64,000 nt of DNA from an uncultured Chloroflexia bacterium (GTDB taxonomy: Bacteria > Chloroflexota > Dehalococcoidia > SM23-28-2), in contig OY969584.1 of assembly GCA_963701285.1 (NCBI GenBank), forward strand, positions 1,979,877 through 2,043,876, in the 5' to 3' direction. This document shows positions 1 to 64,000 of this stretch, in pieces (position 1 is the first letter of the stretch; every line of letters begins with the position of its first letter). A program made the translations under genes and the position numbers. The notes beneath the pieces are model-generated. The model was not told the origin of the DNA. It searched no databases and saw only the letters and a list, made by a program, of their open reading frames with translations.

Positions 1-314
1 CCCGGCGGGATGGGCGCGCCGGTCATGATGCGCACCGCCTGGCCCGGGCCCACCCCGCCCTCGAAGAGATAGCCGGCCGCCAGTTCGCCCACAACCTCCA
101 GCTCCACCGGCGACGAAGCCGAGGCGCCGGCGGTGGCGGCCGCCTGCACGGCATAACCGTCCATGGCGGTGTTGTCCAGAGGAGGAATGCTGAAGGGGGA
201 GACTACGTCCTCGGCCAGTACCTGGCCCATGGCCTGGAGGATGGGCTTCTCCTCCGGCTCGAGGACACTGACGTAGCTCAGGATGCGCTCTAGCGCTTCG
301 TCGACGCTGATCAT
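1..314 (-). CDS. moeA: molybdopterin molybdotransferase MoeA, N-terminal ~104 aa (partial; runs off the window edge)
   Basis: Minus-strand translation MISVDEALERILSYVSVLEPEEKPILQAMGQVLAEDVVSPFSIPPLDNTAMDGYAV... matches the MoeA N-terminus. ATG at 314..312 with GGAGG 11 nt upstream. Absent from the ORF track because it runs off the edge. Confidence 0.7.
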   Translation of the reverse strand, partial: MISVDEALERILSYVSVLEPEEKPILQAMGQVLAEDVVSPFSIPPLDNTAMDGYAVQAAATAGASASSPVELEVVGELAAGYLFEGGVGPGQAVRIMTGAPIPP

Positions 315-431
315 GCTGGCCGCCGCCTCCCAACTTCCGTAGCCGCCAGGCCAATGCCAGCCAGGCGTCTGTATCCGCTGACAGATGCTATCTTAGCAGC
401 TCTGGTGGCCGACGAGGGCGGCCAATGGAGG

Positions 432-683
432 CTAGCTAAGTCGGACGACGAGGCAAGTGGTAGTGCGCTGCACGCCGTCCACCTGCTGGATGCCGTCGGT
501 GATGCCGGTGCCCAGATGGTCCAGGTCGTCGGCCTCCAGCAAAGCGATGACGTCGTAGGGGCCGGTGACGGCGTCCACGTTCACGATCCGGGCGTTGGTA
601 AAGCCCATCTTGGAGATACCCTCGGCCACCGGCTTGGCCTTGCCCACCGCCGCCTCGATGAGGACGTACGCTCGTGTCGCCAT
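432..683 (-). CDS. stand-alone Lrp/AsnC-type ligand-binding (RAM) domain protein, 83 aa
   Basis: MATRAYVLIEAAVGKAKPVAEGISKMGFTNARIVNVDAVTGPYDVIALLEADDLDHLG has the typical AsnC C-terminal domain pattern. ATG at 683 preceded by GGAGA 9 nt upstream. The longer track ORF starts at a TTG. Confidence 0.55.
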   Translation of the reverse strand: MATRAYVLIEAAVGKAKPVAEGISKMGFTNARIVNVDAVTGPYDVIALLEADDLDHLGTGITDGIQQVDGVQRTTTCLVVRLS

Positions 684-810
684 AGCCTGTCTCCTCTCTC
701 TGCCGATCACCGGCGTTGCCTGAAAATCATATCGCGGCTGCCAGGCTTGTCAAGACAGCGAATCTCAAGAATGGCTCGCCGGGCTCGAGTCCGCCCCAGG
801 CGGGGCGCCG

Positions 811-841
811 TTGACCGTCATGCGCCTGCTGATAGTATAAT
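811..841 (+). promoter_or_regulatory. candidate sigma70 promoter for pheST (TTGACC -35; TAGTAT/TATAAT -10)
   Basis: TTGACC at 811-816 and TATAAT at 836-841 (or TAGTAT at 833-838, 16-nt spacer), 25-30 nt upstream of the pheS ATG. Confidence 0.35.
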
Positions 842-866
842 AGCCACCGCCGACCCCGGAGAGCTT

Positions 867-1916
<1,050 letters not shown>

Positions 1917-1925
1917 GGTGGCCCG

Positions 1926-4331
1926 GTGAAAGTACCCCTCAAATGGCTGGCCGACTACGTTGACATAACCTTGCCGCCCCGGGAACTGGCCCACCGCCTC
2001 ACTATGGCCGGCAACGAGGTGAGCGAGGTGCTCACGACGGCCCGCGAGTGGGAGAGCATCAGCGTGGCCGAGGTGGTCGACGTCTCGCCTCACCCGAACG
2101 CCGACCGCCTGCGGCTGGCCACTGTGGACCTGGGCGGCGACCGCACCACGGTGGTCTGCGGTGCCCCCAACGTCGCGGCCGGGCAGAAGGTAGCGTTCGC
2201 CCGCGTGGGCGCTCGCCTCATCGACGGCCACAGCGGGCAGGCGCTTGTCCTGAAGGCGGCCCGAATCCGCGGCGTGGAGTCGGCGGGGATGGTCTGTTCG
2301 GAGAAGGAGCTGGGCCTCTCCGACTACCACGAGGGCATCCTGGTGCTGCCGGACGATGCCCCCATCGGCACAGCCCTGGCCGACTACCTGGGCGACACCG
2401 TCCTCGACCTGGACGTTACGCCCAACCGGCCCGACTGCCTTTCTGTGCTGGGCATCGCCCGCGAGGTGGCCGCCCTCACGGGCCAGACCGTCCACGACCC
2501 GCCTCTCGATTACTTCGAGGAGGGCCGCCCGGCCAAGGAGCGGATGAAGATCGAGATAGCCGACCGCCATCTCTGCCCCCGCTACTGTGCCACCCTCATC
2601 GAGCGCGTCCGCATTGGCCCGTCGCCGCCGTGGCTGCAGGAGCGCCTGCTGGCGGCGGGCCTGCGGCCTATCAGCAACGTCGTGGACGCCACCAATTACG
2701 TCATGATGGAGCTGGGGCAACCGCTGCACGCCTTTGACTTCTCCCGCCTCCGTGGGCGCCAGATAATCGTCCGGCGGACGCGACCGGCGGAGACGATCAC
2801 CACCCTGGACGGCTCCGTGCGACCCCTGGCGCCGGACATGCTGGTCATCGCCGACGCCGAGGGGGCCGTGGCGGTGGCCGGCGTCATGGGCGGCGCCGCC
2901 AGCGAGGTGAGCGAAGCGACGACCACCATCCTGCTGGAGTCGGCCAACTTCAATGCCGCCAGCCTGCGCCGCACCAGCGCCGCCCTGAAGCTCCGCACCG
3001 ACGCCTCCCAGCGCTTCGAGAAGGGCCTCAGCCCCGAGCTGGCGATGGTGGGCGTGCGCCGGGCGACGCGCCTCATTCTGGAGCTCGCCGGCGGCCGCGC
3101 CGCCCCCGGCGTCATCGATGTCTATCCCGGCAAGCAGCGCGTGACCCGCATCACCGTGACCCAGGACCGCTTGCGTAGGGTGCTGGGGGTGCAGCTGCCT
3201 GTCTCGCAGGTGCGCCATGCCCTGACTGGCCTCGGCTTCGGTTGCCGCTGGCTGCCGCCCGACCGCTACGTCGTGCGCGTGCCCTACTGGCGCACCGATG
3301 TCCGCATCCCGGACGACGTCGCCGAGGAGCTGGCTCGCATCATCGGCTACGATGAGCTGCCCACCGCTGCCTTGGCCGGCGTCATCCCCGCCGCCACCCC
3401 CCAACCCACCCGCGAGCTGCGGGAGCGAGTCCGCGACATCCTCGTCGCCGCCGGCATGCAGGAAGTCATCACCTACAGCCTCACCGATTGCGAGAGCCTG
3501 GCCAATGTCCTTCCACCCGAGGAGCTGGCGGGCCGTCCGCCGCTGCGGGTGGCGAACCCCATGAGCCGCCAGCAGGAGTACCTGCGCACCACCCTTCGCG
3601 CGTCCCTGCTGGAGACGCTGGCCGCCAACCTGCGCCATCGCCAAGGCCGGCTGGTCGCACTGTTCGAGACGGCTCGCGTCTTCCTGCCGCGCCCGGACGA
3701 CCTGCCGCAAGAGGTGGAGTGCCTGGCAGCGGTGCTCAGCGGCAGCCGCCCCGATCGCTGGGGTCACCCCAGCGAAGTGCCCGTCGACTTCTTCGACGCC
3801 AAGGCCTGCCTAGACCTACTCTGCGACCGCCTGGGCCTGACCCCGACCTACGTTGACGCCGAGGACTTCACCCTCCTGCCGGGCCGCTCAGCCGAGGTGC
3901 GCCTGGAGGACCAGCGGGTGGGTCTCCTGGGGCAGGTGCACCCGCGGGTGGCGGCCGCCTTCGACATCCAGCAGGACGTTTTCCTGCTGGAGCTGAATCT
4001 GGAGGCCCTGCTCCCTTACACCGGCAAGCCTCGCCGCTACCAGCCGCTCTCCCGCTTCCCAACGGTGGAGGAGGACATCGCCATCGTCGTGGACGAAGCG
4101 GTGCCCGCCGTCGACGTGCAGGCCGTCATCGAAGGCTCTCCCTTGGTGCGGCGGGCCACCCTGTTCGATGTGTACACCGGGCCGCCGGTGCCATCGGGCA
4201 AGAAATCGCTCGCCTACTCCGTGGCCTACCAGTCCTTCGAGCACACCCTCACCGACGCCGAGGTGCAGCGGGAGCGGCGCCGCATCTTGGACCGCCTCTC
4301 GCACCAGGTGGGCGCCGTCCTTAGGGGCTGA
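1926..4331 (+). CDS. pheT: phenylalanine--tRNA ligase beta subunit
   Basis: 801 aa from a GTG start 9 nt after the pheS stop. N-terminus MKVPLKWLADYV, B3/4 and B5 domains, and a C-terminal anticodon-binding domain. Canonical pheST order. Confidence 0.95.
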   Translation: MKVPLKWLADYVDITLPPRELAHRLTMAGNEVSEVLTTAREWESISVAEVVDVSPHPNADRLRLATVDLGGDRTTVVCGAPNVAAGQKVAFARVGARLIDGHSGQALVLKAARIRGVESAGMVCSEKELGLSDYHEGILVLPDDAPIGTALADYLGDTVLDLDVTPNRPDCLSVLGIAREVAALTGQTVHDPPLDYFEEGRPAKERMKIEIADRHLCPRYCATLIERVRIGPSPPWLQERLLAAGLRPISNVVDATNYVMMELGQPLHAFDFSRLRGRQIIVRRTRPAETITTLDGSVRPLAPDMLVIADAEGAVAVAGVMGGAASEVSEATTTILLESANFNAASLRRTSAALKLRTDASQRFEKGLSPELAMVGVRRATRLILELAGGRAAPGVIDVYPGKQRVTRITVTQDRLRRVLGVQLPVSQVRHALTGLGFGCRWLPPDRYVVRVPYWRTDVRIPDDVAEELARIIGYDELPTAALAGVIPAATPQPTRELRERVRDILVAAGMQEVITYSLTDCESLANVLPPEELAGRPPLRVANPMSRQQEYLRTTLRASLLETLAANLRHRQGRLVALFETARVFLPRPDDLPQEVECLAAVLSGSRPDRWGHPSEVPVDFFDAKACLDLLCDRLGLTPTYVDAEDFTLLPGRSAEVRLEDQRVGLLGQVHPRVAAAFDIQQDVFLLELNLEALLPYTGKPRRYQPLSRFPTVEEDIAIVVDEAVPAVDVQAVIEGSPLVRRATLFDVYTGPPVPSGKKSLAYSVAYQSFEHTLTDAEVQRERRRILDRLSHQVGAVLRG

Positions 4332-4397
4332 GCGGCGCTCGCGGTTGAACACTGCCGCCGGTGCGGTGCCTCGTCACACCGATCCCCTTGGACGTGA

Positions 4398-4422
4398 AGA
4401 GGCCCGAAGGGCACCCTTCGGG
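4398..4422. terminator. convergent bidirectional hairpin terminator between pheT and rplT
   Basis: ggcccgaagg-gcac-ccttcgggcc is a perfect 10-bp GC stem between two converging operons. There is no strong U-tract, which is common in high-GC genomes. Confidence 0.4.
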
Positions 4423-4453
4423 CCTGAATGAGCCCTGCTGATCTGGGGAGCCG

Positions 4454-4816
4454 CTATGCGGCGGTCAAGGCGGTCTTGGCGGCGTCTACCAGCCGAGAGA
4501 AGGCGACGTGGTCGCGGATCGCCAGATCGGCCAGCACCTTGCGGTCGATGTCGACGCCCGCCTTGTTGAGGCCATCAACGAACCGATTGTACGACAGGCC
4601 TTGCAGGCGGACGGCGGCGTTGATGCGGGCGATCCAGAGGCGCCGGAACTGCCCCTTCCGGTCCCTGCGGTGCTCGTAGGCGTAGTGGAGACCGTGGAGG
4701 AGCGACTCGCGGGCCCGCTTGAACAGGCGATGGCGGACACCGCGGTGACCCATGGTCTGGGCGATGACCTTCTTGTGCCTTCGCCGTTTGATGGTGCCTC
4801 TTTTGATCTTGCTCAA
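4454..4816 (-). CDS. rplT: 50S ribosomal protein L20
   Basis: 120 aa, MSKIKRGTIKRRRHKKVIAQTMGHRG...; canonical L20. Confidence 0.95.
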   Translation of the reverse strand: MSKIKRGTIKRRRHKKVIAQTMGHRGVRHRLFKRARESLLHGLHYAYEHRRDRKGQFRRLWIARINAAVRLQGLSYNRFVDGLNKAGVDIDRKVLADLAIRDHVAFSRLVDAAKTALTAA

Positions 4817-4846
4817 GACCCTTCCCCCCTGGGGCCTCGGTGAGGG

Positions 4847-5056
4847 TTACCTGGTGCCGTAGGGCAACAGGCGGCGTAGCCGCCGGCGGTAGCTGCGGTC
4901 CACAGGCATCGTGGTATCGAACTGGCCCTTCACCGCTCGCCGCTTCTTACGCCGCGCATTGTTGACGTGCGACTTGCGGCGCATGACCAGGCCAGTGCCG
5001 CTGAGATGCAGACGGTCTTTGGCGCCGGAATGGGTTTTCAGCTTAAGTTTGGGCAA
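4847..5056 (-). CDS. rpmI: 50S ribosomal protein L35
   Basis: 69 aa, MPKLKLKTHSGAKDR...RRLLPY; typical L35. Sits in the infC-rpmI-rplT operon. Confidence 0.9.
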   Translation of the reverse strand: MPKLKLKTHSGAKDRLHLSGTGLVMRRKSHVNNARRKKRRAVKGQFDTTMPVDRSYRRRLRRLLPYGTR

Positions 5057-5606
5057 CCTGTTGCTCCCCTGCTATCGCGTCGGGTTTGGGCATTTTCTTG
5101 TTGGTGGGCGCCAGGATAATGCTCAGGAACCGCCCCTCCATGTTAGCCGCCCGGTCGATGGCCGACAGCTCCTTCAGGTGCTCCAGCACGCGGTCCAGCA
5201 CCGCGCGCCCTGTCTCCGGGTGTGCCATCTCGCGGCCGCGGTACATCACTGTCACCTTCACTCGGTCGCCTTCCCGCAGGAAGCGCTCCGCCAGGCGCAC
5301 CTTGCGCTCCATATCGTGCCCACTAATGTGAGGCCGCATCCGCACCTCGTGGACCATGAGCCCCTTCTGGTGCTTGCGGCCCTCGCGCTCCTTCTTGGCC
5401 TGCTGATAACGCCACGTGCCGAAGTCCAGCAGGCGACAGACAGGAGGAGACCCGTGTGGATCGACCTCTACCAGATCGAGGTCGCGTTCCTTGGCGGCGG
5501 TCAAGGCTTGGGCGATAGGCAGTACGCCCAGGTTCTCGCCCCCGTCCCCGATTACCCGAACCTCTCTTGCCCTGATCCGTTCGTTTATACGAAAATCGCG
5601 CGGTAT
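5043..5606 (-). CDS. infC: translation initiation factor IF-3, non-AUG (AUA) initiation inferred
   Basis: The track ORF begins at an internal TTG. Extending the frame upstream gives INERIRAREVRVIGDGGENLGVLPIAQALTAAKERDLDLVEVDP, the conserved IF3 N-domain, with no in-frame ATG/GTG/TTG before an upstream stop. ATA at 5606..5604 has GAGGA 7 nt upstream. A second ATA at 5588 is an alternative start. Confidence 0.85.
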   Translation of the reverse strand: MPRDFRINERIRAREVRVIGDGGENLGVLPIAQALTAAKERDLDLVEVDPHGSPPVCRLLDFGTWRYQQAKKEREGRKHQKGLMVHEVRMRPHISGHDMERKVRLAERFLREGDRVKVTVMYRGREMAHPETGRAVLDRVLEHLKELSAIDRAANMEGRFLSIILAPTNKKMPKPDAIAGEQQVAQT

Positions 5607-5680
5607 ACCGGCATCCTCGCGAAATGAACTCTCTGTTCCGTCACTGGTAGGCTAAACTATACCACACGTGTCAACGCCTT

Positions 5681-6217
5681 TCAATCCTGCACCAGCAGGA
5701 GAAGGGCGCTGCCCTGCTCCACCCGCTGCCCTTGGGAAACGTACACCTCCCGAACTTGCCCGGAGCGCAGGGCCCGCAGTTCATTGTTCATCTTCATCGC
5801 CTCGATGAGCATGAGAACGTCGCCCGCCTGAACGGCATCGCCCGCTGCAACGTACATCTCCTGTACTAGGCCAGTCATCGGCGACAGCAGAACCCAGCCG
5901 CCGGCGTCACCGGGCCTCTCGTGCAGCGTGTGACCCGCCGGCAGTGGAGCAGCCGCCGCCGGTCGGCCCGACCGCTCCCGCAGGACGGTGTAGCGCTGAG
6001 TGCCGATGACGATGTCGAAGCCGCCGCTGCGCTCCTCGGCGAAGAACTCGTGCGGCCGGTCGTCGACGATGAGCGAGAACAGAGCGGAGTGACCGATCTG
6101 CTCCAGGCTTGTGGAGTGCCACTTGTCGTTGATGCGGACGCGGATGCCTGCGGGCCCCTCCTCGATCTCCACTTCGGTCAGAGAGTCGCCCAGGCGCATC
6201 AAGTATCTCTCTGCCAT
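5681..6217 (-). CDS. biotin carboxyl carrier-type protein (biotinyl domain with AMKM motif) with an uncharacterised ~100-aa N-terminal domain
   Basis: C-terminal ...EAMKMNNELRALRSGQVREVYVSQGQRVEQGSALLLL is a biotin attachment domain. ATG at 6217 with GGAGAGGA upstream. Overlaps the accC stop by 19 nt. Confidence 0.75.
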   Translation of the reverse strand: MAERYLMRLGDSLTEVEIEEGPAGIRVRINDKWHSTSLEQIGHSALFSLIVDDRPHEFFAEERSGGFDIVIGTQRYTVLRERSGRPAAAAPLPAGHTLHERPGDAGGWVLLSPMTGLVQEMYVAAGDAVQAGDVLMLIEAMKMNNELRALRSGQVREVYVSQGQRVEQGSALLLLVQD

Positions 6218-7728
6218 GCCATCCTCTCCAGCCCCCACCCACTGTCGGGGCGGCCCTGAGAGCGCCAGGCGTTGGCGCTCGCGCCCGTCGCAGGTGCCGT
6301 CGCCTTGGGGGCCTCTCGCCGGCGGTGGTAGGTCAACACGGCCGCCGCCACCAGCGCGATCTTCTCGTCCCTAAGAGGGTCGTGCTTATGCAGACGGAAG
6401 TGCTTCTCCACGAACGCCGTGTCCAGCCGGCCGGCCACGAAGTGCGGGTTGCTCATGACCTGAAGGTGAAAGGGGATGTTGGTGCTGACGCCGACGATCT
6501 TGAACTCCAGGAGGGCGCGGCGCATGCGTTGAATGGCCTCGTCGCGCGTACGGCCCCAGGTGCAGAGCTTGGCGATGAGGGGATCGTAGTAGTACGGGAT
6601 GTCTATTCCATTGTAGAGAGCGCTGTCCACCCGCACGCCGGGGCCCCCCGGCTCGCTGACGAAGCTGACCTTGCCCGTGGAAGGGAGGAAGTCGTTGAAC
6701 GGGTCCTCGGCGGCGATGCGGCACTCGATGGCCCAGCCGCGGACCCGGATGTGCCCCTGCCGATAGGGCAAGGGCTCGCCAGCGGCCACGAGGATCTGGT
6801 CCGCCACCAGGTCCACGCCCGTCACCAGCTCCGTCACCGGGTGCTCCACCTGAAGCCGGGTATTCATCTCCAGGAAGCTGGCGTGCCCCTCCTGGTCGAG
6901 CAGGAACTCCACAGTCCCTACGCTGGTATAGTTGGCGGCCCTCACGGCGACGCGGGCCTTCTCCATCAGGCGCAGACGAAGGCCGGCATCGACGGCCGTC
7001 GACGGCGCCTCCTCGATCATCTTCTGGTAGCGCCGCTGAATAGAGCACTCCCTCTCGCCCAGGGTCACGCTTGTCCCGTGCTGGTCGGCGATGACCTGCA
7101 CCTCGATATGACGCACCGGCTCTAGGAACTTCTCCAGGTAGAGAGCCCCGTAGCCAAAGGCCGCCCCCGCCTCGCGGCTGGCGGCCTCCAGGGCGGTATG
7201 CAGTTCGTCCTCGCGGTAGACCGCGCGGATGCCCTTGCCACCGCCTCCGCCTGCCGCCTTCACCAGGATGGGAAAGCCCATGCGGGTGGCGGCCACGTGA
7301 GCCGTGTCCGCGGACGGCAGCGCCTCGGTGCCGGGCACCACCGGTATGCCCGCCTCCTGCATCAGGCGGCGGGCGTGGATCTTGTCGCCCAGCAGGCGGA
7401 TGGACTCAGGCGTGGGGCCAACGAAGGTGATGCCAGCGTCGCGGCAGGCCTGGGCGAAGTCGGCGTTTTCGGCCAGGAACCCGTAGCCGGGGTGGAGGGC
7501 GTCCACCTTGGCCTTCTTGGCGATCCGCAGGATCTTCGTCGCGTTGAGGTAGCTTTCCTTGGCCGGCGCCGCGCCCAGGAGGTAGGCCTCATCGGCGTAG
7601 CGCACGTGCAGGGAGTCGCGGTCGACATCCGAGTAGACGGCCACGCCGGTGATGCCCAACTCGCGGCAGGCCCGCAGCACCCGCAGGGCGATCTCGCCCC
7701 GGTTGGCCACTAGCAGCTTCTTAAGCAT
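6199..7728 (-). CDS. accC: acetyl-CoA (biotin-dependent) carboxylase, biotin carboxylase subunit
   Basis: 509 aa, MLKKLLVANRGEIALRVLRACRELGI..., ATP-grasp biotin carboxylase throughout. Carries a ~60-aa C-terminal extension. Confidence 0.9.
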   Translation of the reverse strand: MLKKLLVANRGEIALRVLRACRELGITGVAVYSDVDRDSLHVRYADEAYLLGAAPAKESYLNATKILRIAKKAKVDALHPGYGFLAENADFAQACRDAGITFVGPTPESIRLLGDKIHARRLMQEAGIPVVPGTEALPSADTAHVAATRMGFPILVKAAGGGGGKGIRAVYREDELHTALEAASREAGAAFGYGALYLEKFLEPVRHIEVQVIADQHGTSVTLGERECSIQRRYQKMIEEAPSTAVDAGLRLRLMEKARVAVRAANYTSVGTVEFLLDQEGHASFLEMNTRLQVEHPVTELVTGVDLVADQILVAAGEPLPYRQGHIRVRGWAIECRIAAEDPFNDFLPSTGKVSFVSEPGGPGVRVDSALYNGIDIPYYYDPLIAKLCTWGRTRDEAIQRMRRALLEFKIVGVSTNIPFHLQVMSNPHFVAGRLDTAFVEKHFRLHKHDPLRDEKIALVAAAVLTYHRRREAPKATAPATGASANAWRSQGRPDSGWGLERMAWQRDT

Positions 7729-7832
7729 CGGAAGGCTCTAGAGACTTCCACGGATGGACGGCATGGCGTCGATAGTATAGCAACAATCGACGTGACCTGA
7801 GCACTGCCCTCAGCGCCGCCGGGCACCAGCGG

Positions 7833-9575
7833 CTACCGCCGCTCCCGCACCTCGTCCACCGCCCGCAGGAGGAACTCCTCGATGTGCACCGGCCCCAGGT
7901 CCTCGCCGCTGCGCGGGCGCACGGCCACCGCCTTGGCCTCCGCCTCCTTGTCGCCGATGACCAGCATATAGGGCACCTTCTGGAGTTGAGCGTCGCGGAT
8001 CTTGGCCTGCATTCGCTCCGAGCGGTCGTCCACCTCGACGCGCAGGCCGGCCGCCGTCAGCTCGGCCGCCACCCATTGGGCGTACTCCAGATGGCGGTCG
8101 GCGATTGGAATGACCACGGCCTGCACCGGCGCCAGCCAGAGGGGGAAAGCGCCGGCGTAGTGCTCCAACAGCACGCCCATGAAGCGCTCCATAGAGCCCA
8201 GCAGGGCGCGGTGCACCATGTACGGCCGGTGCTCGCGGCCGTCCTGGCCGATGAAGGCCAGCTCGAACCGCTCTGCCATGTTGAAGTCGAACTGGATGGT
8301 CGTGAGCTGCCAGGTGCGGCCGATGGCGTCGCGGACGTGAATGTCGATCTTGGGCCCGTAGAAGACGCCGCCCCCTTCGTCGACATCATAGGGCAGGTTC
8401 CGGGACTCGACGGCCTCCCGCAGAGCATCGATGGCCCGGCCCCACTGCTCGAGGTCCCCCACGTACTTCTCGGGACGGGTGGACAGATACACCTGATAGT
8501 CCTGGAAGCCGAACAGGCGTAGGAAGTAGATGCCGAAGTCCACCGCCCGCACGATCTCTTCCTCTAGCTGGTCGGGGCGGCAAAAGATATGGGCATCGTC
8601 CTGGGTGAAGCCGCGCACCCGCATCAGGCCGTGGAGGACGCCCGAGCGCTCGTAGCGGTAGACGGTCCCCAGCTCAGCCAGGCGCAGGGGCAGCTCGCGA
8701 TAGCTGCGCGTTGACGAGCGGTAGATCTGGATGTGGAAGGGGCAGTTCATGGGCTTAACGAAGTACTCCTGTCCCTCGAGGTCCATCGCCGGGAACATGT
8801 TCCCGCGGTAGAAGCCCAGGTGGCCGCTGGTCTCCCAGAGAGCCGCCTTGCCCACGTGCGGCGAGTAGACGATCTCGTAGCCGGCCTTGAGGTGCTCCTG
8901 CCGCCACAGGTCCTCGCAGATGGTGCGGACGCGGCCGCCCTTGGGGTGCCAGTAGACGAGGCCGGGGCCATACTCCTCGTGGAAGGAGAACAGGTCCAGC
9001 TCGCGGCCCAGACGGCGGTGGTCGCGGCGCTGCGCTTCCTCTAGGCGGTGGAGGTGGTCGGCCAGCTCCTCCTCCGTCTCGAATAGGGCGCCGTAGATGC
9101 GCTGGAGCATGGGGCGGCGCTCATCGCCGCGCCAGTAGGCGCCCGCCACGCTGGCAAGCTTGAACGCCCGCACCTGGCCGGTGCTGGCGGCGTGCGGCCC
9201 GGCGCAGAGGTCGACGAAGTCGCCGTGGCGGTAGGTGCTCACCTCTCCCTCCGGCAGCTCGTCGATCAGCTCCAGCTTGTAGGGCTGGTGGGCGAAGAGG
9301 CGGCGCGCCTCCTCCTTGCTCGCGATGGTCTGGACGAAGGGATGGTCGAGGGCGATGCTCTGCCGCATCCGTTCCTCGATGACCTGAAGGTCCTCCATCG
9401 TCAGCGGTCGCGGCAGGTCGAAGTCGTAGTAGAAGCCGGTGTCGATGGGCGGCCCGATGGCCAGCTTGGCGTCGGGGAACATGGCCAGCACCGCCTCGGC
9501 CATGACATGGGACGCCGAGTGGCGCAGGCGCTCCAGGCGCTCCTCCTTGGACAGCTCCTCTGACTTAGCGGCCAT
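7833..9575 (-). CDS. thrS: threonine--tRNA ligase (short form lacking the N-terminal TGS domain)
   Basis: 580 aa. Editing-domain HxxxH motif (RHSASHVMAEAV) and class II catalytic core. ATG at 9575 with AAGGAGGT 6 nt upstream. Confidence 0.95.
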   Translation of the reverse strand: MAAKSEELSKEERLERLRHSASHVMAEAVLAMFPDAKLAIGPPIDTGFYYDFDLPRPLTMEDLQVIEERMRQSIALDHPFVQTIASKEEARRLFAHQPYKLELIDELPEGEVSTYRHGDFVDLCAGPHAASTGQVRAFKLASVAGAYWRGDERRPMLQRIYGALFETEEELADHLHRLEEAQRRDHRRLGRELDLFSFHEEYGPGLVYWHPKGGRVRTICEDLWRQEHLKAGYEIVYSPHVGKAALWETSGHLGFYRGNMFPAMDLEGQEYFVKPMNCPFHIQIYRSSTRSYRELPLRLAELGTVYRYERSGVLHGLMRVRGFTQDDAHIFCRPDQLEEEIVRAVDFGIYFLRLFGFQDYQVYLSTRPEKYVGDLEQWGRAIDALREAVESRNLPYDVDEGGGVFYGPKIDIHVRDAIGRTWQLTTIQFDFNMAERFELAFIGQDGREHRPYMVHRALLGSMERFMGVLLEHYAGAFPLWLAPVQAVVIPIADRHLEYAQWVAAELTAAGLRVEVDDRSERMQAKIRDAQLQKVPYMLVIGDKEAEAKAVAVRPRSGEDLGPVHIEEFLLRAVDEVRERR

Positions 9576-9873
9576 GACGACCTCCTTACCTATCTAAAGA
9601 CGCAGCCCCTTGTCCCGTGGGACGAGGGGCCGTTCGTGGTTCCACCCACTTTCTCCCCCGACGCGTCGGAGGGCTCTTTGGGCCGCTAACGGGTGCCTCC
9701 GGGGCCGGCTACAGCCCGAATGGGGTTCGCCGGCCGGCTCCTAGGGGGTTTTCGCGGCGGCAGCGGGCGGGTGCCTTCCAGCCCAGGGGCGCCCTCTCTG
9801 GGGCCATGTCGTCGCTATCTGCCTGCCGGTAGGCAGGCTCGTCCTAGTCGTCGCCTTTATAGATATTCGGGAG
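9576..9873 (-). promoter_or_regulatory. putative T-box riboswitch leader of thrS (candidate Thr ACC specifier)
   Basis: 300-nt leader between tRNA-Val and thrS. Minus strand carries AGTGGGTGGAACCACG (core GGGUGGnACC-CG) at 9650..9634, followed by a 10-12 bp GC hairpin plus UCUUU (9630..9599), about 25 nt before the RBS. Confidence 0.5.
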
Positions 9874-9950
9874 TGGTGGGCGATAGAGGACTTGAACCTC
9901 TGACCTCAGCGATGTCAACGCTGCGCTCTAACCAACTGAGCTAATCGCCC
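9874..9950 (-). tRNA. tRNA-Val (anticodon GAC)
   Basis: Manual cloverleaf: acceptor GGGCGAU/AUCGCCC, D-arm GCUC-AGUUGGUUA-GAGC, anticodon stem CAGCG/CGCUG, loop UUGACAU, T-arm AGAGG-UUCAAGU-CCUCU, discriminator A, encoded CCA. Confidence 0.9.
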
Positions 9951-10134
9951 GCGAGTGCCCGCGCCCAGGATGGTATCAGAATCCGCCAAGCCGAGTCAAG
10001 ATTTGGCGATGCCTCTGGGCACCGGCTGTCCATCAGCTAGCCCCTGGCGCCAGCCCGAGACCGCCTCCCGGCGAGGCCCAACCGACAGCCAAGAGGTCAG
10101 GTGAAACGCGTCTGCTTCCCGAACCGCAAAATCG

Positions 10135-10301
10135 CCTCGCCCGCGACCCTTGATCTAGAGGACAGGCTGCCGGATGATTGTATTGGAGCCGCCGTGGGCC
10201 GGGCGAGCCCGGCGGCTTGTTGTCGCTTCTTCCTGTCGCGTGCCATGCTGCGGCAGCCCAGGGCCGCTAGCTCAATCGGAAGAGCAGCTGACTCTTAACC
10301 A
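10135..10301 (+). repeat. direct repeat copy A (167 bp, ~95% identical to 13566..13732): tRNA-Lys upstream region plus 5' half of tRNA-Lys
   Basis: Aligns base-for-base with 13566..13732 with about 8 mismatches. Homology stops exactly in the tRNA anticodon loop. The -10 element is TATACT in copy B and decayed to CATGCT here. Confidence 0.85.
10261..10298 (+). pseudogene. truncated tRNA-Lys (5' 38 nt through the anticodon loop only)
   Basis: GGGCCGCUAGCUCAAUCGGAAGAGCAGCUGACUCUUAA matches nt 1-38 of the intact tRNA-Lys at 13692, then diverges. Confidence 0.8.
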
Positions 10302-10483
10302 TCCCCGCCTCAACGCTGTGCATCACATAGCCCGATCCGTATCGAAAAGGGCACAATCATCCGCTATTCGGCGGCCAGGGGAATAGAGGATAACTGAGGC
10401 GGCGCCCTAGACCCTCGCCCTCTTCTTCAGGTACTCCAGCACGGCGATGTGGACGACGGCGGAGCGGGGAATCGTGAGCTCGT

Positions 10484-10816
10484 CTAGTAGTCTGGGTGAG
10501 GCCTCGGTTGTGGGAATCGGGCCGGATGGGCGGACAGCTCCCTTAACCATGGGACCATCTGGTCCGCGGCCACCTTCATTTCCGCGTCTATCCTCTTTAG
10601 TTCAGCCTGTTCCTCTGCTGTGATGATGGCGAAACGTAGCCCTTCGCCGGGGTTCCGGGACAGGCCACGATCCCGAATCTCAGCGTACTCCATGAGGAGT
10701 CCACGCCATCGCTCCAAGAGCGCGTCCAATTCTCGGTTGATTTTCTCGGTCTGCGCGTCCCACGCCTTCAATTCCTCGCCATCAATGGCCCACGCTGGCC
10801 TTTCGTCTTGGCGCAT
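10484..10816 (-). CDS. hypothetical protein (110 aa, predicted all-helical) inside the islet
   Basis: ORF only; no recognisable family. The 3' end overlaps an out-of-frame conserved RHH-like coding fragment (see findings). Confidence 0.35.
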   Translation of the reverse strand: MRQDERPAWAIDGEELKAWDAQTEKINRELDALLERWRGLLMEYAEIRDRGLSRNPGEGLRFAIITAEEQAELKRIDAEMKVAADQMVPWLRELSAHPARFPQPRPHPDY

Positions 10817-10870
10817 GTCGGTTCCTCTTAGACCTTCACCCTCTTCTTCTGTAGAGGAGGCGGGAGAGCT

Positions 10871-11203
10871 TCATGGCCTGCCCGTGCCTTTGGCCTGTAT
10901 GGCTTCTCGCAGATTGATGAGCGCCTTCCGCCAGGACACGATCTCCCTGTACTTGTCAACCGCGTTCCGAAGGTCTTGTTCTTCGCGCACCCAACGCCAC
11001 ATCGCTTCAACCCCAGAGCCGTACGGGGCACCCGCTGCCTCATAACGCCTCTTCAGCGCCTCATGGATTCTCATAGAGGCGGCGGCCACGGCATTTTGGA
11101 CAGGAGTCAGGGCCTTGCCCATGGCAGCCATCATATCTTCGATGGCCTTCTTCAAGGATGCCCACGACTCGGGATCACCGGCAGTTGGCTTCTGTGGCGT
11201 CAT
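10871..11203 (-). CDS. hypothetical protein (110 aa) inside the islet
   Basis: ORF only. ATG at 11203 lies 1 nt downstream of the stop of a short RHH-like coding fragment. Confidence 0.4.
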   Translation of the reverse strand: MTPQKPTAGDPESWASLKKAIEDMMAAMGKALTPVQNAVAAASMRIHEALKRRYEAAGAPYGSGVEAMWRWVREEQDLRNAVDKYREIVSWRKALINLREAIQAKGTGRP

Positions 11204-11394
11204 CTCAGGCCGTCCTCGGCTTCCTTCGAACGTACTCCACCACGGCGATGCGGATCACCGCACTGCGGGGGATGGTGAGTTGCTGCGCCAGTTGGCGCTA
11301 TTCTACCACGTGCAAGGCCCCATCTTCAGCCGCCGCGTATTGCCGCCTTCGAGACTTTCTGGGATGATACGGCCGCCGGCCTGGGGAAAGGGGC

Positions 11395-11535
11395 GATTCC
11401 CATGCGCGGTGGCGCCGCCAAGGCCGTCAGGAAAGCCGCCGAGGCCGCCAGGATAAGGGGCCGTCGAGGCCGCCAGGAGGGCCGCCGAGGCCGCCAGGAT
11501 GAGGGCCGTCGAGGCCGTCAGTAATAGGGCCGCCA
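11395..11535. repeat. GC-rich tandem repeat (~24-bp unit GGCCGYCGAGGCCGCCAGGAKRAG, ~5 copies)
   Basis: Seen directly: ...gccgccgaggccgccaggataagg ggccgtcgaggccgccaggagg gccgccgaggccgccaggatgagg gccgtcgaggccgtcagtaatagg... Confidence 0.6.
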
Positions 11536-11650
11536 TGTATGCCGAGGCCGCTAGGAAAGAAAGGGCCTAGCACGGCCGCTATGGCGTAGTTGTGCTCGCA
11601 TTCGTGGCCGTCGCCGCCTTCGCTGCGGGCGGCTGCTATGCCAGGAGGCG

Positions 11651-12106
11651 GTGGCTTACGTAGGGCCCAAGAAATCAAAGGAGGCTTTTGACGTGATGTA
11701 CAAGCATGAACCGCACCCGTATCTGCTGCGCCGCCAGCGCGGCGAAGTGCGACCGCCGAAGGTGCGCGACGAGCATATCGGGCTTAATGGGAAGATCGCG
11801 GTGGCACTGACGAACGGGGTGGGCACCATGTGGTGCGCGTACGTCTTCGCCATCGTGGCGCTGATCGCTTTGCCATTCGTTCATACCACACTCCAGCTGA
11901 TACAGTGGATCAGCCAGACGTTCATTCAGTTGGTGATGCTATCCGTGATCATGGTCGGTCAGAACGTCCAGGGCGGGGCAGCAGACAAGCGAGCTGAGCT
12001 AACCTATAACGATGCCGAAGCTGTCTTACACGAGTGCCTGGAGATACAGCGCCACCTGAAAGAGCAAGACAAAATGCTCGGCGGGTTGACTGCCAAGGCC
12101 AAATAG
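11651..12106 (+). CDS. DUF1003-family membrane protein
   Basis: ...IALPFVHTTLQLIQWISQTFIQLVMLSVIMVGQNVQGGAADKRAELTYNDAEAVLHE resembles the DUF1003 core (FDPYPFILLN...MSQNRQ...DR.RAE.DY.VN..AE). Start could be M1 or M16. Local GC is lower than the flanks. Confidence 0.55.
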   Translation: MAYVGPKKSKEAFDVMYKHEPHPYLLRRQRGEVRPPKVRDEHIGLNGKIAVALTNGVGTMWCAYVFAIVALIALPFVHTTLQLIQWISQTFIQLVMLSVIMVGQNVQGGAADKRAELTYNDAEAVLHECLEIQRHLKEQDKMLGGLTAKAK

Positions 12107-12219
12107 ACAGACCTCGTGTCGGAGGCGGTGGGGGGAGGTAGGGCCAAAAGCGTTGACGCCTTCGAGGCGGTCTGGCACGATGCGGGCGCTGGCCTGGCCG
12201 TAGCGATGGGGGTGCAACC

Positions 12220-12936
12220 ATGCGGAGACACTTACGGCTGGCATTGTTGGTCGCGGCGCTGGTGCTCGGTGGCGCCGCGTTCCTCTTCCTGTCCCGCACG
12301 TCCGCCCAGCAGGCGAGGGTTGTCCACCTAGCTCAGGGCTGGAACCTAGTCACGTGGACAGGCGCAAGCCAGTCCACTTCCGGAGCCCTGGCTGGTGTCG
12401 GCGATGCCGTGCAGGCTGTATACGGCTACAGTAACGATTCCCAGAGCTTCACGCGCTACATCTTCGGCATGCCAGAAATTTCCCCGCTGACTGATTTTGA
12501 GACAGAGGGTGCCTACTGGGTTCTGACCCTGCGAGCTACGGACTGGTCGGTGCCAAGCGCAGCCGAGTCTACCTGTCCTGCACCGACACCTTGTCCTAAT
12601 TGCCCTACGCCAAGCTTGCAGGGCGAACTGTGCACATCCTACAAAATGGGCATCGAGTTGAACACGATCTTCGTGGAGATCGCGGACGAAGGTCTATACG
12701 TGGGGCAGACGGCTGCCGAACTCCGTGCTGTTCTTCAGCAGGATCAGCAGAACTTCAACCAGTACTGCCAGGGCGTCACCCTGCTGCAACCCACGTTGGC
12801 GACGGCCGATTGTGCAATAGCTGCGAAGTGGGTAGGCATCGAAGACACGACGGTGCTCTATGCTCCAAGCGCCCAGGTTCAGGTCTGGGGGAATCAGTTC
12901 GACAGCATCGTTCACAAGTATTGCCTGGGCCAGTAG
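12220..12936 (+). CDS. hypothetical secreted/anchored Cys-containing protein (238 aa)
   Basis: N-terminal MRRHLRLALLVAALVLGGAAFLFL signal/anchor; no known domain. About 57% GC against 68-70% in the flanks. Confidence 0.5.
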   Translation: MRRHLRLALLVAALVLGGAAFLFLSRTSAQQARVVHLAQGWNLVTWTGASQSTSGALAGVGDAVQAVYGYSNDSQSFTRYIFGMPEISPLTDFETEGAYWVLTLRATDWSVPSAAESTCPAPTPCPNCPTPSLQGELCTSYKMGIELNTIFVEIADEGLYVGQTAAELRAVLQQDQQNFNQYCQGVTLLQPTLATADCAIAAKWVGIEDTTVLYAPSAQVQVWGNQFDSIVHKYCLGQ

Positions 12937-13163
12937 GGTGCCCGGTGGGTGGTCGCCCTCGCCGCAGGCGCCTGGCATGCCAGGAGGCGGCGGCTGCGCT
13001 AACGCGCGGCTGGCTGCTCGTCCTGACCCTTGCCAACCTCATTCTGACCAACGCCCTCGCGTGGTTCACCATCGCCCAGGGCTGGCCAACGCCATCGCGT
13101 GTGCCGGTTGCCCCGACCTCCAGCCCCTGCGCCAGCAAGGGCCAGCCGTCACCGGCGGAGACG

Positions 13164-13378
13164 CTATCCTTCTTCGTACTTGAACGAGAGCTTGATTCTC
13201 GCGCGGTAAAGGACCACCTTGTTCCCATCGACGGTCATGTCGAGCTTCTTGACCTCCGCGATCCGTAGATCGCGCAGCGTGCTGCTGGCGCGCTCGACCG
13301 CAGCGCGGGCTGCCGCTTCCCACGACTCCGTGCTGGTTCCCACGATTTCTATGATCTTGTAGACACTCTCTGCCATGG
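13164..13378 (-). CDS. dodecin-family flavin-binding protein (71 aa)
   Basis: MAESVYKIIEIVGTSTESWEAAARAAVERASSTLRDLRIAEVKKLDMTVDGNKVVLYRARIKLSFKYE matches the dodecin fold pattern. ATG at 13378 with AAGGAGGT 6 nt upstream. The track ORF is N-extended. Confidence 0.7.
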
Positions 13379-13565
13379 CTGACACCTCCTTGTGCTCTAC
13401 TCGGGTTGCCATCGTACCGCCGCCGCAGCGCTGTGGCAACTGCATGTACTCGTCCAGTACATGGGTGACACCAGGGAGGGTACGTCAGGAGGAGGTGAGG
13501 GAGCTAGGGCTGCTTAGCGCCCGCGTCTTGACCGCAAGGGCCGTCCCAGCCCAACCGTAAGACCA

Positions 13566-13732
13566 CCTCGCCCGCGACCCTTGATCTAGAGGACAGACTG
13601 CCGGATGATTGTATTGGAGCCGCCGCGGGCCGGGCGACCCCGGCGGTTTATTGTCGCTTCTTCCTGTCGCGTGCTATACTGCGGCAGCCCAGGGCCGCTA
13701 GCTCAATCGGAAGAGCAGCTGACTCTTAATCA
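13566..13732 (+). repeat. direct repeat copy B (167 bp), containing the intact promoter and 5' half of the functional tRNA-Lys
   Basis: Partner of 10135..10301. Carries TTGTCG-N18-TATACT 7 nt upstream of tRNA +1. Confidence 0.85.
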
Positions 13733-13767
13733 GCGGGTTCGGGGTTCGAGTCCCTGGCGGCCCACCA
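13692..13767 (+). tRNA. tRNA-Lys (anticodon CUU)
   Basis: Manual fold: acceptor GGGCCGC/GCGGCCC, anticodon stem GCUGA/UCAGC, loop CUCUUAA, T-arm CGGGG-UUCGAGU-CCCUG, discriminator A, CCA encoded. Confidence 0.9.
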
Positions 13768-13769
13768 CA

Positions 13770-13854
13770 GGGGAAGTGTCGGAATTGGCAGACGAGCATG
13801 ATTTAGGATCATGTGCCGGAAGGCGTGGGGGTTCGAGTCCCCCCTTCCCCACCA
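13770..13854 (+). tRNA. tRNA-Leu (anticodon UAG), class II with long variable arm
   Basis: Acceptor GGGGAAG/CUUCCCC, anticodon stem CAUGA/UCAUG, loop UUUAGGA, 13-nt variable arm, T-arm GGGGG-UUCGAGU-CCCCC, CCA encoded. Lies 2 nt after tRNA-Lys. Confidence 0.9.
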
Positions 13855-13882
13855 CTCCGGGCAACGGATCTGAGGAGAGCGC

Positions 13883-14890
13883 ATGGCAGCACCCCTGCTG
13901 CAGGTCAAAGACCTGAAGACATACTTCTTCACCGATGACGGCGTGGTGAAGGCGGTAGACGCCGTCAGTTACGACGTTCAGACGGGCGAGATCGTTGGTC
14001 TGGTGGGAGAGAGCGGCTGCGGCAAGACGGTCAGCGCCCTGTCGATCTTGCGACTGATCCCCAATCCCCCCGGCAAGATCATCGCCGGCGAGATCCTTTT
14101 CGAGGGCGAAGACCTCCTCAAGGCCGACGACCAGGAGATCCGCGACATCCGCGGCCACCGCATCGCCATGATCTTCCAGGAACCGATGACTTCCCTCAAT
14201 CCCGTACTCACCATCGGCCGCCAGATCACCGAGAGCCTGGAGCTGCACCTGAAGATGGACCGCGCCAGCGCCACGCGCCGCGCCATCGAGCTGCTGGGAA
14301 TGGTGGGCATCCCCGAGGCCAAAGCCCGGATCGGTGGCTACCCCCACCAGTTCTCAGGCGGCATGCGCCAGCGGGTGATGATCGCCATGGCTCTGTCCTG
14401 TAACCCCAAGCTCCTGCTGGCAGACGAGCCCACTACCGCCCTCGACGTTACCATCCAGGCCCAGATTCTGGAGCTCCTCACTGAGCTCACCCGCGAGCTG
14501 GGGACGGCGGTGATAATCATTACCCACAACCTGGGGGTCGTCGCGCGCTACGCCGACCGAGTCTATGTGATGTACGCCGGCAAGATAGTGGAGACGGCAC
14601 CCGCCCGCGAGCTGTACGGCAACCCCCGCCACCCTTACACGCTCGGCCTGCTCAAGTCGGTGCCCCGCCTCGACCAGGTGCGCAAGGACCGCCTGGAGCC
14701 CATCGAGGGCTTCCCCCCGGACCTCATCAACATGCCCGAGGGCTGCTCCTTCCGGCCGCGCTGCAAGTACGCAATGCCCCGCTGCGAGCGGGAGTCGCCG
14801 CCCCTCCTGGCGGTGTCCAGCATCCACCAGGCCGCTTGCTGGGAGTGGCAGCGCGTCGGCGAGGACGTCAAGTCGCGGGCCCCGGCCTGA
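13883..14890 (+). CDS. oligopeptide/dipeptide ABC transporter ATP-binding protein (OppD/DppD type)
   Basis: 335 aa; Walker A GESGCGKT, signature LSGGMRQR, Opp C-terminal extension. SD GAGGAGAG upstream. Confidence 0.9.
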
Positions 14891-14901
14891 GGGGGCTGCT
14901 C

Positions 14902-15933
14902 ATGGCCATGCAGGACATCGCCGCCGCCGGCGCGGGCCGCCTCGACAACGTCCTCCTGGACGTGCGCGACCTCAAGATGTACTTCCCAGTAACCACAGGC
15001 ATCATCTTCCAGCGCAAGGTCGCCGACGTCAAAGCCGTCGACGGCGTCTCCTTCTCGATCCGCGAGGGAGAGACCCTGGGCCTGGTGGGGGAGAGCGGAT
15101 GCGGCAAGACTACCGTCGGTCGCTGCGTGCTGATGCTGTACCAGCCCACCGCCGGCGACATCATCTTCGAGGGGCAGTACCTCACCAAGCTAAAGGGCCG
15201 CGACATCCGCCGCATGCGCCGCCGCATGCAGATCATCTTCCAGGACCCCTATGCTTCCCTGAACCCGCGCATGACGGTGGGCAGCATCATCGGCGAGCCC
15301 ATCGTCATCCACGGCCTGGCCGCCAACCGGCGCGAGCGCAAGGAGAAGATTCAGGAGCTAATGCGCATCGTGGGGCTCAACCCCTACTACGCCAACCGCT
15401 ACCCGCACGAGTTCAGCGGCGGCCAGCGCCAGCGTATCGGCATCGCCCGCGCCCTGGCAGTGCAGCCTACCTTCATCGTCTGCGACGAGCCCATCTCGGC
15501 CCTGGACGTCTCCATTCAGGCCCAGATCATCAACCTGCTGGAGGAGCTTCAGCGGGAGTTCCACCTGACCTACCTGTTCATCGCTCACGACCTGTCGGTG
15601 GTGCGCCACATCAGCGACCGGGTAGCGGTGATGTACCTGGGCAAGATGATGGAGCTGGCCGACCGCCTGGAGCTGTACGAGAACCCCCTTCATCCCTACA
15701 CCAAGGCCCTGCTCTCGGCCATTCCCATCCCGGACCCGGTGGTGGAGGCCAAGCGCGAGCGCATCATCCTGGTCGGCGACGTGCCCAGCCCGATGCGGCC
15801 GCCGCCCGGCTGTGTCTTCCACACCCGCTGCCCCATTGCCAGCGAGGCCCATGGCTGCTACACCGTCGTCCCCGAATGGCGGAACCTGGGCGTCGGCGGC
15901 AAAGAGCACCGGGTGGCCTGCCACCGGGTGTAG
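14902..15933 (+). CDS. oligopeptide/dipeptide ABC transporter ATP-binding protein (OppF/DppF type)
   Basis: Walker [10 protein letters not shown], signature FSGGQRQR. Start set at ATG 14902, 11 nt after the oppD stop, with GAGGGGG upstream. The track ORF is N-extended through oppD. No permease or substrate-binding genes adjacent. Confidence 0.9.
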
Positions 15934-16071
15934 CCACCGTCTACCAACCTGCGGGATGAACCCCGCAGCACCGCCTCTCAGTACCGGAAAGCCGGGTACA
16001 AAGCGGATGGCGCATCTCCGCTCATGGCGAGCCCGTCGAACCAGGAGGGGTGTCGGAATCCCCCGTCCGCC

Positions 16072-16842
16072 TCAAACGGGCGTGTCGACCAGAAGGAGCT
16101 CGCTTGGTTCCTGCGCGCGGATACGGAGCAGGCCTTGCCCCAGGACCTTGGCCGCGTCGCCCGTGGTCAGCCGCTCGCCGTTCAGGTCGACGTCGCCGCG
16201 GATGAGGTAGAAGTAGCCGCCGCGTCCCGCGCGGAAATCGTGCTCCGCCGTAGCCCCGGCATCGAGCTGTGATACGTACATGCTCGCGTCCTGGTGCACG
16301 GTCACGCCGCTGCCTTCCCTGCCCTCGGGCCGCAGGATCTGGAGCAGCCGGTTGTGCCGGTCCTCCACGCTGAACTGTCGTTGCTCGACCGACGGCGGCA
16401 GGCCGCGACGGTCGGGCAGGATCCACATCTGGATGAACTGCATAGGCTCCGTCTTCGAGTGGTTCCGCTCGGAGTGCATAAGGCCGGAGCCGAGGGTCAC
16501 TCTCTGGACAGCGCCGGGGTAGAGGACGCCACCGTTGCCGGCGCTGTCGGCGTGCTCGAAGGTGCCTGCCACCACGTAGGTGATGCCCTCGATGTCGCGG
16601 TGGGGGTGCATCGGCCAGACCGCGCCGAGGGCCAGCGTGTCGTGGTTGAAGACGCGCAGCGTGCCGATGCCCATGTTCTCCGGGTCGTAGTACTGATCGA
16701 AGCTGAAGTGCCAGCGGGCCTGGAACCAGCCGCCGTCGGCCGAGAAGATCTCCCGGTCGCGGCGAACTCTGAACGGGGCCAGGCGAATCTCCGTGCCGGC
16801 CGCTGCTCTCTGTGACCTTGTCCGTCTAGTCTCCGTCGACAT
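16072..16842 (-). CDS. pirin-family (bicupin) protein
   Basis: 256 aa from ATG 16842 with GGGAGGTG 7 nt upstream. Cupin His motifs (HPHRDIEGITYVVAG; HSERNHS). The track ORF is N-extended by 59 codons. Confidence 0.8.
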   Translation of the reverse strand: MSTETRRTRSQRAAAGTEIRLAPFRVRRDREIFSADGGWFQARWHFSFDQYYDPENMGIGTLRVFNHDTLALGAVWPMHPHRDIEGITYVVAGTFEHADSAGNGGVLYPGAVQRVTLGSGLMHSERNHSKTEPMQFIQMWILPDRRGLPPSVEQRQFSVEDRHNRLLQILRPEGREGSGVTVHQDASMYVSQLDAGATAEHDFRAGRGGYFYLIRGDVDLNGERLTTGDAAKVLGQGLLRIRAQEPSELLLVDTPV

Positions 16843-16876
16843 CTCGCGCACCTCCCAATCCACGTTTTCGAAGGGT

Positions 16877-17467
16877 CTAGGCATCCCTCGCTCCGGTACT
16901 CTGTGTGTCAGGGCGCTGGTAGCGGAGGAGGACGACCCCGTTGCCGAAGGCCCGGGTCTCTGCGAGCTGCAGATTGATCCTGGCGTCTGATGCCTGGAAC
17001 AGGGGCTTGCCCCCTCCAATCACGACTGGGTGGACATAGAGCCGGTACTCGTCGATCAGGTCGCGTCGCATGAAGGCTGCGGCGATGTCGGCCCCGCCGA
17101 GCGCCAGGTCCCCGCCGGGCTGTGCCTTGAGCTCTATGATCTGGTCGGTGACGACGTCTCGGACGATAGTGGTGTTCCAGTCGGCTCGCTCTAGGGTCCT
17201 CGAGAACACGATTTTCGGCATGTCCCGCCAGATGCGGGCGAACTCGACCATGGGCGCGGTGCTGGAGGGGTTCGTGTCGGCTGTCGGCCAAAATCCGGCC
17301 ATCAGTTCATAGGTGACACGCCCGTTCAGGAAGGCGCCCATCGCGCTGAGCTCTTCGTTGAAGTGGCGGTGCAGTTCATCATCGACCATGTGCCAATCGA
17401 TCTCACGGTTCGGGCCCTCGATGAAACCATCAAGGGACACCGACATCCATAAGATGACCTTTCTCAT
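16877..17467 (-). CDS. dihydrofolate reductase-like / RibD C-terminal domain family protein
   Basis: [26 protein letters not shown]... with [34 protein letters not shown]; typical RibD_C reductase. Confidence 0.75.
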
Positions 17468-17635
17468 CGGGCTTCCTCCAAAGTCGTTCAGGTTGGCGCG
17501 CCGCGTCGTGAAGATCGGCCTCCGCTCCGCGTCCGCGGTTGCCTAGAGTTGTTACGTGTGGCGAGGGGGAGCGGATTGATCGGCCGAGGCGCCTTCGTTG
17601 AGCCCTCGATCCCCCCATGCTACGATACCCCTGCC

Positions 17636-19459
17636 ATGGACCAGGCCCGCATCCGCAACTTCTGCATCATCGCCCACATCGACCACGGCAAGTCCACCCT
17701 GGCCGACCGCATGCTGGAGATCACCGGCACCATCCCGCTGCGCGAGATGGCGGAGCAGGTCCTCGACCAGATGGACCTGGAGCGCGAGCGCGGCATCACT
17801 ATCAAGGCCACGGCCGTCCGCATGCTCTATCGCGCCCTGGACGGCCAGGAGTACGAGCTCAACCTCATCGACACCCCCGGCCACGTCGACTTCACCTACG
17901 AGGTCTCGCGCTCCCTGAACGCCGCCGAGGGCGCTATCCTGGTCGTGGACGCCTCCCAGGGGATCCAGGCCCAGACCCTGGCCAACGTCTACATGGCCCT
18001 CGAGCACGACCTGACGATCGTCCCGGTGGCCAACAAGATCGACCTGCCCAACGCCGAGCCCGCCCGCGTCGCCCGCGAGATGGCCTCCGTCCTGGGGTTC
18101 AGCGAGGGCGAGGTGCTGTTCACGTCGGCCAAGGAGGGCACCGGCGTCCGCGAGGTGCTGGAGGCGGTGGTGGCCCGCATCCCAGCGCCGAGCGGCCGCC
18201 CCGAGGCGCCCCTGCGCGCCCTCATCTTCGACTCCAAGTACGATTCCTACAAGGGCGTCATCGCCTACGTGCGGGTGGTGGACGGCGAGCTGTCGCCGCG
18301 ACGGGCCCTGCGCCTCATCTCCACCCAGCGAGCGCTGGAGCCCCTGGAGGTGGGCGTCTTCCGGCCGGCCTTCGCCCCCAGCGACGGCCTCGTCACCGGC
18401 GAGGTGGGCTACGTGGCCACCGGCCTCAAGACGGTGCGCGACTGCCGGGTGGGCGATACCATCACCCACGACGACGCGCCCGCCGCGGAGCCGCTGCCCG
18501 GCTACCGGCCGGCCAAGCCCATGGTCTTCGCTGGCCTCTATCCGGCCAACGCCGAGGAGTTCGCCCTCTTGCGCGACGCCCTCGAGAAGCTGCGCCTGAA
18601 CGACGCCTCCCTCCACTACGAGCCGGAGTCCAGCGTCGCCCTGGGGCCCGGCTTCCGCTGCGGCTTCCTCGGCCTCCTCCACCTCGACATCGTCCAGGAG
18701 CGTCTGGAGCGCGAATACGACCTCGACATCCTGATGACGGCTCCCAGCGTGGAGTACCGCGTGGTCAAGGCCGACGGCGAGGAGGTCTTGGTGGACAATC
18801 CGGCCGATCTGCCGCGGCCGGAGGAGATCCTGGAAGTCTTCGAGCCCTGGATGAACGTCAGCATCATCGCCCCTGACCGCTACATCGGGCCGCTGATGGA
18901 GCTGGTGACGGGCCGTCGCGGCGAGTTCCGGCGGATGGAGTACCTGGAGCACGGCGCCGTCGAGGGGCACACCGGCCGCCGCGTGCTGTTGGAGTACCGC
19001 ATGCCCCTATCGGAGATGCTGCTGGACTTCTACGACCAGCTCAAGGCCCGCAGCCAGGGCTACGCCAGCATGGACTACACCTTCGCCACCGATGCGCCGG
19101 CCAAGATGGTGAAGCTGGACATCCTGGTGAACAACCAGCCCGTGGACGCCCTCTCGGCCATCGTCCACACGGAGAACGCCCAGCGTCAGGGGCGGGCGCT
19201 GGTGGAGCGCCTGCGCCGCCTCATCCCGCGCCAGATGTTCGAGGTGCCGATCCAGGCGGCGATCGGCGGGCGGGTCATCGCCCGCGAGACCATCAAGCCG
19301 ATCCGGAAGAACGTGATCGCGAAGTGCTACGGCGGCGACGTGACCCGCAAGATGAAGCTGCTGGAGAAGCAGAAGGCGGGCAAGAAGCGCATGAAGCGGG
19401 TGGGCAACGTGGACATCCCCCAGGAAGCCTTTATGGCGGTGCTGCGGCTGGAGAAGTAG
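17636..19459 (+). CDS. lepA: elongation factor 4 (LepA)
   Basis: 607 aa from ATG 17636 ([25 protein letters not shown]...). GTPase G1-G5 and the LepA C-terminal domain. Confidence 0.95.
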
Positions 19460-19474
19460 GGATGGGGATGGGTT

Positions 19475-19783
19475 TCACGAGCCGAGGAAGCGCATGAGCA
19501 GGATGCTGCCCAACTGGGCGGCCAGCACAAAGAGCCCGGCGACAACCACCTGCCACCAGCTTAGGACAAGGGCTCGCCTTTCCCGTTTCCGCGCGTAGAC
19601 CTCGTCCTCAACGCGGTTGACCCGCGCTTGCACTTGGTCGACCCTCTCTCTTAACCGACCCCACTCTTCGCCGGTGTCGAAAAGATCAGATCGCGGTGAG
19701 GTATCCCACCTCCGCCCCGACCGCGTAGGCGGCACGCGCCGACCTGTCGCGGCGGAAACTGGGTCTCTTCTAACGGCAGCCAT
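19475..19783 (-). CDS. hypothetical small protein with coiled-coil and C-terminal TM helix (102 aa)
   Basis: ORF only; weak RBS. Competes with an overlapping plus-strand ORF 19617..19928. Confidence 0.3.
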   Translation of the reverse strand: MAAVRRDPVSAATGRRVPPTRSGRRWDTSPRSDLFDTGEEWGRLRERVDQVQARVNRVEDEVYARKRERRALVLSWWQVVVAGLFVLAAQLGSILLMRFLGS

Positions 19784-19880
19784 GGCTCATGTGTCCCAAC
19801 TACCTCTACTCTACGTGCAAGCGCGCTTACCACGTCAAGCCACTTTTCCCCGAATAGCCACGAATAATCCAGCAGTTACG

Positions 19881-19929
19881 AAAAAAACGCGGTCATGCCA
19901 ACGGAATTCCCATAAGACGTTGGCATGAC
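19881..19929 (-). terminator. rho-independent terminator on the minus strand (12-bp stem, then U7)
   Basis: Minus-strand read gtcatgccaacg-tcttatgggaattc-cgttggcatgac-cgcg-TTTTTTT. No annotated minus-strand gene ends upstream of it. Confidence 0.5.
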
Positions 19930-20226
19930 GCCCCCCGGTCGGCGTCCCGTCAGATTCACACGTTCACCGCCGCTCATCGGCGCGGCCTCGGCGTAGTGAT
20001 AGAAGCGGGGCTCCATGTCGTCGAAGTCGATGTGCTGCGTGGTGGCACTGGCACGCCTTGGGGTTCTTGGAGCAGTTGCAGTGGTTGCAGTTGAAGGTGC
20101 GTTTGACCGCATCGTCGGACGGCGGACCGTGGGTCGCGTGCCATAGCAGGTTCGCCCAGATGCCGCCACGCCGCGCCTTCGGCGCGGAGCGACCCGCGCC
20201 GCCCTCGTGCTATCCTGGTTCTCGTC

Positions 20227-22584
20227 ATGCCTGAGTCGCTGCTGTGGTGGGGTGCCGTCCAGCTCATCGCCGTCGCCGCCACGCCCATCGCCTTCGCCCT
20301 GTTCCGCTGGCTCCCCGACCGCGGCTACGTCTTCAGCAAGTCGCTGGGCCTGATCCTGGTGGCCTACGTCTTCTGGGTCGGCGGCCTCACCGGCCTCCTC
20401 CCCAACGAGCGCGTCTCCATCCTGGGCATCGTCGGCGTCCTCGCCGCCGTCTCGGCGGTGGTCACCTGGCGGACGCGCGCCGAGCTGGCCGCCTTCCTGC
20501 GAGAGAACTGGTCGTACGTCCTCTTCGCCGAGGCCCTGTTCGCCACTACCTTCGCCGTAGCCGCCGTGCTCCGCTCCTACGTCCCCAACATCGATAGCGG
20601 CGAGAAGCCGATGAATTTCGCCTTCCTCAATGCCCTCCTGCGCGCCGATTCCTTCCCGCCCCAGGACCCCTGGCTCTCCGGCCACACCATCAGCTACTAC
20701 TACTTCGGCCACCTGATGGTCGCCGCCCTGACGAAAGTCACCGCCATCGAGCCGGCCATCGCCTTCAACCTCGGCGCCGTCCTCCTGGCAGCGCTGGCCG
20801 TGGTCAACGTCTTCGCGCTGGTCTATAACCTCGTCGCAGGCAGAGGCGGGGCAACGCGAGCCCTCGTCTTCGGGCTGGTGGCGGTGCTATTCATGGCCAT
20901 CCTCGCCAACCTGGAGGGCCTCTTCGAGCTGCTGGCCGCCCACGGCGTCGGCTCCACGGCCTTCTACAGCCACCTGGGCATCGTGGGGTTGGACGGCCCC
21001 CGTTCCACCGACGCCTGGTACCCCACGGAGCCCTACTGGTGGTGGCGGGTGACCCGCATCGCCAGCAACTTCGACCAGCGCGAGTTCCCGTTCATCGCCT
21101 TCCTGGGCGGCGACATCCACGCCCACGTGAACGCCCTCCCGTTCGACCTCATGGTTCTGGGCCTCGCCTTCAGCCTCCTGCGCTCGCCGCAGGAGCTGAG
21201 CCATCGCTTCTGGCTGCGCAGCCCCTGGTGGCTGGCGGTGATGGCCCTTGTCGTCGGCGGGCTGGGCTTCCTCAACACCTGGGACCTGCCCACCTTCTTC
21301 GCCATCGTAGCGTGCGCCGTGCTGGCCCAGAACTTCCTGCGCGAAGGGCGACTGAACGTCGCCGCCCTCCTCCGCTCGGCGGGCTTCCTGGCGCCGCTGG
21401 CCATTCTGGCCGCCGTCATGTTCCTGCCGTTCTATGTTGGCTTCCACCCTGTTGGCGACGGTATCCAGCCCATCGAGACGGCGATCGGCAACTTCCCCTC
21501 CGTCGCGGCGGCGACGACGCGGCCGCATCACTTTCTCTACACCTGGGCCCCCCTGCTGGTGGTGGTGACCTCGTTCGCGGTCGCCGCCGGAGCCCGCTGG
21601 CGCCGCCCGCGGGCTCCGGCGGCGACCGCGCTGCTGCCCGGCTTGGCGCCCATCGTCATTTGGGCGGGCGCCGTCGGCCTGCGGCGCGGCCTCGGCGGGC
21701 TGCTCGACGAGATCGCTACCCGTGGCGCCAGTTGGGCCACGGCGGCGATGCTCGTCGCCCTGCTGGCCATCGTCGCCTTCGCCCTCGCCCGACACCTCGC
21801 CCAGAGCCGCGAGGAGGAGGGCGCCGACGCCACCACCTTCGCCCTCCTGGCGGCCGGCGTCGGGCTGATGCTCATCCTGGGCATCGAGTTCTTCTGGGCC
21901 CAGGACCCGGTGAACCTGCGCACCAATACCATGTTCCGGCTGGGCTTCCAGGCCTGGGTGCTGCTGGCCGTGGCGGCCGCCTTCGGGCTGTACTACGTGA
22001 CCGCCCGCTGGCGCCCGAACGTCCGCTGGCAGCGGGCCGGCCGCTGGGCCTGGGCGGCGGCGATCGCGGTCGTGCTGGCGGCGGGGCTGGTCTATCCGGT
22101 AACCGTCACCTTCTACCGCACCGAGGGCAATCGGATCGACGGCTACCAGGGCTACCGGTCCCTCGACGGCCTAGCCGCCGTGCGAATCTTCGACCCCAAC
22201 GAATACGAGGCCACCCTCTGGCTGCGAGACAACGTGCATGCGACGCCGGTAGTATTGGAGGCCATCGGAGACCCCAACGGCACCGACGGCCGCATCTCGG
22301 AGCGCACCGGCCTGCCCACCGTCCTGGGCTGGCCCGACCACGAGTACCGCTGGCGGGGCTCCTGGGAGCCCCAGGCCGGCCGCCGCGAGGACGTGCAGTT
22401 TGCGTACCAGACTACCTCGGCCTTGGAAGCAGCAAACGTGCTCGAAAAGTACGGCGTCGAGTACGTCTACGTTGGCGGCGCCGAACGAGACGCCTACGGC
22501 GACGCCGGGATGGCCAAGTTCGCCGAGCTGGGTGAAGTTGTCTTCCAGAACGCTGGCGTGACCATTTATCGCATAGACGGCTGA
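20227..22584 (+). CDS. chlor_Arch_YYY / DUF2298 family polytopic membrane protein, paralog 1 (785 aa); putative GT-C-like glycosyltransferase
   Basis: Shares with paralogs 2-4 the motifs FRWLPDRGYVF, EKPMNFAFLNALLRADSFPPQDPWLSGHTISYYYFGH, NLEGLFELLAAHGVG, WYPTE, EFPFIAFLGGDIHAH, TWDLPTF, LPFYVGFHP, HHFLYTWAPLL, and a C-terminal soluble domain ending GVTIYRIDG. Confidence 0.85.
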   Translation: MPESLLWWGAVQLIAVAATPIAFALFRWLPDRGYVFSKSLGLILVAYVFWVGGLTGLLPNERVSILGIVGVLAAVSAVVTWRTRAELAAFLRENWSYVLFAEALFATTFAVAAVLRSYVPNIDSGEKPMNFAFLNALLRADSFPPQDPWLSGHTISYYYFGHLMVAALTKVTAIEPAIAFNLGAVLLAALAVVNVFALVYNLVAGRGGATRALVFGLVAVLFMAILANLEGLFELLAAHGVGSTAFYSHLGIVGLDGPRSTDAWYPTEPYWWWRVTRIASNFDQREFPFIAFLGGDIHAHVNALPFDLMVLGLAFSLLRSPQELSHRFWLRSPWWLAVMALVVGGLGFLNTWDLPTFFAIVACAVLAQNFLREGRLNVAALLRSAGFLAPLAILAAVMFLPFYVGFHPVGDGIQPIETAIGNFPSVAAATTRPHHFLYTWAPLLVVVTSFAVAAGARWRRPRAPAATALLPGLAPIVIWAGAVGLRRGLGGLLDEIATRGASWATAAMLVALLAIVAFALARHLAQSREEEGADATTFALLAAGVGLMLILGIEFFWAQDPVNLRTNTMFRLGFQAWVLLAVAAAFGLYYVTARWRPNVRWQRAGRWAWAAAIAVVLAAGLVYPVTVTFYRTEGNRIDGYQGYRSLDGLAAVRIFDPNEYEATLWLRDNVHATPVVLEAIGDPNGTDGRISERTGLPTVLGWPDHEYRWRGSWEPQAGRREDVQFAYQTTSALEAANVLEKYGVEYVYVGGAERDAYGDAGMAKFAELGEVVFQNAGVTIYRIDG

Positions 22585-22652
22585 ACCGCCTGAGCCAGGC
22601 CGGACGCAAAAGTAGCTGCGCCGGATCCCGCGTGGTATCCTAGGCCCCGATC

Positions 22653-25283
22653 ATGCCTGACTGGGTGCCGATGGTGGCGAAGGCCCTCTTCTGGTCGCTG
22701 AGCCAGCGGCAGACGTACGCGTGGTGGTTCGCCGTCCTGGTGGTGGGGTTGGCCGCCTTCCCGCTGACTTTCGCCTTCTTCCGCTTCCTTCCCGACCGCG
22801 GCTACGCCTTCACGAAGCCGCTAGGCCTGGCGCTGGCGACCTACCTCCTCTGGATCGGGGCGACCGTGGGGATCCTACCCAACAACCGCGGGTCGATCAT
22901 CCTGATCCTGGTGGGGATGGCCTTGGCCTCTCTTGTAGTGGCGTCCCGCCGCCGCGACGAGCTGCGGGCGTTCATCCGTGAGCGCCTGTACTACATCGTT
23001 CTCATCGAAGCCTTGTTTGCCCTGGCCCTGGTTGTGGCCATCTCCCTGCGCTCCTATGTCACCGAGATCAACTGGAACGAGAAGCCCATGGACTTCGAGT
23101 TCCTCAACAGCATCCTGCGGGCCGATAGTTTCCCCCCCAAGGATGCCTGGCTCTCCGGCCAGACCATCCCCATGTACATCTTCGGCCACCACATGATCGC
23201 CACTCTGACGGAGCTCACCGGCATCTCCTCCGCCATTACCTTCAACCTGGGCGTTGCCCTCATCGCCGCCCTGGCCGCCATCGGGGCCTTCGGCCTGGTC
23301 TACAACCTCCTCATAGTGCGGGCTCGAGCCCGCACCGCCATCCTCTTCGGTCTGGTGGCCGTGGGGCTGCTGCTGGTTCTCGCCAACATCGAGGGTGTGT
23401 TCGAGCTCTTCCGGCGTCACGGGATCGGCAACCAGACGTTCTACAACCTGCTGGGCATGAACGGCCTGGACGGCCCCATGGACTGCGGGAAGTACCCGGG
23501 CAACTGCACCGAGTGGTACCCCACCGAGTGGTTCTCCACCTGGTGGCGAGCTACCCGAGTGGCCACCGACTATGATTGGCGCGAGTTCCCCTCCTTCACC
23601 TTTGTCATGGGTGACCTGCACGCCCATCTGTTATCCATACCTTTCGTGCTGATGGCGATGGGCGTTGCCCTCAACACCCTGCGCTGGCGGGGCCCGCTGG
23701 CCGCTCCTATTTGGGCGGGCATCCCTCAACGGCTGAGGAGTGCCGGCCAACGGTTCGGCCGAAGCAGCACCGGCAGAGCCAGCGATATCGCCGTCTCCTC
23801 GCCGCTACGCCTTCCGTTGCCGGTGTCCTCCGCCGCAGCCGCTGCCTTAGACCTGGGGGCCTCCGCCTGGGAGGGGCTGGCCTTCTGGGTTGCCCATCCA
23901 CTGCGCCTTGTGGCCGCTGGCATCCTGGTGGGTGCTCTGGGCTTCACGAACCTCTGGGACCTGCCGGTCCTCTTCTTCCTGGTCATGGCCATGGCCGCAG
24001 CCCGCAACTACCTGAACGAGGGCCGTCTGAACGCGGCGGTTCTGGGCCAGACCATTGGCTTCGCTATCCCCCTCGCGGGACTAGCGGTTCTCCTCTATGC
24101 CCCCTTCTACCTCGACTTTCACCCGGCGGGCTCAGGCGGCGGCATACTGCCCCTGGAGGTCTACGGGGCACCGGCCGCGGCGAGCCTCGCGACCAAGCCC
24201 CACCACTTCTTCTACTTCTGGGCCACTATCCTCTGGCCGACTGGCAGCTTCGTCGTTGTGGCCCTGGGCAGCTGGCGCCAGAGCAGGTCGATGCTGCGCT
24301 GGGCCATGCTCCCTGCCCTGATTCCTTTCGCCCTTTGGGCCTTCCTGGTGACAGCACACGAAGGGCCGGTGGGGTTTGCGCACGAGGTCGCTGCGCGCCG
24401 GAGTTGGTGGCTCACCCTGGCCTTCCTGCTGGCTGCGGTGACTGTAGCCTCCTTGGCCTTCGGACGGTTCCTCAACGCCAGGGCCAGGGAAGACGAAAAC
24501 CAGCAGAGCATGCTCTTCGCTCTGGCGTTGGCCGGCGTAGGCCTGTTGCTCCTCCTGGGCACAGAGCTGTACTGGGCAAAAGACCCCACGGGCTTTCGCG
24601 CGAACACTGTCTTCCGCTTGAACTATCAGGCATGGATTCTGTTCAGCATCAGCGCCGCCTTCGGCCTTCACTACATCCTGTCCAGCTGGCGACTGCCGGA
24701 CATGCTGGCCTTCACACGTCGATTCGCCTGGGTCGCCATCACCATCGTCCTGCTGGGCGCCGGGCTGGTGTACCCGGTCATCGCCAGCATGAACCGCACC
24801 TACGGCTTCACCGTCAACCCCGAACTGGACGGGTTGGCCTTTGTGAGCCGCAGCGAGCCGGAGGAATATGAGGCTCTCCGCTGGCTGCTGGAGAATGTGA
24901 AAGGGACGCCGGTCATTCTGGAGACGGTGGGCAGCGACTATCTCTTGTTTGGCCGCGTGTCCTCCCGCACGGGTATCCCCACCGTCCTGGGCTGGCCAGA
25001 CCACGAGTGGCGCTGGCGGGGCTCGTGGCAACCGCAAGGCGGCGAGCGGCCGAAGGACGGCTCGTGGTGCCCGTCCGTGAGGTGCTTCGATGTGGAGCGA
25101 GCCTATAAGACTACCTCCCCGGAGGAGGCGCGGGCCATCCTCGAAAAGTACAACGTCGAGTATGTCTACATAGGTGGGCTGGAGCGCCAGCAATACGGGG
25201 AAGAAGGGCTGGCCAAGTTCGCCGACCTGGGCAAGGTCGTCTTCCAGAACGCCGGGGTGACCATCTATCGCATAGGCGGCTAA
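22653..25283 (+). CDS. chlor_Arch_YYY / DUF2298 family membrane protein, paralog 2 (876 aa)
   Basis: Same motif set (FRFLPDRGYAF, EKPMDFEFLNSILRADSFPPKDAWLSGQTIPMYIFGH, GDLHAH, LPFYLDFHP, GVTIYRIGG). Extra Ser/Ala/Pro-rich loop insert. Confidence 0.85.
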   Translation: MPDWVPMVAKALFWSLSQRQTYAWWFAVLVVGLAAFPLTFAFFRFLPDRGYAFTKPLGLALATYLLWIGATVGILPNNRGSIILILVGMALASLVVASRRRDELRAFIRERLYYIVLIEALFALALVVAISLRSYVTEINWNEKPMDFEFLNSILRADSFPPKDAWLSGQTIPMYIFGHHMIATLTELTGISSAITFNLGVALIAALAAIGAFGLVYNLLIVRARARTAILFGLVAVGLLLVLANIEGVFELFRRHGIGNQTFYNLLGMNGLDGPMDCGKYPGNCTEWYPTEWFSTWWRATRVATDYDWREFPSFTFVMGDLHAHLLSIPFVLMAMGVALNTLRWRGPLAAPIWAGIPQRLRSAGQRFGRSSTGRASDIAVSSPLRLPLPVSSAAAAALDLGASAWEGLAFWVAHPLRLVAAGILVGALGFTNLWDLPVLFFLVMAMAAARNYLNEGRLNAAVLGQTIGFAIPLAGLAVLLYAPFYLDFHPAGSGGGILPLEVYGAPAAASLATKPHHFFYFWATILWPTGSFVVVALGSWRQSRSMLRWAMLPALIPFALWAFLVTAHEGPVGFAHEVAARRSWWLTLAFLLAAVTVASLAFGRFLNARAREDENQQSMLFALALAGVGLLLLLGTELYWAKDPTGFRANTVFRLNYQAWILFSISAAFGLHYILSSWRLPDMLAFTRRFAWVAITIVLLGAGLVYPVIASMNRTYGFTVNPELDGLAFVSRSEPEEYEALRWLLENVKGTPVILETVGSDYLLFGRVSSRTGIPTVLGWPDHEWRWRGSWQPQGGERPKDGSWCPSVRCFDVERAYKTTSPEEARAILEKYNVEYVYIGGLERQQYGEEGLAKFADLGKVVFQNAGVTIYRIGG

Positions 25284-25297
25284 GCCACCTCCATGCT

Positions 25298-27697
25298 ATG
25301 CTAGGCGCCGTCATGCCGGAGCCGGTGGCGTGGTGGTTGGTTCTGGAGGTGATGGGCGCCATCGCCTTCCCCATCGCCTTCGTCCTCTTCTCTTCCCTGC
25401 CCGATCGGGGCTATGCCTTCGCCAAGGTCTTCGGCCTGCTGTTCGTGGGCTATGGCCTGTGGATGGGCGGCGTTGCCGTATCGTTGCCCAACAACCGCTG
25501 GTCCATCTTCGCCCTGATGGGCCTGGTCCTGTTGGTCAGCCTCGCTCTGGCCTTCCGGCGTCGCCGTGAAATGGGCCGCTGGCTGGTCGCCAACTGGCGC
25601 TACCTCCTCGTGGCCGAGGTCGTCTTTCTTGTGGCCTTCGCCTTCTTCGGCCTGCTGCGCGCCTACATGCACGACATCAACTACGGCGAGAAGCCGCAGA
25701 ACCTGGCCTTCCTAAACGCCGTGCTCCGCAGCGATACCCTCCCCGCCTACGACCCCTGGTACTCCGGCCACAACCTGAGCTACTACTACCTGGGCCACCT
25801 GACGGTGGCGGTCTTGGCTCGCCTCACCAGCACACCCGCCAGCATCGCTTTCAACCTGGGCTCGGCCACTATCGGCGCGCTGGCGGCGGTGGCCGTGTTC
25901 GGCATCGGCTACAACCTGGTGGCCGGCGGCGGCCGCCTTGTGCGAGGAGTAGTGGTCGGCGCCGTCGCGGTCGTCCTGCTGCTCATCGTGTCCAACCTGG
26001 AGGGCCTCTTCGAGCTGCTGGCCGCCCACGGCGTCGGGAACCAGGCTTTCTACGATTGGTGGCAGATCCACGGCCTCGACGGCCCCCGCAGCACCAGCAG
26101 GTGGTATCCCACCGAGTTCTGGTGGTGGGGGAGGGCCGCTTTCGTGGCCGACACTACCGACGGCCGCGAGTTCCCGTTCACCAGCTTCCTTTTCGGCGAC
26201 ATCCACGCCCACACCGCTGCCTTACCCTTCGTCCTCCTGTCGGTGGGCCTCGCCCTGAACGTCGCCCGCTCGCCCGAGGGGCTGGACTGGCGCTCCTGGG
26301 CCCGCCGGCCGGGGGTGCTGCTGCTGGCGGCGCTGGCCCTGGGCAGCCTCGCCTTCGTCGACGCCGTCGACCTGCCCACCTACGGGGCGCTGGTGGCGCT
26401 GGCGGCGTTCGTGGCCTGCTACGCCGGCCAGCGCCGCCCGGCGATGAGCGCCGCCGGGCGCGCCCTTGCGTACATGGCGCCGCTGGGGATCGTCGCCGTG
26501 CTCCTCTACCTACCGTTCTACCTGGACTTCCATCCGGTGGGCCAGGGCGTCCAGCCTCTGGAGGCAGCCACCCGCGCCAGCTGGGCCACCCTGCGGGGCA
26601 CAGTGACGCGGCCCACCCACTTCCTCATCCTCTGGGGGCCACCCGTTTGGCTGGCCTGCACCATGGCCGGCGTCGCCCTGGCCGCGCTGGGGCGCCGGGC
26701 CATCTCGCGGGCGGCCGTGGGCTGGGCCTCCCTGGCCTGGGCCGTCCCCGTCGGCCTGTGGGCGATGATGGTCCTTTTGCGGCGGGCGCCGTGGGGCCTG
26801 GCCGATGAGATCGCCACACGCGGCTACGCCTGGATCACCGCCGCTTTCCTGGCAGCGTTGGTCGGCGCCCTAGCCCTGGCTCTCGGCCGCCACCTCCGCG
26901 CCGCGCGCGATGAGCCAGCCCCCGACCGGAGCCTCCTCTTCGCCCTAACGGCGACGGGTCTGGGCGCGCTCCTCCTCCTGGGCATGGAGTTCTACTGGAT
27001 GCAGGACCCCCTCGGCTACCGCCAGAACACGACGCTCCGGCTGGGCTACCAGGCGTGGGTGCTTTTGGCGGTGGGCGGGGCCTTCGCGTTGTACTATCTG
27101 GTGTCGCGCTGGCGGCCGGCAAGCCTGCCCTCCGCCCTGGGACGCGCCGGCTGGACGGCGGGCAGCGTCATCGTGCTGGGGGCAGCCCTCATCTTCCCCG
27201 TGGCCGCCACGTTCTACATCGGTAACGACTTCCAGGACCCCCGCGTGCTGGATGGCCTGGCCTTCGAGCGCCTCCAGAACCCCGACGAGTATGCCGCTGT
27301 CCGCTGGCTCCAGGAGAACATCCAGGGCGCGCCGGTCGTGCTGGAGGGCGTGGGCACGGACTACGACGCCAACGCGGCGCGCGTCTCCACCCGCACGGGC
27401 TTGCCCACCGTCCTGGGCTGGCCCCAGCACGAGTACCGCCTGCAGGGCACCTGGGATCCCATAACTGAGCGCCAGCAAGACGTGGAGACGGCCTACAACA
27501 CGACCTCGCTGGCAGAGGCCCAGGCCATCCTGGACAAGTACGACGTGCAGTACGTCTACGTGGGCGACTTCGAGCGCGAGACGTACGACGAGGCGGGGCT
27601 GGCCAAGTTCGCCGCGCTGGGGCAGGTGGTCTTCAAGCAGGACAAGGTCACGATCTACGAGGTGACGCGCGGGGAAGCGGCTGCTAGTGAGCGATGA
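25298..27697 (+). CDS. chlor_Arch_YYY / DUF2298 family membrane protein, paralog 3 (799 aa)
   Basis: Same motif set (LPDRGYAF, EKPQNLAFLNAVLRSDTLPAYDPWYSGHNLSYYYLGH, GDIHAH, LPFYLDFHP, KVTIYEV). Start may be M6 (MPEPVAWW). Confidence 0.85.
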   Translation: MLGAVMPEPVAWWLVLEVMGAIAFPIAFVLFSSLPDRGYAFAKVFGLLFVGYGLWMGGVAVSLPNNRWSIFALMGLVLLVSLALAFRRRREMGRWLVANWRYLLVAEVVFLVAFAFFGLLRAYMHDINYGEKPQNLAFLNAVLRSDTLPAYDPWYSGHNLSYYYLGHLTVAVLARLTSTPASIAFNLGSATIGALAAVAVFGIGYNLVAGGGRLVRGVVVGAVAVVLLLIVSNLEGLFELLAAHGVGNQAFYDWWQIHGLDGPRSTSRWYPTEFWWWGRAAFVADTTDGREFPFTSFLFGDIHAHTAALPFVLLSVGLALNVARSPEGLDWRSWARRPGVLLLAALALGSLAFVDAVDLPTYGALVALAAFVACYAGQRRPAMSAAGRALAYMAPLGIVAVLLYLPFYLDFHPVGQGVQPLEAATRASWATLRGTVTRPTHFLILWGPPVWLACTMAGVALAALGRRAISRAAVGWASLAWAVPVGLWAMMVLLRRAPWGLADEIATRGYAWITAAFLAALVGALALALGRHLRAARDEPAPDRSLLFALTATGLGALLLLGMEFYWMQDPLGYRQNTTLRLGYQAWVLLAVGGAFALYYLVSRWRPASLPSALGRAGWTAGSVIVLGAALIFPVAATFYIGNDFQDPRVLDGLAFERLQNPDEYAAVRWLQENIQGAPVVLEGVGTDYDANAARVSTRTGLPTVLGWPQHEYRLQGTWDPITERQQDVETAYNTTSLAEAQAILDKYDVQYVYVGDFERETYDEAGLAKFAALGQVVFKQDKVTIYEVTRGEAAASER

Positions 27698-28499
27698 TCT
27701 CCTCGCCGCCGTCCACGCCGATGACGTTGCCCGTCACCCAGGCCGTCCGCTCATCAGATAGCGCCGCGATGGCCCGGGCCACGTCCTCCGTGGTAGTGGT
27801 GCGGCCGCTTGGGTTGAACTGGCCCGCCAAGGTCAGCATTTGCAGGGCGCCGGGGATCTTGCGCAGGGCCGGCGTATCAGTGATGCCGGCCCGAATGGCG
27901 TTGACGGCGATCCCCCGCGAGGCCAGCTCCACGGCCAGGTGGCGGACATGGTATTCCAGGGCCGCCTTGGCGCAGCCCACCGGCCCGTATTGCGGCAAGA
28001 CGCGAGTGGAGCCGGAGCTGGTCATGGCGAACACCTTGCTCCCCGGCCCCAGGAGCCCCCGATAGACCATGCCTTGCACCCAGTAGACCAGGCTGTGCGC
28101 CATCACGTCCAGGGTCATCTCCATCTGGGCCTGGCTCGCCGCCTCCTTGGGGTTGGTCGGCACGTAAGAGCGTAGCGTCCCGAAGGCTAAGGAGTGCATC
28201 ATCACCCGCACGGTGGCCGGCGGGTTCTCCGCCCCCAACCGCTCCTGCATCGCGTCCAGGATCTGGGCCCGCTTCTTGGCATCGGCGGCGTTCATGTTGA
28301 AGAAGATGGCCTCGCGGCCGAGCTCCTGGGCCTGGGCCACCACTCGCTGGGCGTTGGGCAGGGTGGACCGCAGGTCGAGATGCACGCCGAAGATGTGCAT
28401 GCCGTTGCGCGCCAGCTCCAGGGCGGCGGCTGCCCCCATGCCGCTGGACGCTCCCAGGATGAGGGCCCAGCGATCGCGCAAACCGTTGCCGTCGGCCAT
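27684..28499 (-). CDS. SDR-family oxidoreductase (enoyl-reductase-like Rossmann protein)
   Basis: 271 aa; LILGASSGMGAAAALELARNG glycine-rich NAD(P) motif and an SDR core. Lies 3 nt downstream of galU on the same strand. Confidence 0.7.
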   Translation of the reverse strand: MADGNGLRDRWALILGASSGMGAAAALELARNGMHIFGVHLDLRSTLPNAQRVVAQAQELGREAIFFNMNAADAKKRAQILDAMQERLGAENPPATVRVMMHSLAFGTLRSYVPTNPKEAASQAQMEMTLDVMAHSLVYWVQGMVYRGLLGPGSKVFAMTSSGSTRVLPQYGPVGCAKAALEYHVRHLAVELASRGIAVNAIRAGITDTPALRKIPGALQMLTLAGQFNPSGRTTTTEDVARAIAALSDERTAWVTGNVIGVDGGEEIIAH

Positions 28500-28502
28500 G
28501 TC

Positions 28503-29408
28503 TCACGCCCCCTGGCCGGCCGCCGGGCCGGGCCGGACGCCCTCGCGGGCCAGCAGCTCGCGCAGATAGGCCACCACCTCCGGCGCCAGGTCCGGCCGCC
28601 GCAGGGCCATCGCTAGGTTGGCCTTCAGGAAGCCGATGGGCCGCCCAACGTCGAATCGCTCGCCGGCGAAGCGACAGGCGTAGACCGATTCGACCTCCAG
28701 CAGCAAACCCAGGCTGTCCGTAAGCTGGATCTCGCCGTTCGCCCCCGGCGGCGTGCGCTCGATGATCGGGAAGATGGCCGGTGTCAGCACCAGGCGTCCC
28801 ACCGCCCCCAGGTCCGACTTCGCCTCGGCTGCCGGCGGCTTCTCCACGATGCTTAGCACCTGATAGACACGCTCCTCCAACTCCTTGGGCTCGATGACGC
28901 CGTAGTGGGGCAGCTCCTCCCGCGGCAAACGCTCCACCGCCACCACGCTCCCGCCGTAGCGGTCGTAGACGTCCATGAGCTGGCCGACGGCCGGGACGTC
29001 ACTTTGAATGATGTCGTCAGGGTAGAACAGGGCGAAGGGCTCGTCGCCGATGAGGTGGCGGGCAACCATTACGGCGTCGCCGATGCCCCGCCGCTCCTTC
29101 TGTCGGACGAAGGCGATGTCGGCCAGCTCCGCCAGCCGCCGCGTCTCCTCCGCCTGCTGATGGCACCCCTTCTCCCCAAGGAAGGCCTCCAGGTCTGCCA
29201 GGCGGTCGAAGTGATCCTCTACCGCCCGCTTGTTGACCGCCGTGACCATGATGATCTGCCGGAGGCCAGCCTGCACCGCCTCCTCCACCACGTACTGGAT
29301 GGCCGGCTTGTCCACCAGAGGAAGCATCTCCTTGGGGACGGCCTTCGTGGCGGGCAGGAAGCGAGTGCCGTAACCTGCCGCGAGGATGACCGCCTTGCGA
29401 ACGCGCAT
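28503..29408 (-). CDS. galU: UTP--glucose-1-phosphate uridylyltransferase
   Basis: MRVRKAVILAAGYGTRFLPATKAVPKEMLPLVDKPAIQYVVEEA...; canonical GalU. Confidence 0.9.
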   Translation of the reverse strand: MRVRKAVILAAGYGTRFLPATKAVPKEMLPLVDKPAIQYVVEEAVQAGLRQIIMVTAVNKRAVEDHFDRLADLEAFLGEKGCHQQAEETRRLAELADIAFVRQKERRGIGDAVMVARHLIGDEPFALFYPDDIIQSDVPAVGQLMDVYDRYGGSVVAVERLPREELPHYGVIEPKELEERVYQVLSIVEKPPAAEAKSDLGAVGRLVLTPAIFPIIERTPPGANGEIQLTDSLGLLLEVESVYACRFAGERFDVGRPIGFLKANLAMALRRPDLAPEVVAYLRELLAREGVRPGPAAGQGA

Positions 29409-29453
29409 TCAACGCCCCTTGTCAGCCCCCATCCGCGCTATGCGCCGCTGCCG

Positions 29454-29723
29454 TCAGGCGCGCGCCTTGCTCAATACGCGGAAGCCGAAGAGCAACAGTA
29501 TCGCGCCGACCACGGACAGGAATATCGTCCCAATGTCGAAGTCATCGACGCCGTTACCGAGGCCAAGAGCGATGGAGATGAAGCCGCCAACGATCGCCCC
29601 TGCGATCCCAAGGAGGACAGTGAGGATAAGGCCAAAAATGCCACCTGGCAAGGTGTCCGCCATTAGCAGTCTGGCTATCCCCCCGCCAATCAGCCCAACC
29701 AGGAGCCAGGCAAGGATATTCAT
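29454..29723 (-). CDS. GlsB/YeaQ/YmgE-family small membrane protein (89 aa)
   Basis: MNILAWLLVGLIGGGIARLL... with Gly-rich TM helices. ATG at 29723 with AAGGAGATGG 7 nt upstream. Confidence 0.7.
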   Translation of the reverse strand: MNILAWLLVGLIGGGIARLLMADTLPGGIFGLILTVLLGIAGAIVGGFISIALGLGNGVDDFDIGTIFLSVVGAILLLFGFRVLSKARA

Positions 29724-29977
29724 TCTTCCCCATCTCCTTTCTGCTTTGAACTTGTCGAACAAGTTGGTGATTTTCGCTCAGACTGAGGGCATTCTACAAT
29801 AGGGCCTTCAGCCCTTCAACCGGCTGGGGGCCCCCGATCGCCCGGGAGCGGTTGCGACTGCGCTATTGCCGAGATGATCGATTTGTTGGAAGACAATCGC
29901 GGCGGCTGGAGCCATCCGTCCCATTGCCGACGTGGGGCCGCCACCGTCGGCGTGGATAACTAACGTGGAAAACCGCC

Positions 29978-30006
29978 TTGACAGAATCAGCCAGCTTATG
30001 TAGGCT
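29978..30006 (+). promoter_or_regulatory. candidate promoter of SRP RNA (TTGACA-N17-TAGGCT)
   Basis: Perfect -35 TTGACA at 29978-29983; -10-like TAGGCT at 30001-30006, immediately upstream of the predicted RNA 5' end. Confidence 0.4.
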
Positions 30007-30013
30007 ATCTTGC

Positions 30014-30284
30014 GGCCGTGCTAGACGGGGAGCTAGCGGTGCCCTGTACCCGCAATCCGCTATAGCGGGGTTGAATTCCCGCTCGAGGTCCTGGCACCGC
30101 AGGGACTGCCCTCGACAAGTAGCGTTGATGACCTGGCCCTGCGCGGCGAGACGCTACAAACCCCGTCAGGTCCGGAAGGAAGCAGCGGTAAGTAGTTAGT
30201 TTCGGGTGCCGCAGGTCTACCTGGTTGGAGCTGGCTGTCGGGAGCAAGCCTGCGGGCTGGATCGACAGCGGGTGCACGGCCGCT
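30014..30284 (+). ncRNA. ffs: signal recognition particle RNA, long (Bacillus-type, ~270 nt) form
   Basis: Contains the universally conserved domain IV sequence GUCAGGUCCGGAAGGAAGCAGC (30164-30185). 5' ggccgtgc pairs with 3' gcacggcc. Sits in a 560-bp gap with no convincing ORF. Confidence 0.75.
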
Positions 30285-30321
30285 CTATCCAGGGCACCAG
30301 CGCCCAACTGAATAGAGGAAG

Positions 30322-31521
30322 GTGTTGCCCGCAAAGCCGTCCCGGGCGCCTCTCCTCCTATTGGAGAAGGAGGTGCCCCTCGGAAGACTTCACGGTGCCA
30401 AGCTCTCGATAGGCCCCTTTCTTCATTCCCGCCGCGTCCTCCATGTCTCGCTTATCGCGCTGGTGGCGGCGGGTGCCTTGCTGTCCACCGCGCTCGGCGC
30501 CGTGGGTCCGCGCTCTTCGCCCGATACCGCTTCGCTAGCAGCTAACGATAGCCTTTTGGCCTACACCGATGGCCCGCTCGCCGTAGCCGCGGCGGCGACC
30601 GCCACGACAGTCGACAGCATCCCGATCACCGTCCACCAGGATGGCCTGGTGATCGACACGACGGCCGCCGCCCCCACGGTGGGCGACGCACTGGCTCAGA
30701 AAGGCATCGTGGTCAGCCGGGGCGACTACGTCTTCCCGGATGGCGCCTCACCTCTCAGCGCAGGCACCAACATCTACATCTACCACGCCAATGATGTCTC
30801 TCTTGTGGTCGACGGTCAGTCGGCCAAGACCCGCACCCGTCAGCCGACCGTGGCCGGCCTTCTGTCGGAGGCAGGCGTGAGTGTGGGACCCGCCGATCGC
30901 GTCGAGCCGCCGCCGGACGCACCGCTGACGGAAGACACGACCGTCCGCGTGGTGCGAGTACGGGAAGGGACCGACACCGTCGAGGAGACGGTCTCCAGGG
31001 AGGTCGTGTACCGCGACAATCCCGATATGGACCAGGGCCAGTCTGTTGTCCTGCAGCCGGGCGCCGACGGCCTCATCCGTCGTTCGTACCGGGTGGTCTA
31101 CGAAGACGGCCAGGAGGCGAAGCGCGAGCTTCTGGACCAATCTACCGTGCCGTCGCAGCCGAAGATCGTCGCCCAGGGTACGCGGGTGGTGAAGGTGGTG
31201 CCCACGCCCGCCGGGCCCCTTCGCTATCGTCAGTCTCTGAAGGTCTACGCCACCTGGTACAACCCGGCCAGCGCCGGCCGCCCGCCGGAAAGCCCCTGGT
31301 ACGGCCTCGCCGCCACCGGCGTGCAGGTCCACCGAGGCATCGTGGCCGTGGACCCGTCCGTCATTCCTCTCGGCTCGCGCATCTACGTCCCCGGCTACGG
31401 TGAGGCCGTGGCCGCCGACACAGGCTACGCCGTGGTCGGCAACATCATCGACCTCGGCTTCGCCGACTACGAAGTGCCCGACTGGAGCAGCGGCTGGGTG
31501 GAGGTCTACATCCTGCAGTAG
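30322..31521 (+). CDS. YabE-like cell-wall protein with C-terminal 3D domain (start uncertain)
   Basis: N-terminal TM anchor, DUF348/G5-like repeats, C-terminal 3D domain (...VYATWYNPASAGRP...GIVAVDPSVIPLGSRIYVPGYGEAVAADTGYAVVGNIIDLGF). Only GTG/TTG starts are available after ffs. Confidence 0.7.
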   Translation: MLPAKPSRAPLLLLEKEVPLGRLHGAKLSIGPFLHSRRVLHVSLIALVAAGALLSTALGAVGPRSSPDTASLAANDSLLAYTDGPLAVAAAATATTVDSIPITVHQDGLVIDTTAAAPTVGDALAQKGIVVSRGDYVFPDGASPLSAGTNIYIYHANDVSLVVDGQSAKTRTRQPTVAGLLSEAGVSVGPADRVEPPPDAPLTEDTTVRVVRVREGTDTVEETVSREVVYRDNPDMDQGQSVVLQPGADGLIRRSYRVVYEDGQEAKRELLDQSTVPSQPKIVAQGTRVVKVVPTPAGPLRYRQSLKVYATWYNPASAGRPPESPWYGLAATGVQVHRGIVAVDPSVIPLGSRIYVPGYGEAVAADTGYAVVGNIIDLGFADYEVPDWSSGWVEVYILQ

Positions 31522-31553
31522 CTACCGCGGCGGCCCAGCGGTATCATGGGCGT

Positions 31554-32414
31554 ATGACGCCAGGGCAGCCGACGCAGCTGGTGGAAACCCAGATCACAAT
31601 CCCGACCGTTGCGCCTCGCCGGCCCCGCAAGCGGCTGGGCCAGCACTTCCTGACCGATCGCCGCACCCTCCAGCGCATCGTTGCCGCTGCTCACCTTTCT
31701 CCCACCGATACGGTCGTCGAGGTGGGCGCCGGCCGTGGCGTCCTCACCCAAGCCCTGGCCCAGGCGGCGGGCCGCGTCATCGCCGTGGAGATAGACGAGG
31801 GCCTTTGCGAGCAAGTCCGTCGTCGCCTGGCGTCCTACCCTAACGCGGCCATCGTTTGCGGCGACATCCTCACTCTGCCGCCGGAGGAACTACTGGCTCG
31901 CACCGGAGCTGCCGAGCCCTACGTCGTCGTGGCCAACCTGCCCTACTACATCGCCTCCGCGGTGCTCCGTGGCTTCCTGGAGGCGAAGGCGCAGCCCCGG
32001 CGCCTCATCGTGACGGTTCAGGCGGAGGTGGCCGAGAGCATGGCGGCGGCGCCGGGCCACATGCGCCTGCTCAGTGTTGCTACCCAGTTCTATGCCTCGC
32101 CGCGCATCCTCTTCTACGTGCCGCCGCGGGCTTTCCGGCCGCCGCCCAAAGTGCGCTCCGCCGTCGTCGAGCTGGAGGTGCGTCCCCAGCCGGCAGTCGT
32201 GGTGGACGACCGCCAGGCCTTCTTTCGCCTGGTGCGGGCCGGTTTCGCCGCGCCGCGCAAACAGCTCCGCAACGTCCTGGCCCTAGGCCTGGCGATCGAG
32301 CCGCCGGCCGCGGCGGCCCTGCTGTCGGCGGCGGCCATCGAGCCGCAGCGCCGCCCCCAGACGCTAACCATCGAGGAGTGGGCCAGCCTGTACGAGGCCT
32401 GGCGACAACGATGA
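31554..32414 (+). CDS. rsmA: 16S rRNA (adenine1518/1519-N6)-dimethyltransferase
   Basis: 286 aa; RKRLGQHFLTDRRTLQRIV, VVEVGAGRGVLTQAL and NLPYYI motifs; KsgA family. Confidence 0.9.
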   Translation: MTPGQPTQLVETQITIPTVAPRRPRKRLGQHFLTDRRTLQRIVAAAHLSPTDTVVEVGAGRGVLTQALAQAAGRVIAVEIDEGLCEQVRRRLASYPNAAIVCGDILTLPPEELLARTGAAEPYVVVANLPYYIASAVLRGFLEAKAQPRRLIVTVQAEVAESMAAAPGHMRLLSVATQFYASPRILFYVPPRAFRPPPKVRSAVVELEVRPQPAVVVDDRQAFFRLVRAGFAAPRKQLRNVLALGLAIEPPAAAALLSAAAIEPQRRPQTLTIEEWASLYEAWRQR

Positions 32415-33307
32415 GCGGCCTTTGCCTGCGAGCCACGGCCTGCGCCAAGATAAACTGGCTGCTGGAGGTGCTTCACCGCCGGCCGGACGGTTATCATGAG
32501 GTGAGGACCGTCATCCAGACCATCGCCCTGTGCGATACGCTGGAGTTGCATCAGGCGCCGGACCTGAGTCTCGAGGCGGAGGGCGACGGGCTGCCGCCAA
32601 CGGAGGAGAACCTAGTGATGAAGGCGGCCCGCCTTCTCTGGGAGCAGGCGGCCGGCCTGGCGGGGGCACGGCTGCGCCTGCGGAAGGCCATTCCGGTGGC
32701 TGCCGGCCTGGGCGGCGGCAGCAGCGACGCCGCCGCCGCTCTGCGCGGCCTGAACGAGCTGTGGGGACTGGGCCTGCCCAGCCAGGCGCTGGAGCAGATG
32801 GCCGCCAAGCTGGGCTCTGACGTGCCCTTCTTCATCCGCGGCGGCACCGCCCTGGCCGAGGGCCGCGGCGAACGGATTACGCCTCTTCCCGACGCTCCAA
32901 AGAGGGAGCTGCTCATCGTGGTGCCGCCCCTGACCTTGCACAGCAAGACGCAGCGGATGTACGCCCTCCTTACGTCGGCCGACTACACGGACGGCTCGGC
33001 GGTGGATCGCCTGGTGGACGCCGTTCGCAGGGGAACGGCGATGGAGGATAGCCACCTGTTCAACGTCTTCGACGGGCCGGCCTTCCGGGCCTTCCCCGAG
33101 CTGGCGCGCCTTCGCGAGGCGCTCTTGGCGGCGGGGGCTAGCGCTGTCCACCTGGCCGGCAGCGGCCCCGCCCTGTTTGCCCTGGCCGACGATGCGGCGA
33201 CTAGAGAGCGCATCACGCGCGCCGCCGGCGAGGCCGGGGCCAAGGCCTTCGTCACGGCCAGCGCGCCCGCCGCCGAGACGGTGGCCCTGAAACTTTCGGC
33301 GGGATAG
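32411..33307 (+). CDS. ispE: 4-diphosphocytidyl-2-C-methyl-D-erythritol kinase
   Basis: 298 aa from ATG 32411 (ATGA overlap with the rsmA stop). AKINWLLEV..., GHMP kinase motif PVAAGLGGGSSDAAA. The track ORF is N-extended out of context. Confidence 0.9.
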   Translation: MSGLCLRATACAKINWLLEVLHRRPDGYHEVRTVIQTIALCDTLELHQAPDLSLEAEGDGLPPTEENLVMKAARLLWEQAAGLAGARLRLRKAIPVAAGLGGGSSDAAAALRGLNELWGLGLPSQALEQMAAKLGSDVPFFIRGGTALAEGRGERITPLPDAPKRELLIVVPPLTLHSKTQRMYALLTSADYTDGSAVDRLVDAVRRGTAMEDSHLFNVFDGPAFRAFPELARLREALLAAGASAVHLAGSGPALFALADDAATRERITRAAGEAGAKAFVTASAPAAETVALKLSAG

Positions 33308-33311
33308 CACC

Positions 33312-33731
33312 ATGGTCGAGGTTTTCGCCGGCTTCGTCTGCGGGTATGCGGTGGCGCTGGTGTTCACGCCCGTCGCCGCCCTGATGGTTGTCGATGCCCG
33401 CAGCCGAATCCCCTATCTGGCCAAGGCCATCGCTCCCAACGTCTCCGCCGTTGCCCTTGCCGTGCCGATATCGCTGCTCGGCTTCTTGGTCTGGACGGCC
33501 GTCGGCATGGTCCTGGGCCTCCTCTATCGCGGCGCCGAGCGGAATGTCCCTGATGGCGGTCTGGGCAGTCCCAATCTCCTGTACACCGCTCTCGTCCTCG
33601 GTTTCGGCGGTTCGGCGGTGCTTCTCACCGCGCTGGGCTTCCGGCGCCTGCGTTGGCCGGTGCTGATCCTGGGCGCCGCCATCGTAGGAACGTTCGGCTG
33701 GGCGATGCCCTACCTGGCCCAGGCCGGATAG
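33312..33731 (+). CDS. hypothetical 4-TM membrane protein
   Basis: 139 aa with four hydrophobic helices; starts 5 nt after ispE. No family recognised. Confidence 0.5.
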   Translation: MVEVFAGFVCGYAVALVFTPVAALMVVDARSRIPYLAKAIAPNVSAVALAVPISLLGFLVWTAVGMVLGLLYRGAERNVPDGGLGSPNLLYTALVLGFGGSAVLLTALGFRRLRWPVLILGAAIVGTFGWAMPYLAQAG

Positions 33732-33828
33732 CGCAGAGTCGCGGAAGGCTTGAGCCTTCCCCTGCAGGCCTGAAGGCCTCCGCTACATATGCTAGACTGG
33801 TTCCGCACCCTGAGAAGGGCCACCAGCT

Positions 33829-34551
33829 ATGGCTGACTTCATCGTCGACATGCACGTCCATACGGTGAAAGGGGCCTCCGACAGCAGCCTGACGCCGGAC
33901 GAGCTCACGGAGGAGGCCCGCCGCATCGGTCTGCACGGCGTGAACATCAGCGAGCACGACCGCCTGTGGGAGGCCTTGGAGATCGAGCGCTTCCGCCAGG
34001 AGAGCGCCCTCTTCGCCGCGCGGGCGATGGAGGTGACCACCGACCTGGCCCACATCATCGTCGTCGGGCTGGAGCGCTACGTGGCCGGCATCCACAAGGC
34101 CGCGGATCTGCGGCGGGCGGTGACGGAGGCGGGCGGGTTCATGTGGGTGGCCCACCCCTTTCGCCATTTCTTCGACCCCGTCCACACCCTCCGCGAAGGG
34201 CGTGAGCCACCCAACCTCACCCCCGAGGAGGCAACCCGCCTGCCCATCTTCGCACTGGTGGACGAGCTCGAGGTGGCCAACGGCGGCTGCACCGCGCGGG
34301 AGAACTACTTCGCCCTCACGGTGGCCCGCATTCTGGGCAAGCGCGGCATCGGCTGTAGCGATGCGCATTCCACCCACGGCCTCGGCTGCTTCGTGACCAT
34401 CTTCCAGCGGCCCCTGGTCGACGAGCGCGACCTCATCGCCGAACTGCGGGCCGGCCGCTACTACCCGGCCGAAGGTCTCCGCAGCGGCGGACTGGTCGCC
34501 TTCAGCGAGAGCGCACCCGATATCGACCTTAGTTCCTCCCTGCGCGGCTGA
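33829..34551 (+). CDS. PHP-domain metal-dependent phosphoesterase
   Basis: MADFIVDMHVHTVKGASDS... (PHP motif DMHVHT), further His/Asp motifs (ISEHD, VAHPF, CSDAHS). Confidence 0.75.
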   Translation: MADFIVDMHVHTVKGASDSSLTPDELTEEARRIGLHGVNISEHDRLWEALEIERFRQESALFAARAMEVTTDLAHIIVVGLERYVAGIHKAADLRRAVTEAGGFMWVAHPFRHFFDPVHTLREGREPPNLTPEEATRLPIFALVDELEVANGGCTARENYFALTVARILGKRGIGCSDAHSTHGLGCFVTIFQRPLVDERDLIAELRAGRYYPAEGLRSGGLVAFSESAPDIDLSSSLRG

Positions 34552-34553
34552 AC

Positions 34554-37361
34554 GTGGCCACCTACGTCGCCCTCGACCTGGAGACCACCGGCCTGGACCC
34601 CACCAGTGACGCTATCATCGAGGTAGGGGCGGTGAGGTTCGGGCCGGCCGGCGTGGAGGATACCTTCGTCAGCCTGGTGAACCCGCGGCGAGCCGTGCCC
34701 TACCGCATCCAGATGCTCACCGGCATCGCCCCCGAGGAGCTGGCTCAGGCGCCGCCCCTGGAGACGGTAGCGCCCCGCCTCCAGGAGTTTCTGGTCGACT
34801 ATCCCGTCGTGGGGCAGAACGTGCTGGCCTTCGACCTCCGTTTCCTCGATGCGGCCGACATCCGCCACGGCCCCATTGTCTACGACACCTACGAGCTGGC
34901 CCTCCTCCTCCTGCCCCTGCTCAGGGGACACAGCCTCTCGGCCCTGGCCCGCCATTTCGCCATCCCTCTCCCCAATCACCACCGCGCTCTGCCCGACGCC
35001 GAAACCTCTCGCGAGGTGTTCCTGGCCCTGCGAACTTGGGCGGCTTCGCTGCCGCCGGCTGTCCTGACCGAGGCCGCCCGCCTGGCCAGCGCCACTCACT
35101 GGCCGGGCCGCACCTTCTTGGCCGAGGTCTTGGAGCAATCCGAGCGCGGAGGCCCGGCGCCTGTCAGTGCCGCCAGCGCGCCGGCGCCCCAGCCTCTGGT
35201 GCCCAACGCCCGCCGCCAGCCCGTCGAGCCCTCCGAGGTGGCCGATCTCCTGCGCTCGCTGGGGGCGCGTCCGGACGTCCTGCCAGACTTCGAGGAACGG
35301 CCGGAGCAGCAGGCCATGGCCCGGGCGGTGGCCGAAGTCATCAACGAAGGCGGGCAACTCATCGTCGAGGCGGGCACAGGCATCGGCAAGTCGCTGGCCT
35401 ACCTCCTGCCGGCCGCCTGCTACGCCCTGCGCAACAAAGCGCGCGTCGTCATCTCCACAGCCACCATCAATCTCCAGGACCAGCTCGTCACCAAGGACAT
35501 CCCCGCCGTTCAGTCCGCCATAGGCGCTGGCTCGCCGCCGAGCCAGCCGCCCCTGGCGGCCGCCCAGCTTAAAGGCAGGCGCAACTATCTCTGCCTGCGC
35601 CGTCACCTGGTCGCCCGCCGTGCGCCGTTGGTCTCCGATGACGAGGCGCGTTTCCTCCTCCGCCTGCTCCTCTGGCTCATCCAGACCGAAACCGGCGACC
35701 GTGCCGAGCTGAGGCTGAGCCAGACCGAGGAGGCCCTCTGGCACCGGCTCTCGGCCCAGAACGAGGACTGCCTGGGGAGCGCCTGCCCCTTCGTCGCCGA
35801 CGGGAGCTGCTTCCTGGTGCGGGCGCGCCGCCGAGCGGAGGCGGCCCACCTGGTGGTGGTGAACCACGCCTTGCTCCTGTCCGACGTAGCGGCAGCCGGC
35901 CGCCTCATCCCGCCCTACGAGCACCTCATCCTGGACGAGGCCCACCACCTGGAGGAGCAGGCCACCCGCCAGCTCGGCTTCGAGGCACGCGAAGCGGACC
36001 TGACGGCCTACCTGGACCGCATCCACCGGCGCACGCGCGCCGCTGGCACCGGCCTGGCCGCCGCCGTCCGCCAAAGTGTGCGGGGACTGGCGATGGCGCT
36101 GGGCCCCGCCGGCCACCTCACCGGCCTGGCCGCCGCCCTGACCGAGGCCGCCGACCGCGCCCGCGGCCGCCTGCGCGAGTTCGCCGAGGCCGCCCGCACC
36201 TTTATCCGCCAGCATGCCCAGGAGAGCGGCGACTACGAGCAGCGCCTCCTCTTGACCACCGGCATCCGCGCCCAGCCCGACTGGTCGGCCGTGGAGATGG
36301 CCTGGGAGAACCTGGCCCTGGCTCTGGCCGCCAGCGAGGAGCTCCTGGCGCAGCTGTACTCGGGCCTGGGCGACGCCGAAGGGCTCGGCCTGCTGGGCTA
36401 CGAAGGGCTGCTGGGAGAGACCGCCGCGCTGCTCCAGACGGCGCACCAGCTGCGCCTGGGGATGGCCACCGCCATCCAGCGACACGACCCATCGGCCATC
36501 CAGTGGCTGACGGAGGGCGGCCCGGCGGGCCTGGGCGTGGCCTCGGCGCCCCTGGACGTCGCGCCCCTTCTCCAGGAGCGCCTCTACGCCGACAAGCAGA
36601 GCATCGTCCTCACCAGCGCCACCCTCGCCACCGGCGCTTCCTTCCGCTACGTGCGCCAGCGGTTGGGCCTGGACGACGCCCGCGAGCTGCTCCTGGGCTC
36701 CCCGTTCGACTATCGGCAGGCGGCTCTCATCCTCCTGCCCAGCGGCCTGCCCGAACCGAACCACCGCGACTACCCGCCGATCCTTCAGCGGGCGCTGGCG
36801 GAGCTGTGCCGGGCGAGCCAGGGGCGGGCCCTGGCCCTCTTCACTTCCCACGCCTCCTTGCGAGCAGCCCACGCCGCCATCCGCGGCCCGCTGCGCGAGG
36901 AGGGTATCGCCGTGCTGGGCCAGGGCATCGACGGCACGCCTCAGCAGCTCCTACAAGCGCTGAAACGCAACGCCAAGACCGTAGTCATGGGGACGGCCAG
37001 CTTCTGGGAGGGCGTGGACGTGGTCGGCGAGGCGCTCTCGCTGCTGATCCTGGCTCGACTTCCCTTCAGTGTCCCTAGCGAACCGGTCTTCGCCGCCCGC
37101 TCGGCCCAGTTCGAAGACCCCTTCCACGAGTACGCCCTCCCCCAGGCAGTGCTGCGCTTCAAGCAGGGCTTCGGCCGCCTCATCCGCAGTAAGACCGACC
37201 GAGGTGTGGTGGTGGTGCTGGACCGCCGCATCAGGAGCAAGGCCTACGGCCGCGCGTTCCTGGAGGCGCTGCCGCCCTGTCAGGTGGAGGAGGTGCCGAT
37301 GGACGAACTGCCGCGGCGGGTGGCCGATTGGCTCAGGCAGAAGGGCGACGGTGGCGGCTAA
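34554..37361 (+). CDS. dinG: DnaQ-like 3'-5' exonuclease fused to DinG-family ATP-dependent helicase
   Basis: 935 aa. GTG start 3 nt after the PHP gene. N-terminus VALDLETTGLDP (Exo I motif); helicase motif I GTGIGKSLAYLLPA, DEAHHLEE, and C-terminal helicase motifs. Confidence 0.85.
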   Translation: MATYVALDLETTGLDPTSDAIIEVGAVRFGPAGVEDTFVSLVNPRRAVPYRIQMLTGIAPEELAQAPPLETVAPRLQEFLVDYPVVGQNVLAFDLRFLDAADIRHGPIVYDTYELALLLLPLLRGHSLSALARHFAIPLPNHHRALPDAETSREVFLALRTWAASLPPAVLTEAARLASATHWPGRTFLAEVLEQSERGGPAPVSAASAPAPQPLVPNARRQPVEPSEVADLLRSLGARPDVLPDFEERPEQQAMARAVAEVINEGGQLIVEAGTGIGKSLAYLLPAACYALRNKARVVISTATINLQDQLVTKDIPAVQSAIGAGSPPSQPPLAAAQLKGRRNYLCLRRHLVARRAPLVSDDEARFLLRLLLWLIQTETGDRAELRLSQTEEALWHRLSAQNEDCLGSACPFVADGSCFLVRARRRAEAAHLVVVNHALLLSDVAAAGRLIPPYEHLILDEAHHLEEQATRQLGFEAREADLTAYLDRIHRRTRAAGTGLAAAVRQSVRGLAMALGPAGHLTGLAAALTEAADRARGRLREFAEAARTFIRQHAQESGDYEQRLLLTTGIRAQPDWSAVEMAWENLALALAASEELLAQLYSGLGDAEGLGLLGYEGLLGETAALLQTAHQLRLGMATAIQRHDPSAIQWLTEGGPAGLGVASAPLDVAPLLQERLYADKQSIVLTSATLATGASFRYVRQRLGLDDARELLLGSPFDYRQAALILLPSGLPEPNHRDYPPILQRALAELCRASQGRALALFTSHASLRAAHAAIRGPLREEGIAVLGQGIDGTPQQLLQALKRNAKTVVMGTASFWEGVDVVGEALSLLILARLPFSVPSEPVFAARSAQFEDPFHEYALPQAVLRFKQGFGRLIRSKTDRGVVVVLDRRIRSKAYGRAFLEALPPCQVEEVPMDELPRRVADWLRQKGDGGG

Positions 37362-37818
37362 GCTCTCGGCGACCTTCGTCGCGACGCCGGCTGTGCTTCG
37401 ACCGCTGCGCGACGGCGACAGCGACGCCATCGCCCGCTGGTACGGCAAGGCGATGATGTTGGCGGGCTCGCCCGTCCCTCTAAGCTCCCTCCTCGACTTC
37501 ACCGGCCGTCGGCGAACCCTAACCCTGACAGACGGCACGAGACAGGAGCCGGTGGGCCTGATGGCGATGGCCGTCGACGACCCCGAGCCCGGCTGGGCTA
37601 CGATCGCCTTCCTCGCCATCGCCGGGCAGGACCGGCGCGATCTGGCCGCCCGGGCCATCGCCACCCTGGAGGCATCCGTCCAGGGTCAAGCGAGACACAT
37701 TCGGGCCGCCGTGCCGCCGGACGTGGGCCTGGCGCTCTACTTCTGGTTGAGGCTGGGCTACCGGCCAACCGCAGCGCCAGAGGACGGCCACTTGTGGATG
37801 GTACGGGACCTGGACTGA
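37351..37818 (+). CDS. putative GNAT-family acetyltransferase (start uncertain)
   Basis: Only the part downstream of the dinG stop is plausible. GNAT-like beta4 / motif A (GWATIAFLAIAGQDRRDLAARAIATLE...LALYFWLRLGYRP). GTG at 37351 overlaps the dinG end. Confidence 0.4.
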   Translation: MAAKLSATFVATPAVLRPLRDGDSDAIARWYGKAMMLAGSPVPLSSLLDFTGRRRTLTLTDGTRQEPVGLMAMAVDDPEPGWATIAFLAIAGQDRRDLAARAIATLEASVQGQARHIRAAVPPDVGLALYFWLRLGYRPTAAPEDGHLWMVRDLD

Positions 37819-37832
37819 CAGGGAGAGAAGCC

Positions 37833-39182
37833 ATGCAGGACATCTTCCGCTATATCGAGCAGCACCAGGACGAGGCCATCCAGCAGCTCAGCCGCCTGGT
37901 GCGCCTGCCCAGTGTCAGCGCCCAGGGCCAGGCCATCCCCGAGACGGGCGAGCTGATCCGGAGCATGCTCGAGGAACTCGGCTTCCGGGCGGAGCTCGCG
38001 CCCAAGCGGGGCGGCAACGCCGTCGTCCTGGCCGAGCTGTCCGGCGCCGCGGCCAGGACCCTCCTCTTCTACAACCACTACGACATCCAGCCCGTCGAGC
38101 CCCTTGAGCTCTGGTCGTCGCCCCCCTTCGAGGTCGCCATCCGCGAGGGCAAGGTCTACGGCCGAGGTGTCTCCGATAACAAGGGGAACATCGCCGCCCG
38201 CCTGGCCGCCATCCGCGCCTTCCAGGCCGTGCGCGGGCAGGTGCCGGTCAACGTCAAGTTCTGCATCGAAGGGGACGAGGAGATCGGCAGTCCTGCCATG
38301 GAGCCCTTCGTGGCGGAGCACGCCGACCGCCTGGCCGCCGACGCCTGCATCTGGGAGGGCAGCGGCGTCAACTGGCAGGGCCAGCCCCAGATCACGCTGG
38401 GTGTGAAGGGCCTCCTCTACGTCGACCTGGTGGTCAAGTGCGCCAACCGCGACGCCCACTCGTCCTACGCCACCGTCGTGCCCAACGCGGCCTGGCGCCT
38501 GGTCTGGGCCCTAGCCAGCCTCAAGGACGCCGACGACAACATCCTGGTCGATGGCGTGTACGAGAGCGTGCGCCCGCCAACGGCGCTGGAGCGAGCGGCG
38601 CTGGAGGCCATCCCCGCCGAGGAGGACCACACAGCCGAGAGCCTGGGACTGACGCGCTTCGTCAAGGGCGTCCGCGGTCTCGACTACCGCCTGCGCCACC
38701 TGCTGGAGCCCACCTGCAACATCGACGGCCTCAGCGCCGGCTACGAGGGAAGCGGCCCGAAGACGGTCATACCCAGCCAGGCCACCGCCAAGCTGGACTT
38801 CCGCCTGGTGCCCAACCAGACGCCCGACGAGGTCCTGGCCAAGCTGCGCCGCCATCTCGACGCTCACGGCCTCGGGGACATCGAGGTGCACCGCGTGTCA
38901 GCGGAGCTGCCGGCCCGCACGCCCATCGACCATCCCTTCGTGGATGTGGTGCGAGAGGCGGCCCGTCAAGCGTACGGTGTCGAGCCTGTGGTCAGCCCCA
39001 GCGCGGCCGGCACCGGCCCCCTGCATCCCTTCGTCGACACACTAGGCCTACCCACGGCCGACTGCGGCGTCGGCTATCCGGACTCGCGGATCCACGCCCC
39101 GGACGAGAACATCCGCCTGACGGACTTCGTCCGGGGCGCCCAACACATAGCGGCCATCTTGGACCGCTTCGCCGCCGGCTAG
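37833..39182 (+). CDS. M20-family metallopeptidase / dipeptidase
   Basis: 449 aa from ATG 37833 with GGGAGAG upstream. M20 metal-ligand motifs (HYD, GVSDNKG, EGDEEIGS). Confidence 0.85.
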   Translation: MQDIFRYIEQHQDEAIQQLSRLVRLPSVSAQGQAIPETGELIRSMLEELGFRAELAPKRGGNAVVLAELSGAAARTLLFYNHYDIQPVEPLELWSSPPFEVAIREGKVYGRGVSDNKGNIAARLAAIRAFQAVRGQVPVNVKFCIEGDEEIGSPAMEPFVAEHADRLAADACIWEGSGVNWQGQPQITLGVKGLLYVDLVVKCANRDAHSSYATVVPNAAWRLVWALASLKDADDNILVDGVYESVRPPTALERAALEAIPAEEDHTAESLGLTRFVKGVRGLDYRLRHLLEPTCNIDGLSAGYEGSGPKTVIPSQATAKLDFRLVPNQTPDEVLAKLRRHLDAHGLGDIEVHRVSAELPARTPIDHPFVDVVREAARQAYGVEPVVSPSAAGTGPLHPFVDTLGLPTADCGVGYPDSRIHAPDENIRLTDFVRGAQHIAAILDRFAAG

Positions 39183-39427
39183 TGCTCGACGCCGAGAGGC
39201 GGCTCCTCCTCGCCGGGGAACGGTTCGCCCTGCAGACAGGCCTGACAGGCGTACTCCAGCGCCATGTAGGCCTCGTTGACCCAGACCCGGCCGCAGTCCT
39301 TGCCCGGCTGGTCTTGCCGCAGGGCCAGGTGGAACCGTAGGCCGCAGTTGTTGCAGATCGCCGAGTTCGTGTCGTCGGCAGGCTCGCCGCAGACCCGGCA
39401 CACCGGCGGCGGCTCCGGCCACGTCAT
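39179..39427 (-). CDS. small zinc-ribbon protein (82 aa, CxxC-N11-CxxC ... CxxC)
   Basis: MTWPEPPPVCRVCGEPADDTNSAICNNCGLRF...YACQACLQ. Its start overlaps the cca stop (ATGA), implying translational coupling. Confidence 0.45.
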   Translation of the reverse strand: MTWPEPPPVCRVCGEPADDTNSAICNNCGLRFHLALRQDQPGKDCGRVWVNEAYMALEYACQACLQGEPFPGEEEPPLGVEH

Positions 39428-40716
39428 GTTCCTCTACCCCCCGTGGCTAGCAGGCGGCGCACGGCAGCCGTCTCCTCCTCGCGAGTGCGCAGACGGCCGT
39501 CCAGCCGCCCTGCCCGCAGCAGCCACATCGCCTCACCCACCAGCGGACCGCGCCCCACACCCAACCGCTGGACCATTCGTCCATCCAAGGCAGGCTTGAC
39601 ATAACGCCACCGTTCCAGATAGAGACTCAGCCTCCGGCGCACGACCTCAGACGGAGCGGCCAGCGCCCACGCCCACAGGCTGGCCTCTGAATACGTCTCC
39701 AGGTGGGCCACGGCCTGGCTGGGTCGCAGGCCGGGCTGCGCCAGTTGGTCGATGATGCGACCCAGCGTTGCGGCGCCCTCCAGAGCGCGCCTCTCTCGCG
39801 CCGAAAGGGCCAGGCGGTGGGCGACCGGCGTCGCCTCGCCCAAGGAGAGGCGTGTGCCGAGCAGTGCCAGGTACAGCTCGGGGCCCAGGGGCGCTCCGTC
39901 CCGCCGGCCCGCCGCTCGGAAGGCGGCGGCCAGACGGGCATCGAAGCGCAAGGCCGGCTGCACCGCCGCCAGCACACCCAACGCCTGGCAGCGCATCAGG
40001 GCTGTCTCCGGGCGCTCCTCGGCCAGAAGGCGCAGCACCTCCTGGCGCACGCGGGCGCCGCTGATGGTGTCCAGATACGCCAGGTCTCGCCGCAGCAGGG
40101 CCCGAGTCTTCGACTCCAGGCGAAAACCCAGGCGGGCCGCGTAGCGCACGGCCCGCAAGATGCGGGTGGCGTCGTCCCTGAAGCTGCCCGAATGGAGAAC
40201 CCGTACCAGGCCTCGCTCCAGGTCGGCCCAGCCGCCGAACGGATCGACCAGTCGGCCCTCCTCCGGCCCGCAGAGGGTCAGGGCCAGGGCGTTGATCGTG
40301 AAGTCGCGGCGGGCCAGGTCCCCGCTGATCGATGCCAGCCGCACCCGCGGGAGGGCGCCGCGGCGCGTGTAGGTCTCCGTCCGGGCCATGGCCAGATCGA
40401 CCCGCGCGTTGTCCACGGCCAGGGTCACCGTGCCGAACTGGCGGTGGGCGATCAGCCGACCGCCCAGGGACGCCTCCGCCGGGGCCGCCAGCGACTGGAC
40501 CTCACCCTCGGCAACGACGTCCACGTCAAGCTGGCTACGGCCCAGGGCTAGGTCGCGCACGCCACCGCCCACCAGATAGAGCGTTCGCCCCTGCTCCACG
40601 GCTGCCTGGATCACCGCCGCCAGAGCACGCGCGACGCCCTCGGGCAGCGCCTGCTGAAGGCGCGGCAGAAGCTCTGCCGCTTCGGTTAGACCCCTCTCCC
40701 TGATCCCAGGCATCAC
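39424..40716 (-). CDS. cca: CCA-adding tRNA nucleotidyltransferase (polyA polymerase family)
   Basis: 430 aa; GGGVRDLALGRSQLDVDVV nucleotidyltransferase motif and DLARRDFTINALA. Confidence 0.85.
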   Translation of the reverse strand: MMPGIRERGLTEAAELLPRLQQALPEGVARALAAVIQAAVEQGRTLYLVGGGVRDLALGRSQLDVDVVAEGEVQSLAAPAEASLGGRLIAHRQFGTVTLAVDNARVDLAMARTETYTRRGALPRVRLASISGDLARRDFTINALALTLCGPEEGRLVDPFGGWADLERGLVRVLHSGSFRDDATRILRAVRYAARLGFRLESKTRALLRRDLAYLDTISGARVRQEVLRLLAEERPETALMRCQALGVLAAVQPALRFDARLAAAFRAAGRRDGAPLGPELYLALLGTRLSLGEATPVAHRLALSARERRALEGAATLGRIIDQLAQPGLRPSQAVAHLETYSEASLWAWALAAPSEVVRRRLSLYLERWRYVKPALDGRMVQRLGVGRGPLVGEAMWLLRAGRLDGRLRTREEETAAVRRLLATGGRGT

Positions 40717-40734
40717 CTTTGTATCCGGCCATAC

Positions 40735-40763
40735 TTGACAAACAGCGGCAACGCTCCTATCAT
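40735..40763 (+). promoter_or_regulatory. sigma70-type promoter for rnc-smc (TTGACA-N17-TATCAT)
   Basis: Perfect -35, 17-nt spacer, near-consensus -10; about 50 nt upstream of the rnc ATG. The TTG that opens the track ORF lies inside it. Confidence 0.45.
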
Positions 40764-40814
40764 GGCGTGCGCCCGCGGTTGGCCCCGGCCAGGGGAGTCA
40801 GCGGTGACCCAGAT

Positions 40815-41633
40815 ATGCCGCTGTTCAGTGCCAGCCCCAGGCAAAATCTGAAGGGGGAGAGTTTTCGCGCTGAGTTTAGCCACCTACGAGCCCGCACCTT
40901 GGAGCGCCACCGCCTAGCCCAGCTGCAGAAAGCCCTGGGAGTCAAGTTCAAGAGCCCTTCGCTGCTGGAGCAGGCGCTGGTGCATCGCTCTTATCTTAAC
41001 GAGGCCCGTGCCCAGGGGCTAGAGTCCAATGAGCGGCTCGAGTTCCTGGGTGACTCGGCATTGGGGCTCGTGATATCTGAGCAGCTCTGCGCCGACTTCC
41101 CCGACCTCGACGAAGGCGAGCTGACCCGCCTGAAGACGTCCCTCATCCGCTGGGAGACTCTGGCCCGTGCCGCCGACCGCCTCTCCCTGGGCGAGTACCT
41201 CCTCCTGGGCCACGGCGAGGAGACTACAGGCGGCCGCCAGCGACCCTCCAACCTGGCCCGCGTCCTGGAAGCCGTCATCGGCGCTACTTTCCTTGATCGG
41301 GGCCTGGACAAGACGCGCGACCTGGTCCGGCGCTGCCTTGCACCCGACCTCGCCCGCGTGGAGGCAGGTCAGATAGCCCTGGACAGCAAGTCACGCCTCC
41401 AGCAGCTCGCCCAGAGCTACTGGCACCAGACGCCCAGCTACCGAACGGTGGCCGCCAGCGGGCCGGACCACGCCAAGGTGTTCACCGTGGAAGTGCGGGT
41501 GGCTGACCGCGCCCTGGGGCACGGCAGCGGCCGCAGCAAGAAGGAAGCGGAGAGCGAGGCGGCCCGCCAGGCCGTGGAGACCATCCTGGCCAGCGAGCCC
41601 GCCCTGCCTCCAGCGAGCAGCCAATGTATCTGA
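40815..41633 (+). CDS. rnc: ribonuclease III
   Basis: 272 aa from ATG 40815. RNase III signature ERLEFLGDSALGLVISEQL and C-terminal dsRBD. Stop overlaps the smc start. Confidence 0.85.
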   Translation: MPLFSASPRQNLKGESFRAEFSHLRARTLERHRLAQLQKALGVKFKSPSLLEQALVHRSYLNEARAQGLESNERLEFLGDSALGLVISEQLCADFPDLDEGELTRLKTSLIRWETLARAADRLSLGEYLLLGHGEETTGGRQRPSNLARVLEAVIGATFLDRGLDKTRDLVRRCLAPDLARVEAGQIALDSKSRLQQLAQSYWHQTPSYRTVAASGPDHAKVFTVEVRVADRALGHGSGRSKKEAESEAARQAVETILASEPALPPASSQCI

Positions 41634-44600
41634 AGCGGCTCGACATCCAGGGCTTCAAGAGCTTCGCGAACCGCACGAGCTTCGAGTTCGGGCCGGGCCT
41701 CACCACCGTCGTCGGGCCCAACGGGTCGGGCAAGAGCAACGTGTCCGACGCGCTGCGCTGGGTTCTAGGCGAGCAGAGCGGCCGCCTGCTACGCGCCCGC
41801 CGCCTGGAGGACGTCATCTTCACCGGCAGCTCCCGTCGCCAGCCGGCCAACGCCGCCGAGGTCACCCTGACCCTAGACAACAGCGACAGGTGGCTCCCGT
41901 TGGACTTCGCCGAGGTGGCCATCACCCGGCGAGTGCGCCGCTCCGGTGAGAGCGATTTCTTCATCAACCGCAAGCGGGTCCGCCTGAAGGACGTGACCAA
42001 TCTCTTCATGCGGGCCAGCGCCAGCCAGAGCAGCTACGCTATCATCGGCCAGGGCCTGGTGGAGACCGTCCTCAGCCTGCGCCCCGAAGAGCGCCGCCTT
42101 CTCCTGGAGGAAGCCGCCGATGTCCAGCGCTACCGCCTGCGCATCGAGGAGACCCACGCCCAGCTAGCGGCCACCCGCGAGAACGTGGACCGCGCTCAGC
42201 TCTTGGTGCGGGAGATCGCGCCCCGCCTGGCCCAGCTCGAGCGCCAGGCCCGGCGCGCCGAGCGCCACAGCCAGCTCAGCCGCGAGCTCACTGACGCCCT
42301 CCGCTCCTGGTACGGCCACCTCTGGGGCGCGGCCGAGACGCGCCTGCGATCCGCCCGCGCGGCCCTGGCCCTCGCCCAGCAGGAGGAAGCGCGGGCCGAG
42401 GCGGAGATCAAGACCTGGAGTGAGCAACTGGCCGCAGTGCGGGAGGAGTTGTCCCGCCGCCGGGGCGCCATCGCCGACCGCACTTCGCAGCGCCAGCGTC
42501 TCACCGACCAGGTCGGCCTCCTCCAGGAGCGCATCGCCACTGCCCGCCAGCGCCAGGGCGGCGTTTTGGGCCGGCGGCAGCAGCTCAAGCTAGAGCTAGA
42601 AGCCATGGAAAAGGAGATGCTCAACCTGGCCCGTGCCTCGGTGGAAGACAGCCGCCGCGGGCTCACTCTGGAGCAAGACCTGGAGGTGGGCCGCCAGGCC
42701 CTCAGCCAGGCCCAGCAGGAGCTGGGCACCATGGAGCAGGAGTCTTCCGGCATGCAGCGCCAGGCGGCGACCGCCGAGGAGAAGGCCGCCCGTGCCCGCG
42801 CCGCCTTCAGCGACGCGGAGGCCCGCCTGCGCACCGTCCGGGAGGGCCGCTCCCGCGCCGAGGACGAGCGGGCCCAGCAGGAGGAGCGCCGCCGCGCTTT
42901 GGTCGCGCAGATGGCCCAGGCCGCCCGCAGCCTTACCGGCCAGCGCCGCGAGGAGCGCCGCCTGAACGAAGGCAGCGCCGCCGCTGTCACTGAGCAGGAC
43001 GCCCTCAAGGCACGCATCCTCCAGGCACAGGCCTCTTTGACCGCTCTGGCGGAGAGCTACCGCGGCCGCGACCTGGAGATGGAGCGCCTCCAGGCCCGCC
43101 TCAACGTCCTTACCGATGCCCAGCAGGCCTACGAGGCGCGCACCCGCGCCACCACCTCCCTTCCCGCGCTGCCCTCGCCCTCCACCGAGGCGCCTGTGCA
43201 CGGCCTTCTGGGCGTGCTGAGCAGCCTGATTCGCGTGCCCAAGGGGCTGGACCGGGCCATCGAGGCCGCCCTGGCCGAGAACCTCCAGGCGCTGGTCGTG
43301 GAGCACCAGAAGGACGCCCTGGCCGCCATCGAAGCCCTGACGCGGCAGGAATCCGGGCGCGTCGTCATCTTTCCCCTGGACACCCTGAAGGAAGTCTACC
43401 CTCTCAACATCATGAAGGAGCGCGGCGTCGTCGGCGTGGCCAGCCGCCTGGTGAAGTGCGACGAGCGCTTCCGCCGGGTGGTCGACACGCTGCTGGGCCG
43501 CACCATCATCGTGGACGACCTCGATACTGCCCTGCGCGTGCTCCGCCGGGGCATGGGCAGCGTCGTCACGCGCGATGGCATCCTCCTTCAGCCCGTTGGC
43601 TCCATGGCCACCGGCCGGCCTACCAGCGAAAGTAACGTCTTCACCCGTCACCAGGAGCTTGCCTCCATTCCTCGCGCCCTGGAGCGCCTGGCCCGCTCCC
43701 GCGAAGGCGCCGAGGAGGAGATGCAGCGCCTGCGCGCCGCGATCGGCGAGGACGAAGGCGCCCTGCGGGCCACAGCCGAGACGCTGGCGGCTCTCCAGGA
43801 GCAGCGCGCCTCGGCGCAAGACGCCCTGGCCCAAGGGCGCCGTCTCCTCGCCCAGTGGCGGGGCGAGCTGCGCTGGCTTATCACCAGCCAGCAACGCTCG
43901 GCCCAGCAATCGGCCGCGCTGGCCCTGGAGGTCCAACAGCTCGACCAAGATAAGGAGCGCTTCCTGGCCCAGGCCGCCGAGGCCGAGGAGGTGGCCCAAT
44001 ATCTGCGCTCTGGGGCGAGCCTGGTGGGCCAGCGCCGCCAGACCATTCTCCAGAATGTCACGGAGGCCAGCACCCGGGTCGCCTCCCTCGATGGCGAGCA
44101 GCGCTCCCTCGCCGTCCTGCGCGACACGCGCCAGGGGACCCTGGCCCGCGTGGACAGCCAGATGACCGCCCGCCAGGCCGAGCTCCGTGGCCTGGAACTG
44201 GAGAGCACCTCCATCGGCGACGCCGCCGACGCCGACTGGCGGGCCGTGGAGCAGCTAACCCACGAGCTGCGCCGCTACGCCGAGGAGGTGGAGCCCGCTC
44301 AGGAGACCATCGCCGGGCTGGAGGACCAGGAGCGGGACACCCAGGCCCACGAGGCCGCCGCCCACGGCCGTCTCCTGGCCGCCGAGCGCCGCCGCCTGGA
44401 GGCGGAGGCCGAGCTGCGCCATCGCCTCGAGGACGTGGAGAGCCTCCGCCAGCGCATCGAGGCCGATGAGCTCATGCTCACTGATGCCGGCGACATAGTC
44501 CCGGTCGGCGTCCCCGAAGAGACCGCCTCCTGGTCACCGTCCGGCGACGGCGAGCGCGAGGGCAACGGTCGCACCTCCAGCAGCCCGGCCGCCGGCCGCA

Positions 44601-45298
44601 GCCCCCTGCCGCCCATCGCCGGCGGCGCCATCATCGATCCGGAGACCATGCAGGAGCGCATCCAGCGCCTGCGGAGCCAGCTTCGAGCGGTGGGGCCCGT
44701 CTACCCGCAAGCCGAAAGCGAATACGCCGAGCTCCGGGAGCGCCACACCTTCCTTACGTCGCAGCTCGCCGACCTGGAGATTGCCGAGCGCTCGCTCCTC
44801 CAGGGCATCGAAGAGCTGGACACGCTGATCTGCGAGCGCTTCCGAACCACCTTCCACAAGGTGGCGGAGGAGTTCGGTCGCTACTTCACCAGCTTCTTCG
44901 GTGGCGGCCAGGCCAAGCTCGTCCTCACCACGCCCGACGACTACCGCACGGCGGGGGTGGACATCGCTGCCCAACCGCCGGGCAAGCGCCTTCAGAACCT
45001 GAGCATGCTCTCGGGCGGCGAGAAGGCGCTGACGGCGGTGGCCCTGCTCTTCGCTCTCCTCCAGGCCAACCCCTCGCCCTTCTGCGTACTGGACGAAGTC
45101 GACGCCATGCTGGACGAGGCCAACGTTGGGCGCTTTGTCAGCACCCTCCAGGAGTTGTCTCATCGCACGCAGTTCATCGGCATCACCCACAACCGCCGCA
45201 CCATCGAGGTCTCCGACGCCATCTACGGCGTGTCCATGGGCGAGGACAGCGTCTCGCGCGTCCTCTCCCTCCGCCTCAGCGACGTCTCCCCAAACTAG
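41624..45298 (+). CDS. smc: chromosome segregation protein SMC
   Basis: 1224 aa; N-terminal Walker A GPNGSGKSN, long coiled coils, hinge, C-terminal LSGGEKALTAVALLFAL and D-loop. Confidence 0.95.
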   Translation: MYLKRLDIQGFKSFANRTSFEFGPGLTTVVGPNGSGKSNVSDALRWVLGEQSGRLLRARRLEDVIFTGSSRRQPANAAEVTLTLDNSDRWLPLDFAEVAITRRVRRSGESDFFINRKRVRLKDVTNLFMRASASQSSYAIIGQGLVETVLSLRPEERRLLLEEAADVQRYRLRIEETHAQLAATRENVDRAQLLVREIAPRLAQLERQARRAERHSQLSRELTDALRSWYGHLWGAAETRLRSARAALALAQQEEARAEAEIKTWSEQLAAVREELSRRRGAIADRTSQRQRLTDQVGLLQERIATARQRQGGVLGRRQQLKLELEAMEKEMLNLARASVEDSRRGLTLEQDLEVGRQALSQAQQELGTMEQESSGMQRQAATAEEKAARARAAFSDAEARLRTVREGRSRAEDERAQQEERRRALVAQMAQAARSLTGQRREERRLNEGSAAAVTEQDALKARILQAQASLTALAESYRGRDLEMERLQARLNVLTDAQQAYEARTRATTSLPALPSPSTEAPVHGLLGVLSSLIRVPKGLDRAIEAALAENLQALVVEHQKDALAAIEALTRQESGRVVIFPLDTLKEVYPLNIMKERGVVGVASRLVKCDERFRRVVDTLLGRTIIVDDLDTALRVLRRGMGSVVTRDGILLQPVGSMATGRPTSESNVFTRHQELASIPRALERLARSREGAEEEMQRLRAAIGEDEGALRATAETLAALQEQRASAQDALAQGRRLLAQWRGELRWLITSQQRSAQQSAALALEVQQLDQDKERFLAQAAEAEEVAQYLRSGASLVGQRRQTILQNVTEASTRVASLDGEQRSLAVLRDTRQGTLARVDSQMTARQAELRGLELESTSIGDAADADWRAVEQLTHELRRYAEEVEPAQETIAGLEDQERDTQAHEAAAHGRLLAAERRRLEAEAELRHRLEDVESLRQRIEADELMLTDAGDIVPVGVPEETASWSPSGDGEREGNGRTSSSPAAGRSPLPPIAGGAIIDPETMQERIQRLRSQLRAVGPVYPQAESEYAELRERHTFLTSQLADLEIAERSLLQGIEELDTLICERFRTTFHKVAEEFGRYFTSFFGGGQAKLVLTTPDDYRTAGVDIAAQPPGKRLQNLSMLSGGEKALTAVALLFALLQANPSPFCVLDEVDAMLDEANVGRFVSTLQELSHRTQFIGITHNRRTIEVSDAIYGVSMGEDSVSRVLSLRLSDVSPN

Positions 45299-45588
45299 CC
45301 CCTCCGCGTCTTCTGCCTCGCCCTGGCTCTTCCCGCTCACCCCGAGGCTGTCGAAGCATGTAGCGGAGACCTGTGGAAGGCTGAAACCTTCCGCTACATC
45401 TGTCCGCCAGGCCGTAGCTGGTTCGTAGTTGGTGGGTCTTGAGCTTCCGGTTCCCTCACGACCCTCGCCCTTAGGCTGGGGCACGGGAAGCCATCCGATG
45501 CCCCCGCCTAGAAGCGGGGGTGGAGAATCAACCCGCCAACCGCGAACCGACCACCAACCGCGAACCGATCACGCCGGCCCCCACCGGT

Positions 45589-45618
45589 TTGCCCCAGGGC
45601 AAAGGCGGGCGCTATAAT
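45589..45618 (+). promoter_or_regulatory. candidate promoter of the gtrA-GT2-ftsY-DUF2298 operon (TTGCCC-N18-TATAAT)
   Basis: TTGCCCcaggg at 45589; consensus TATAAT at 45613-45618. Architecture duplicated at 55676-55705. Confidence 0.4.
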
Positions 45619-45661
45619 GCCTTCGCTTTCACAGGGAGGCGGCTGCCGCGACAGCTCGAAG

Positions 45662-46216
45662 ATGCGCAGACCTCGTTGCTTCTCGGAATCGCCCGTGGCT
45701 GTGAGCCCAGGGTATGGGCGGCTCGCTGCCTGGCGCGACCACGCCGCCGCCAGACTGGCGGCCTCCCCCACATTCGTCCGGTTCCTCATCGTTGGCGCCA
45801 TCGGCTACCTAGTCAACCAGTTCTTTCTCTACCTCCTCTACGATTCGCCCGCCTTCCCCGTTCTGCCCGCAAAGGACACCAGCGCGCGCATCCTCTTCTT
45901 CACCCACCCCGACGTCCGGCTGCTCATCGCCACCGTCGTGGCGGTGGAACTAGCCATCCTCTCCAACTTCCTCTGGCACAACCTCTGGACCTTCAGCGGT
46001 TACACCCGTCGCCTGCCTATGCTCCTGCGCTTCGTCGCCTTCAACGTCACCTCCATCGGCAGCCCCATCATCTCGGTCACCACCGTCAACGTCCTGACCC
46101 CCCGCTTCGGCGTCAACGTCTACGCCGCCAACTCCATCGGCATCGCGCTGGGCATGACCTGGAACTGGGTGTGGAACACCCAGCTCATCTGGCGCAAGGG
46201 TGGAGAGCCCATCTGA
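45662..46216 (+). CDS. GtrA-family membrane protein (polyprenyl-phosphate-sugar flippase family)
   Basis: FVRFLIVGAIGYLVNQFFLYLL ... ELAILSNFLWHNLWTF (GtrA hallmark). Start is either ATG 45617 or 45662. Confidence 0.7.
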   Translation: MRRPRCFSESPVAVSPGYGRLAAWRDHAAARLAASPTFVRFLIVGAIGYLVNQFFLYLLYDSPAFPVLPAKDTSARILFFTHPDVRLLIATVVAVELAILSNFLWHNLWTFSGYTRRLPMLLRFVAFNVTSIGSPIISVTTVNVLTPRFGVNVYAANSIGIALGMTWNWVWNTQLIWRKGGEPI

Positions 46217-46229
46217 CGCTCCCCCGCTC

Positions 46230-47000
46230 ATGACCAGCGAACCACGCCTCTCCCTGGTGATCCCCGCCTACAACGAGGCGCTTAACCTGCGACGCGGCAT
46301 CCTCCAGCAGGTGGCCGACTACCTGGCGAGCCGCTCCTACGCCTGCGAGGCGCTGGTGGTGGACGACGGCAGCACAGACGAGACGGCATCGCTGGCGGAG
46401 GCGTTCGCCCAGGAGCACCCATGCTTCAGCCTGCTACGCGAGCGTCATCGGGGAAAGGCCATGGCGGTGCGCGCTGGCGTGCTCGCCGCCCGTGGCCGCT
46501 ACGTCCTCTTCGCCGACCTGGACCTTTCGACGCCCCTTTCCTACATCCACCCCTTCGTGGAGCTGCTGGACGGCGGCTGGGACATCGTCATCGCCTCCCG
46601 CGAGGCGAAGGGCGGCGCCCGCCTGGGGGCGCCTGTCCAGCGGCGCGCTATGGGCAGGGTGTTCAGCCTGCTGGTGCGCCTGCTCCTGCTCCCCGGCATC
46701 TACGATAGCCAGTGCGGGTTCAAGGGCTTCCGCCGCGAGGTGGCCCACGACCTCTTCCGCAGCCTGCGCCTGTTCCGGGGCGAGGCGAGCGAGGTGAGCG
46801 GGCCGCGAGTCACCGCCTTCGACGTGGAGCTCCTCCTCCTGGCCCGCAAGAAGGGCTACACCATCCGCGAGGTGCCAGTGCTCTGGCGTCACGTCGAGAC
46901 CAAACGGGTGAACCCTGTGCTGGACTCCTATCGTATGCTCCGCGAGGTGCTCATCGTCTGGTGGAACGACCGCCGCGGCCTATACGGCCGGCCGCGGTGA
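46230..47000 (+). CDS. GT2-family glycosyltransferase (polyprenyl-phosphate sugar synthase, GtrB/DPM1-like)
   Basis: LSLVIPAYNEALNL..VVDDGSTDETA..VLFADLDLSTP (DxD), with C-terminal amphipathic/TM segments. Start is ATG 46230 or GTG 46200. Confidence 0.8.
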   Translation: MTSEPRLSLVIPAYNEALNLRRGILQQVADYLASRSYACEALVVDDGSTDETASLAEAFAQEHPCFSLLRERHRGKAMAVRAGVLAARGRYVLFADLDLSTPLSYIHPFVELLDGGWDIVIASREAKGGARLGAPVQRRAMGRVFSLLVRLLLLPGIYDSQCGFKGFRREVAHDLFRSLRLFRGEASEVSGPRVTAFDVELLLLARKKGYTIREVPVLWRHVETKRVNPVLDSYRMLREVLIVWWNDRRGLYGRPR

Positions 47001-47012
47001 GACCCATAGCGC

Positions 47013-48026
47013 TTGATCCACGCTTGCGGGCAATGCTATGATCCATCCGACCGCCCCCGGCACGGGAGGTTGTATCTGTTCAAACGGCTGGGCCACTCCC
47101 GAGAGTCCGAAGACAAGACCGCCGATGCCCTCGACCGCACCCGCCGCACCTGGTTCCGGAGGGTAGCGGGGCTTTTCGAACGTTCCCACGTCGACGACCA
47201 GCTCTGGGACGAACTGGAGGAGCTTCTGATCGGCGCCGACGTCGGCGTCGCAACGACCGTTGGCCTCATCGAACGTCTGCGCACCCGCGCCAAGGAAGAG
47301 GGGATGAAGCAGCCGGCCGCGGTGCGCCAGGCCCTGAAGCAGGAGCTGACGACCATCCTCGCCGTGGACGGTGGCGTCGGCCGGCTCTGGGGCGAGACGG
47401 GAACCTTTCCACCGAAGCCGGCCGTTATATTGGTAGTGGGCGTCAACGGCACCGGCAAGACAACCAGCGTCGCCAAGCTGGCCGCAGCCCTGCAGGCTGA
47501 GGGCAAGCGGGTGACGCTGGCCGCCGCCGACACCTTCCGCGCCGCCGCCATTGACCAGCTCTGCCAGTGGGGCCAGCGAGTCGGGGTGGAGGTGGTGGCC
47601 CACCAGCAGGGGGCCGATCCTGCTGCGGTCGTTTTCGACGCCCTCAGCGCTGCGCAGAGCCGCGGCGCCGACGTGCTCATCATCGATACGGCCGGCCGCC
47701 TTCACACGAAGGTCAACCTGATGGAGGAGCTGCGCAAGATCCAGCGCATCATTCAGCGCAAGGATCCGTCGGCGCCACACGAGGTGCTGCTGGTGCTGGA
47801 CGCTACCATGGGCCAGAACGCCCTCCTCCAGGCCAAGTACTTCGCCGAGGCCGTGCCGGTGACCGCCATCCTTCTGGCCAAGCTCGACGGCACCGGCAAG
47901 GGGGGCATCGTCTTCGCTGTGTGCGATCAGTTGGGCATCCCCGTGCGCTTCGTGGGCACCGGCGAGGGCGAGGACGACCTGGCCCCCTTCCAGGCAGACG
48001 AGTTCGTGGAGGCACTCTTCGCCTAG
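47013..48026 (+). CDS. ftsY: signal recognition particle receptor FtsY (start codon uncertain, TTG in track)
   Basis: [34 protein letters not shown]...[20 protein letters not shown]...DTAGRLH; SRP GTPase. Confidence 0.85.
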
Positions 48027-48056
48027 CCCCCATCGCGGGGCGGGCCGCTGACGGCC

Positions 48057-50747
48057 ATGAGAGAAACGATCATCTGGTGGTCGGCCATTCAGGTTGTGGG
48101 GCTTGTCGCCTTCCCGATGACCTTCGCCTTCTTCCAGCGCCTGCCGGACCGCGGCTACGCCTTTGCCAAGCCCCTGGGCCTGGTCTTCCTGGGCTACATC
48201 CTCTGGATGGGGGCCACCATCGGCCTGTTCCCCAACGGGCGCGGTGCCGTCATCCTCATCCTGGTCGTCCTGGCCATCGTGTCGCTCATTGTGGCCAGCC
48301 GCCGCTGGCGGGAGATGGGCGATTTCCTGGCCCGCAACTGGACCTACGTCCTCTTCGTCGAGGTGCTGTTTGCGGTTGCCCTTGTCGTCGCCGCCTACCT
48401 CCGCTCCTACGTCTCCGAGATCGCCTGGACGGAGAAGCCCATGGACCTGGCCTTCCTGAACGCCGTCGTGCGCGGCGACAAGTTCCCTGTCCAGGACCCC
48501 TGGCTGGCCGGCCATTCCGTCCCCCTCTACTACTTTGGCCACGTGATGATCGGTGCCCTAACCTTGCTCACCGGTCTGCGTACCGGCGTCACCTTCAACC
48601 TCGGTCTGGCCCTCATCGGCGCCCTCGCTGCCATCGCCATCTTCGGCCTCGTGTACAACCTGCTCATCGGGCGCGGGCGGCCGCGGGCGGCCTTAGTCTT
48701 CGGTATGGTAGCGGTGGGCCTGCTGCTGGTCCTGTCCAACATGGAGGGCCTCTTCGAGCTGTTGGCCCGCCACGGCGTGGGAAACGCCCGCTTCTACTCA
48801 CTGGTCGGCATCGACGGCCTGAACGGCCCCACCGACTGCAAGACGAATGCCGGCGATTGCACAGACTGGTATCCTACCGCCTGGTGGTTCTGGTGGCGGG
48901 CGACCCGCATCGCCACCCAGTGGGACTGGCGAGAGTTCCCCTTCTTCACCTTCCTCCTGGGGGACCTCCACGCTCATCTGATGTCGATACCGTTCGTGCT
49001 GATGGCCTTGGGCATTGCCCTGAACACCCTGCGCTGGCAGGGGCCGCTGGTAGGCGGGCTATGGCCAGGCGTCGCCTCGTCGCTGAATCGCCTGCGGGAC
49101 AGCTTCCAGGGCCGGTTGCCCGGCACGACGGCCCTTTCGTCGGTGACGCCGATCCCGCCCGGGGCCTATCCCGTCGCTGCGGAGCGCAGTCTGGGCGTCT
49201 TAGCCTCGGCCTGGGAGGGCCTTACTTTCTGGATCGCCTGTCCGGCCCGCTTCCTGGCCATGTCGGTGCTGCTGGGCTCCCTGGGCTTCATCAACTCCTG
49301 GGACCTGCCGACCTTTCTGGGCTTGGTCGCCTTCATGGCCGGCGTCCGCAACTATCTTGTCGAAGGCCGCCTGACCGCAAGCGTCGTCGGCCGGACGCTG
49401 GGCTTCACCGTGCCCCTAGCGGTCCTGTCCTTCGTCCTGTACCTGCCGTTCTACCTGAACTTCCACCCCGTGGGCGGCGCCATCTTGCCCATCCAGCTCG
49501 CCACCATCAAGGGCTGGCCTCCGATAGAGACGATGGCCACGCGGCCCCATCACTTCGCCTACCTGTGGGCCACCATTCTCTGGCCTACCGTGACCTTCGC
49601 CGTTGCCGCGCTGGGGCCTTGGAAGCTGAACCGCTCCATCCTGCGCTGGGCGCTGCTGCCCGCCTTCGTGCCGTTCCTTGCCTGGCTATTCCTGGTCACC
49701 GCCCACCAGGGGCCGCTGGGCCTCATCGACGAGATCCGGATCCGTGGTGTCTGGTGGGTTACCTTGATCTTCCTGCTGGTGACGGTGACCGTGCCCGCCC
49801 TCGCCTTCGGCCGCTATCTGCTAAGGGCCAGGGACAAGGAGAACGGGGAGCGCGAAGACGACGAGAACCTGGCCTTCGTCCTCGCCTTGGGCGGAGTGGC
49901 CATCCTCATCCTGCTGGGCACCGAGCTGTATTGGGTAGAGGACCCGGTGGGTGTGCGCTCCAACACCGTCTTCCGCCTGAACTACCAATCGTGGATCATC
50001 CTCGCCGTCAGCGGCGCCGTGGGCCTGTACTACATCACCTCGCGCTGGCGGCTCAGCACCGTCCTGACCTCGGTCCCGCGCCTGCTGTGGGTGGGTGGCA
50101 CGATTTTCTTCTTCGGCGCCGGCCTGGTCTACCCGGTCATCGCCAGCATGAACCGCACCGTCGGCTTCACCACCCACCCCTACCTCGACGGCCTGGCCGC
50201 CATGCAGGCTGGCAACCCGTCCGAGTTTGAGGCCGTGCGCTGGCTGCAGGACAACGTCAAGGGAACACCGATCATTCTGGAGGCCGTGGGCGGAGACTAC
50301 AGCTCCGCCGGCCACGGCCGCATCTCGTCCCGCACCGGCCTGCCTACTCTGCTGGGCTGGCCTGACCACGAGTACCGCTGGCGCAACTCGTGGGAGGTGC
50401 AGGGCACCAAGATGCCGGATCGCGCCGAAGGAAACGGCGCCCCGGCGGGGTCCTGCCACGACGGTCTCGACAACGACGGCGACGGCACCATCGACGCCCA
50501 GGACACCGACTGCCGTATCGACCTAGACGTGAAGGAGGCCTACCAGACAACCAGCCCGGAGCGGGCTCGCACGATCCTGGAGACGTACGGCGTCCAGTAC
50601 GTCTACGTTGGATCGCTGGAGCGCGAGACCTACGGCGAGGACGGGATGAGCAAGTTCGCCTCCTTCATGGAGGTGGCCTTCCAGAATAGCGGCGTCACCA
50701 TCTACAGCATGCCTGGCACGGGGCAGATCTCCGTGCGCGCGCCCTGA
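48057..50747 (+). CDS. chlor_Arch_YYY / DUF2298 family membrane protein, paralog 4 (896 aa) with EF-hand/dockerin-like Ca loop insert
   Basis: Motif set FQRLPDRGYAF, EKPMDLAFLNAVVRGDKFPVQDPWLAGHSVPLYYFGH, GDLHAH, LPFYLNFHP, GVTIYSM, plus insert CHDGLDNDGDGTIDAQDTDC. Confidence 0.85.
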   Translation: MRETIIWWSAIQVVGLVAFPMTFAFFQRLPDRGYAFAKPLGLVFLGYILWMGATIGLFPNGRGAVILILVVLAIVSLIVASRRWREMGDFLARNWTYVLFVEVLFAVALVVAAYLRSYVSEIAWTEKPMDLAFLNAVVRGDKFPVQDPWLAGHSVPLYYFGHVMIGALTLLTGLRTGVTFNLGLALIGALAAIAIFGLVYNLLIGRGRPRAALVFGMVAVGLLLVLSNMEGLFELLARHGVGNARFYSLVGIDGLNGPTDCKTNAGDCTDWYPTAWWFWWRATRIATQWDWREFPFFTFLLGDLHAHLMSIPFVLMALGIALNTLRWQGPLVGGLWPGVASSLNRLRDSFQGRLPGTTALSSVTPIPPGAYPVAAERSLGVLASAWEGLTFWIACPARFLAMSVLLGSLGFINSWDLPTFLGLVAFMAGVRNYLVEGRLTASVVGRTLGFTVPLAVLSFVLYLPFYLNFHPVGGAILPIQLATIKGWPPIETMATRPHHFAYLWATILWPTVTFAVAALGPWKLNRSILRWALLPAFVPFLAWLFLVTAHQGPLGLIDEIRIRGVWWVTLIFLLVTVTVPALAFGRYLLRARDKENGEREDDENLAFVLALGGVAILILLGTELYWVEDPVGVRSNTVFRLNYQSWIILAVSGAVGLYYITSRWRLSTVLTSVPRLLWVGGTIFFFGAGLVYPVIASMNRTVGFTTHPYLDGLAAMQAGNPSEFEAVRWLQDNVKGTPIILEAVGGDYSSAGHGRISSRTGLPTLLGWPDHEYRWRNSWEVQGTKMPDRAEGNGAPAGSCHDGLDNDGDGTIDAQDTDCRIDLDVKEAYQTTSPERARTILETYGVQYVYVGSLERETYGEDGMSKFASFMEVAFQNSGVTIYSMPGTGQISVRAP

Positions 50748-50756
50748 GTCCACGCC

Positions 50757-52502
50757 ATGTCAGCCATCATCGACCCGCAAGGAGCAGCCTTCGTTCCGCC
50801 CACGCCGGCAGCGGCGGCGGCCGTCGCGCCGGCCAGGGTGGTGGGCCTCTCGATGAGCCTGGAGACCGTGGTCTGGGTGACCCTCATCGGCGTAGCCGCC
50901 GCCTTCCGCCTGGCGCGCCTCGACCACCTCCCCCTGACCGTGAACGAGTCGGCGCGGGCCCTGGCCTCCTGGCAGACGTCCCAGGGGCACGTCCCCGCCG
51001 ACTGGAGCGGCGACATGAGCCAGGCCATGACCTCCTACCTGTTCGCCATCTTCGGCGCTGGCGACCTGCTGGCCCGCCTGTTGCCCGCCCTTCTGGGCTG
51101 CCTGACAGTGGCCCTGCTCTGGCCTCTAGCCCGCTACGTGGGCGCTTCCGCCTTGCTGGCCGCTGTCCTGGTCGCCCTCTCGCCGCTGCTGGTGCACGTC
51201 TCACGCAGCGGCCTGCCCTACGCCGCCGGCGCCGCTCTATCGCTGGCCATGGTGGTGGCGTTCTTCGCCTTTGTCAGGACACGTTCGCCCGTCAGCCTGC
51301 TCGCCCTGGGCCTGGCCGCCGGCCTCGCCTTAGGCAGCGACGCCGTATCCACGTCAACCGCGATGCTCCTGCTGGCCTTCCTGGTGCTGGAGGCTACTGT
51401 GATCCGGTCGCCGGACATCGGCGAGAGGCTGGCCGAGGTGCGGCGGAGCCCCGCCCTCGGCGTCAGCGTTCTGTTGATCTTCCTGGGTTCCCTGGAGCTG
51501 GCGGTGACCCGCTTCGGCACCGATATCGACCGCGTGAGCCTGCCGGCGCTGCGCCTGTGGACGGGCATGTTCGACCTGCCCCGCGATAGCTTGCCCTGGC
51601 ACTTCCATCCCAACCTGCTCGTCGGGTACGAGGCGCCCGCCCTCATCCTGGGGACGGTTGGCTATCTGTGGGTCCTCTATCGGTGGCTGAAGACCAAGGG
51701 CGAGAGCATCCCCCTCTTCCAGCGCTTCCTCATCGTCTGGGCCAGCGGCGCGGCGTTGATCATCGCCGTCACTACCCGCCGCGAGGCGGGCCAGCTCGTC
51801 CTGTTGCTCCTACCGCTGGCCCTGCTGGCTGGCTGCTGGCTGGAGACCCTGGTGGCCGAGCTGAACCTTGCCTCGCTGGTGCGGTCGCTGCCGTTCCTCG
51901 TTCCCGGCCTGTTCGCGGTGGGCTACATCGCCCTGGAGCTCACCGAATGGTCGCGCAACCACGATGTCAATGAGACCGCGCTGGTCCTGGTGGCCGGCGG
52001 CGGCGTTGCCCTGCTGTGGCTTGCCTGGAACGTCTTGGGGCGCCAGGCGATCACCGGCTATTTCGTCCTAGGCTCTCTCGTCTCCCTAGTGTTCCTCGTC
52101 CACGGCGCCACGTCCGTCGCTTACGGACGGGGGAGCGAGCCCCTGGCCGACCAGCGCCTGGACCGCCAGGTTCCACGCCTGGAGAGCCAGCTGGCCGGCA
52201 TGGGCGGCGAGGAGGGGGCCATCGGCGCCGATATGTCCTTCATGAGGCCGCTGGGTTGGTACCTGCGCGACGTGCCCGGCCTGGTGTTCACGTATTCACC
52301 CCCGGCAAACGCCGTCGCCTACCTAGCCGTGCCGGGGACGACGGTACCCATTGGCTACGGCCTAGAGCGGACGTGGCCCATAGCCGAAGGGTGGGTGCCC
52401 AGCAGCATCGACCCGCTGAGCTGGTGGCGATGGCTGGTTTACCGAGAGCCCTACGGTGGTCTAACATCAACTGAGGCGGACTTACTGGTGAAAGCACCAT
52501 GA
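50757..52502 (+). CDS. polytopic membrane protein, divergent PMT/ArnT-like (TIGR03663-like) putative glycosyltransferase
   Basis: 581 aa, about 12 TM helices; N-terminal loop LDHLPLTVNESARALASW aligns with the DES..HGP loop of the next gene. Start uncertain. Confidence 0.55.
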   Translation: MSAIIDPQGAAFVPPTPAAAAAVAPARVVGLSMSLETVVWVTLIGVAAAFRLARLDHLPLTVNESARALASWQTSQGHVPADWSGDMSQAMTSYLFAIFGAGDLLARLLPALLGCLTVALLWPLARYVGASALLAAVLVALSPLLVHVSRSGLPYAAGAALSLAMVVAFFAFVRTRSPVSLLALGLAAGLALGSDAVSTSTAMLLLAFLVLEATVIRSPDIGERLAEVRRSPALGVSVLLIFLGSLELAVTRFGTDIDRVSLPALRLWTGMFDLPRDSLPWHFHPNLLVGYEAPALILGTVGYLWVLYRWLKTKGESIPLFQRFLIVWASGAALIIAVTTRREAGQLVLLLLPLALLAGCWLETLVAELNLASLVRSLPFLVPGLFAVGYIALELTEWSRNHDVNETALVLVAGGGVALLWLAWNVLGRQAITGYFVLGSLVSLVFLVHGATSVAYGRGSEPLADQRLDRQVPRLESQLAGMGGEEGAIGADMSFMRPLGWYLRDVPGLVFTYSPPANAVAYLAVPGTTVPIGYGLERTWPIAEGWVPSSIDPLSWWRWLVYREPYGGLTSTEADLLVKAP

Positions 52503-55500
52503 CCGAGGTGACGACGGCCGTACCGACCCCTGAGACGAGCCCCCTGGCGCGTCTGGCAGCCTTTCGCCTGCGCTTGGACTGGGAGCTTGCCTTCTACCTG
52601 CTCCTGATCGCCGGCGGCGGGGCGCTGCGCTTCTGGGACCTGGGCGCCCGCGCCTTCCACCACGACGAGAGCCTCCATGCCACCTACAGCTGGTACCTCT
52701 TCAACGGCAGCGGCTACGAGCACATGCCCATGATGCACGGCCCCTTCCAGTTCTTCGGCCGCGCTTTCTTCTTCGTCCTCTTCGGCGTCAGCAACTATTC
52801 GGCGCGCATCCTGGATGGCTTCTCCGGCACGGTACTCATCGCTATGCCCGTCTTGTTCCGCAACCGCCTGGGGCGGATGGGGGCGCTGGCGGCGGCGGCC
52901 TTCATTGCCCTATCGCCAACGCTGCTGTACTACAGCCGCTTCGCCCGCGAAGACATTCACATGGCCGTCTGGACACTGGGGCTGGTTATCTGCCTCTGGC
53001 GCTACGTGGATGGGGGACGCCATCGCTGGCTGTACCTTGGGGCCGCCTTCCTGGCCCTGAGTTTCGCCACCAAGGAATCCACGTACCTCAACGTCGCCAT
53101 CATCCTCATCTTCCTGAACCTGTGGCTGGCCCAGAGTCTGACGGCGCGTGCCCGCCAGCTGAACAACCTCGACTCGTTCTCTGCCGTCTGCCTGTTCATT
53201 CTGCTGGTGCCGTTCGCCTGGCTGATCGTTGCCCTGAGGCCGTTCCTGAACGATAGCTGGCGCAAGTCCCTGGGTGCCGACCAGGTGCCTCGCCAGGCCG
53301 ACTTCCTCATCCTCCTGGGAGCGTTATCGGCACCCCAGTTGGCGGCCATTGTCCAGAAACCCTTCGAATGGTTCCTGGGCTGGACGCACGCCGATTTCGC
53401 CCGCCACCTGCTCACCCTCAACCTCGGCCTCCTCGGCGGCCGCCACGACGTCAGCAACGTGCAGTTCATCGGCTTCTTCACCGTGGCTAGCCTTATCGCC
53501 GGCACCATGGTCGTCGGCTTGCGCTGGAACCTGCGCTCGTGGCTCATCGCGGCGGGCATCTTCTACGTCATCTACGGCCTGCTGTACACGACCTTCCTCA
53601 CCAACCCCACTGGTTTCGGTTCGGGCATCTGGGGCTCCCTGGACTACTGGCTCCAGCAGCAGAGCGTGCAGCGGGGCGGCCAGCCCTTCTACTACTACCT
53701 CCTGCTCCTGCCCATCTACGAGTTCCTGCCCCTGGTCATCGCTTTGCCTGCCGTGGCCTATCAGTTCATCCGCGGCAACGCCTTCGGCCGCTTCCTGGCC
53801 TTCTGGCTGGTGGGCGCCCTCTTGGCCTATTCCTACGCCGGCGAGAAGATGCCCTGGCTCAATGTGCACCTGGCCCTGCCGACGATAATCCTGGCGGCCT
53901 ACACGCTGAATCAGATGTGGACGGCGACCCACCATCGCGACTGGCGCTTCCGCCTCCCATCTGCCGCCTGGCCGGCGGCAGCGGCAGCGCTGGGGGGGGG
54001 AGCGATGGCTTTCGGCGTGTTCGGCCCCAGCGACCCCGCGACCGGCATTCTCGTGGGCCTGGCGGCAGTCCTGGCCATCGCCGCCCTGACGGTCTCGCTG
54101 CGCGGCCGCACCATGGCGGTGATGCCGGTAGCGGCGGTAATGGGCCCGCTGATGGTGTTCAGCGTGCGAGTGGCTTGGATGGCCAGCTTCGCCAGCGGCA
54201 ACGGCGCTGACGCGCGCGAGATGCTGGTCTACACTCAGTCCACGCCCGACATCCCCCAGGTGATGCGCCAGATCGACGAGTGGGCCGCCCAGACCGGGCT
54301 CGGCCACGACCTGCCCATCGATGTGGACGGCACCGACGCCTTCACCTGGCCCTGGGCCTGGTACCTCCGCGACTACCACAAGGTCCAGTACCCCAGCATG
54401 AACGAGAACTATCAGCCGCAACCCGATGCGAACGGCAATTATCCGGTGGTGCTGGTGAACGCCGGCAACGATAGCAAGGTCCAGCCCAAGCTGACCGCCT
54501 ACAACGAGGGCGAGCCTTATCACCACCGCTGGTGGTTCCCCGAGATCTACCGCAACATCGAGCTCGACAAGAACGGTCAGACGAAGCCTGTGCTCACCAC
54601 CTTCCGCGATTTCCTGGCCAGCATGGGGAACGGCGACACCTGGCAAACCTGGTGGCACTACTGGCGCGACCGTCAGCTACCGGAGGGCAAGGGCTCGGTG
54701 GACGCTGTGGCCTACTTCCCGCGCGACTACAAGCCGTCGGGCGGGCCGGTGATCAGCCAGCCCCTGCAGCCGCCCAAGGCTGAGGACGGCGGCCGCCTCA
54801 CCATCGGCGGCTACGGCGCCGCTGAGGGCCTGTTCATTAAGCCGGCCGGCCTGGCGGTGGACCAGCAGGGCAACCTCTACGTAGCCGACAGTGGCAACAA
54901 TCGCATTCAGAAGTTCGACCCGACCGGCCTTTTCCTGGCCCAGGTGGGCAGCGCCGGCACGGGCAACGGCCAGTTCAGCCAGCCCTGGGGTGTCGCCGTC
55001 GACGCCCAGGGCAACGTTTTCGTCGCCGACACCTGGAACCATCGAGTCCAGAAGTTCAACCAGGACCTCCAGTACGTGACCCAGTGGGGCAAACCGGCCT
55101 CGGACCTGAAGAACCCCAAGAACGATGAGTTCTGGGGCCCGCGCGACCTGACGGTGGATGCTGAGGGCAACGTGTGGGTGGCCGATACCGGCACCAGTCG
55201 CATCCTGAAGTTCGATGCGAATGGCACCTACCTGGCAACGCTGGGCGGACCTGGCTCCGAGGCGGGCAAACTGAGCGAGCCCGTGGGCGTCGAGATCGCC
55301 GCCAACGGCGACGTCTACGTCGCCGACGCCTGGAATGCCCGCATCCAGACATTCGACAAGGACCTGAAGCAACTGGCGACCTTCCCGGCACCCGGCTGGC
55401 TGGCCAATGACCCCCTCACCGAGCCGTACCTGGCCCTTCTGCCCGATGGCGGCATTGTCGCCAGTGATCCCGCCCACGACCGGGTCGTGCGCTTCCAGCC

Positions 55501-55657
55501 CGATGGCAATGTCGCCGCCATCTACGGGGGCCCCGGCGGGACCGGTGTGGCCGGCCCCAGCGGCCTGGCCGTCTCCGGCGACTTTCTGTTCATCTCCAGC
55601 AACGCCACCAACATCGTGCGGCGTATCCCGCTGAGCGACCTGGCGACGACGCCCTAG
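52499..55657 (+). CDS. TIGR03663-like / PMT_2-like membrane glycosyltransferase fused to C-terminal NHL-repeat beta-propeller (1052 aa)
   Basis: N-terminal FHHDESLHATYSW...MMHGPFQFF (DE and HGP motifs). Residues ~770-1052 hold six NHL repeats (NLYVADSGNNRIQKFD, NVFVADTWNHRVQKFN, NVWVADTGTSRILKFD, DVYVADAWNARIQTFD...). Confidence 0.75.
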   Translation: MTEVTTAVPTPETSPLARLAAFRLRLDWELAFYLLLIAGGGALRFWDLGARAFHHDESLHATYSWYLFNGSGYEHMPMMHGPFQFFGRAFFFVLFGVSNYSARILDGFSGTVLIAMPVLFRNRLGRMGALAAAAFIALSPTLLYYSRFAREDIHMAVWTLGLVICLWRYVDGGRHRWLYLGAAFLALSFATKESTYLNVAIILIFLNLWLAQSLTARARQLNNLDSFSAVCLFILLVPFAWLIVALRPFLNDSWRKSLGADQVPRQADFLILLGALSAPQLAAIVQKPFEWFLGWTHADFARHLLTLNLGLLGGRHDVSNVQFIGFFTVASLIAGTMVVGLRWNLRSWLIAAGIFYVIYGLLYTTFLTNPTGFGSGIWGSLDYWLQQQSVQRGGQPFYYYLLLLPIYEFLPLVIALPAVAYQFIRGNAFGRFLAFWLVGALLAYSYAGEKMPWLNVHLALPTIILAAYTLNQMWTATHHRDWRFRLPSAAWPAAAAALGGGAMAFGVFGPSDPATGILVGLAAVLAIAALTVSLRGRTMAVMPVAAVMGPLMVFSVRVAWMASFASGNGADAREMLVYTQSTPDIPQVMRQIDEWAAQTGLGHDLPIDVDGTDAFTWPWAWYLRDYHKVQYPSMNENYQPQPDANGNYPVVLVNAGNDSKVQPKLTAYNEGEPYHHRWWFPEIYRNIELDKNGQTKPVLTTFRDFLASMGNGDTWQTWWHYWRDRQLPEGKGSVDAVAYFPRDYKPSGGPVISQPLQPPKAEDGGRLTIGGYGAAEGLFIKPAGLAVDQQGNLYVADSGNNRIQKFDPTGLFLAQVGSAGTGNGQFSQPWGVAVDAQGNVFVADTWNHRVQKFNQDLQYVTQWGKPASDLKNPKNDEFWGPRDLTVDAEGNVWVADTGTSRILKFDANGTYLATLGGPGSEAGKLSEPVGVEIAANGDVYVADAWNARIQTFDKDLKQLATFPAPGWLANDPLTEPYLALLPDGGIVASDPAHDRVVRFQPDGNVAAIYGGPGGTGVAGPSGLAVSGDFLFISSNATNIVRRIPLSDLATTP

Positions 55658-55675
55658 GCTGGTGGACTCTGCGCG

Positions 55676-55705
55676 TTGCCCAGGGGAGTTGTCGCAGCCT
55701 ATAAT
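55676..55705 (+). promoter_or_regulatory. candidate promoter of the flippase-like/FAD-oxidoreductase operon (TTGCCC-N18-TATAAT)
   Basis: gcgcgTTGCCCaggggagttgtcgcagccTATAATtgg; same -35, spacer length and -10 as the promoter at 45589. Confidence 0.4.
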
Positions 55706-55749
55706 TGGGCTTGCCTGCTGGTGCAGGCCGGGAAAACAGGAAGTTTCGT

Positions 55750-56772
55750 TTGCTGCGTAGCCGCCAACTCTGGCTCGGGATAATGGGGACGGCCCTGTTC
55801 CTGGGCCTCTTTTTCTGGCGCACCGACCTGGGCGACATGGCCGACGCCCTGGCCGACGCCAACTACTGGTGGTTCGCCCCCGCCGTCGCCCTCTGGTTTG
55901 TCTCCGCCTGGTTCCGCTCGGTGCGCTGGCGCTACCTGCTGCGGCCCATCGCCGACCTTCCCGCGCGGACGCTGTATCCGGTGGTGATTATCGGCTACAT
56001 GGCCAACAACCTTCTGCCTGCACGGACAGGCGAGCTGGTGCGAGCCTACGTCATGGGCGAACGCCACCGCGTGAGCCTGATGGGCACCCTGGGCACCATC
56101 GCCGTGGAACGCCTCTTCGATGGGCTGGTGCTGCTGGCGTTCCTGGTGCTGGTGGGCGCTTTTGTCGGCCTCAGCCGGGAGCTGACCGTCCTGGCCATCG
56201 CCATGTCCGTCATTTTCGCAGCCGTATTCGCCGTCTTCCTCTACGTTGCTTCGTCCGCCGAGCGGGCGCAGCGGGTCATCGGTGCGCTGGTGCGCCTGCT
56301 GCCCGCCCGTGCCCGCGAGCGGGCTCGCGGCTGGGCGGGCGGCTTCGTGGCCGGGCTCGAGGCTCTGCGCAGCCCCGCTGCCCTGACCGCCGTGGTGCTC
56401 ACCTCAACGGTGGCTTGGGCGCTGGAAGGCACCATGTACTTTATGGTGGGCGTCGCATTCAACCTGGGCGAGGCCTTCCCCATCTATCTGATGGTTGCCG
56501 CCGCGGCCAACCTGGCGATAACTCTGCCCTCCACCTCTGGCGGCATCGGCCCCTTCGAGGCGCTGGCCAAGGAGACGCTGGTATTCGTGGGCGTGGGCAC
56601 GTCGGCGGCAGCCGCCTATGCGGTGGCCCTCCACGCACTGCTACTCCTGCCGGTGGTGGCGGTCGGGCTCATCTTCCTCTGGATGATCAACCTATCCCTG
56701 GGCGAGGCGCTGCGCCGCCCGGCCCGCCCCGCTCTGGCCGCCAGCGTCAGCCAGGGGGAGGTCAGCGAGTGA
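55750..56772 (+). CDS. flippase-like (UPF0104 / lysyl-PG synthase TM-region family) membrane protein
   Basis: 8 TM helices; YPVVIIGYMANNLLPARTGELVRAYV is characteristic of pfam03706. TTG at 55750 has AGGAAG 8 nt upstream; alternatives are ATG 55783 and TTG 55705. Confidence 0.65.
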   Translation: MLRSRQLWLGIMGTALFLGLFFWRTDLGDMADALADANYWWFAPAVALWFVSAWFRSVRWRYLLRPIADLPARTLYPVVIIGYMANNLLPARTGELVRAYVMGERHRVSLMGTLGTIAVERLFDGLVLLAFLVLVGAFVGLSRELTVLAIAMSVIFAAVFAVFLYVASSAERAQRVIGALVRLLPARARERARGWAGGFVAGLEALRSPAALTAVVLTSTVAWALEGTMYFMVGVAFNLGEAFPIYLMVAAAANLAITLPSTSGGIGPFEALAKETLVFVGVGTSAAAAYAVALHALLLLPVVAVGLIFLWMINLSLGEALRRPARPALAASVSQGEVSE

Positions 56773-58118
56773 AGGTCTGTGTCATCGGTGGCGGCGTCGG
56801 TGGCCTGACGGCCGCCTACCGCCTGTGCCAGCGCGGCTTCCAGGTACACCTGCTGGAGGCCAGTCCCAGCCTGGGCGGCCTGGTGGGCATTTTCGAGATC
56901 GGCGGGAGCCGCATCGAGCATTTCTACCACCATATCTTCTCCACCGACACCACCATCGCCTCCCTGATCGACGAGCTGGGCCTAGGCGATCGCCTTGTTT
57001 GGCGGGAGTCGAAGGTGGGCATCTTCTACGACGGACGCATCTACAACTTCGTGACGCCTATGGACCTGATGCGCTTCACGCCGCTGCCCCTGGCCGACCG
57101 GATTCGCCTGGGCCTCGTGGGCCTCTACCTGCGCCGGCAGAACGACTGGCGCCGCTACGAGGGGGTGACCGCCGCCGACTGGATCAGGCGCTACGCCGGC
57201 CGCCGCAACTACGAGGTGGTCTGGGGCCCGCTGCTGCGGGGCAAGTTCGGCCTGCGCGCGGACGACGTAAGCATGGCCTGGTTTTGGAGCAAGATCCACC
57301 TGCGCTTCGCCTCGCGCAAGGGCGGCCCGCTCCAGAAGGAGCACCTCGGCTATCTGCTGGGCAGCTTCGGCCTGCTGGTCGACGTGCTGGCTGAGCGCAT
57401 CCGCGAGCTGGGCGGGGTTCTGGAGACGAACCGGCCGGTGCAACGCGTGGTGGTGGAGGAGGGGCGAGCGGTTGCCCTCGAGGTCGGTGGCGACAGACCC
57501 AAGCGCCTCGATTGCGACGCCGCGATCGCCACGGTGCCCAGCGGGGCCTTCCTCAGCATCGTGCCGGGCCTGCCGGACGAGTACGCCGCCAAGCTGAGCG
57601 CCGTACAGTACCAGTGGGCGTTGTGCCTGGTGCTGGCCCTCAAACACTCGCTCTCGTCCATTTACTGGATGAACATGAGCGACAGCAGCGCCCCCTTCCT
57701 GGCCCTCATCGAGCACACCAACTTCATCGAGCGCGAGCGCTACGGCGGCCGCCACGTCGTCTATCTGTCCAACTACCTGGACGAGGCGTCGCCGCTGCTG
57801 AAGATGGACATGGAAGAGCTCTGCCAGCTCTTCTTCCCCCATCTCCAGCGCGTCAACCCCGCCTTCTCCCAGGACTGGGTGGCCGACCGCTGGCTCTTCT
57901 GCGGTCCCTACGCCCAGCCCATCATCGGTACCCACTACTCCCGCTCCATCCCCGAGCAGCGGACGCCCATTTCGGGGTTGTACCTGGCGAACATGACCCA
58001 GATCTACCCCGAGGACCGCGGCCAGAACTACAGCATCCGCCTGGGGGACCAGGTGGCAGCCCTGGTCGCCGAGGATCTCCAGCTTGGCCAAGAGAAGCCC
58101 GTCTCCAGGCCGGCCTAG
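56769..58118 (+). CDS. NAD(P)/FAD-dependent oxidoreductase (amine-oxidase / phytoene-desaturase fold)
   Basis: GTG start overlapping the upstream stop (GTGA), GGGGGAGG 10 nt upstream; VKVCVIGGGVGGLTAAYRLCQRGFQVHLLEASPSLGG dinucleotide motif. Track ORF 55869..58118 is an out-of-frame extension. Confidence 0.75.
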   Translation: MKVCVIGGGVGGLTAAYRLCQRGFQVHLLEASPSLGGLVGIFEIGGSRIEHFYHHIFSTDTTIASLIDELGLGDRLVWRESKVGIFYDGRIYNFVTPMDLMRFTPLPLADRIRLGLVGLYLRRQNDWRRYEGVTAADWIRRYAGRRNYEVVWGPLLRGKFGLRADDVSMAWFWSKIHLRFASRKGGPLQKEHLGYLLGSFGLLVDVLAERIRELGGVLETNRPVQRVVVEEGRAVALEVGGDRPKRLDCDAAIATVPSGAFLSIVPGLPDEYAAKLSAVQYQWALCLVLALKHSLSSIYWMNMSDSSAPFLALIEHTNFIERERYGGRHVVYLSNYLDEASPLLKMDMEELCQLFFPHLQRVNPAFSQDWVADRWLFCGPYAQPIIGTHYSRSIPEQRTPISGLYLANMTQIYPEDRGQNYSIRLGDQVAALVAEDLQLGQEKPVSRPA

Positions 58119-58257
58119 CGCCCTGGCCGGTGGCGACGCCAACGCCGCAGACGCCGACACCAAGCGGCGCCACGAGAGCATCTGGCAGGAGTTCCTCCGC
58201 CGCCCGGCCGTATTCGTTCTCAACCCGCGCATCTTCAGCACTCCGGGAGTCGTCGCC

Positions 58258-58833
58258 ATGCTGAGCGTTCAGGCGCCGGTCGCCGACCCCGCAGTCGGTC
58301 AGCGCCTGCGCGACCTGATGGCGGGCCTGCAGCACATCCCCTGCATCGAGCCCTTCCCCGACCGCCAGTGGCACCTGACCATCGTCCCGCCGGCCCTGCT
58401 GACGACGGAGAACCCGCGACCGCCCCTCCTCCTGCCCGATGGTTTCCAGCGCGACGCCCTACAGCCCATGAGAGAGGCGGCGCGTGGTTATGGCCCCTTC
58501 GAGGTGCGCCTCCAGGGACTGAATGTGTTCCAGCATGTCCTAGTGGCCGAGGCCTACGACGGAGGCCATATGGCAGAGCTGCGCCGGCGACTCATCGTGG
58601 CGGTGCCCCAGTTCCCCGAGAAGTACTGGAATGTGCTGTCTCCTCTTCCCCACGTGTCGCTGGCCCGGTTCACGTGCACGGAAGGGGTCTCGCCGCTACG
58701 CGACGCCCTGACCCAGCGGCGAGACGTCTACCTGGGAACGCTACGGGTGACACACGTCGACCTGGTGCGGACGCCACTGCGAGAGGGCGTCTTCGGCGAG
58801 GCGGAGAAAGAGGCCATACCGCTATCCGGATAG
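58258..58833 (+). CDS. 2H phosphoesterase superfamily protein (LigT / 2'-5' RNA ligase-like)
   Basis: Two H-x-[TS]-x motifs (WHLTIVPP and PHVSLARF) at the expected spacing; about 190 aa from ATG 58258. Confidence 0.6.
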   Translation: MLSVQAPVADPAVGQRLRDLMAGLQHIPCIEPFPDRQWHLTIVPPALLTTENPRPPLLLPDGFQRDALQPMREAARGYGPFEVRLQGLNVFQHVLVAEAYDGGHMAELRRRLIVAVPQFPEKYWNVLSPLPHVSLARFTCTEGVSPLRDALTQRRDVYLGTLRVTHVDLVRTPLREGVFGEAEKEAIPLSG

Positions 58834-59092
58834 CGCTTCGAATGGTGCCGCTCATGGTGAGCCTGTCGAACCATGAGCGGAGGGGGAACAAGCGTCTATG
58901 CTGCGGGCTCCAGCAACAACCACTATCTGCCCTTGAACCCACGGTCGCAGCGGTCTATGATCGATAACGCATCGCACAATGAAGCTAGCCTACAGCAGCG
59001 TCAGAATTGTCTTTCACCCCGCCTCAAGGCGGGGGCGCAGATGTCGCCACGTTTGATCCAAGATTCCTTGCTAATCTAGGAAGGCCCGCCAC

Positions 59093-59587
59093 TTGACCGA
59101 GACCGCCGAGTCGCCGACGGAGCTGGAAGCTCTGGTGGCAGACCTCAAACCCGACGACGCCGGCCTCCTGGCCGTCCTTCATCGCATCCAGGAGGCGTAC
59201 GGGTACGTCCCGCCGGAGGCCATCCCTCTGCTGGCCACCAAGCTGCGGACCACGCCGGCCAGGGTCTTTGGCGCCATCTCCTTCTACTCGGAGATCCGCA
59301 CCGAGCCGCCGCCGCGTCTCGCTATCTCCTGGTGCAGCGGCCCGGCCTGCCGCCTGAAGGGCTCGGAGAATATCCGGCGGGCCATGGAGGCCATCCTCGG
59401 CATCGGTCTGGGCCAGAGCACGCCCGACCGGGCCCTGGGCCTGCGCCTGCACCAGTGCGATGGCACCTGCTCACTGGCGCCCCTCATCCGCCTGAACGGC
59501 CGCCCGCGCGGGCCGCTTACCGTCAGCGAGGCCATTCGCCTGGCGCGCGAGCTGCGCGAGCGAGGAAGAAACGGCCAGAAGACATGA
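59093..59587 (+). CDS. NuoE/HoxE-like thioredoxin-fold [2Fe-2S] protein
   Basis: Four Cys in the NuoE pattern (WCSGPAC ... CDGTCSLAP); TTG start; stop overlaps the next gene (ATGA). Confidence 0.7.
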   Translation: MTETAESPTELEALVADLKPDDAGLLAVLHRIQEAYGYVPPEAIPLLATKLRTTPARVFGAISFYSEIRTEPPPRLAISWCSGPACRLKGSENIRRAMEAILGIGLGQSTPDRALGLRLHQCDGTCSLAPLIRLNGRPRGPLTVSEAIRLARELRERGRNGQKT

Positions 59588-61464
59588 CCGCCTACAGCGA
59601 CCTGCGGGCCAAGGCCAACGAGGTGTGGCAGGCGGCCGAGACCCCGGCGCGGCCACGCATCGCCGTGGGTATCACCACCTGCAGTCGCGCCCGCGGTGCC
59701 GACGAGACGCTGGCTGCAATCCGGCGCGAGCTTGGCCAGCGCAAACTGGCGGCGGACGTGGTCGTAACCGGCTGCTGGGGGCTGTGCTATGCCGAGCCGA
59801 TGCTCGAGATCGCCAAGCCCAGCGGCCAGCGCGTGCTCTATCAGAACGTCACCGCCGACCGTGTGCCCCAGCTCATCGCCGAAGGGCTGGCGGGCGAGAG
59901 CGCCTGCCGCGACCTGGCCCTGGCCAGCCTCGGGCCGGTCTCCGTCGACGGCCTGCCCACTTTCGAGTCCCTCGATGTCGTTGCCCTCCAGACCCGCCGC
60001 CTCATGGCCAACTGTGGCGTCATCGAGCCGGAGAACATCGACCAGTACATCGCCCGCGGCGGCTATGAGGGACTGGCCAAGGCCCTAACCACGTCCCCCG
60101 AAGCCGCCATCAAGGAAGTGACCGATTCGGGCCTCTGGGGCCGCGGCGGCGCCGCCTTCCCCACCGGCCGCAAGTGGGAGTTCCTGGCCGGCGCCAAGGC
60201 CCAGCCCAAGTACATGGTCTGCAACGCCGACGAAGGCGATCCCGGCTCATTCGTCAACCGCACCCTCATGGAGAGCGACCCGCACTGCATCATCGAGGGC
60301 ATGATCATCGGCGCCTACGCCTGCGAGGCAAGCAACGGCTACATCTACATCCGCGAGGAGTACCCTCTCTGCGCCGAGCGGATGGAGACGGCTGTCCGTC
60401 AGGCGCGCGAGCGGGGCCTGCTCGGGCCGGACGTCCTGGGCAGCGGCCTGACCTGCGACATCGAGGTCGTGCGCGGGGCCGGCAGCTACGTCTGTGGCGA
60501 GGAGACGGGCCTCATCGCCTCCGTCGAGGACCGGCGGGGGATGCCCAAGATCCGCCCGCCCTTCCCGGCTCAGGCCGGCGTCTTCGCCAAGCCCACCAAC
60601 GTCAACAACGTAGAGACCTACGCCAACGTGCCCCTCATTCTGCGCCACGGCGCCTCCTGGTACGCGGCGATGGGCACCGAGAAGAACAAGGGCACCAAGA
60701 TGTTCAGCCTATCGGGGCACATCCAGCGGGTGGCCGTGTTGGAGGTGCCCTTCGGCACGCCCCTGAACCGGCTCATCGACGCCTGCGGCGGCCTGCCCGA
60801 GGGCCGGACGCTGAAGGCGATCCAGCCCGGTGGCCCGCTAGGCGGCATTATCAGTGCTGCGCACGCCGACATAGCGCTGGAGCCGGAGCCCTTCCGCGAG
60901 CTAGGAGCGCTTTTGGGCAGCGGCGGCCTCATCATCTTCGACGATACCGCCTGCATCATCGACATGTGCCAGTACTTCGAGTGGTTCGCCGAGGATGAGT
61001 CCTGCGGGCGCTGCACCACCTGCCATGGCGGCACCCAGCGGATGGTGGAGGTCGTGCGGCGCATCGCCAACGGCGGCGGCCGCTCTTCGGACAAGGACAT
61101 CCTGCGCCTGCTGGGTGACACGATGCGCTGGTCCAACTGCGCCCACGGCACCGCCGCGCCCACGGTCGTGCTGAACATGCTGGCCGCTTTCCCCGAGGAA
61201 TACGAGGAGCACGTGGAGCGCAAGCGCTGCCCGGCGCACGTCTGCCGCGGCCTGATCCGCTACGAGATCACGGGCCCCAGCCCCAAGCTGCCGGAGGCGG
61301 CCGCCATCTGCCCCACGGCGGCCATTGTGCCGGCCGCTGGCCCAGCCGGCTACGTCATCGATCAGGCGCTGTGCATCAGGTGCGATGCCTGCCGCGAGAT
61401 CGCCCCCGAGGCGATCCAGGTGCTGGACGCCCTGGCCCAGCCGGCCGAAGCGCCGGCGAGCTGA
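59584..61464 (+). CDS. NuoF/HoxF-like NAD(P)H-binding FMN flavoprotein with N-terminal thioredoxin-like domain and C-terminal 2x[4Fe-4S] ferredoxin domain
   Basis: 626 aa from ATG 59584. GLWGRGGAAFPTG (FMN/NADH site), SGH loop, CGRCTTC, and C-terminal CIRCDAC cluster. The track ORF is N-extended. Confidence 0.85.
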   Translation: MTAYSDLRAKANEVWQAAETPARPRIAVGITTCSRARGADETLAAIRRELGQRKLAADVVVTGCWGLCYAEPMLEIAKPSGQRVLYQNVTADRVPQLIAEGLAGESACRDLALASLGPVSVDGLPTFESLDVVALQTRRLMANCGVIEPENIDQYIARGGYEGLAKALTTSPEAAIKEVTDSGLWGRGGAAFPTGRKWEFLAGAKAQPKYMVCNADEGDPGSFVNRTLMESDPHCIIEGMIIGAYACEASNGYIYIREEYPLCAERMETAVRQARERGLLGPDVLGSGLTCDIEVVRGAGSYVCGEETGLIASVEDRRGMPKIRPPFPAQAGVFAKPTNVNNVETYANVPLILRHGASWYAAMGTEKNKGTKMFSLSGHIQRVAVLEVPFGTPLNRLIDACGGLPEGRTLKAIQPGGPLGGIISAAHADIALEPEPFRELGALLGSGGLIIFDDTACIIDMCQYFEWFAEDESCGRCTTCHGGTQRMVEVVRRIANGGGRSSDKDILRLLGDTMRWSNCAHGTAAPTVVLNMLAAFPEEYEEHVERKRCPAHVCRGLIRYEITGPSPKLPEAAAICPTAAIVPAAGPAGYVIDQALCIRCDACREIAPEAIQVLDALAQPAEAPAS

Positions 61465-61703
61465 GGCTCCGGGCTCTCCGAAGCCACGTCCCCTCTCGGG
61501 CGGTCCAAAGGCTACCGCAACGCGGGCCTGAACCCGCGAGGCCCCACCCGCTATGTGCACCGCTCGTTCAGTTGCCCGTGACGGTTTCAACTACGGAGTT
61601 GAACCGACATTCCAGGGCCTGCGGTGAGGGCGCGCAATGGACTCCAGAGAGGGCGAGGGCCTGGTCCCGGTTCTGCGCGGAGCCTGCCGGGGTTCCGCGT
61701 GAC

Positions 61704-63341
61704 CTAGGGGCGCCGTGTCTTTGCCAGCACGAGGACAGCGCAGCCTGAGGCGGCGAGTGTCGCACCGATGCCGCACAACAGGAACGGCCAACGGGTACCA
61801 GGGCTCCGGGTCGGCCAGTCTCCGCCGCCCGCTGCCGGCAGTGTCCCTTGCGCCGGAAGGACGTAGACACGCCCCTGCCCAAGGTTGCTTGCCACATCCT
61901 CATAGCGCGCCCCCACGGCGATGTCCGCCTTGCCGTCGCCGTTGACGTCGCCCATCGCCAGCGAGTACCCGAAGCCGGCCCCCGCTTGCGGGAGGGGAGT
62001 GTTCAGCATCAGGGGCAAGGAACCATCGGCTCCCGAGAAGACGTAGGCGCGCCCCTGCTTGAGGTTAGTGCCGATACCCTCGAAGGGTGCCCCCACGATG
62101 ATGTCCGCTTTCCGGTCGCCGTTGACGTCATCCACAGCCACCGACAGGCCGAAGACAGCATCCAGTTGGGCGTTGGGGCTGTCCAACGTGAGAAGTAGCG
62201 AGCCGCCGGCGCCGGAGAACACATGCGCCGATCCCTTGTAGCGCTCCGACCCTCCAAAGAAAAGCCCGGGCTGACCCACTGCGATGTCCGCCCTCCCGTC
62301 GCCGTTGACGTCGCCTATCCCCACGGAGAAGCCGAGCCAGGCTTCAGGCTGAGGGTTCGGCGTGTCGACGGCGAAAAGTAGCGAGCCGTCAACGTTGGAG
62401 AAGACGTAGGCCCGTCCCTGCTGAAGATTGCTGCTCACATTCTCAAAGGGTGCCCCCACCGCGATGTCCGCTCTGCCGTCGCCATTGACGTCACCCGTGG
62501 CCAGGGAGTAGCCGAACCAGGCCGTCTGGGGGTTGGGGGTATCAAGCGTGAAGAGCACCGCCCCGTCGGCTCCTGAGAAGACGTATGCTCCTCCGCGACC
62601 CAACCCCTCCGCAGGCGCTCCTACGGCAATGTCCGCTCTCCCGTCGCCGTTGACGTCGCCCATGCTTATGGAGAAGCCGAAGGCACTCGGCCACTGTGGG
62701 CGGGGAGTATCCAGGGCAAAGAGCAGGGAGCCGTCGGCTCCGGAGAAGACATAGGCTCGCCCCTGCACGAGGCTAGTGCCCACCTCCTCGTAGGGTGCCC
62801 CCACCGCGATGTCCGCTCTGCCGTCGCCATTGACGTCACCCGTGGCCAGGGAGTAGCCGAACCAGGCCGTCTGGGGGTTGGGGGTATCAAGCGTGAAAAT
62901 CACGGAGCCATCGGCCCCCGAGAAGACGTAAACGCGCCCCTGCCCGTCGTTGCCGTTCACATTCTCCTTGGCCGTCCCCACGGCGATGTCCGCTTTGCCG
63001 TCGCCGTTGACGTCACCCATCGCCAGCGAGTACCCGAAGCCAGCCCCCGTTTGGGGGTTGGGGGTATCAAGCGTGAAAATCACGGAGCCATCGGCCCCCG
63101 AGAAGACGTAAACGCGCCCCTGCCCGTCGTTGCCGTTCACATTCTCCTTGGCCGTCCCCGCGGCGATGTCGGCTCTGCCGTCGCCGTTGACGTCGCCCAT
63201 CGCCAGCGAGGACCCGAACCAGGCCCCCGTCTGAGGGTTTGGAGTGCCCAGGGTGACCAACAGGGTTTGGGCATGGGCGGAGGCCAACACTGGCACCGCC
63301 AGCGCGGCCAGGGCCACAAGAAGCGTGCGGAGGGGCTTCAT
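61704..63341 (-). CDS. secreted FG-GAP/VCBS repeat beta-propeller protein with C-terminal membrane anchor (545 aa)
   Basis: Signal peptide MKPLRTLLVALAALAVPVLASA; about 8 repeats of ~60 aa each containing GDVNGDGRADIAVG Ca-binding loops; C-terminal hydrophobic helix plus basic tail. Confidence 0.8.
   Translation of the reverse strand: MKPLRTLLVALAALAVPVLASAHAQTLLVTLGTPNPQTGAWFGSSLAMGDVNGDGRADIAAGTAKENVNGNDGQGRVYVFSGADGSVIFTLDTPNPQTGAGFGYSLAMGDVNGDGKADIAVGTAKENVNGNDGQGRVYVFSGADGSVIFTLDTPNPQTAWFGYSLATGDVNGDGRADIAVGAPYEEVGTSLVQGRAYVFSGADGSLLFALDTPRPQWPSAFGFSISMGDVNGDGRADIAVGAPAEGLGRGGAYVFSGADGAVLFTLDTPNPQTAWFGYSLATGDVNGDGRADIAVGAPFENVSSNLQQGRAYVFSNVDGSLLFAVDTPNPQPEAWLGFSVGIGDVNGDGRADIAVGQPGLFFGGSERYKGSAHVFSGAGGSLLLTLDSPNAQLDAVFGLSVAVDDVNGDRKADIIVGAPFEGIGTNLKQGRAYVFSGADGSLPLMLNTPLPQAGAGFGYSLAMGDVNGDGKADIAVGARYEDVASNLGQGRVYVLPAQGTLPAAGGGDWPTRSPGTRWPFLLCGIGATLAASGCAVLVLAKTRRP
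62874..63159. repeat. near-perfect 180-bp tandem duplication inside the FG-GAP gene
   Basis: 62874-62979 and 63054-63159 are identical over ~106 bp (period 180 bp = one 60-aa repeat). Confidence 0.7.
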
Positions 63342-63700
63342 GTCGGCCGCCCTCGCCTCGTCCCCAGGCTGCCCAGCGCAAAGCGGTGGTCAAGCGAGGG
63401 CATGGCGTCGCTCGGGTCCGGGGCGGGTGGCTGTGCGGCCAGGGCGCGCTGAGGGCGCTCGGGCCACAATTGCATGGTGCCCGTGCCCACGGTATCAATT
63501 GCGGGCGAGATGCCCCGCTCGACGAGCGGCGCCGAATCCACCGCACCGTGATCTGGTCCAACGGTGAGGGTTAGGCCAACTGGTGGCGTCTGCTGACTCC
63601 ACCCCGGCGGTACCAGGTGAGGCCGACCAGCACCCTCGCATGCGAACGCGGGTACTCGCAGTATCGCCGTCGACACTAGAAACGCCGCGCGTCTCGTCAT
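63338..63700 (-). CDS. hypothetical small secreted protein (120 aa) translationally coupled to the FG-GAP gene
   Basis: Signal-like N-terminus MTRRAAFLVSTAILRVPAFA; its stop overlaps the FG-GAP ATG (ATGA). No family recognised. Confidence 0.35.
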   Translation of the reverse strand: MTRRAAFLVSTAILRVPAFACEGAGRPHLVPPGWSQQTPPVGLTLTVGPDHGAVDSAPLVERGISPAIDTVGTGTMQLWPERPQRALAAQPPAPDPSDAMPSLDHRFALGSLGTRRGRPT

Positions 63701-63963
63701 AGGTGCACTCCGATCGCTTTCCCCGAGCCAGGGAGACGCCCAGATTCTTGCACCATCCTCGCTCTCTTTGGGCCTCCCTCCGGTGGCAAGGTATCACGTT
63801 CAGCGAGGCGCTGCTTGACGCCAACCTTTCGCTTGCCTTGCGATTCCCCTTCGCCCGCACGTAGGCTGCATCCCCGGGAGCATTTCCACAAGACTCACCG
63901 CCGCCCCGTCGCGGTATAATAGACTCGTACCGCCCCAAGCCTTCGCTCCGGAGAGGAGCCCTC

Positions 63964-64000
63964 ATGCCGGCCGAGAACATCGTAGTGTACGGCGCCACCT
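63964..64000 (+). CDS. 5' end of an unidentified gene (MPAENIVVYGAT..., Rossmann-like start), partial
   Basis: ATG 63964 with GGAGAGGAG upstream and TATAAT at 63915-63920. Runs off the window. Confidence 0.4.
   Translation, partial: MPAENIVVYGAT

Follow-up and report, generated by a model that had tools for sequence, protein, structure and literature searches.

We found that a single gene in the 64,000-nucleotide window (the whole stretch of DNA analysed, in which all positions below are counted) encodes a TIGR03663/Agl23-family protein that carries an NHL propeller at its C-terminus. The explanation that we favour, with slightly better than even confidence, is that the product is an envelope protein characteristic of Chloroflexota and built from three modules, a membrane domain, an alpha/beta domain and an NHL propeller, in which a GT-C domain acts on the outside of the cell and the propeller, also outside, serves as a binding module. 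The parts of the gene are as follows.

52499..55657, + strand: whole gene (single ORF), 1052-aa TIGR03663/Agl23-family protein with C-terminal NHL propeller
52580..54187, + strand: polytopic GT-C-fold membrane domain, residues 28-563, with 15 predicted TM helices and juxtamembrane helices assigned outside
52661..52672, + strand: H55-D56-E57-S58 motif at the start of the first loop assigned outside, candidate catalytic acidic pair (from conservation)
52736..52744, + strand: H80-G81-P82 motif in the same loop (from conservation)
54188..54733, + strand: putative extracytoplasmic alpha/beta domain, residues 564-745, common to the NHL-less orthologues (from the model)
54734..54808, + strand: Pro/Gly-rich linker, residues 746-770 (low pLDDT, low identity)
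54809..55654, + strand: six-bladed NHL beta-propeller, residues 771-1052 (Pfam NHL, profile, Foldseek)
54809-54952, 54953-55096 and 55097-55252, + strand: propeller blades 1-3
55253-55393, 55394-55531 and 55532-55654, + strand: propeller blades 4-6

The ORF at 52499-55657 is unbroken, with no stop or frame change within the window; its ATG start shares ATGA (52499-52502) with the stop of the upstream gene, and its own stop codon occupies 55655-55657. An earlier note on this DNA had let the propeller begin at 54806, which is codon 770 of this ORF, and had read the whole as a fusion within one gene. This was borne out, with the NHL segment lying in the same continuous ORF as the membrane part rather than in a separate one. 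That two genes were joined by a frameshift, by mis-assembly or by read-through has next to no probability left and was already refuted by conservation across genomes. The same ORF layout recurs at 67 of 80 species-level GTDB Chloroflexota loci, which come from independent genomes of Dehalococcoidia, Anaerolineae, Chloroflexia and Thermoflexales, and over 100 protein clusters derived from metagenomes (JGI, ENA, NCBI and Logan) combine PMT_2 with NHL at 40-77% identity. Composition is also even across the junction, and the only point found in favour of an artefact was that the linker, where a join would fall, is of low complexity and poorly conserved. A database entry with 100% identity to the fusion protein exists on a 2.66-Mb contig. 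The nearest relatives point to a Chloroflexota source, probably Dehalococcoidia-like.

The NHL part was present in 51 of the 136 close cluster representatives at 50% identity. Twelve Dehalococcoidia orthologues end without it just past the alpha/beta domain, at residues 745-758, and share an ftsY-DUF2298-TIGR03663-TIGR00374-oxidoreductase neighbourhood in which no NHL gene was found within 8 kb. Since these orthologues end without NHL in the same neighbourhood, the propeller is an accessory module that the core function does not require, a point against the favoured explanation. Orthologues that differ in the propeller but share the neighbourhood form natural pairs for comparing what the module adds. 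A neighbour-joining tree did not separate a single NHL gain followed by losses from repeated gains. The fusion is common in Chloroflexota and already named in databases, where IMG calls such proteins 'predicted membrane-bound mannosyltransferase/DNA-binding beta-propeller fold protein YncE'. The earlier note's impression of an unfamiliar architecture thus does not hold for databases, though it does for the literature: searches on TIGR03663, DUF2298, GT-C with NHL, and NHL with Chloroflexi returned no description of the fusion. The nearest mention was a DUF2298 / PMT2-PA14 / PMT2 neighbourhood listed for a Chloroflexi genome (PMC8756737).

The N-terminal part matched NCBIfam TIGR03663, whose model has 435 positions and covers the membrane part only, with 257.6 bits (cut-off 126.25), in agreement with the TIGR03663-like polytopic domain first proposed, and Pfam PMT_2 (PF13231) with 34.9 bits (cut-off 26.1). 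The 'DE..HGP' loop motifs noticed at the outset are real, as H55-D56-E57-S58 and H80-G81 are invariant in 81/81 homologues and P82 is kept in at least 90%. In the structure model the H-D-E-S motif lies directly behind TM1, and we infer that it is the equivalent of the PMT 'DE' motif or of the ArnT Asp. Over the 81 aligned fusion proteins, the loops assigned outside contain the invariant residues H55, D56, E57, R147, R150, D152, E193 and E449, with D56-E57 as the invariant acidic residues of the first of these loops. Searched by sequence against the PDB, the membrane domain had no match, and a comparison of folds was therefore needed; Foldseek with the full-length model gave NHL matches only, hence a separate model of residues 1-764 was used. 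Its structural matches place the domain in the GT-C fold, as had been suggested, which is the fold of enzymes using polyprenyl-phosphate-linked sugars, and they include EmbA/B/C and AftD as well as the GT-C-fold proteins PIGU and GAB1. Neither the PMT model PF02366 nor a MIR domain matched the fusion protein at E <= 0.01, which tells against a strict PMT (GT39) identity. With PMT_2 matched and neither of the other two, the protein is therefore not to be filed as a PMT. What stands of the former label 'PMT-like glycosyltransferase' is the PMT_2 match; against it are the two absent domains and the flippase role reported for the studied relative Agl23. In one relative, a PAP2 lipid-phosphate phosphatase is fused to the same membrane domain.

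A simple hydropathy scan left the helix count ambiguous, and the topology was assigned from the helices of the model together with charge statistics over 81 sequences. Short loops assigned inside are rich in K/R (for example, 2.78 K+R vs 0.43 D+E), whereas loops assigned outside lack this enrichment; the net charge of the C-terminal part is acidic. The resulting topology of 15 TM helices, in line with the positive-inside rule, is predicted to place the C-terminal domains outside the cell. A topology of 16 helices, with 265-293 as a TM helix, was rejected because all Arg-rich short loops would then face outside. Together with homology to ArnT, OST and PMT, the charge-supported topology lends the proposed extracytoplasmic propeller the standing of a prediction, which would also give the protein a further mark of GT-C proteins, a soluble C-terminal domain on the extracytoplasmic side.

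Following the proposal made for archaeal Agl23, the membrane domain may instead flip or scramble lipid-linked sugars, or assist a flippase, and not be a transferase, in which case the propeller would dock it to the enzymes or acceptors that use up the flipped lipid-linked sugar. We consider this unlikely, though several points speak for it. The fusion protein passes the curated cut-off of the TIGR03663 model, which NCBI names 'flippase activity-associated protein Agl23', and PIGU and GAB1 are non-catalytic GT-C-fold proteins that only bind lipid substrates. In one report (PMC11182771), Haloarcula hispanica Agl23 (HhAgl23) rescued yeast rft1-delta and, once purified, moved M5GN2-PP-Dol in liposomes. 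These results point to translocation over transfer. However, every enzyme among the top structural matches was a transferase and none was a known flippase, and the invariant acidic and basic residues lie in loops assigned outside, as they do in GT-C active sites. Furthermore, a separate flippase-like TIGR00374 gene lies immediately 3' of the TIGR03663 gene, an adjacency kept in Dehalococcoidia loci with or without NHL, and two outward-facing soluble domains would be unexpected in a pure translocator. Transfer and translocation by the membrane domain are not mutually exclusive.

Pfam NHL (PF01436) matched the propeller with 132.1 bits (cut-off 20, E 2e-39), and four repeats were individually significant. 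In the AF2 model, where pLDDT is mostly >90 over the propeller, 24 strands form six blades of four strands each, and a further strand at 767-770 closes the ring. Blade by blade, D-x-x-[NTH]-x-R-[IV] appears in blades 1-5 and in a degenerate form in blade 6, with blades 5 and 6 divergent in sequence; the 'six canonical NHL repeats' described before are thus right in number, but only four of the blades are canonical by HMM, the other two being divergent. Foldseek aligned the propeller with the solved NHL propellers of Thin, TRIM71 and TRIM2 (E ~1e-21, TM 0.86-0.89), a match far beyond chance, and the fusion-family profile matched the NHL structures of TRIM71, Thin, PknD and Brat. That the propeller is itself an enzyme, a six-bladed lyase, lactonase or amidating-lyase type that processes the glycan or the acceptor, appears very improbable. 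Weak matches to an SGL/gluconolactonase region (E 8.5e-14), virginiamycin B lyase, ScyF and the PAL structure 3FVZ are in its favour, but they are partial or under the cut-off (Vgb_lyase 23 vs 50 bits; ScyF 174 vs 350 bits), and structurally the propeller comes closest to TRIM-type NHL domains, which are non-enzymatic. The invariant residues of the propeller are mostly those of the repeated structural NHL motif (D-x-x-N-x-R-I/V, G, P), with no obvious single catalytic constellation among them.

Between the two folds, the alpha/beta domain shows alternating strands and helices in the model; the alignment with NHL-less orthologues extends to residues 741-758, and the invariant residues of the domain include E574, P618, W621, Y622, R624 and Y684. 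The linker behind it has pLDDT < 50 at residues 746-754 and a mean pairwise identity of 33%, vs 51% for the propeller and 52% for the membrane domain, an identity that marks the propeller as under constraint. The pTM was 0.72 for the full-length model vs 0.86 for the N-terminal part alone, which, with the low-confidence linker, is consistent with a tethered propeller. A flexible, poorly conserved linker would also suit an independent module that acts as an extracellular ligand sensor or envelope anchor, regulating or localising the membrane enzyme in the manner of PknD, whose extracellular NHL domain (1RWI) was matched by the fusion-family profile with E 5e-33; the NHL-less orthologues, which do without the propeller, also fit such a role. 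We nevertheless hold it to be quite unlikely, as Pfam and NCBIfam gave no signalling domain in the fusion protein or the adjacent genes, and the propeller is always found at the end on the putative active-site side. Moreover, binding modules fused to GT-C enzymes usually concern the substrate, as in PMT-MIR, TMTC-TPR and Emb-CBM.

The genes around the fusion gene that bear on its role are given below.

46200..47000, + strand: GT2 glycosyltransferase, candidate polyprenyl-phosphate sugar synthase (Glycos_transf_2, E 5e-26)
48057..50747, + strand: DUF2298 / TIGR03662 (Chlor_Arch_YYY) polytopic membrane protein (Pfam, E 1.5e-88; NCBIfam, 433 bits)
50757..52502, + strand: 581-aa TIGR03663-like paralogue (Pfam PMT_2, E 6e-10)
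55783..56772, + strand: TIGR00374 / LPG_synthase_TM 'flippase-like' membrane protein (Pfam, E 1.7e-43; NCBIfam, 79.7 bits vs cut-off 43.2)
56769..58118, + strand: FAD-dependent amine-oxidase/phytoene-desaturase-like oxidoreductase, PRK07233 (NCBIfam NF005560, 477 bits)

The pathway genes DUF2298, second TIGR03663 paralogue and flippase-like TIGR00374 adjoin the fusion gene, and GT2 is nearby. The upstream paralogue is probably translationally coupled to the fusion gene and is found at the same position in loci L001, L003, L005 and L006; with 74 bits, it does not reach the TIGR03663 cut-off of 126.25. In many loci the DUF2298 gene is directly upstream of the TIGR03663 gene. On the 3' side, the TIGR00374 ORF opens at 55705 with its likely start at the ATG at 55783, and the oxidoreductase gene, which overlaps it by GTGA, co-occurs with TIGR00374 across loci. 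Three genes lie between GT2 and the fusion gene, with ftsY parting GT2 from the cassette. The GT2 product shows a weak, below-cut-off likeness to haloarchaeal dolichyl-phosphate hexose transferase (NF041391, E 3.9e-14, 52 bits vs cut-off 375), ArnC and PpgS; this weak likeness and the separation by ftsY speak against the favoured explanation.

Most likely, the propeller serves as a tethered acceptor- or partner-binding module in surface glycosylation from lipid-linked sugars. The GT2 enzyme would put a sugar onto polyprenyl phosphate in the cytoplasm, and the lipid-linked sugar would reach the outer leaflet by way of either the TIGR00374 flippase-like protein encoded next door or the TIGR03663 domain. 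From there, the GT-C domain could pass the sugar to a cell-surface acceptor, while the tethered propeller would keep this acceptor, a surface protein or a glycan, or a partner protein close to the active site, by analogy with MIR in PMTs, TPR arrays in TMTCs and carbohydrate-binding modules in Emb/AftD. The fusion is fixed in a large part of the phylum, whose envelope is poorly understood, and therefore probably marks a specific acceptor or partner there. The narrower proposal, in which a Chloroflexota machine for surface-protein glycosylation, related to the archaeal Agl23 step, recognises its acceptor through the propeller, is put forward tentatively, as a possibility with the balance against it. 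If true, the outside propeller would also argue that the TIGR03663/Agl23 family consists of outer-face GT-C transferases and not, or not only, of flippases; the current annotation would have to be revised, and the debate on the Rft1 flippase, as far as it concerns Agl23, would be affected. Agl23 goes by the name of a flippase, yet the fold, the conserved residues in the loops assigned outside and the two soluble domains predicted to face outward resemble a transferase.

Among known systems, Agl23 of Haloarcula hispanica (Lu et al. 2020, Mol Microbiol, as cited in PMC11182771) belongs to the same curated family, TIGR03663, as the fusion protein. Both are polytopic, and both would handle polyprenyl- or dolichyl-phosphate-linked sugars in surface glycosylation; near the fusion gene lies the GT2 gene with its weak likeness to the haloarchaeal transferase. 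Agl23, the one characterised member of the family, is archaeal and reported as a hexose-P-dolichol flippase candidate (PMC11182771), whereas the fusion protein is bacterial. The lipid A aminoarabinose transferase ArnT (GT83, PDB 5F15) has no detectable sequence similarity to the fusion protein, although the alpha/beta domain predicted outside is like the periplasmic domain of ArnT; ArnT has 13 TM helices, no propeller and lipid A as its acceptor, in contrast to 15 predicted TM helices and a propeller here. GT-C enzymes often owe their specificity to soluble add-on domains, and an NHL propeller in this role was not described in the literature searched. Pmt1/2/4 (GT39) and TMTC1-4 (GT105) carry the accessory domain inside a loop, whereas the fusion protein, without PF02366 and MIR, has its NHL propeller at the C-terminus. 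PknD of Mycobacterium tuberculosis likewise has a bacterial six-bladed NHL domain outside the membrane, tethered to a membrane-anchored enzyme, but it is a single-pass Ser/Thr kinase with a cytoplasmic catalytic domain, while the fusion protein is polytopic with the propeller and the putative active site predicted on the same side. Mycobacterial EmbA/B/C and AftD are likewise GT-C proteins, whose C-terminus carries large carbohydrate-binding domains on the extracytoplasmic side.

The C-terminal propeller segment (54806-55657) was found to close a single 1052-aa ORF on the plus strand (52499-55657), of which it forms the final 283 codons and the stop codon. The reading frame continues from the membrane part into the propeller with no stop or frame change, confirming the earlier note's view that both belong to one gene, and base composition is even throughout the region. 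In Pfam, the protein matched PMT_2 at residues 80-238 (34.9 bits, cut-off 26.1) and NHL with an E value of 2e-39, four repeats being individually significant. Its NCBIfam score for TIGR03663, a model now named "flippase activity-associated protein Agl23" by NCBI, was 257.6 bits against a cut-off of 126.25. By curated score the protein is a TIGR03663 member, and it has a GT-C fold. It is not a GT39 PMT, because PF02366 and MIR are both absent.

A search of 5.8 billion proteins returned 1979 matches, and the best 120 (40-77% identity) were examined. Nearly all of these were 980-1130 aa long with both PMT_2 and NHL; they came from JGI, ENA, NCBI and Logan assemblies, and the named ones were Chloroflexota or Dehalococcoidia. 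Their database names included "TIGR03663 family protein" and "flippase activity-associated protein Agl23", and in IMG a name that joins a predicted membrane-bound mannosyltransferase to the beta-propeller protein YncE. We then scanned one genome per GTDB species, which gave 584 relatives and 80 kept loci. NHL was present in the same ORF in 67 of the 80, ranging over Dehalococcoidia, Anaerolineae, Chloroflexia and Thermoflexales; 12 were complete ORFs without NHL, ending at residues 745-758, and one was cut by a contig end. The propeller-less loci had no separate NHL gene within 8 kb. Mean pairwise identity was 51% in the propeller, 52% in the membrane domain and 33% in the linker. Since the same-ORF fusion recurs in many genomes with a conserved propeller, the frameshift or assembly error that the earlier note had considered is excluded. 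Precomputed annotation of three homologs with 73-79% identity (P0011, P0034 and P0037) included a DnaJ match (PF00226) besides the TIGR03663 and NHL parts, which could reflect a different gene start, a gene-caller merger with a neighbour, or a real additional N-terminal domain.

Residues 1-764 served as query in an exhaustive HMMER search of 1.84 billion representatives clustered at 50% identity, which recovered 4796 family members, 910 of them at E <= 1e-30. Membrane and alpha/beta domains were both present in 136 of the best 150 representatives; the propeller was carried by 51 of these 136, while 85 stopped directly after the alpha/beta domain. Only two representatives had another long tail, neither with a Pfam match. 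In a neighbour-joining tree of the N-domains, propeller-less proteins fell into two Dehalococcoidia groups beside fused ones, a pattern compatible with either loss or repeated gain.

An AlphaFold2 model of the fusion protein was built on 81 homologs (mean pLDDT 86, pTM 0.72; 0.86 for residues 1-764 modelled separately). The C-terminal 282 residues formed six four-stranded blades with a closing strand at 767-770. The motif D-x-x-[NTH]-x-R-[IV] occurs in blades 1-5; hence the six repeats claimed earlier stand as blades, but not all are canonical, blade 6 being degenerate and only four repeats individually significant in Pfam. Foldseek aligned the propeller structurally with NHL domains from Thin, TRIM71, TRIM2/3 and Brat (TM 0.86-0.89, best E 3e-21). 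The extracellular NHL domain of PknD was also matched by sequence profile, and a PknD-like sensor or anchor is a reading of the propeller to which we give low probability. Family-specific conserved residues outside the repeated NHL motif (P873, G880-P881-R882, W967, K975 and P976) clustered in the blade 2-3 and 4-5 connecting loops, which by the usual propeller convention would lie on the top face. A catalytic propeller is unlikely: it showed matches to lyase/lactonase families, but these were partial or below cut-off, and the majority of its conserved residues form part of the repeated structural motif. The linker, rich in Pro and Gly, spans residues 746-770 and was modelled with low confidence. 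Before it comes an alpha/beta domain (564-745) of a kind reported in ArnT-type GT-C enzymes, where it is periplasmic (PMC8476585).

A crude hydropathy scan was ambiguous, and topology was derived from the model helices with loop charges counted in 81 sequences. The 15-helix topology places every short Arg/Lys-rich loop in the cytoplasm (mean K+R/D+E of 1.49/0.10, 1.69/0.07, 3.16/1.25 and 2.78/0.43), with the outside short loops neutral or acidic and 265-293 as outside juxtamembrane helices. Invariant H55-D56-E57-S58, the HGP motif (H80-G81-P82), R147/R150/D152, K192/E193 and E449/K450 are predicted outside. The alpha/beta domain and propeller are likewise predicted to lie outside the cell, in agreement with the extracytoplasmic placement proposed earlier. 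Structures of ArnT, OST and PMT show a similar arrangement.

The gene order around the fusion gene is as follows.
237-aa ORF of unknown identity, first in the order
46200-47000, GT2 glycosyltransferase
ftsY, between the GT2 and DUF2298 genes
48057-50747, DUF2298/TIGR03662 protein
50757-52502, plus strand, TIGR03663-like paralogue of 581 aa, directly before the fusion gene
52499-55657, plus strand, fusion gene
55783-56772, TIGR00374 "flippase-like" LPG_synthase_TM protein
56769-58118, FAD oxidoreductase PRK07233
2H phosphoesterase, after the oxidoreductase
nuoE/F-like genes, after the phosphoesterase

Dehalococcoidia loci keep the order ftsY - DUF2298 - (paralogue) - TIGR03663 - TIGR00374 - oxidoreductase, with the TIGR03663 position filled in some loci by a fused gene and in others by a propeller-less one, which marks the propeller as accessory and the remaining core as orthologous. 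The TIGR00374-PRK07233 pair is tightly conserved directly downstream in Dehalococcoidia (loci L003, L005, L009, L030, L050, L055 and others); the Anaerolineae fusion usually lacks it. A possible role for this phytoene-desaturase-like oxidoreductase, encoded beside lipid-sugar genes, is modification of the polyprenyl carrier. A 6 kb contig labelled as an Acidobacteriota MAG (L001, JAIVWR010000082.1) shows the order DUF2298 - paralogue - fusion at 56-65% identity to the window; its sequence clusters with Dehalococcoidia, and it is probably a mis-binned Chloroflexota contig. The fusion-gene ATG overlaps the paralogue stop codon (ATGA, 52499-52502, ccATGAcc) and the TIGR00374 and oxidoreductase genes share GTGA (56769-56772), which suggests translational coupling inside each pair. 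One promoter-like site (TTGCCC, 18 nt, TATAAT; 10/12 matches) occurs twice in identical form, upstream of the GT2 gene (45589-45618) and in the 47-bp gap directly after the fusion-gene stop (55676-55705); chance alone would give about one such site over all 14.5 kb. The latter copy would place the TIGR00374 start at ATG 55783 rather than TTG 55705, and this gene may be transcribed separately from the fusion gene. Near the C-terminus of the DUF2298/TIGR03662 protein (residues 799-820), a short 'acidic double-disulfide repeat' match (CHDGLDNDGDGTIDAQDTDC) fell below cut-off.

The paralogue lacks the HGP motif and has Asn-Glu-Ser at about residues 61-63, against the invariant Asp56-Glu57-Ser58 of the fusion protein. 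Its orthologues in L001, L003, L005 and L006 retain Asp-Glu, so the Asp-to-Asn change is specific to the window genome, where it might inactivate the paralogue. As the two genes are neighbours that overlap, their products could pair as a heterodimer in the manner of Pmt1-Pmt2 or EmbA-EmbB. The GT2 protein aligned with NF041391, the haloarchaeal dolichyl-phosphate hexose transferase, over positions 13-210 of 213 (E 3.9e-14, 52 bits, cut-off 375), and weakly resembled ArnC and PpgS, also below cut-off. Judged by these similarities, it is a candidate polyprenyl-phosphate sugar synthase and could be a distant counterpart of Agl22, the partner of Agl23. In a 1367-aa JGI metagenome relative (P0127, whose cluster also holds proteins of 1664-1672 aa), a PAP2_3 lipid-phosphate phosphatase domain is fused to the N-terminus of the same TIGR03663-type membrane domain, an independent link between the family and polyprenyl-phosphate chemistry.

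The explanation towards which we lean, with modest conviction, is a lipid-linked-sugar enzyme with its working face outside and a tethered propeller near the active site. The enzyme part is suggested by the GT-C fold, the acidic pair in loop 1, the charged outside-loop residues and the ArnT-like alpha/beta domain. PMTs carry Asp-Glu in loop 1, and ArnT and PglB a catalytic Asp; we infer that D56-E57, an invariant pair opening the first outside loop, is equivalent, and other outside loops also hold invariant charged residues. The neighbourhood would supply the sugar donor synthase (the GT2 candidate) and a separate flippase-like protein, and the propeller on its flexible tether would hold an acceptor or partner. 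As the main rival, the membrane domain would flip lipid-linked sugar without transferring it. In one report (PMC11182771), Haloarcula hispanica Agl23 rescued yeast rft1-delta and moved M5GN2-PP-Dol across liposomes, and the non-catalytic GT-C-fold lipid binders PIGU and GAB1 were among our structural matches. However, the conserved outside-loop residues, the dedicated flippase-like gene next door and two outward-facing soluble domains argue against flipping only; flipping and transfer could also coexist.

The architecture, unfamiliar to the earlier note, is common and can already be read from database annotations, which means that the gene as such is no discovery; its novelty holds for the literature searched, which yielded no description of the fusion or of TIGR03663 proteins from bacteria. 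Interest would be greater should the propeller turn out to read the acceptor in a surface glycosylation system of Chloroflexota, or should the fusion help settle whether Agl23-family proteins are transferases. For a module that would hold an acceptor or partner near the active site, PMT-MIR, TMTC-TPR and Emb/AftD-CBM proteins offer precedents. A Chloroflexi PMT2-PA14 protein adjoining DUF2298 is also listed in PMC8756737. Alongside these systems, we rate the fusion protein as a probable further case of a GT-C enzyme that bears an accessory domain outside the cytoplasm, the domain in this instance being an NHL propeller.
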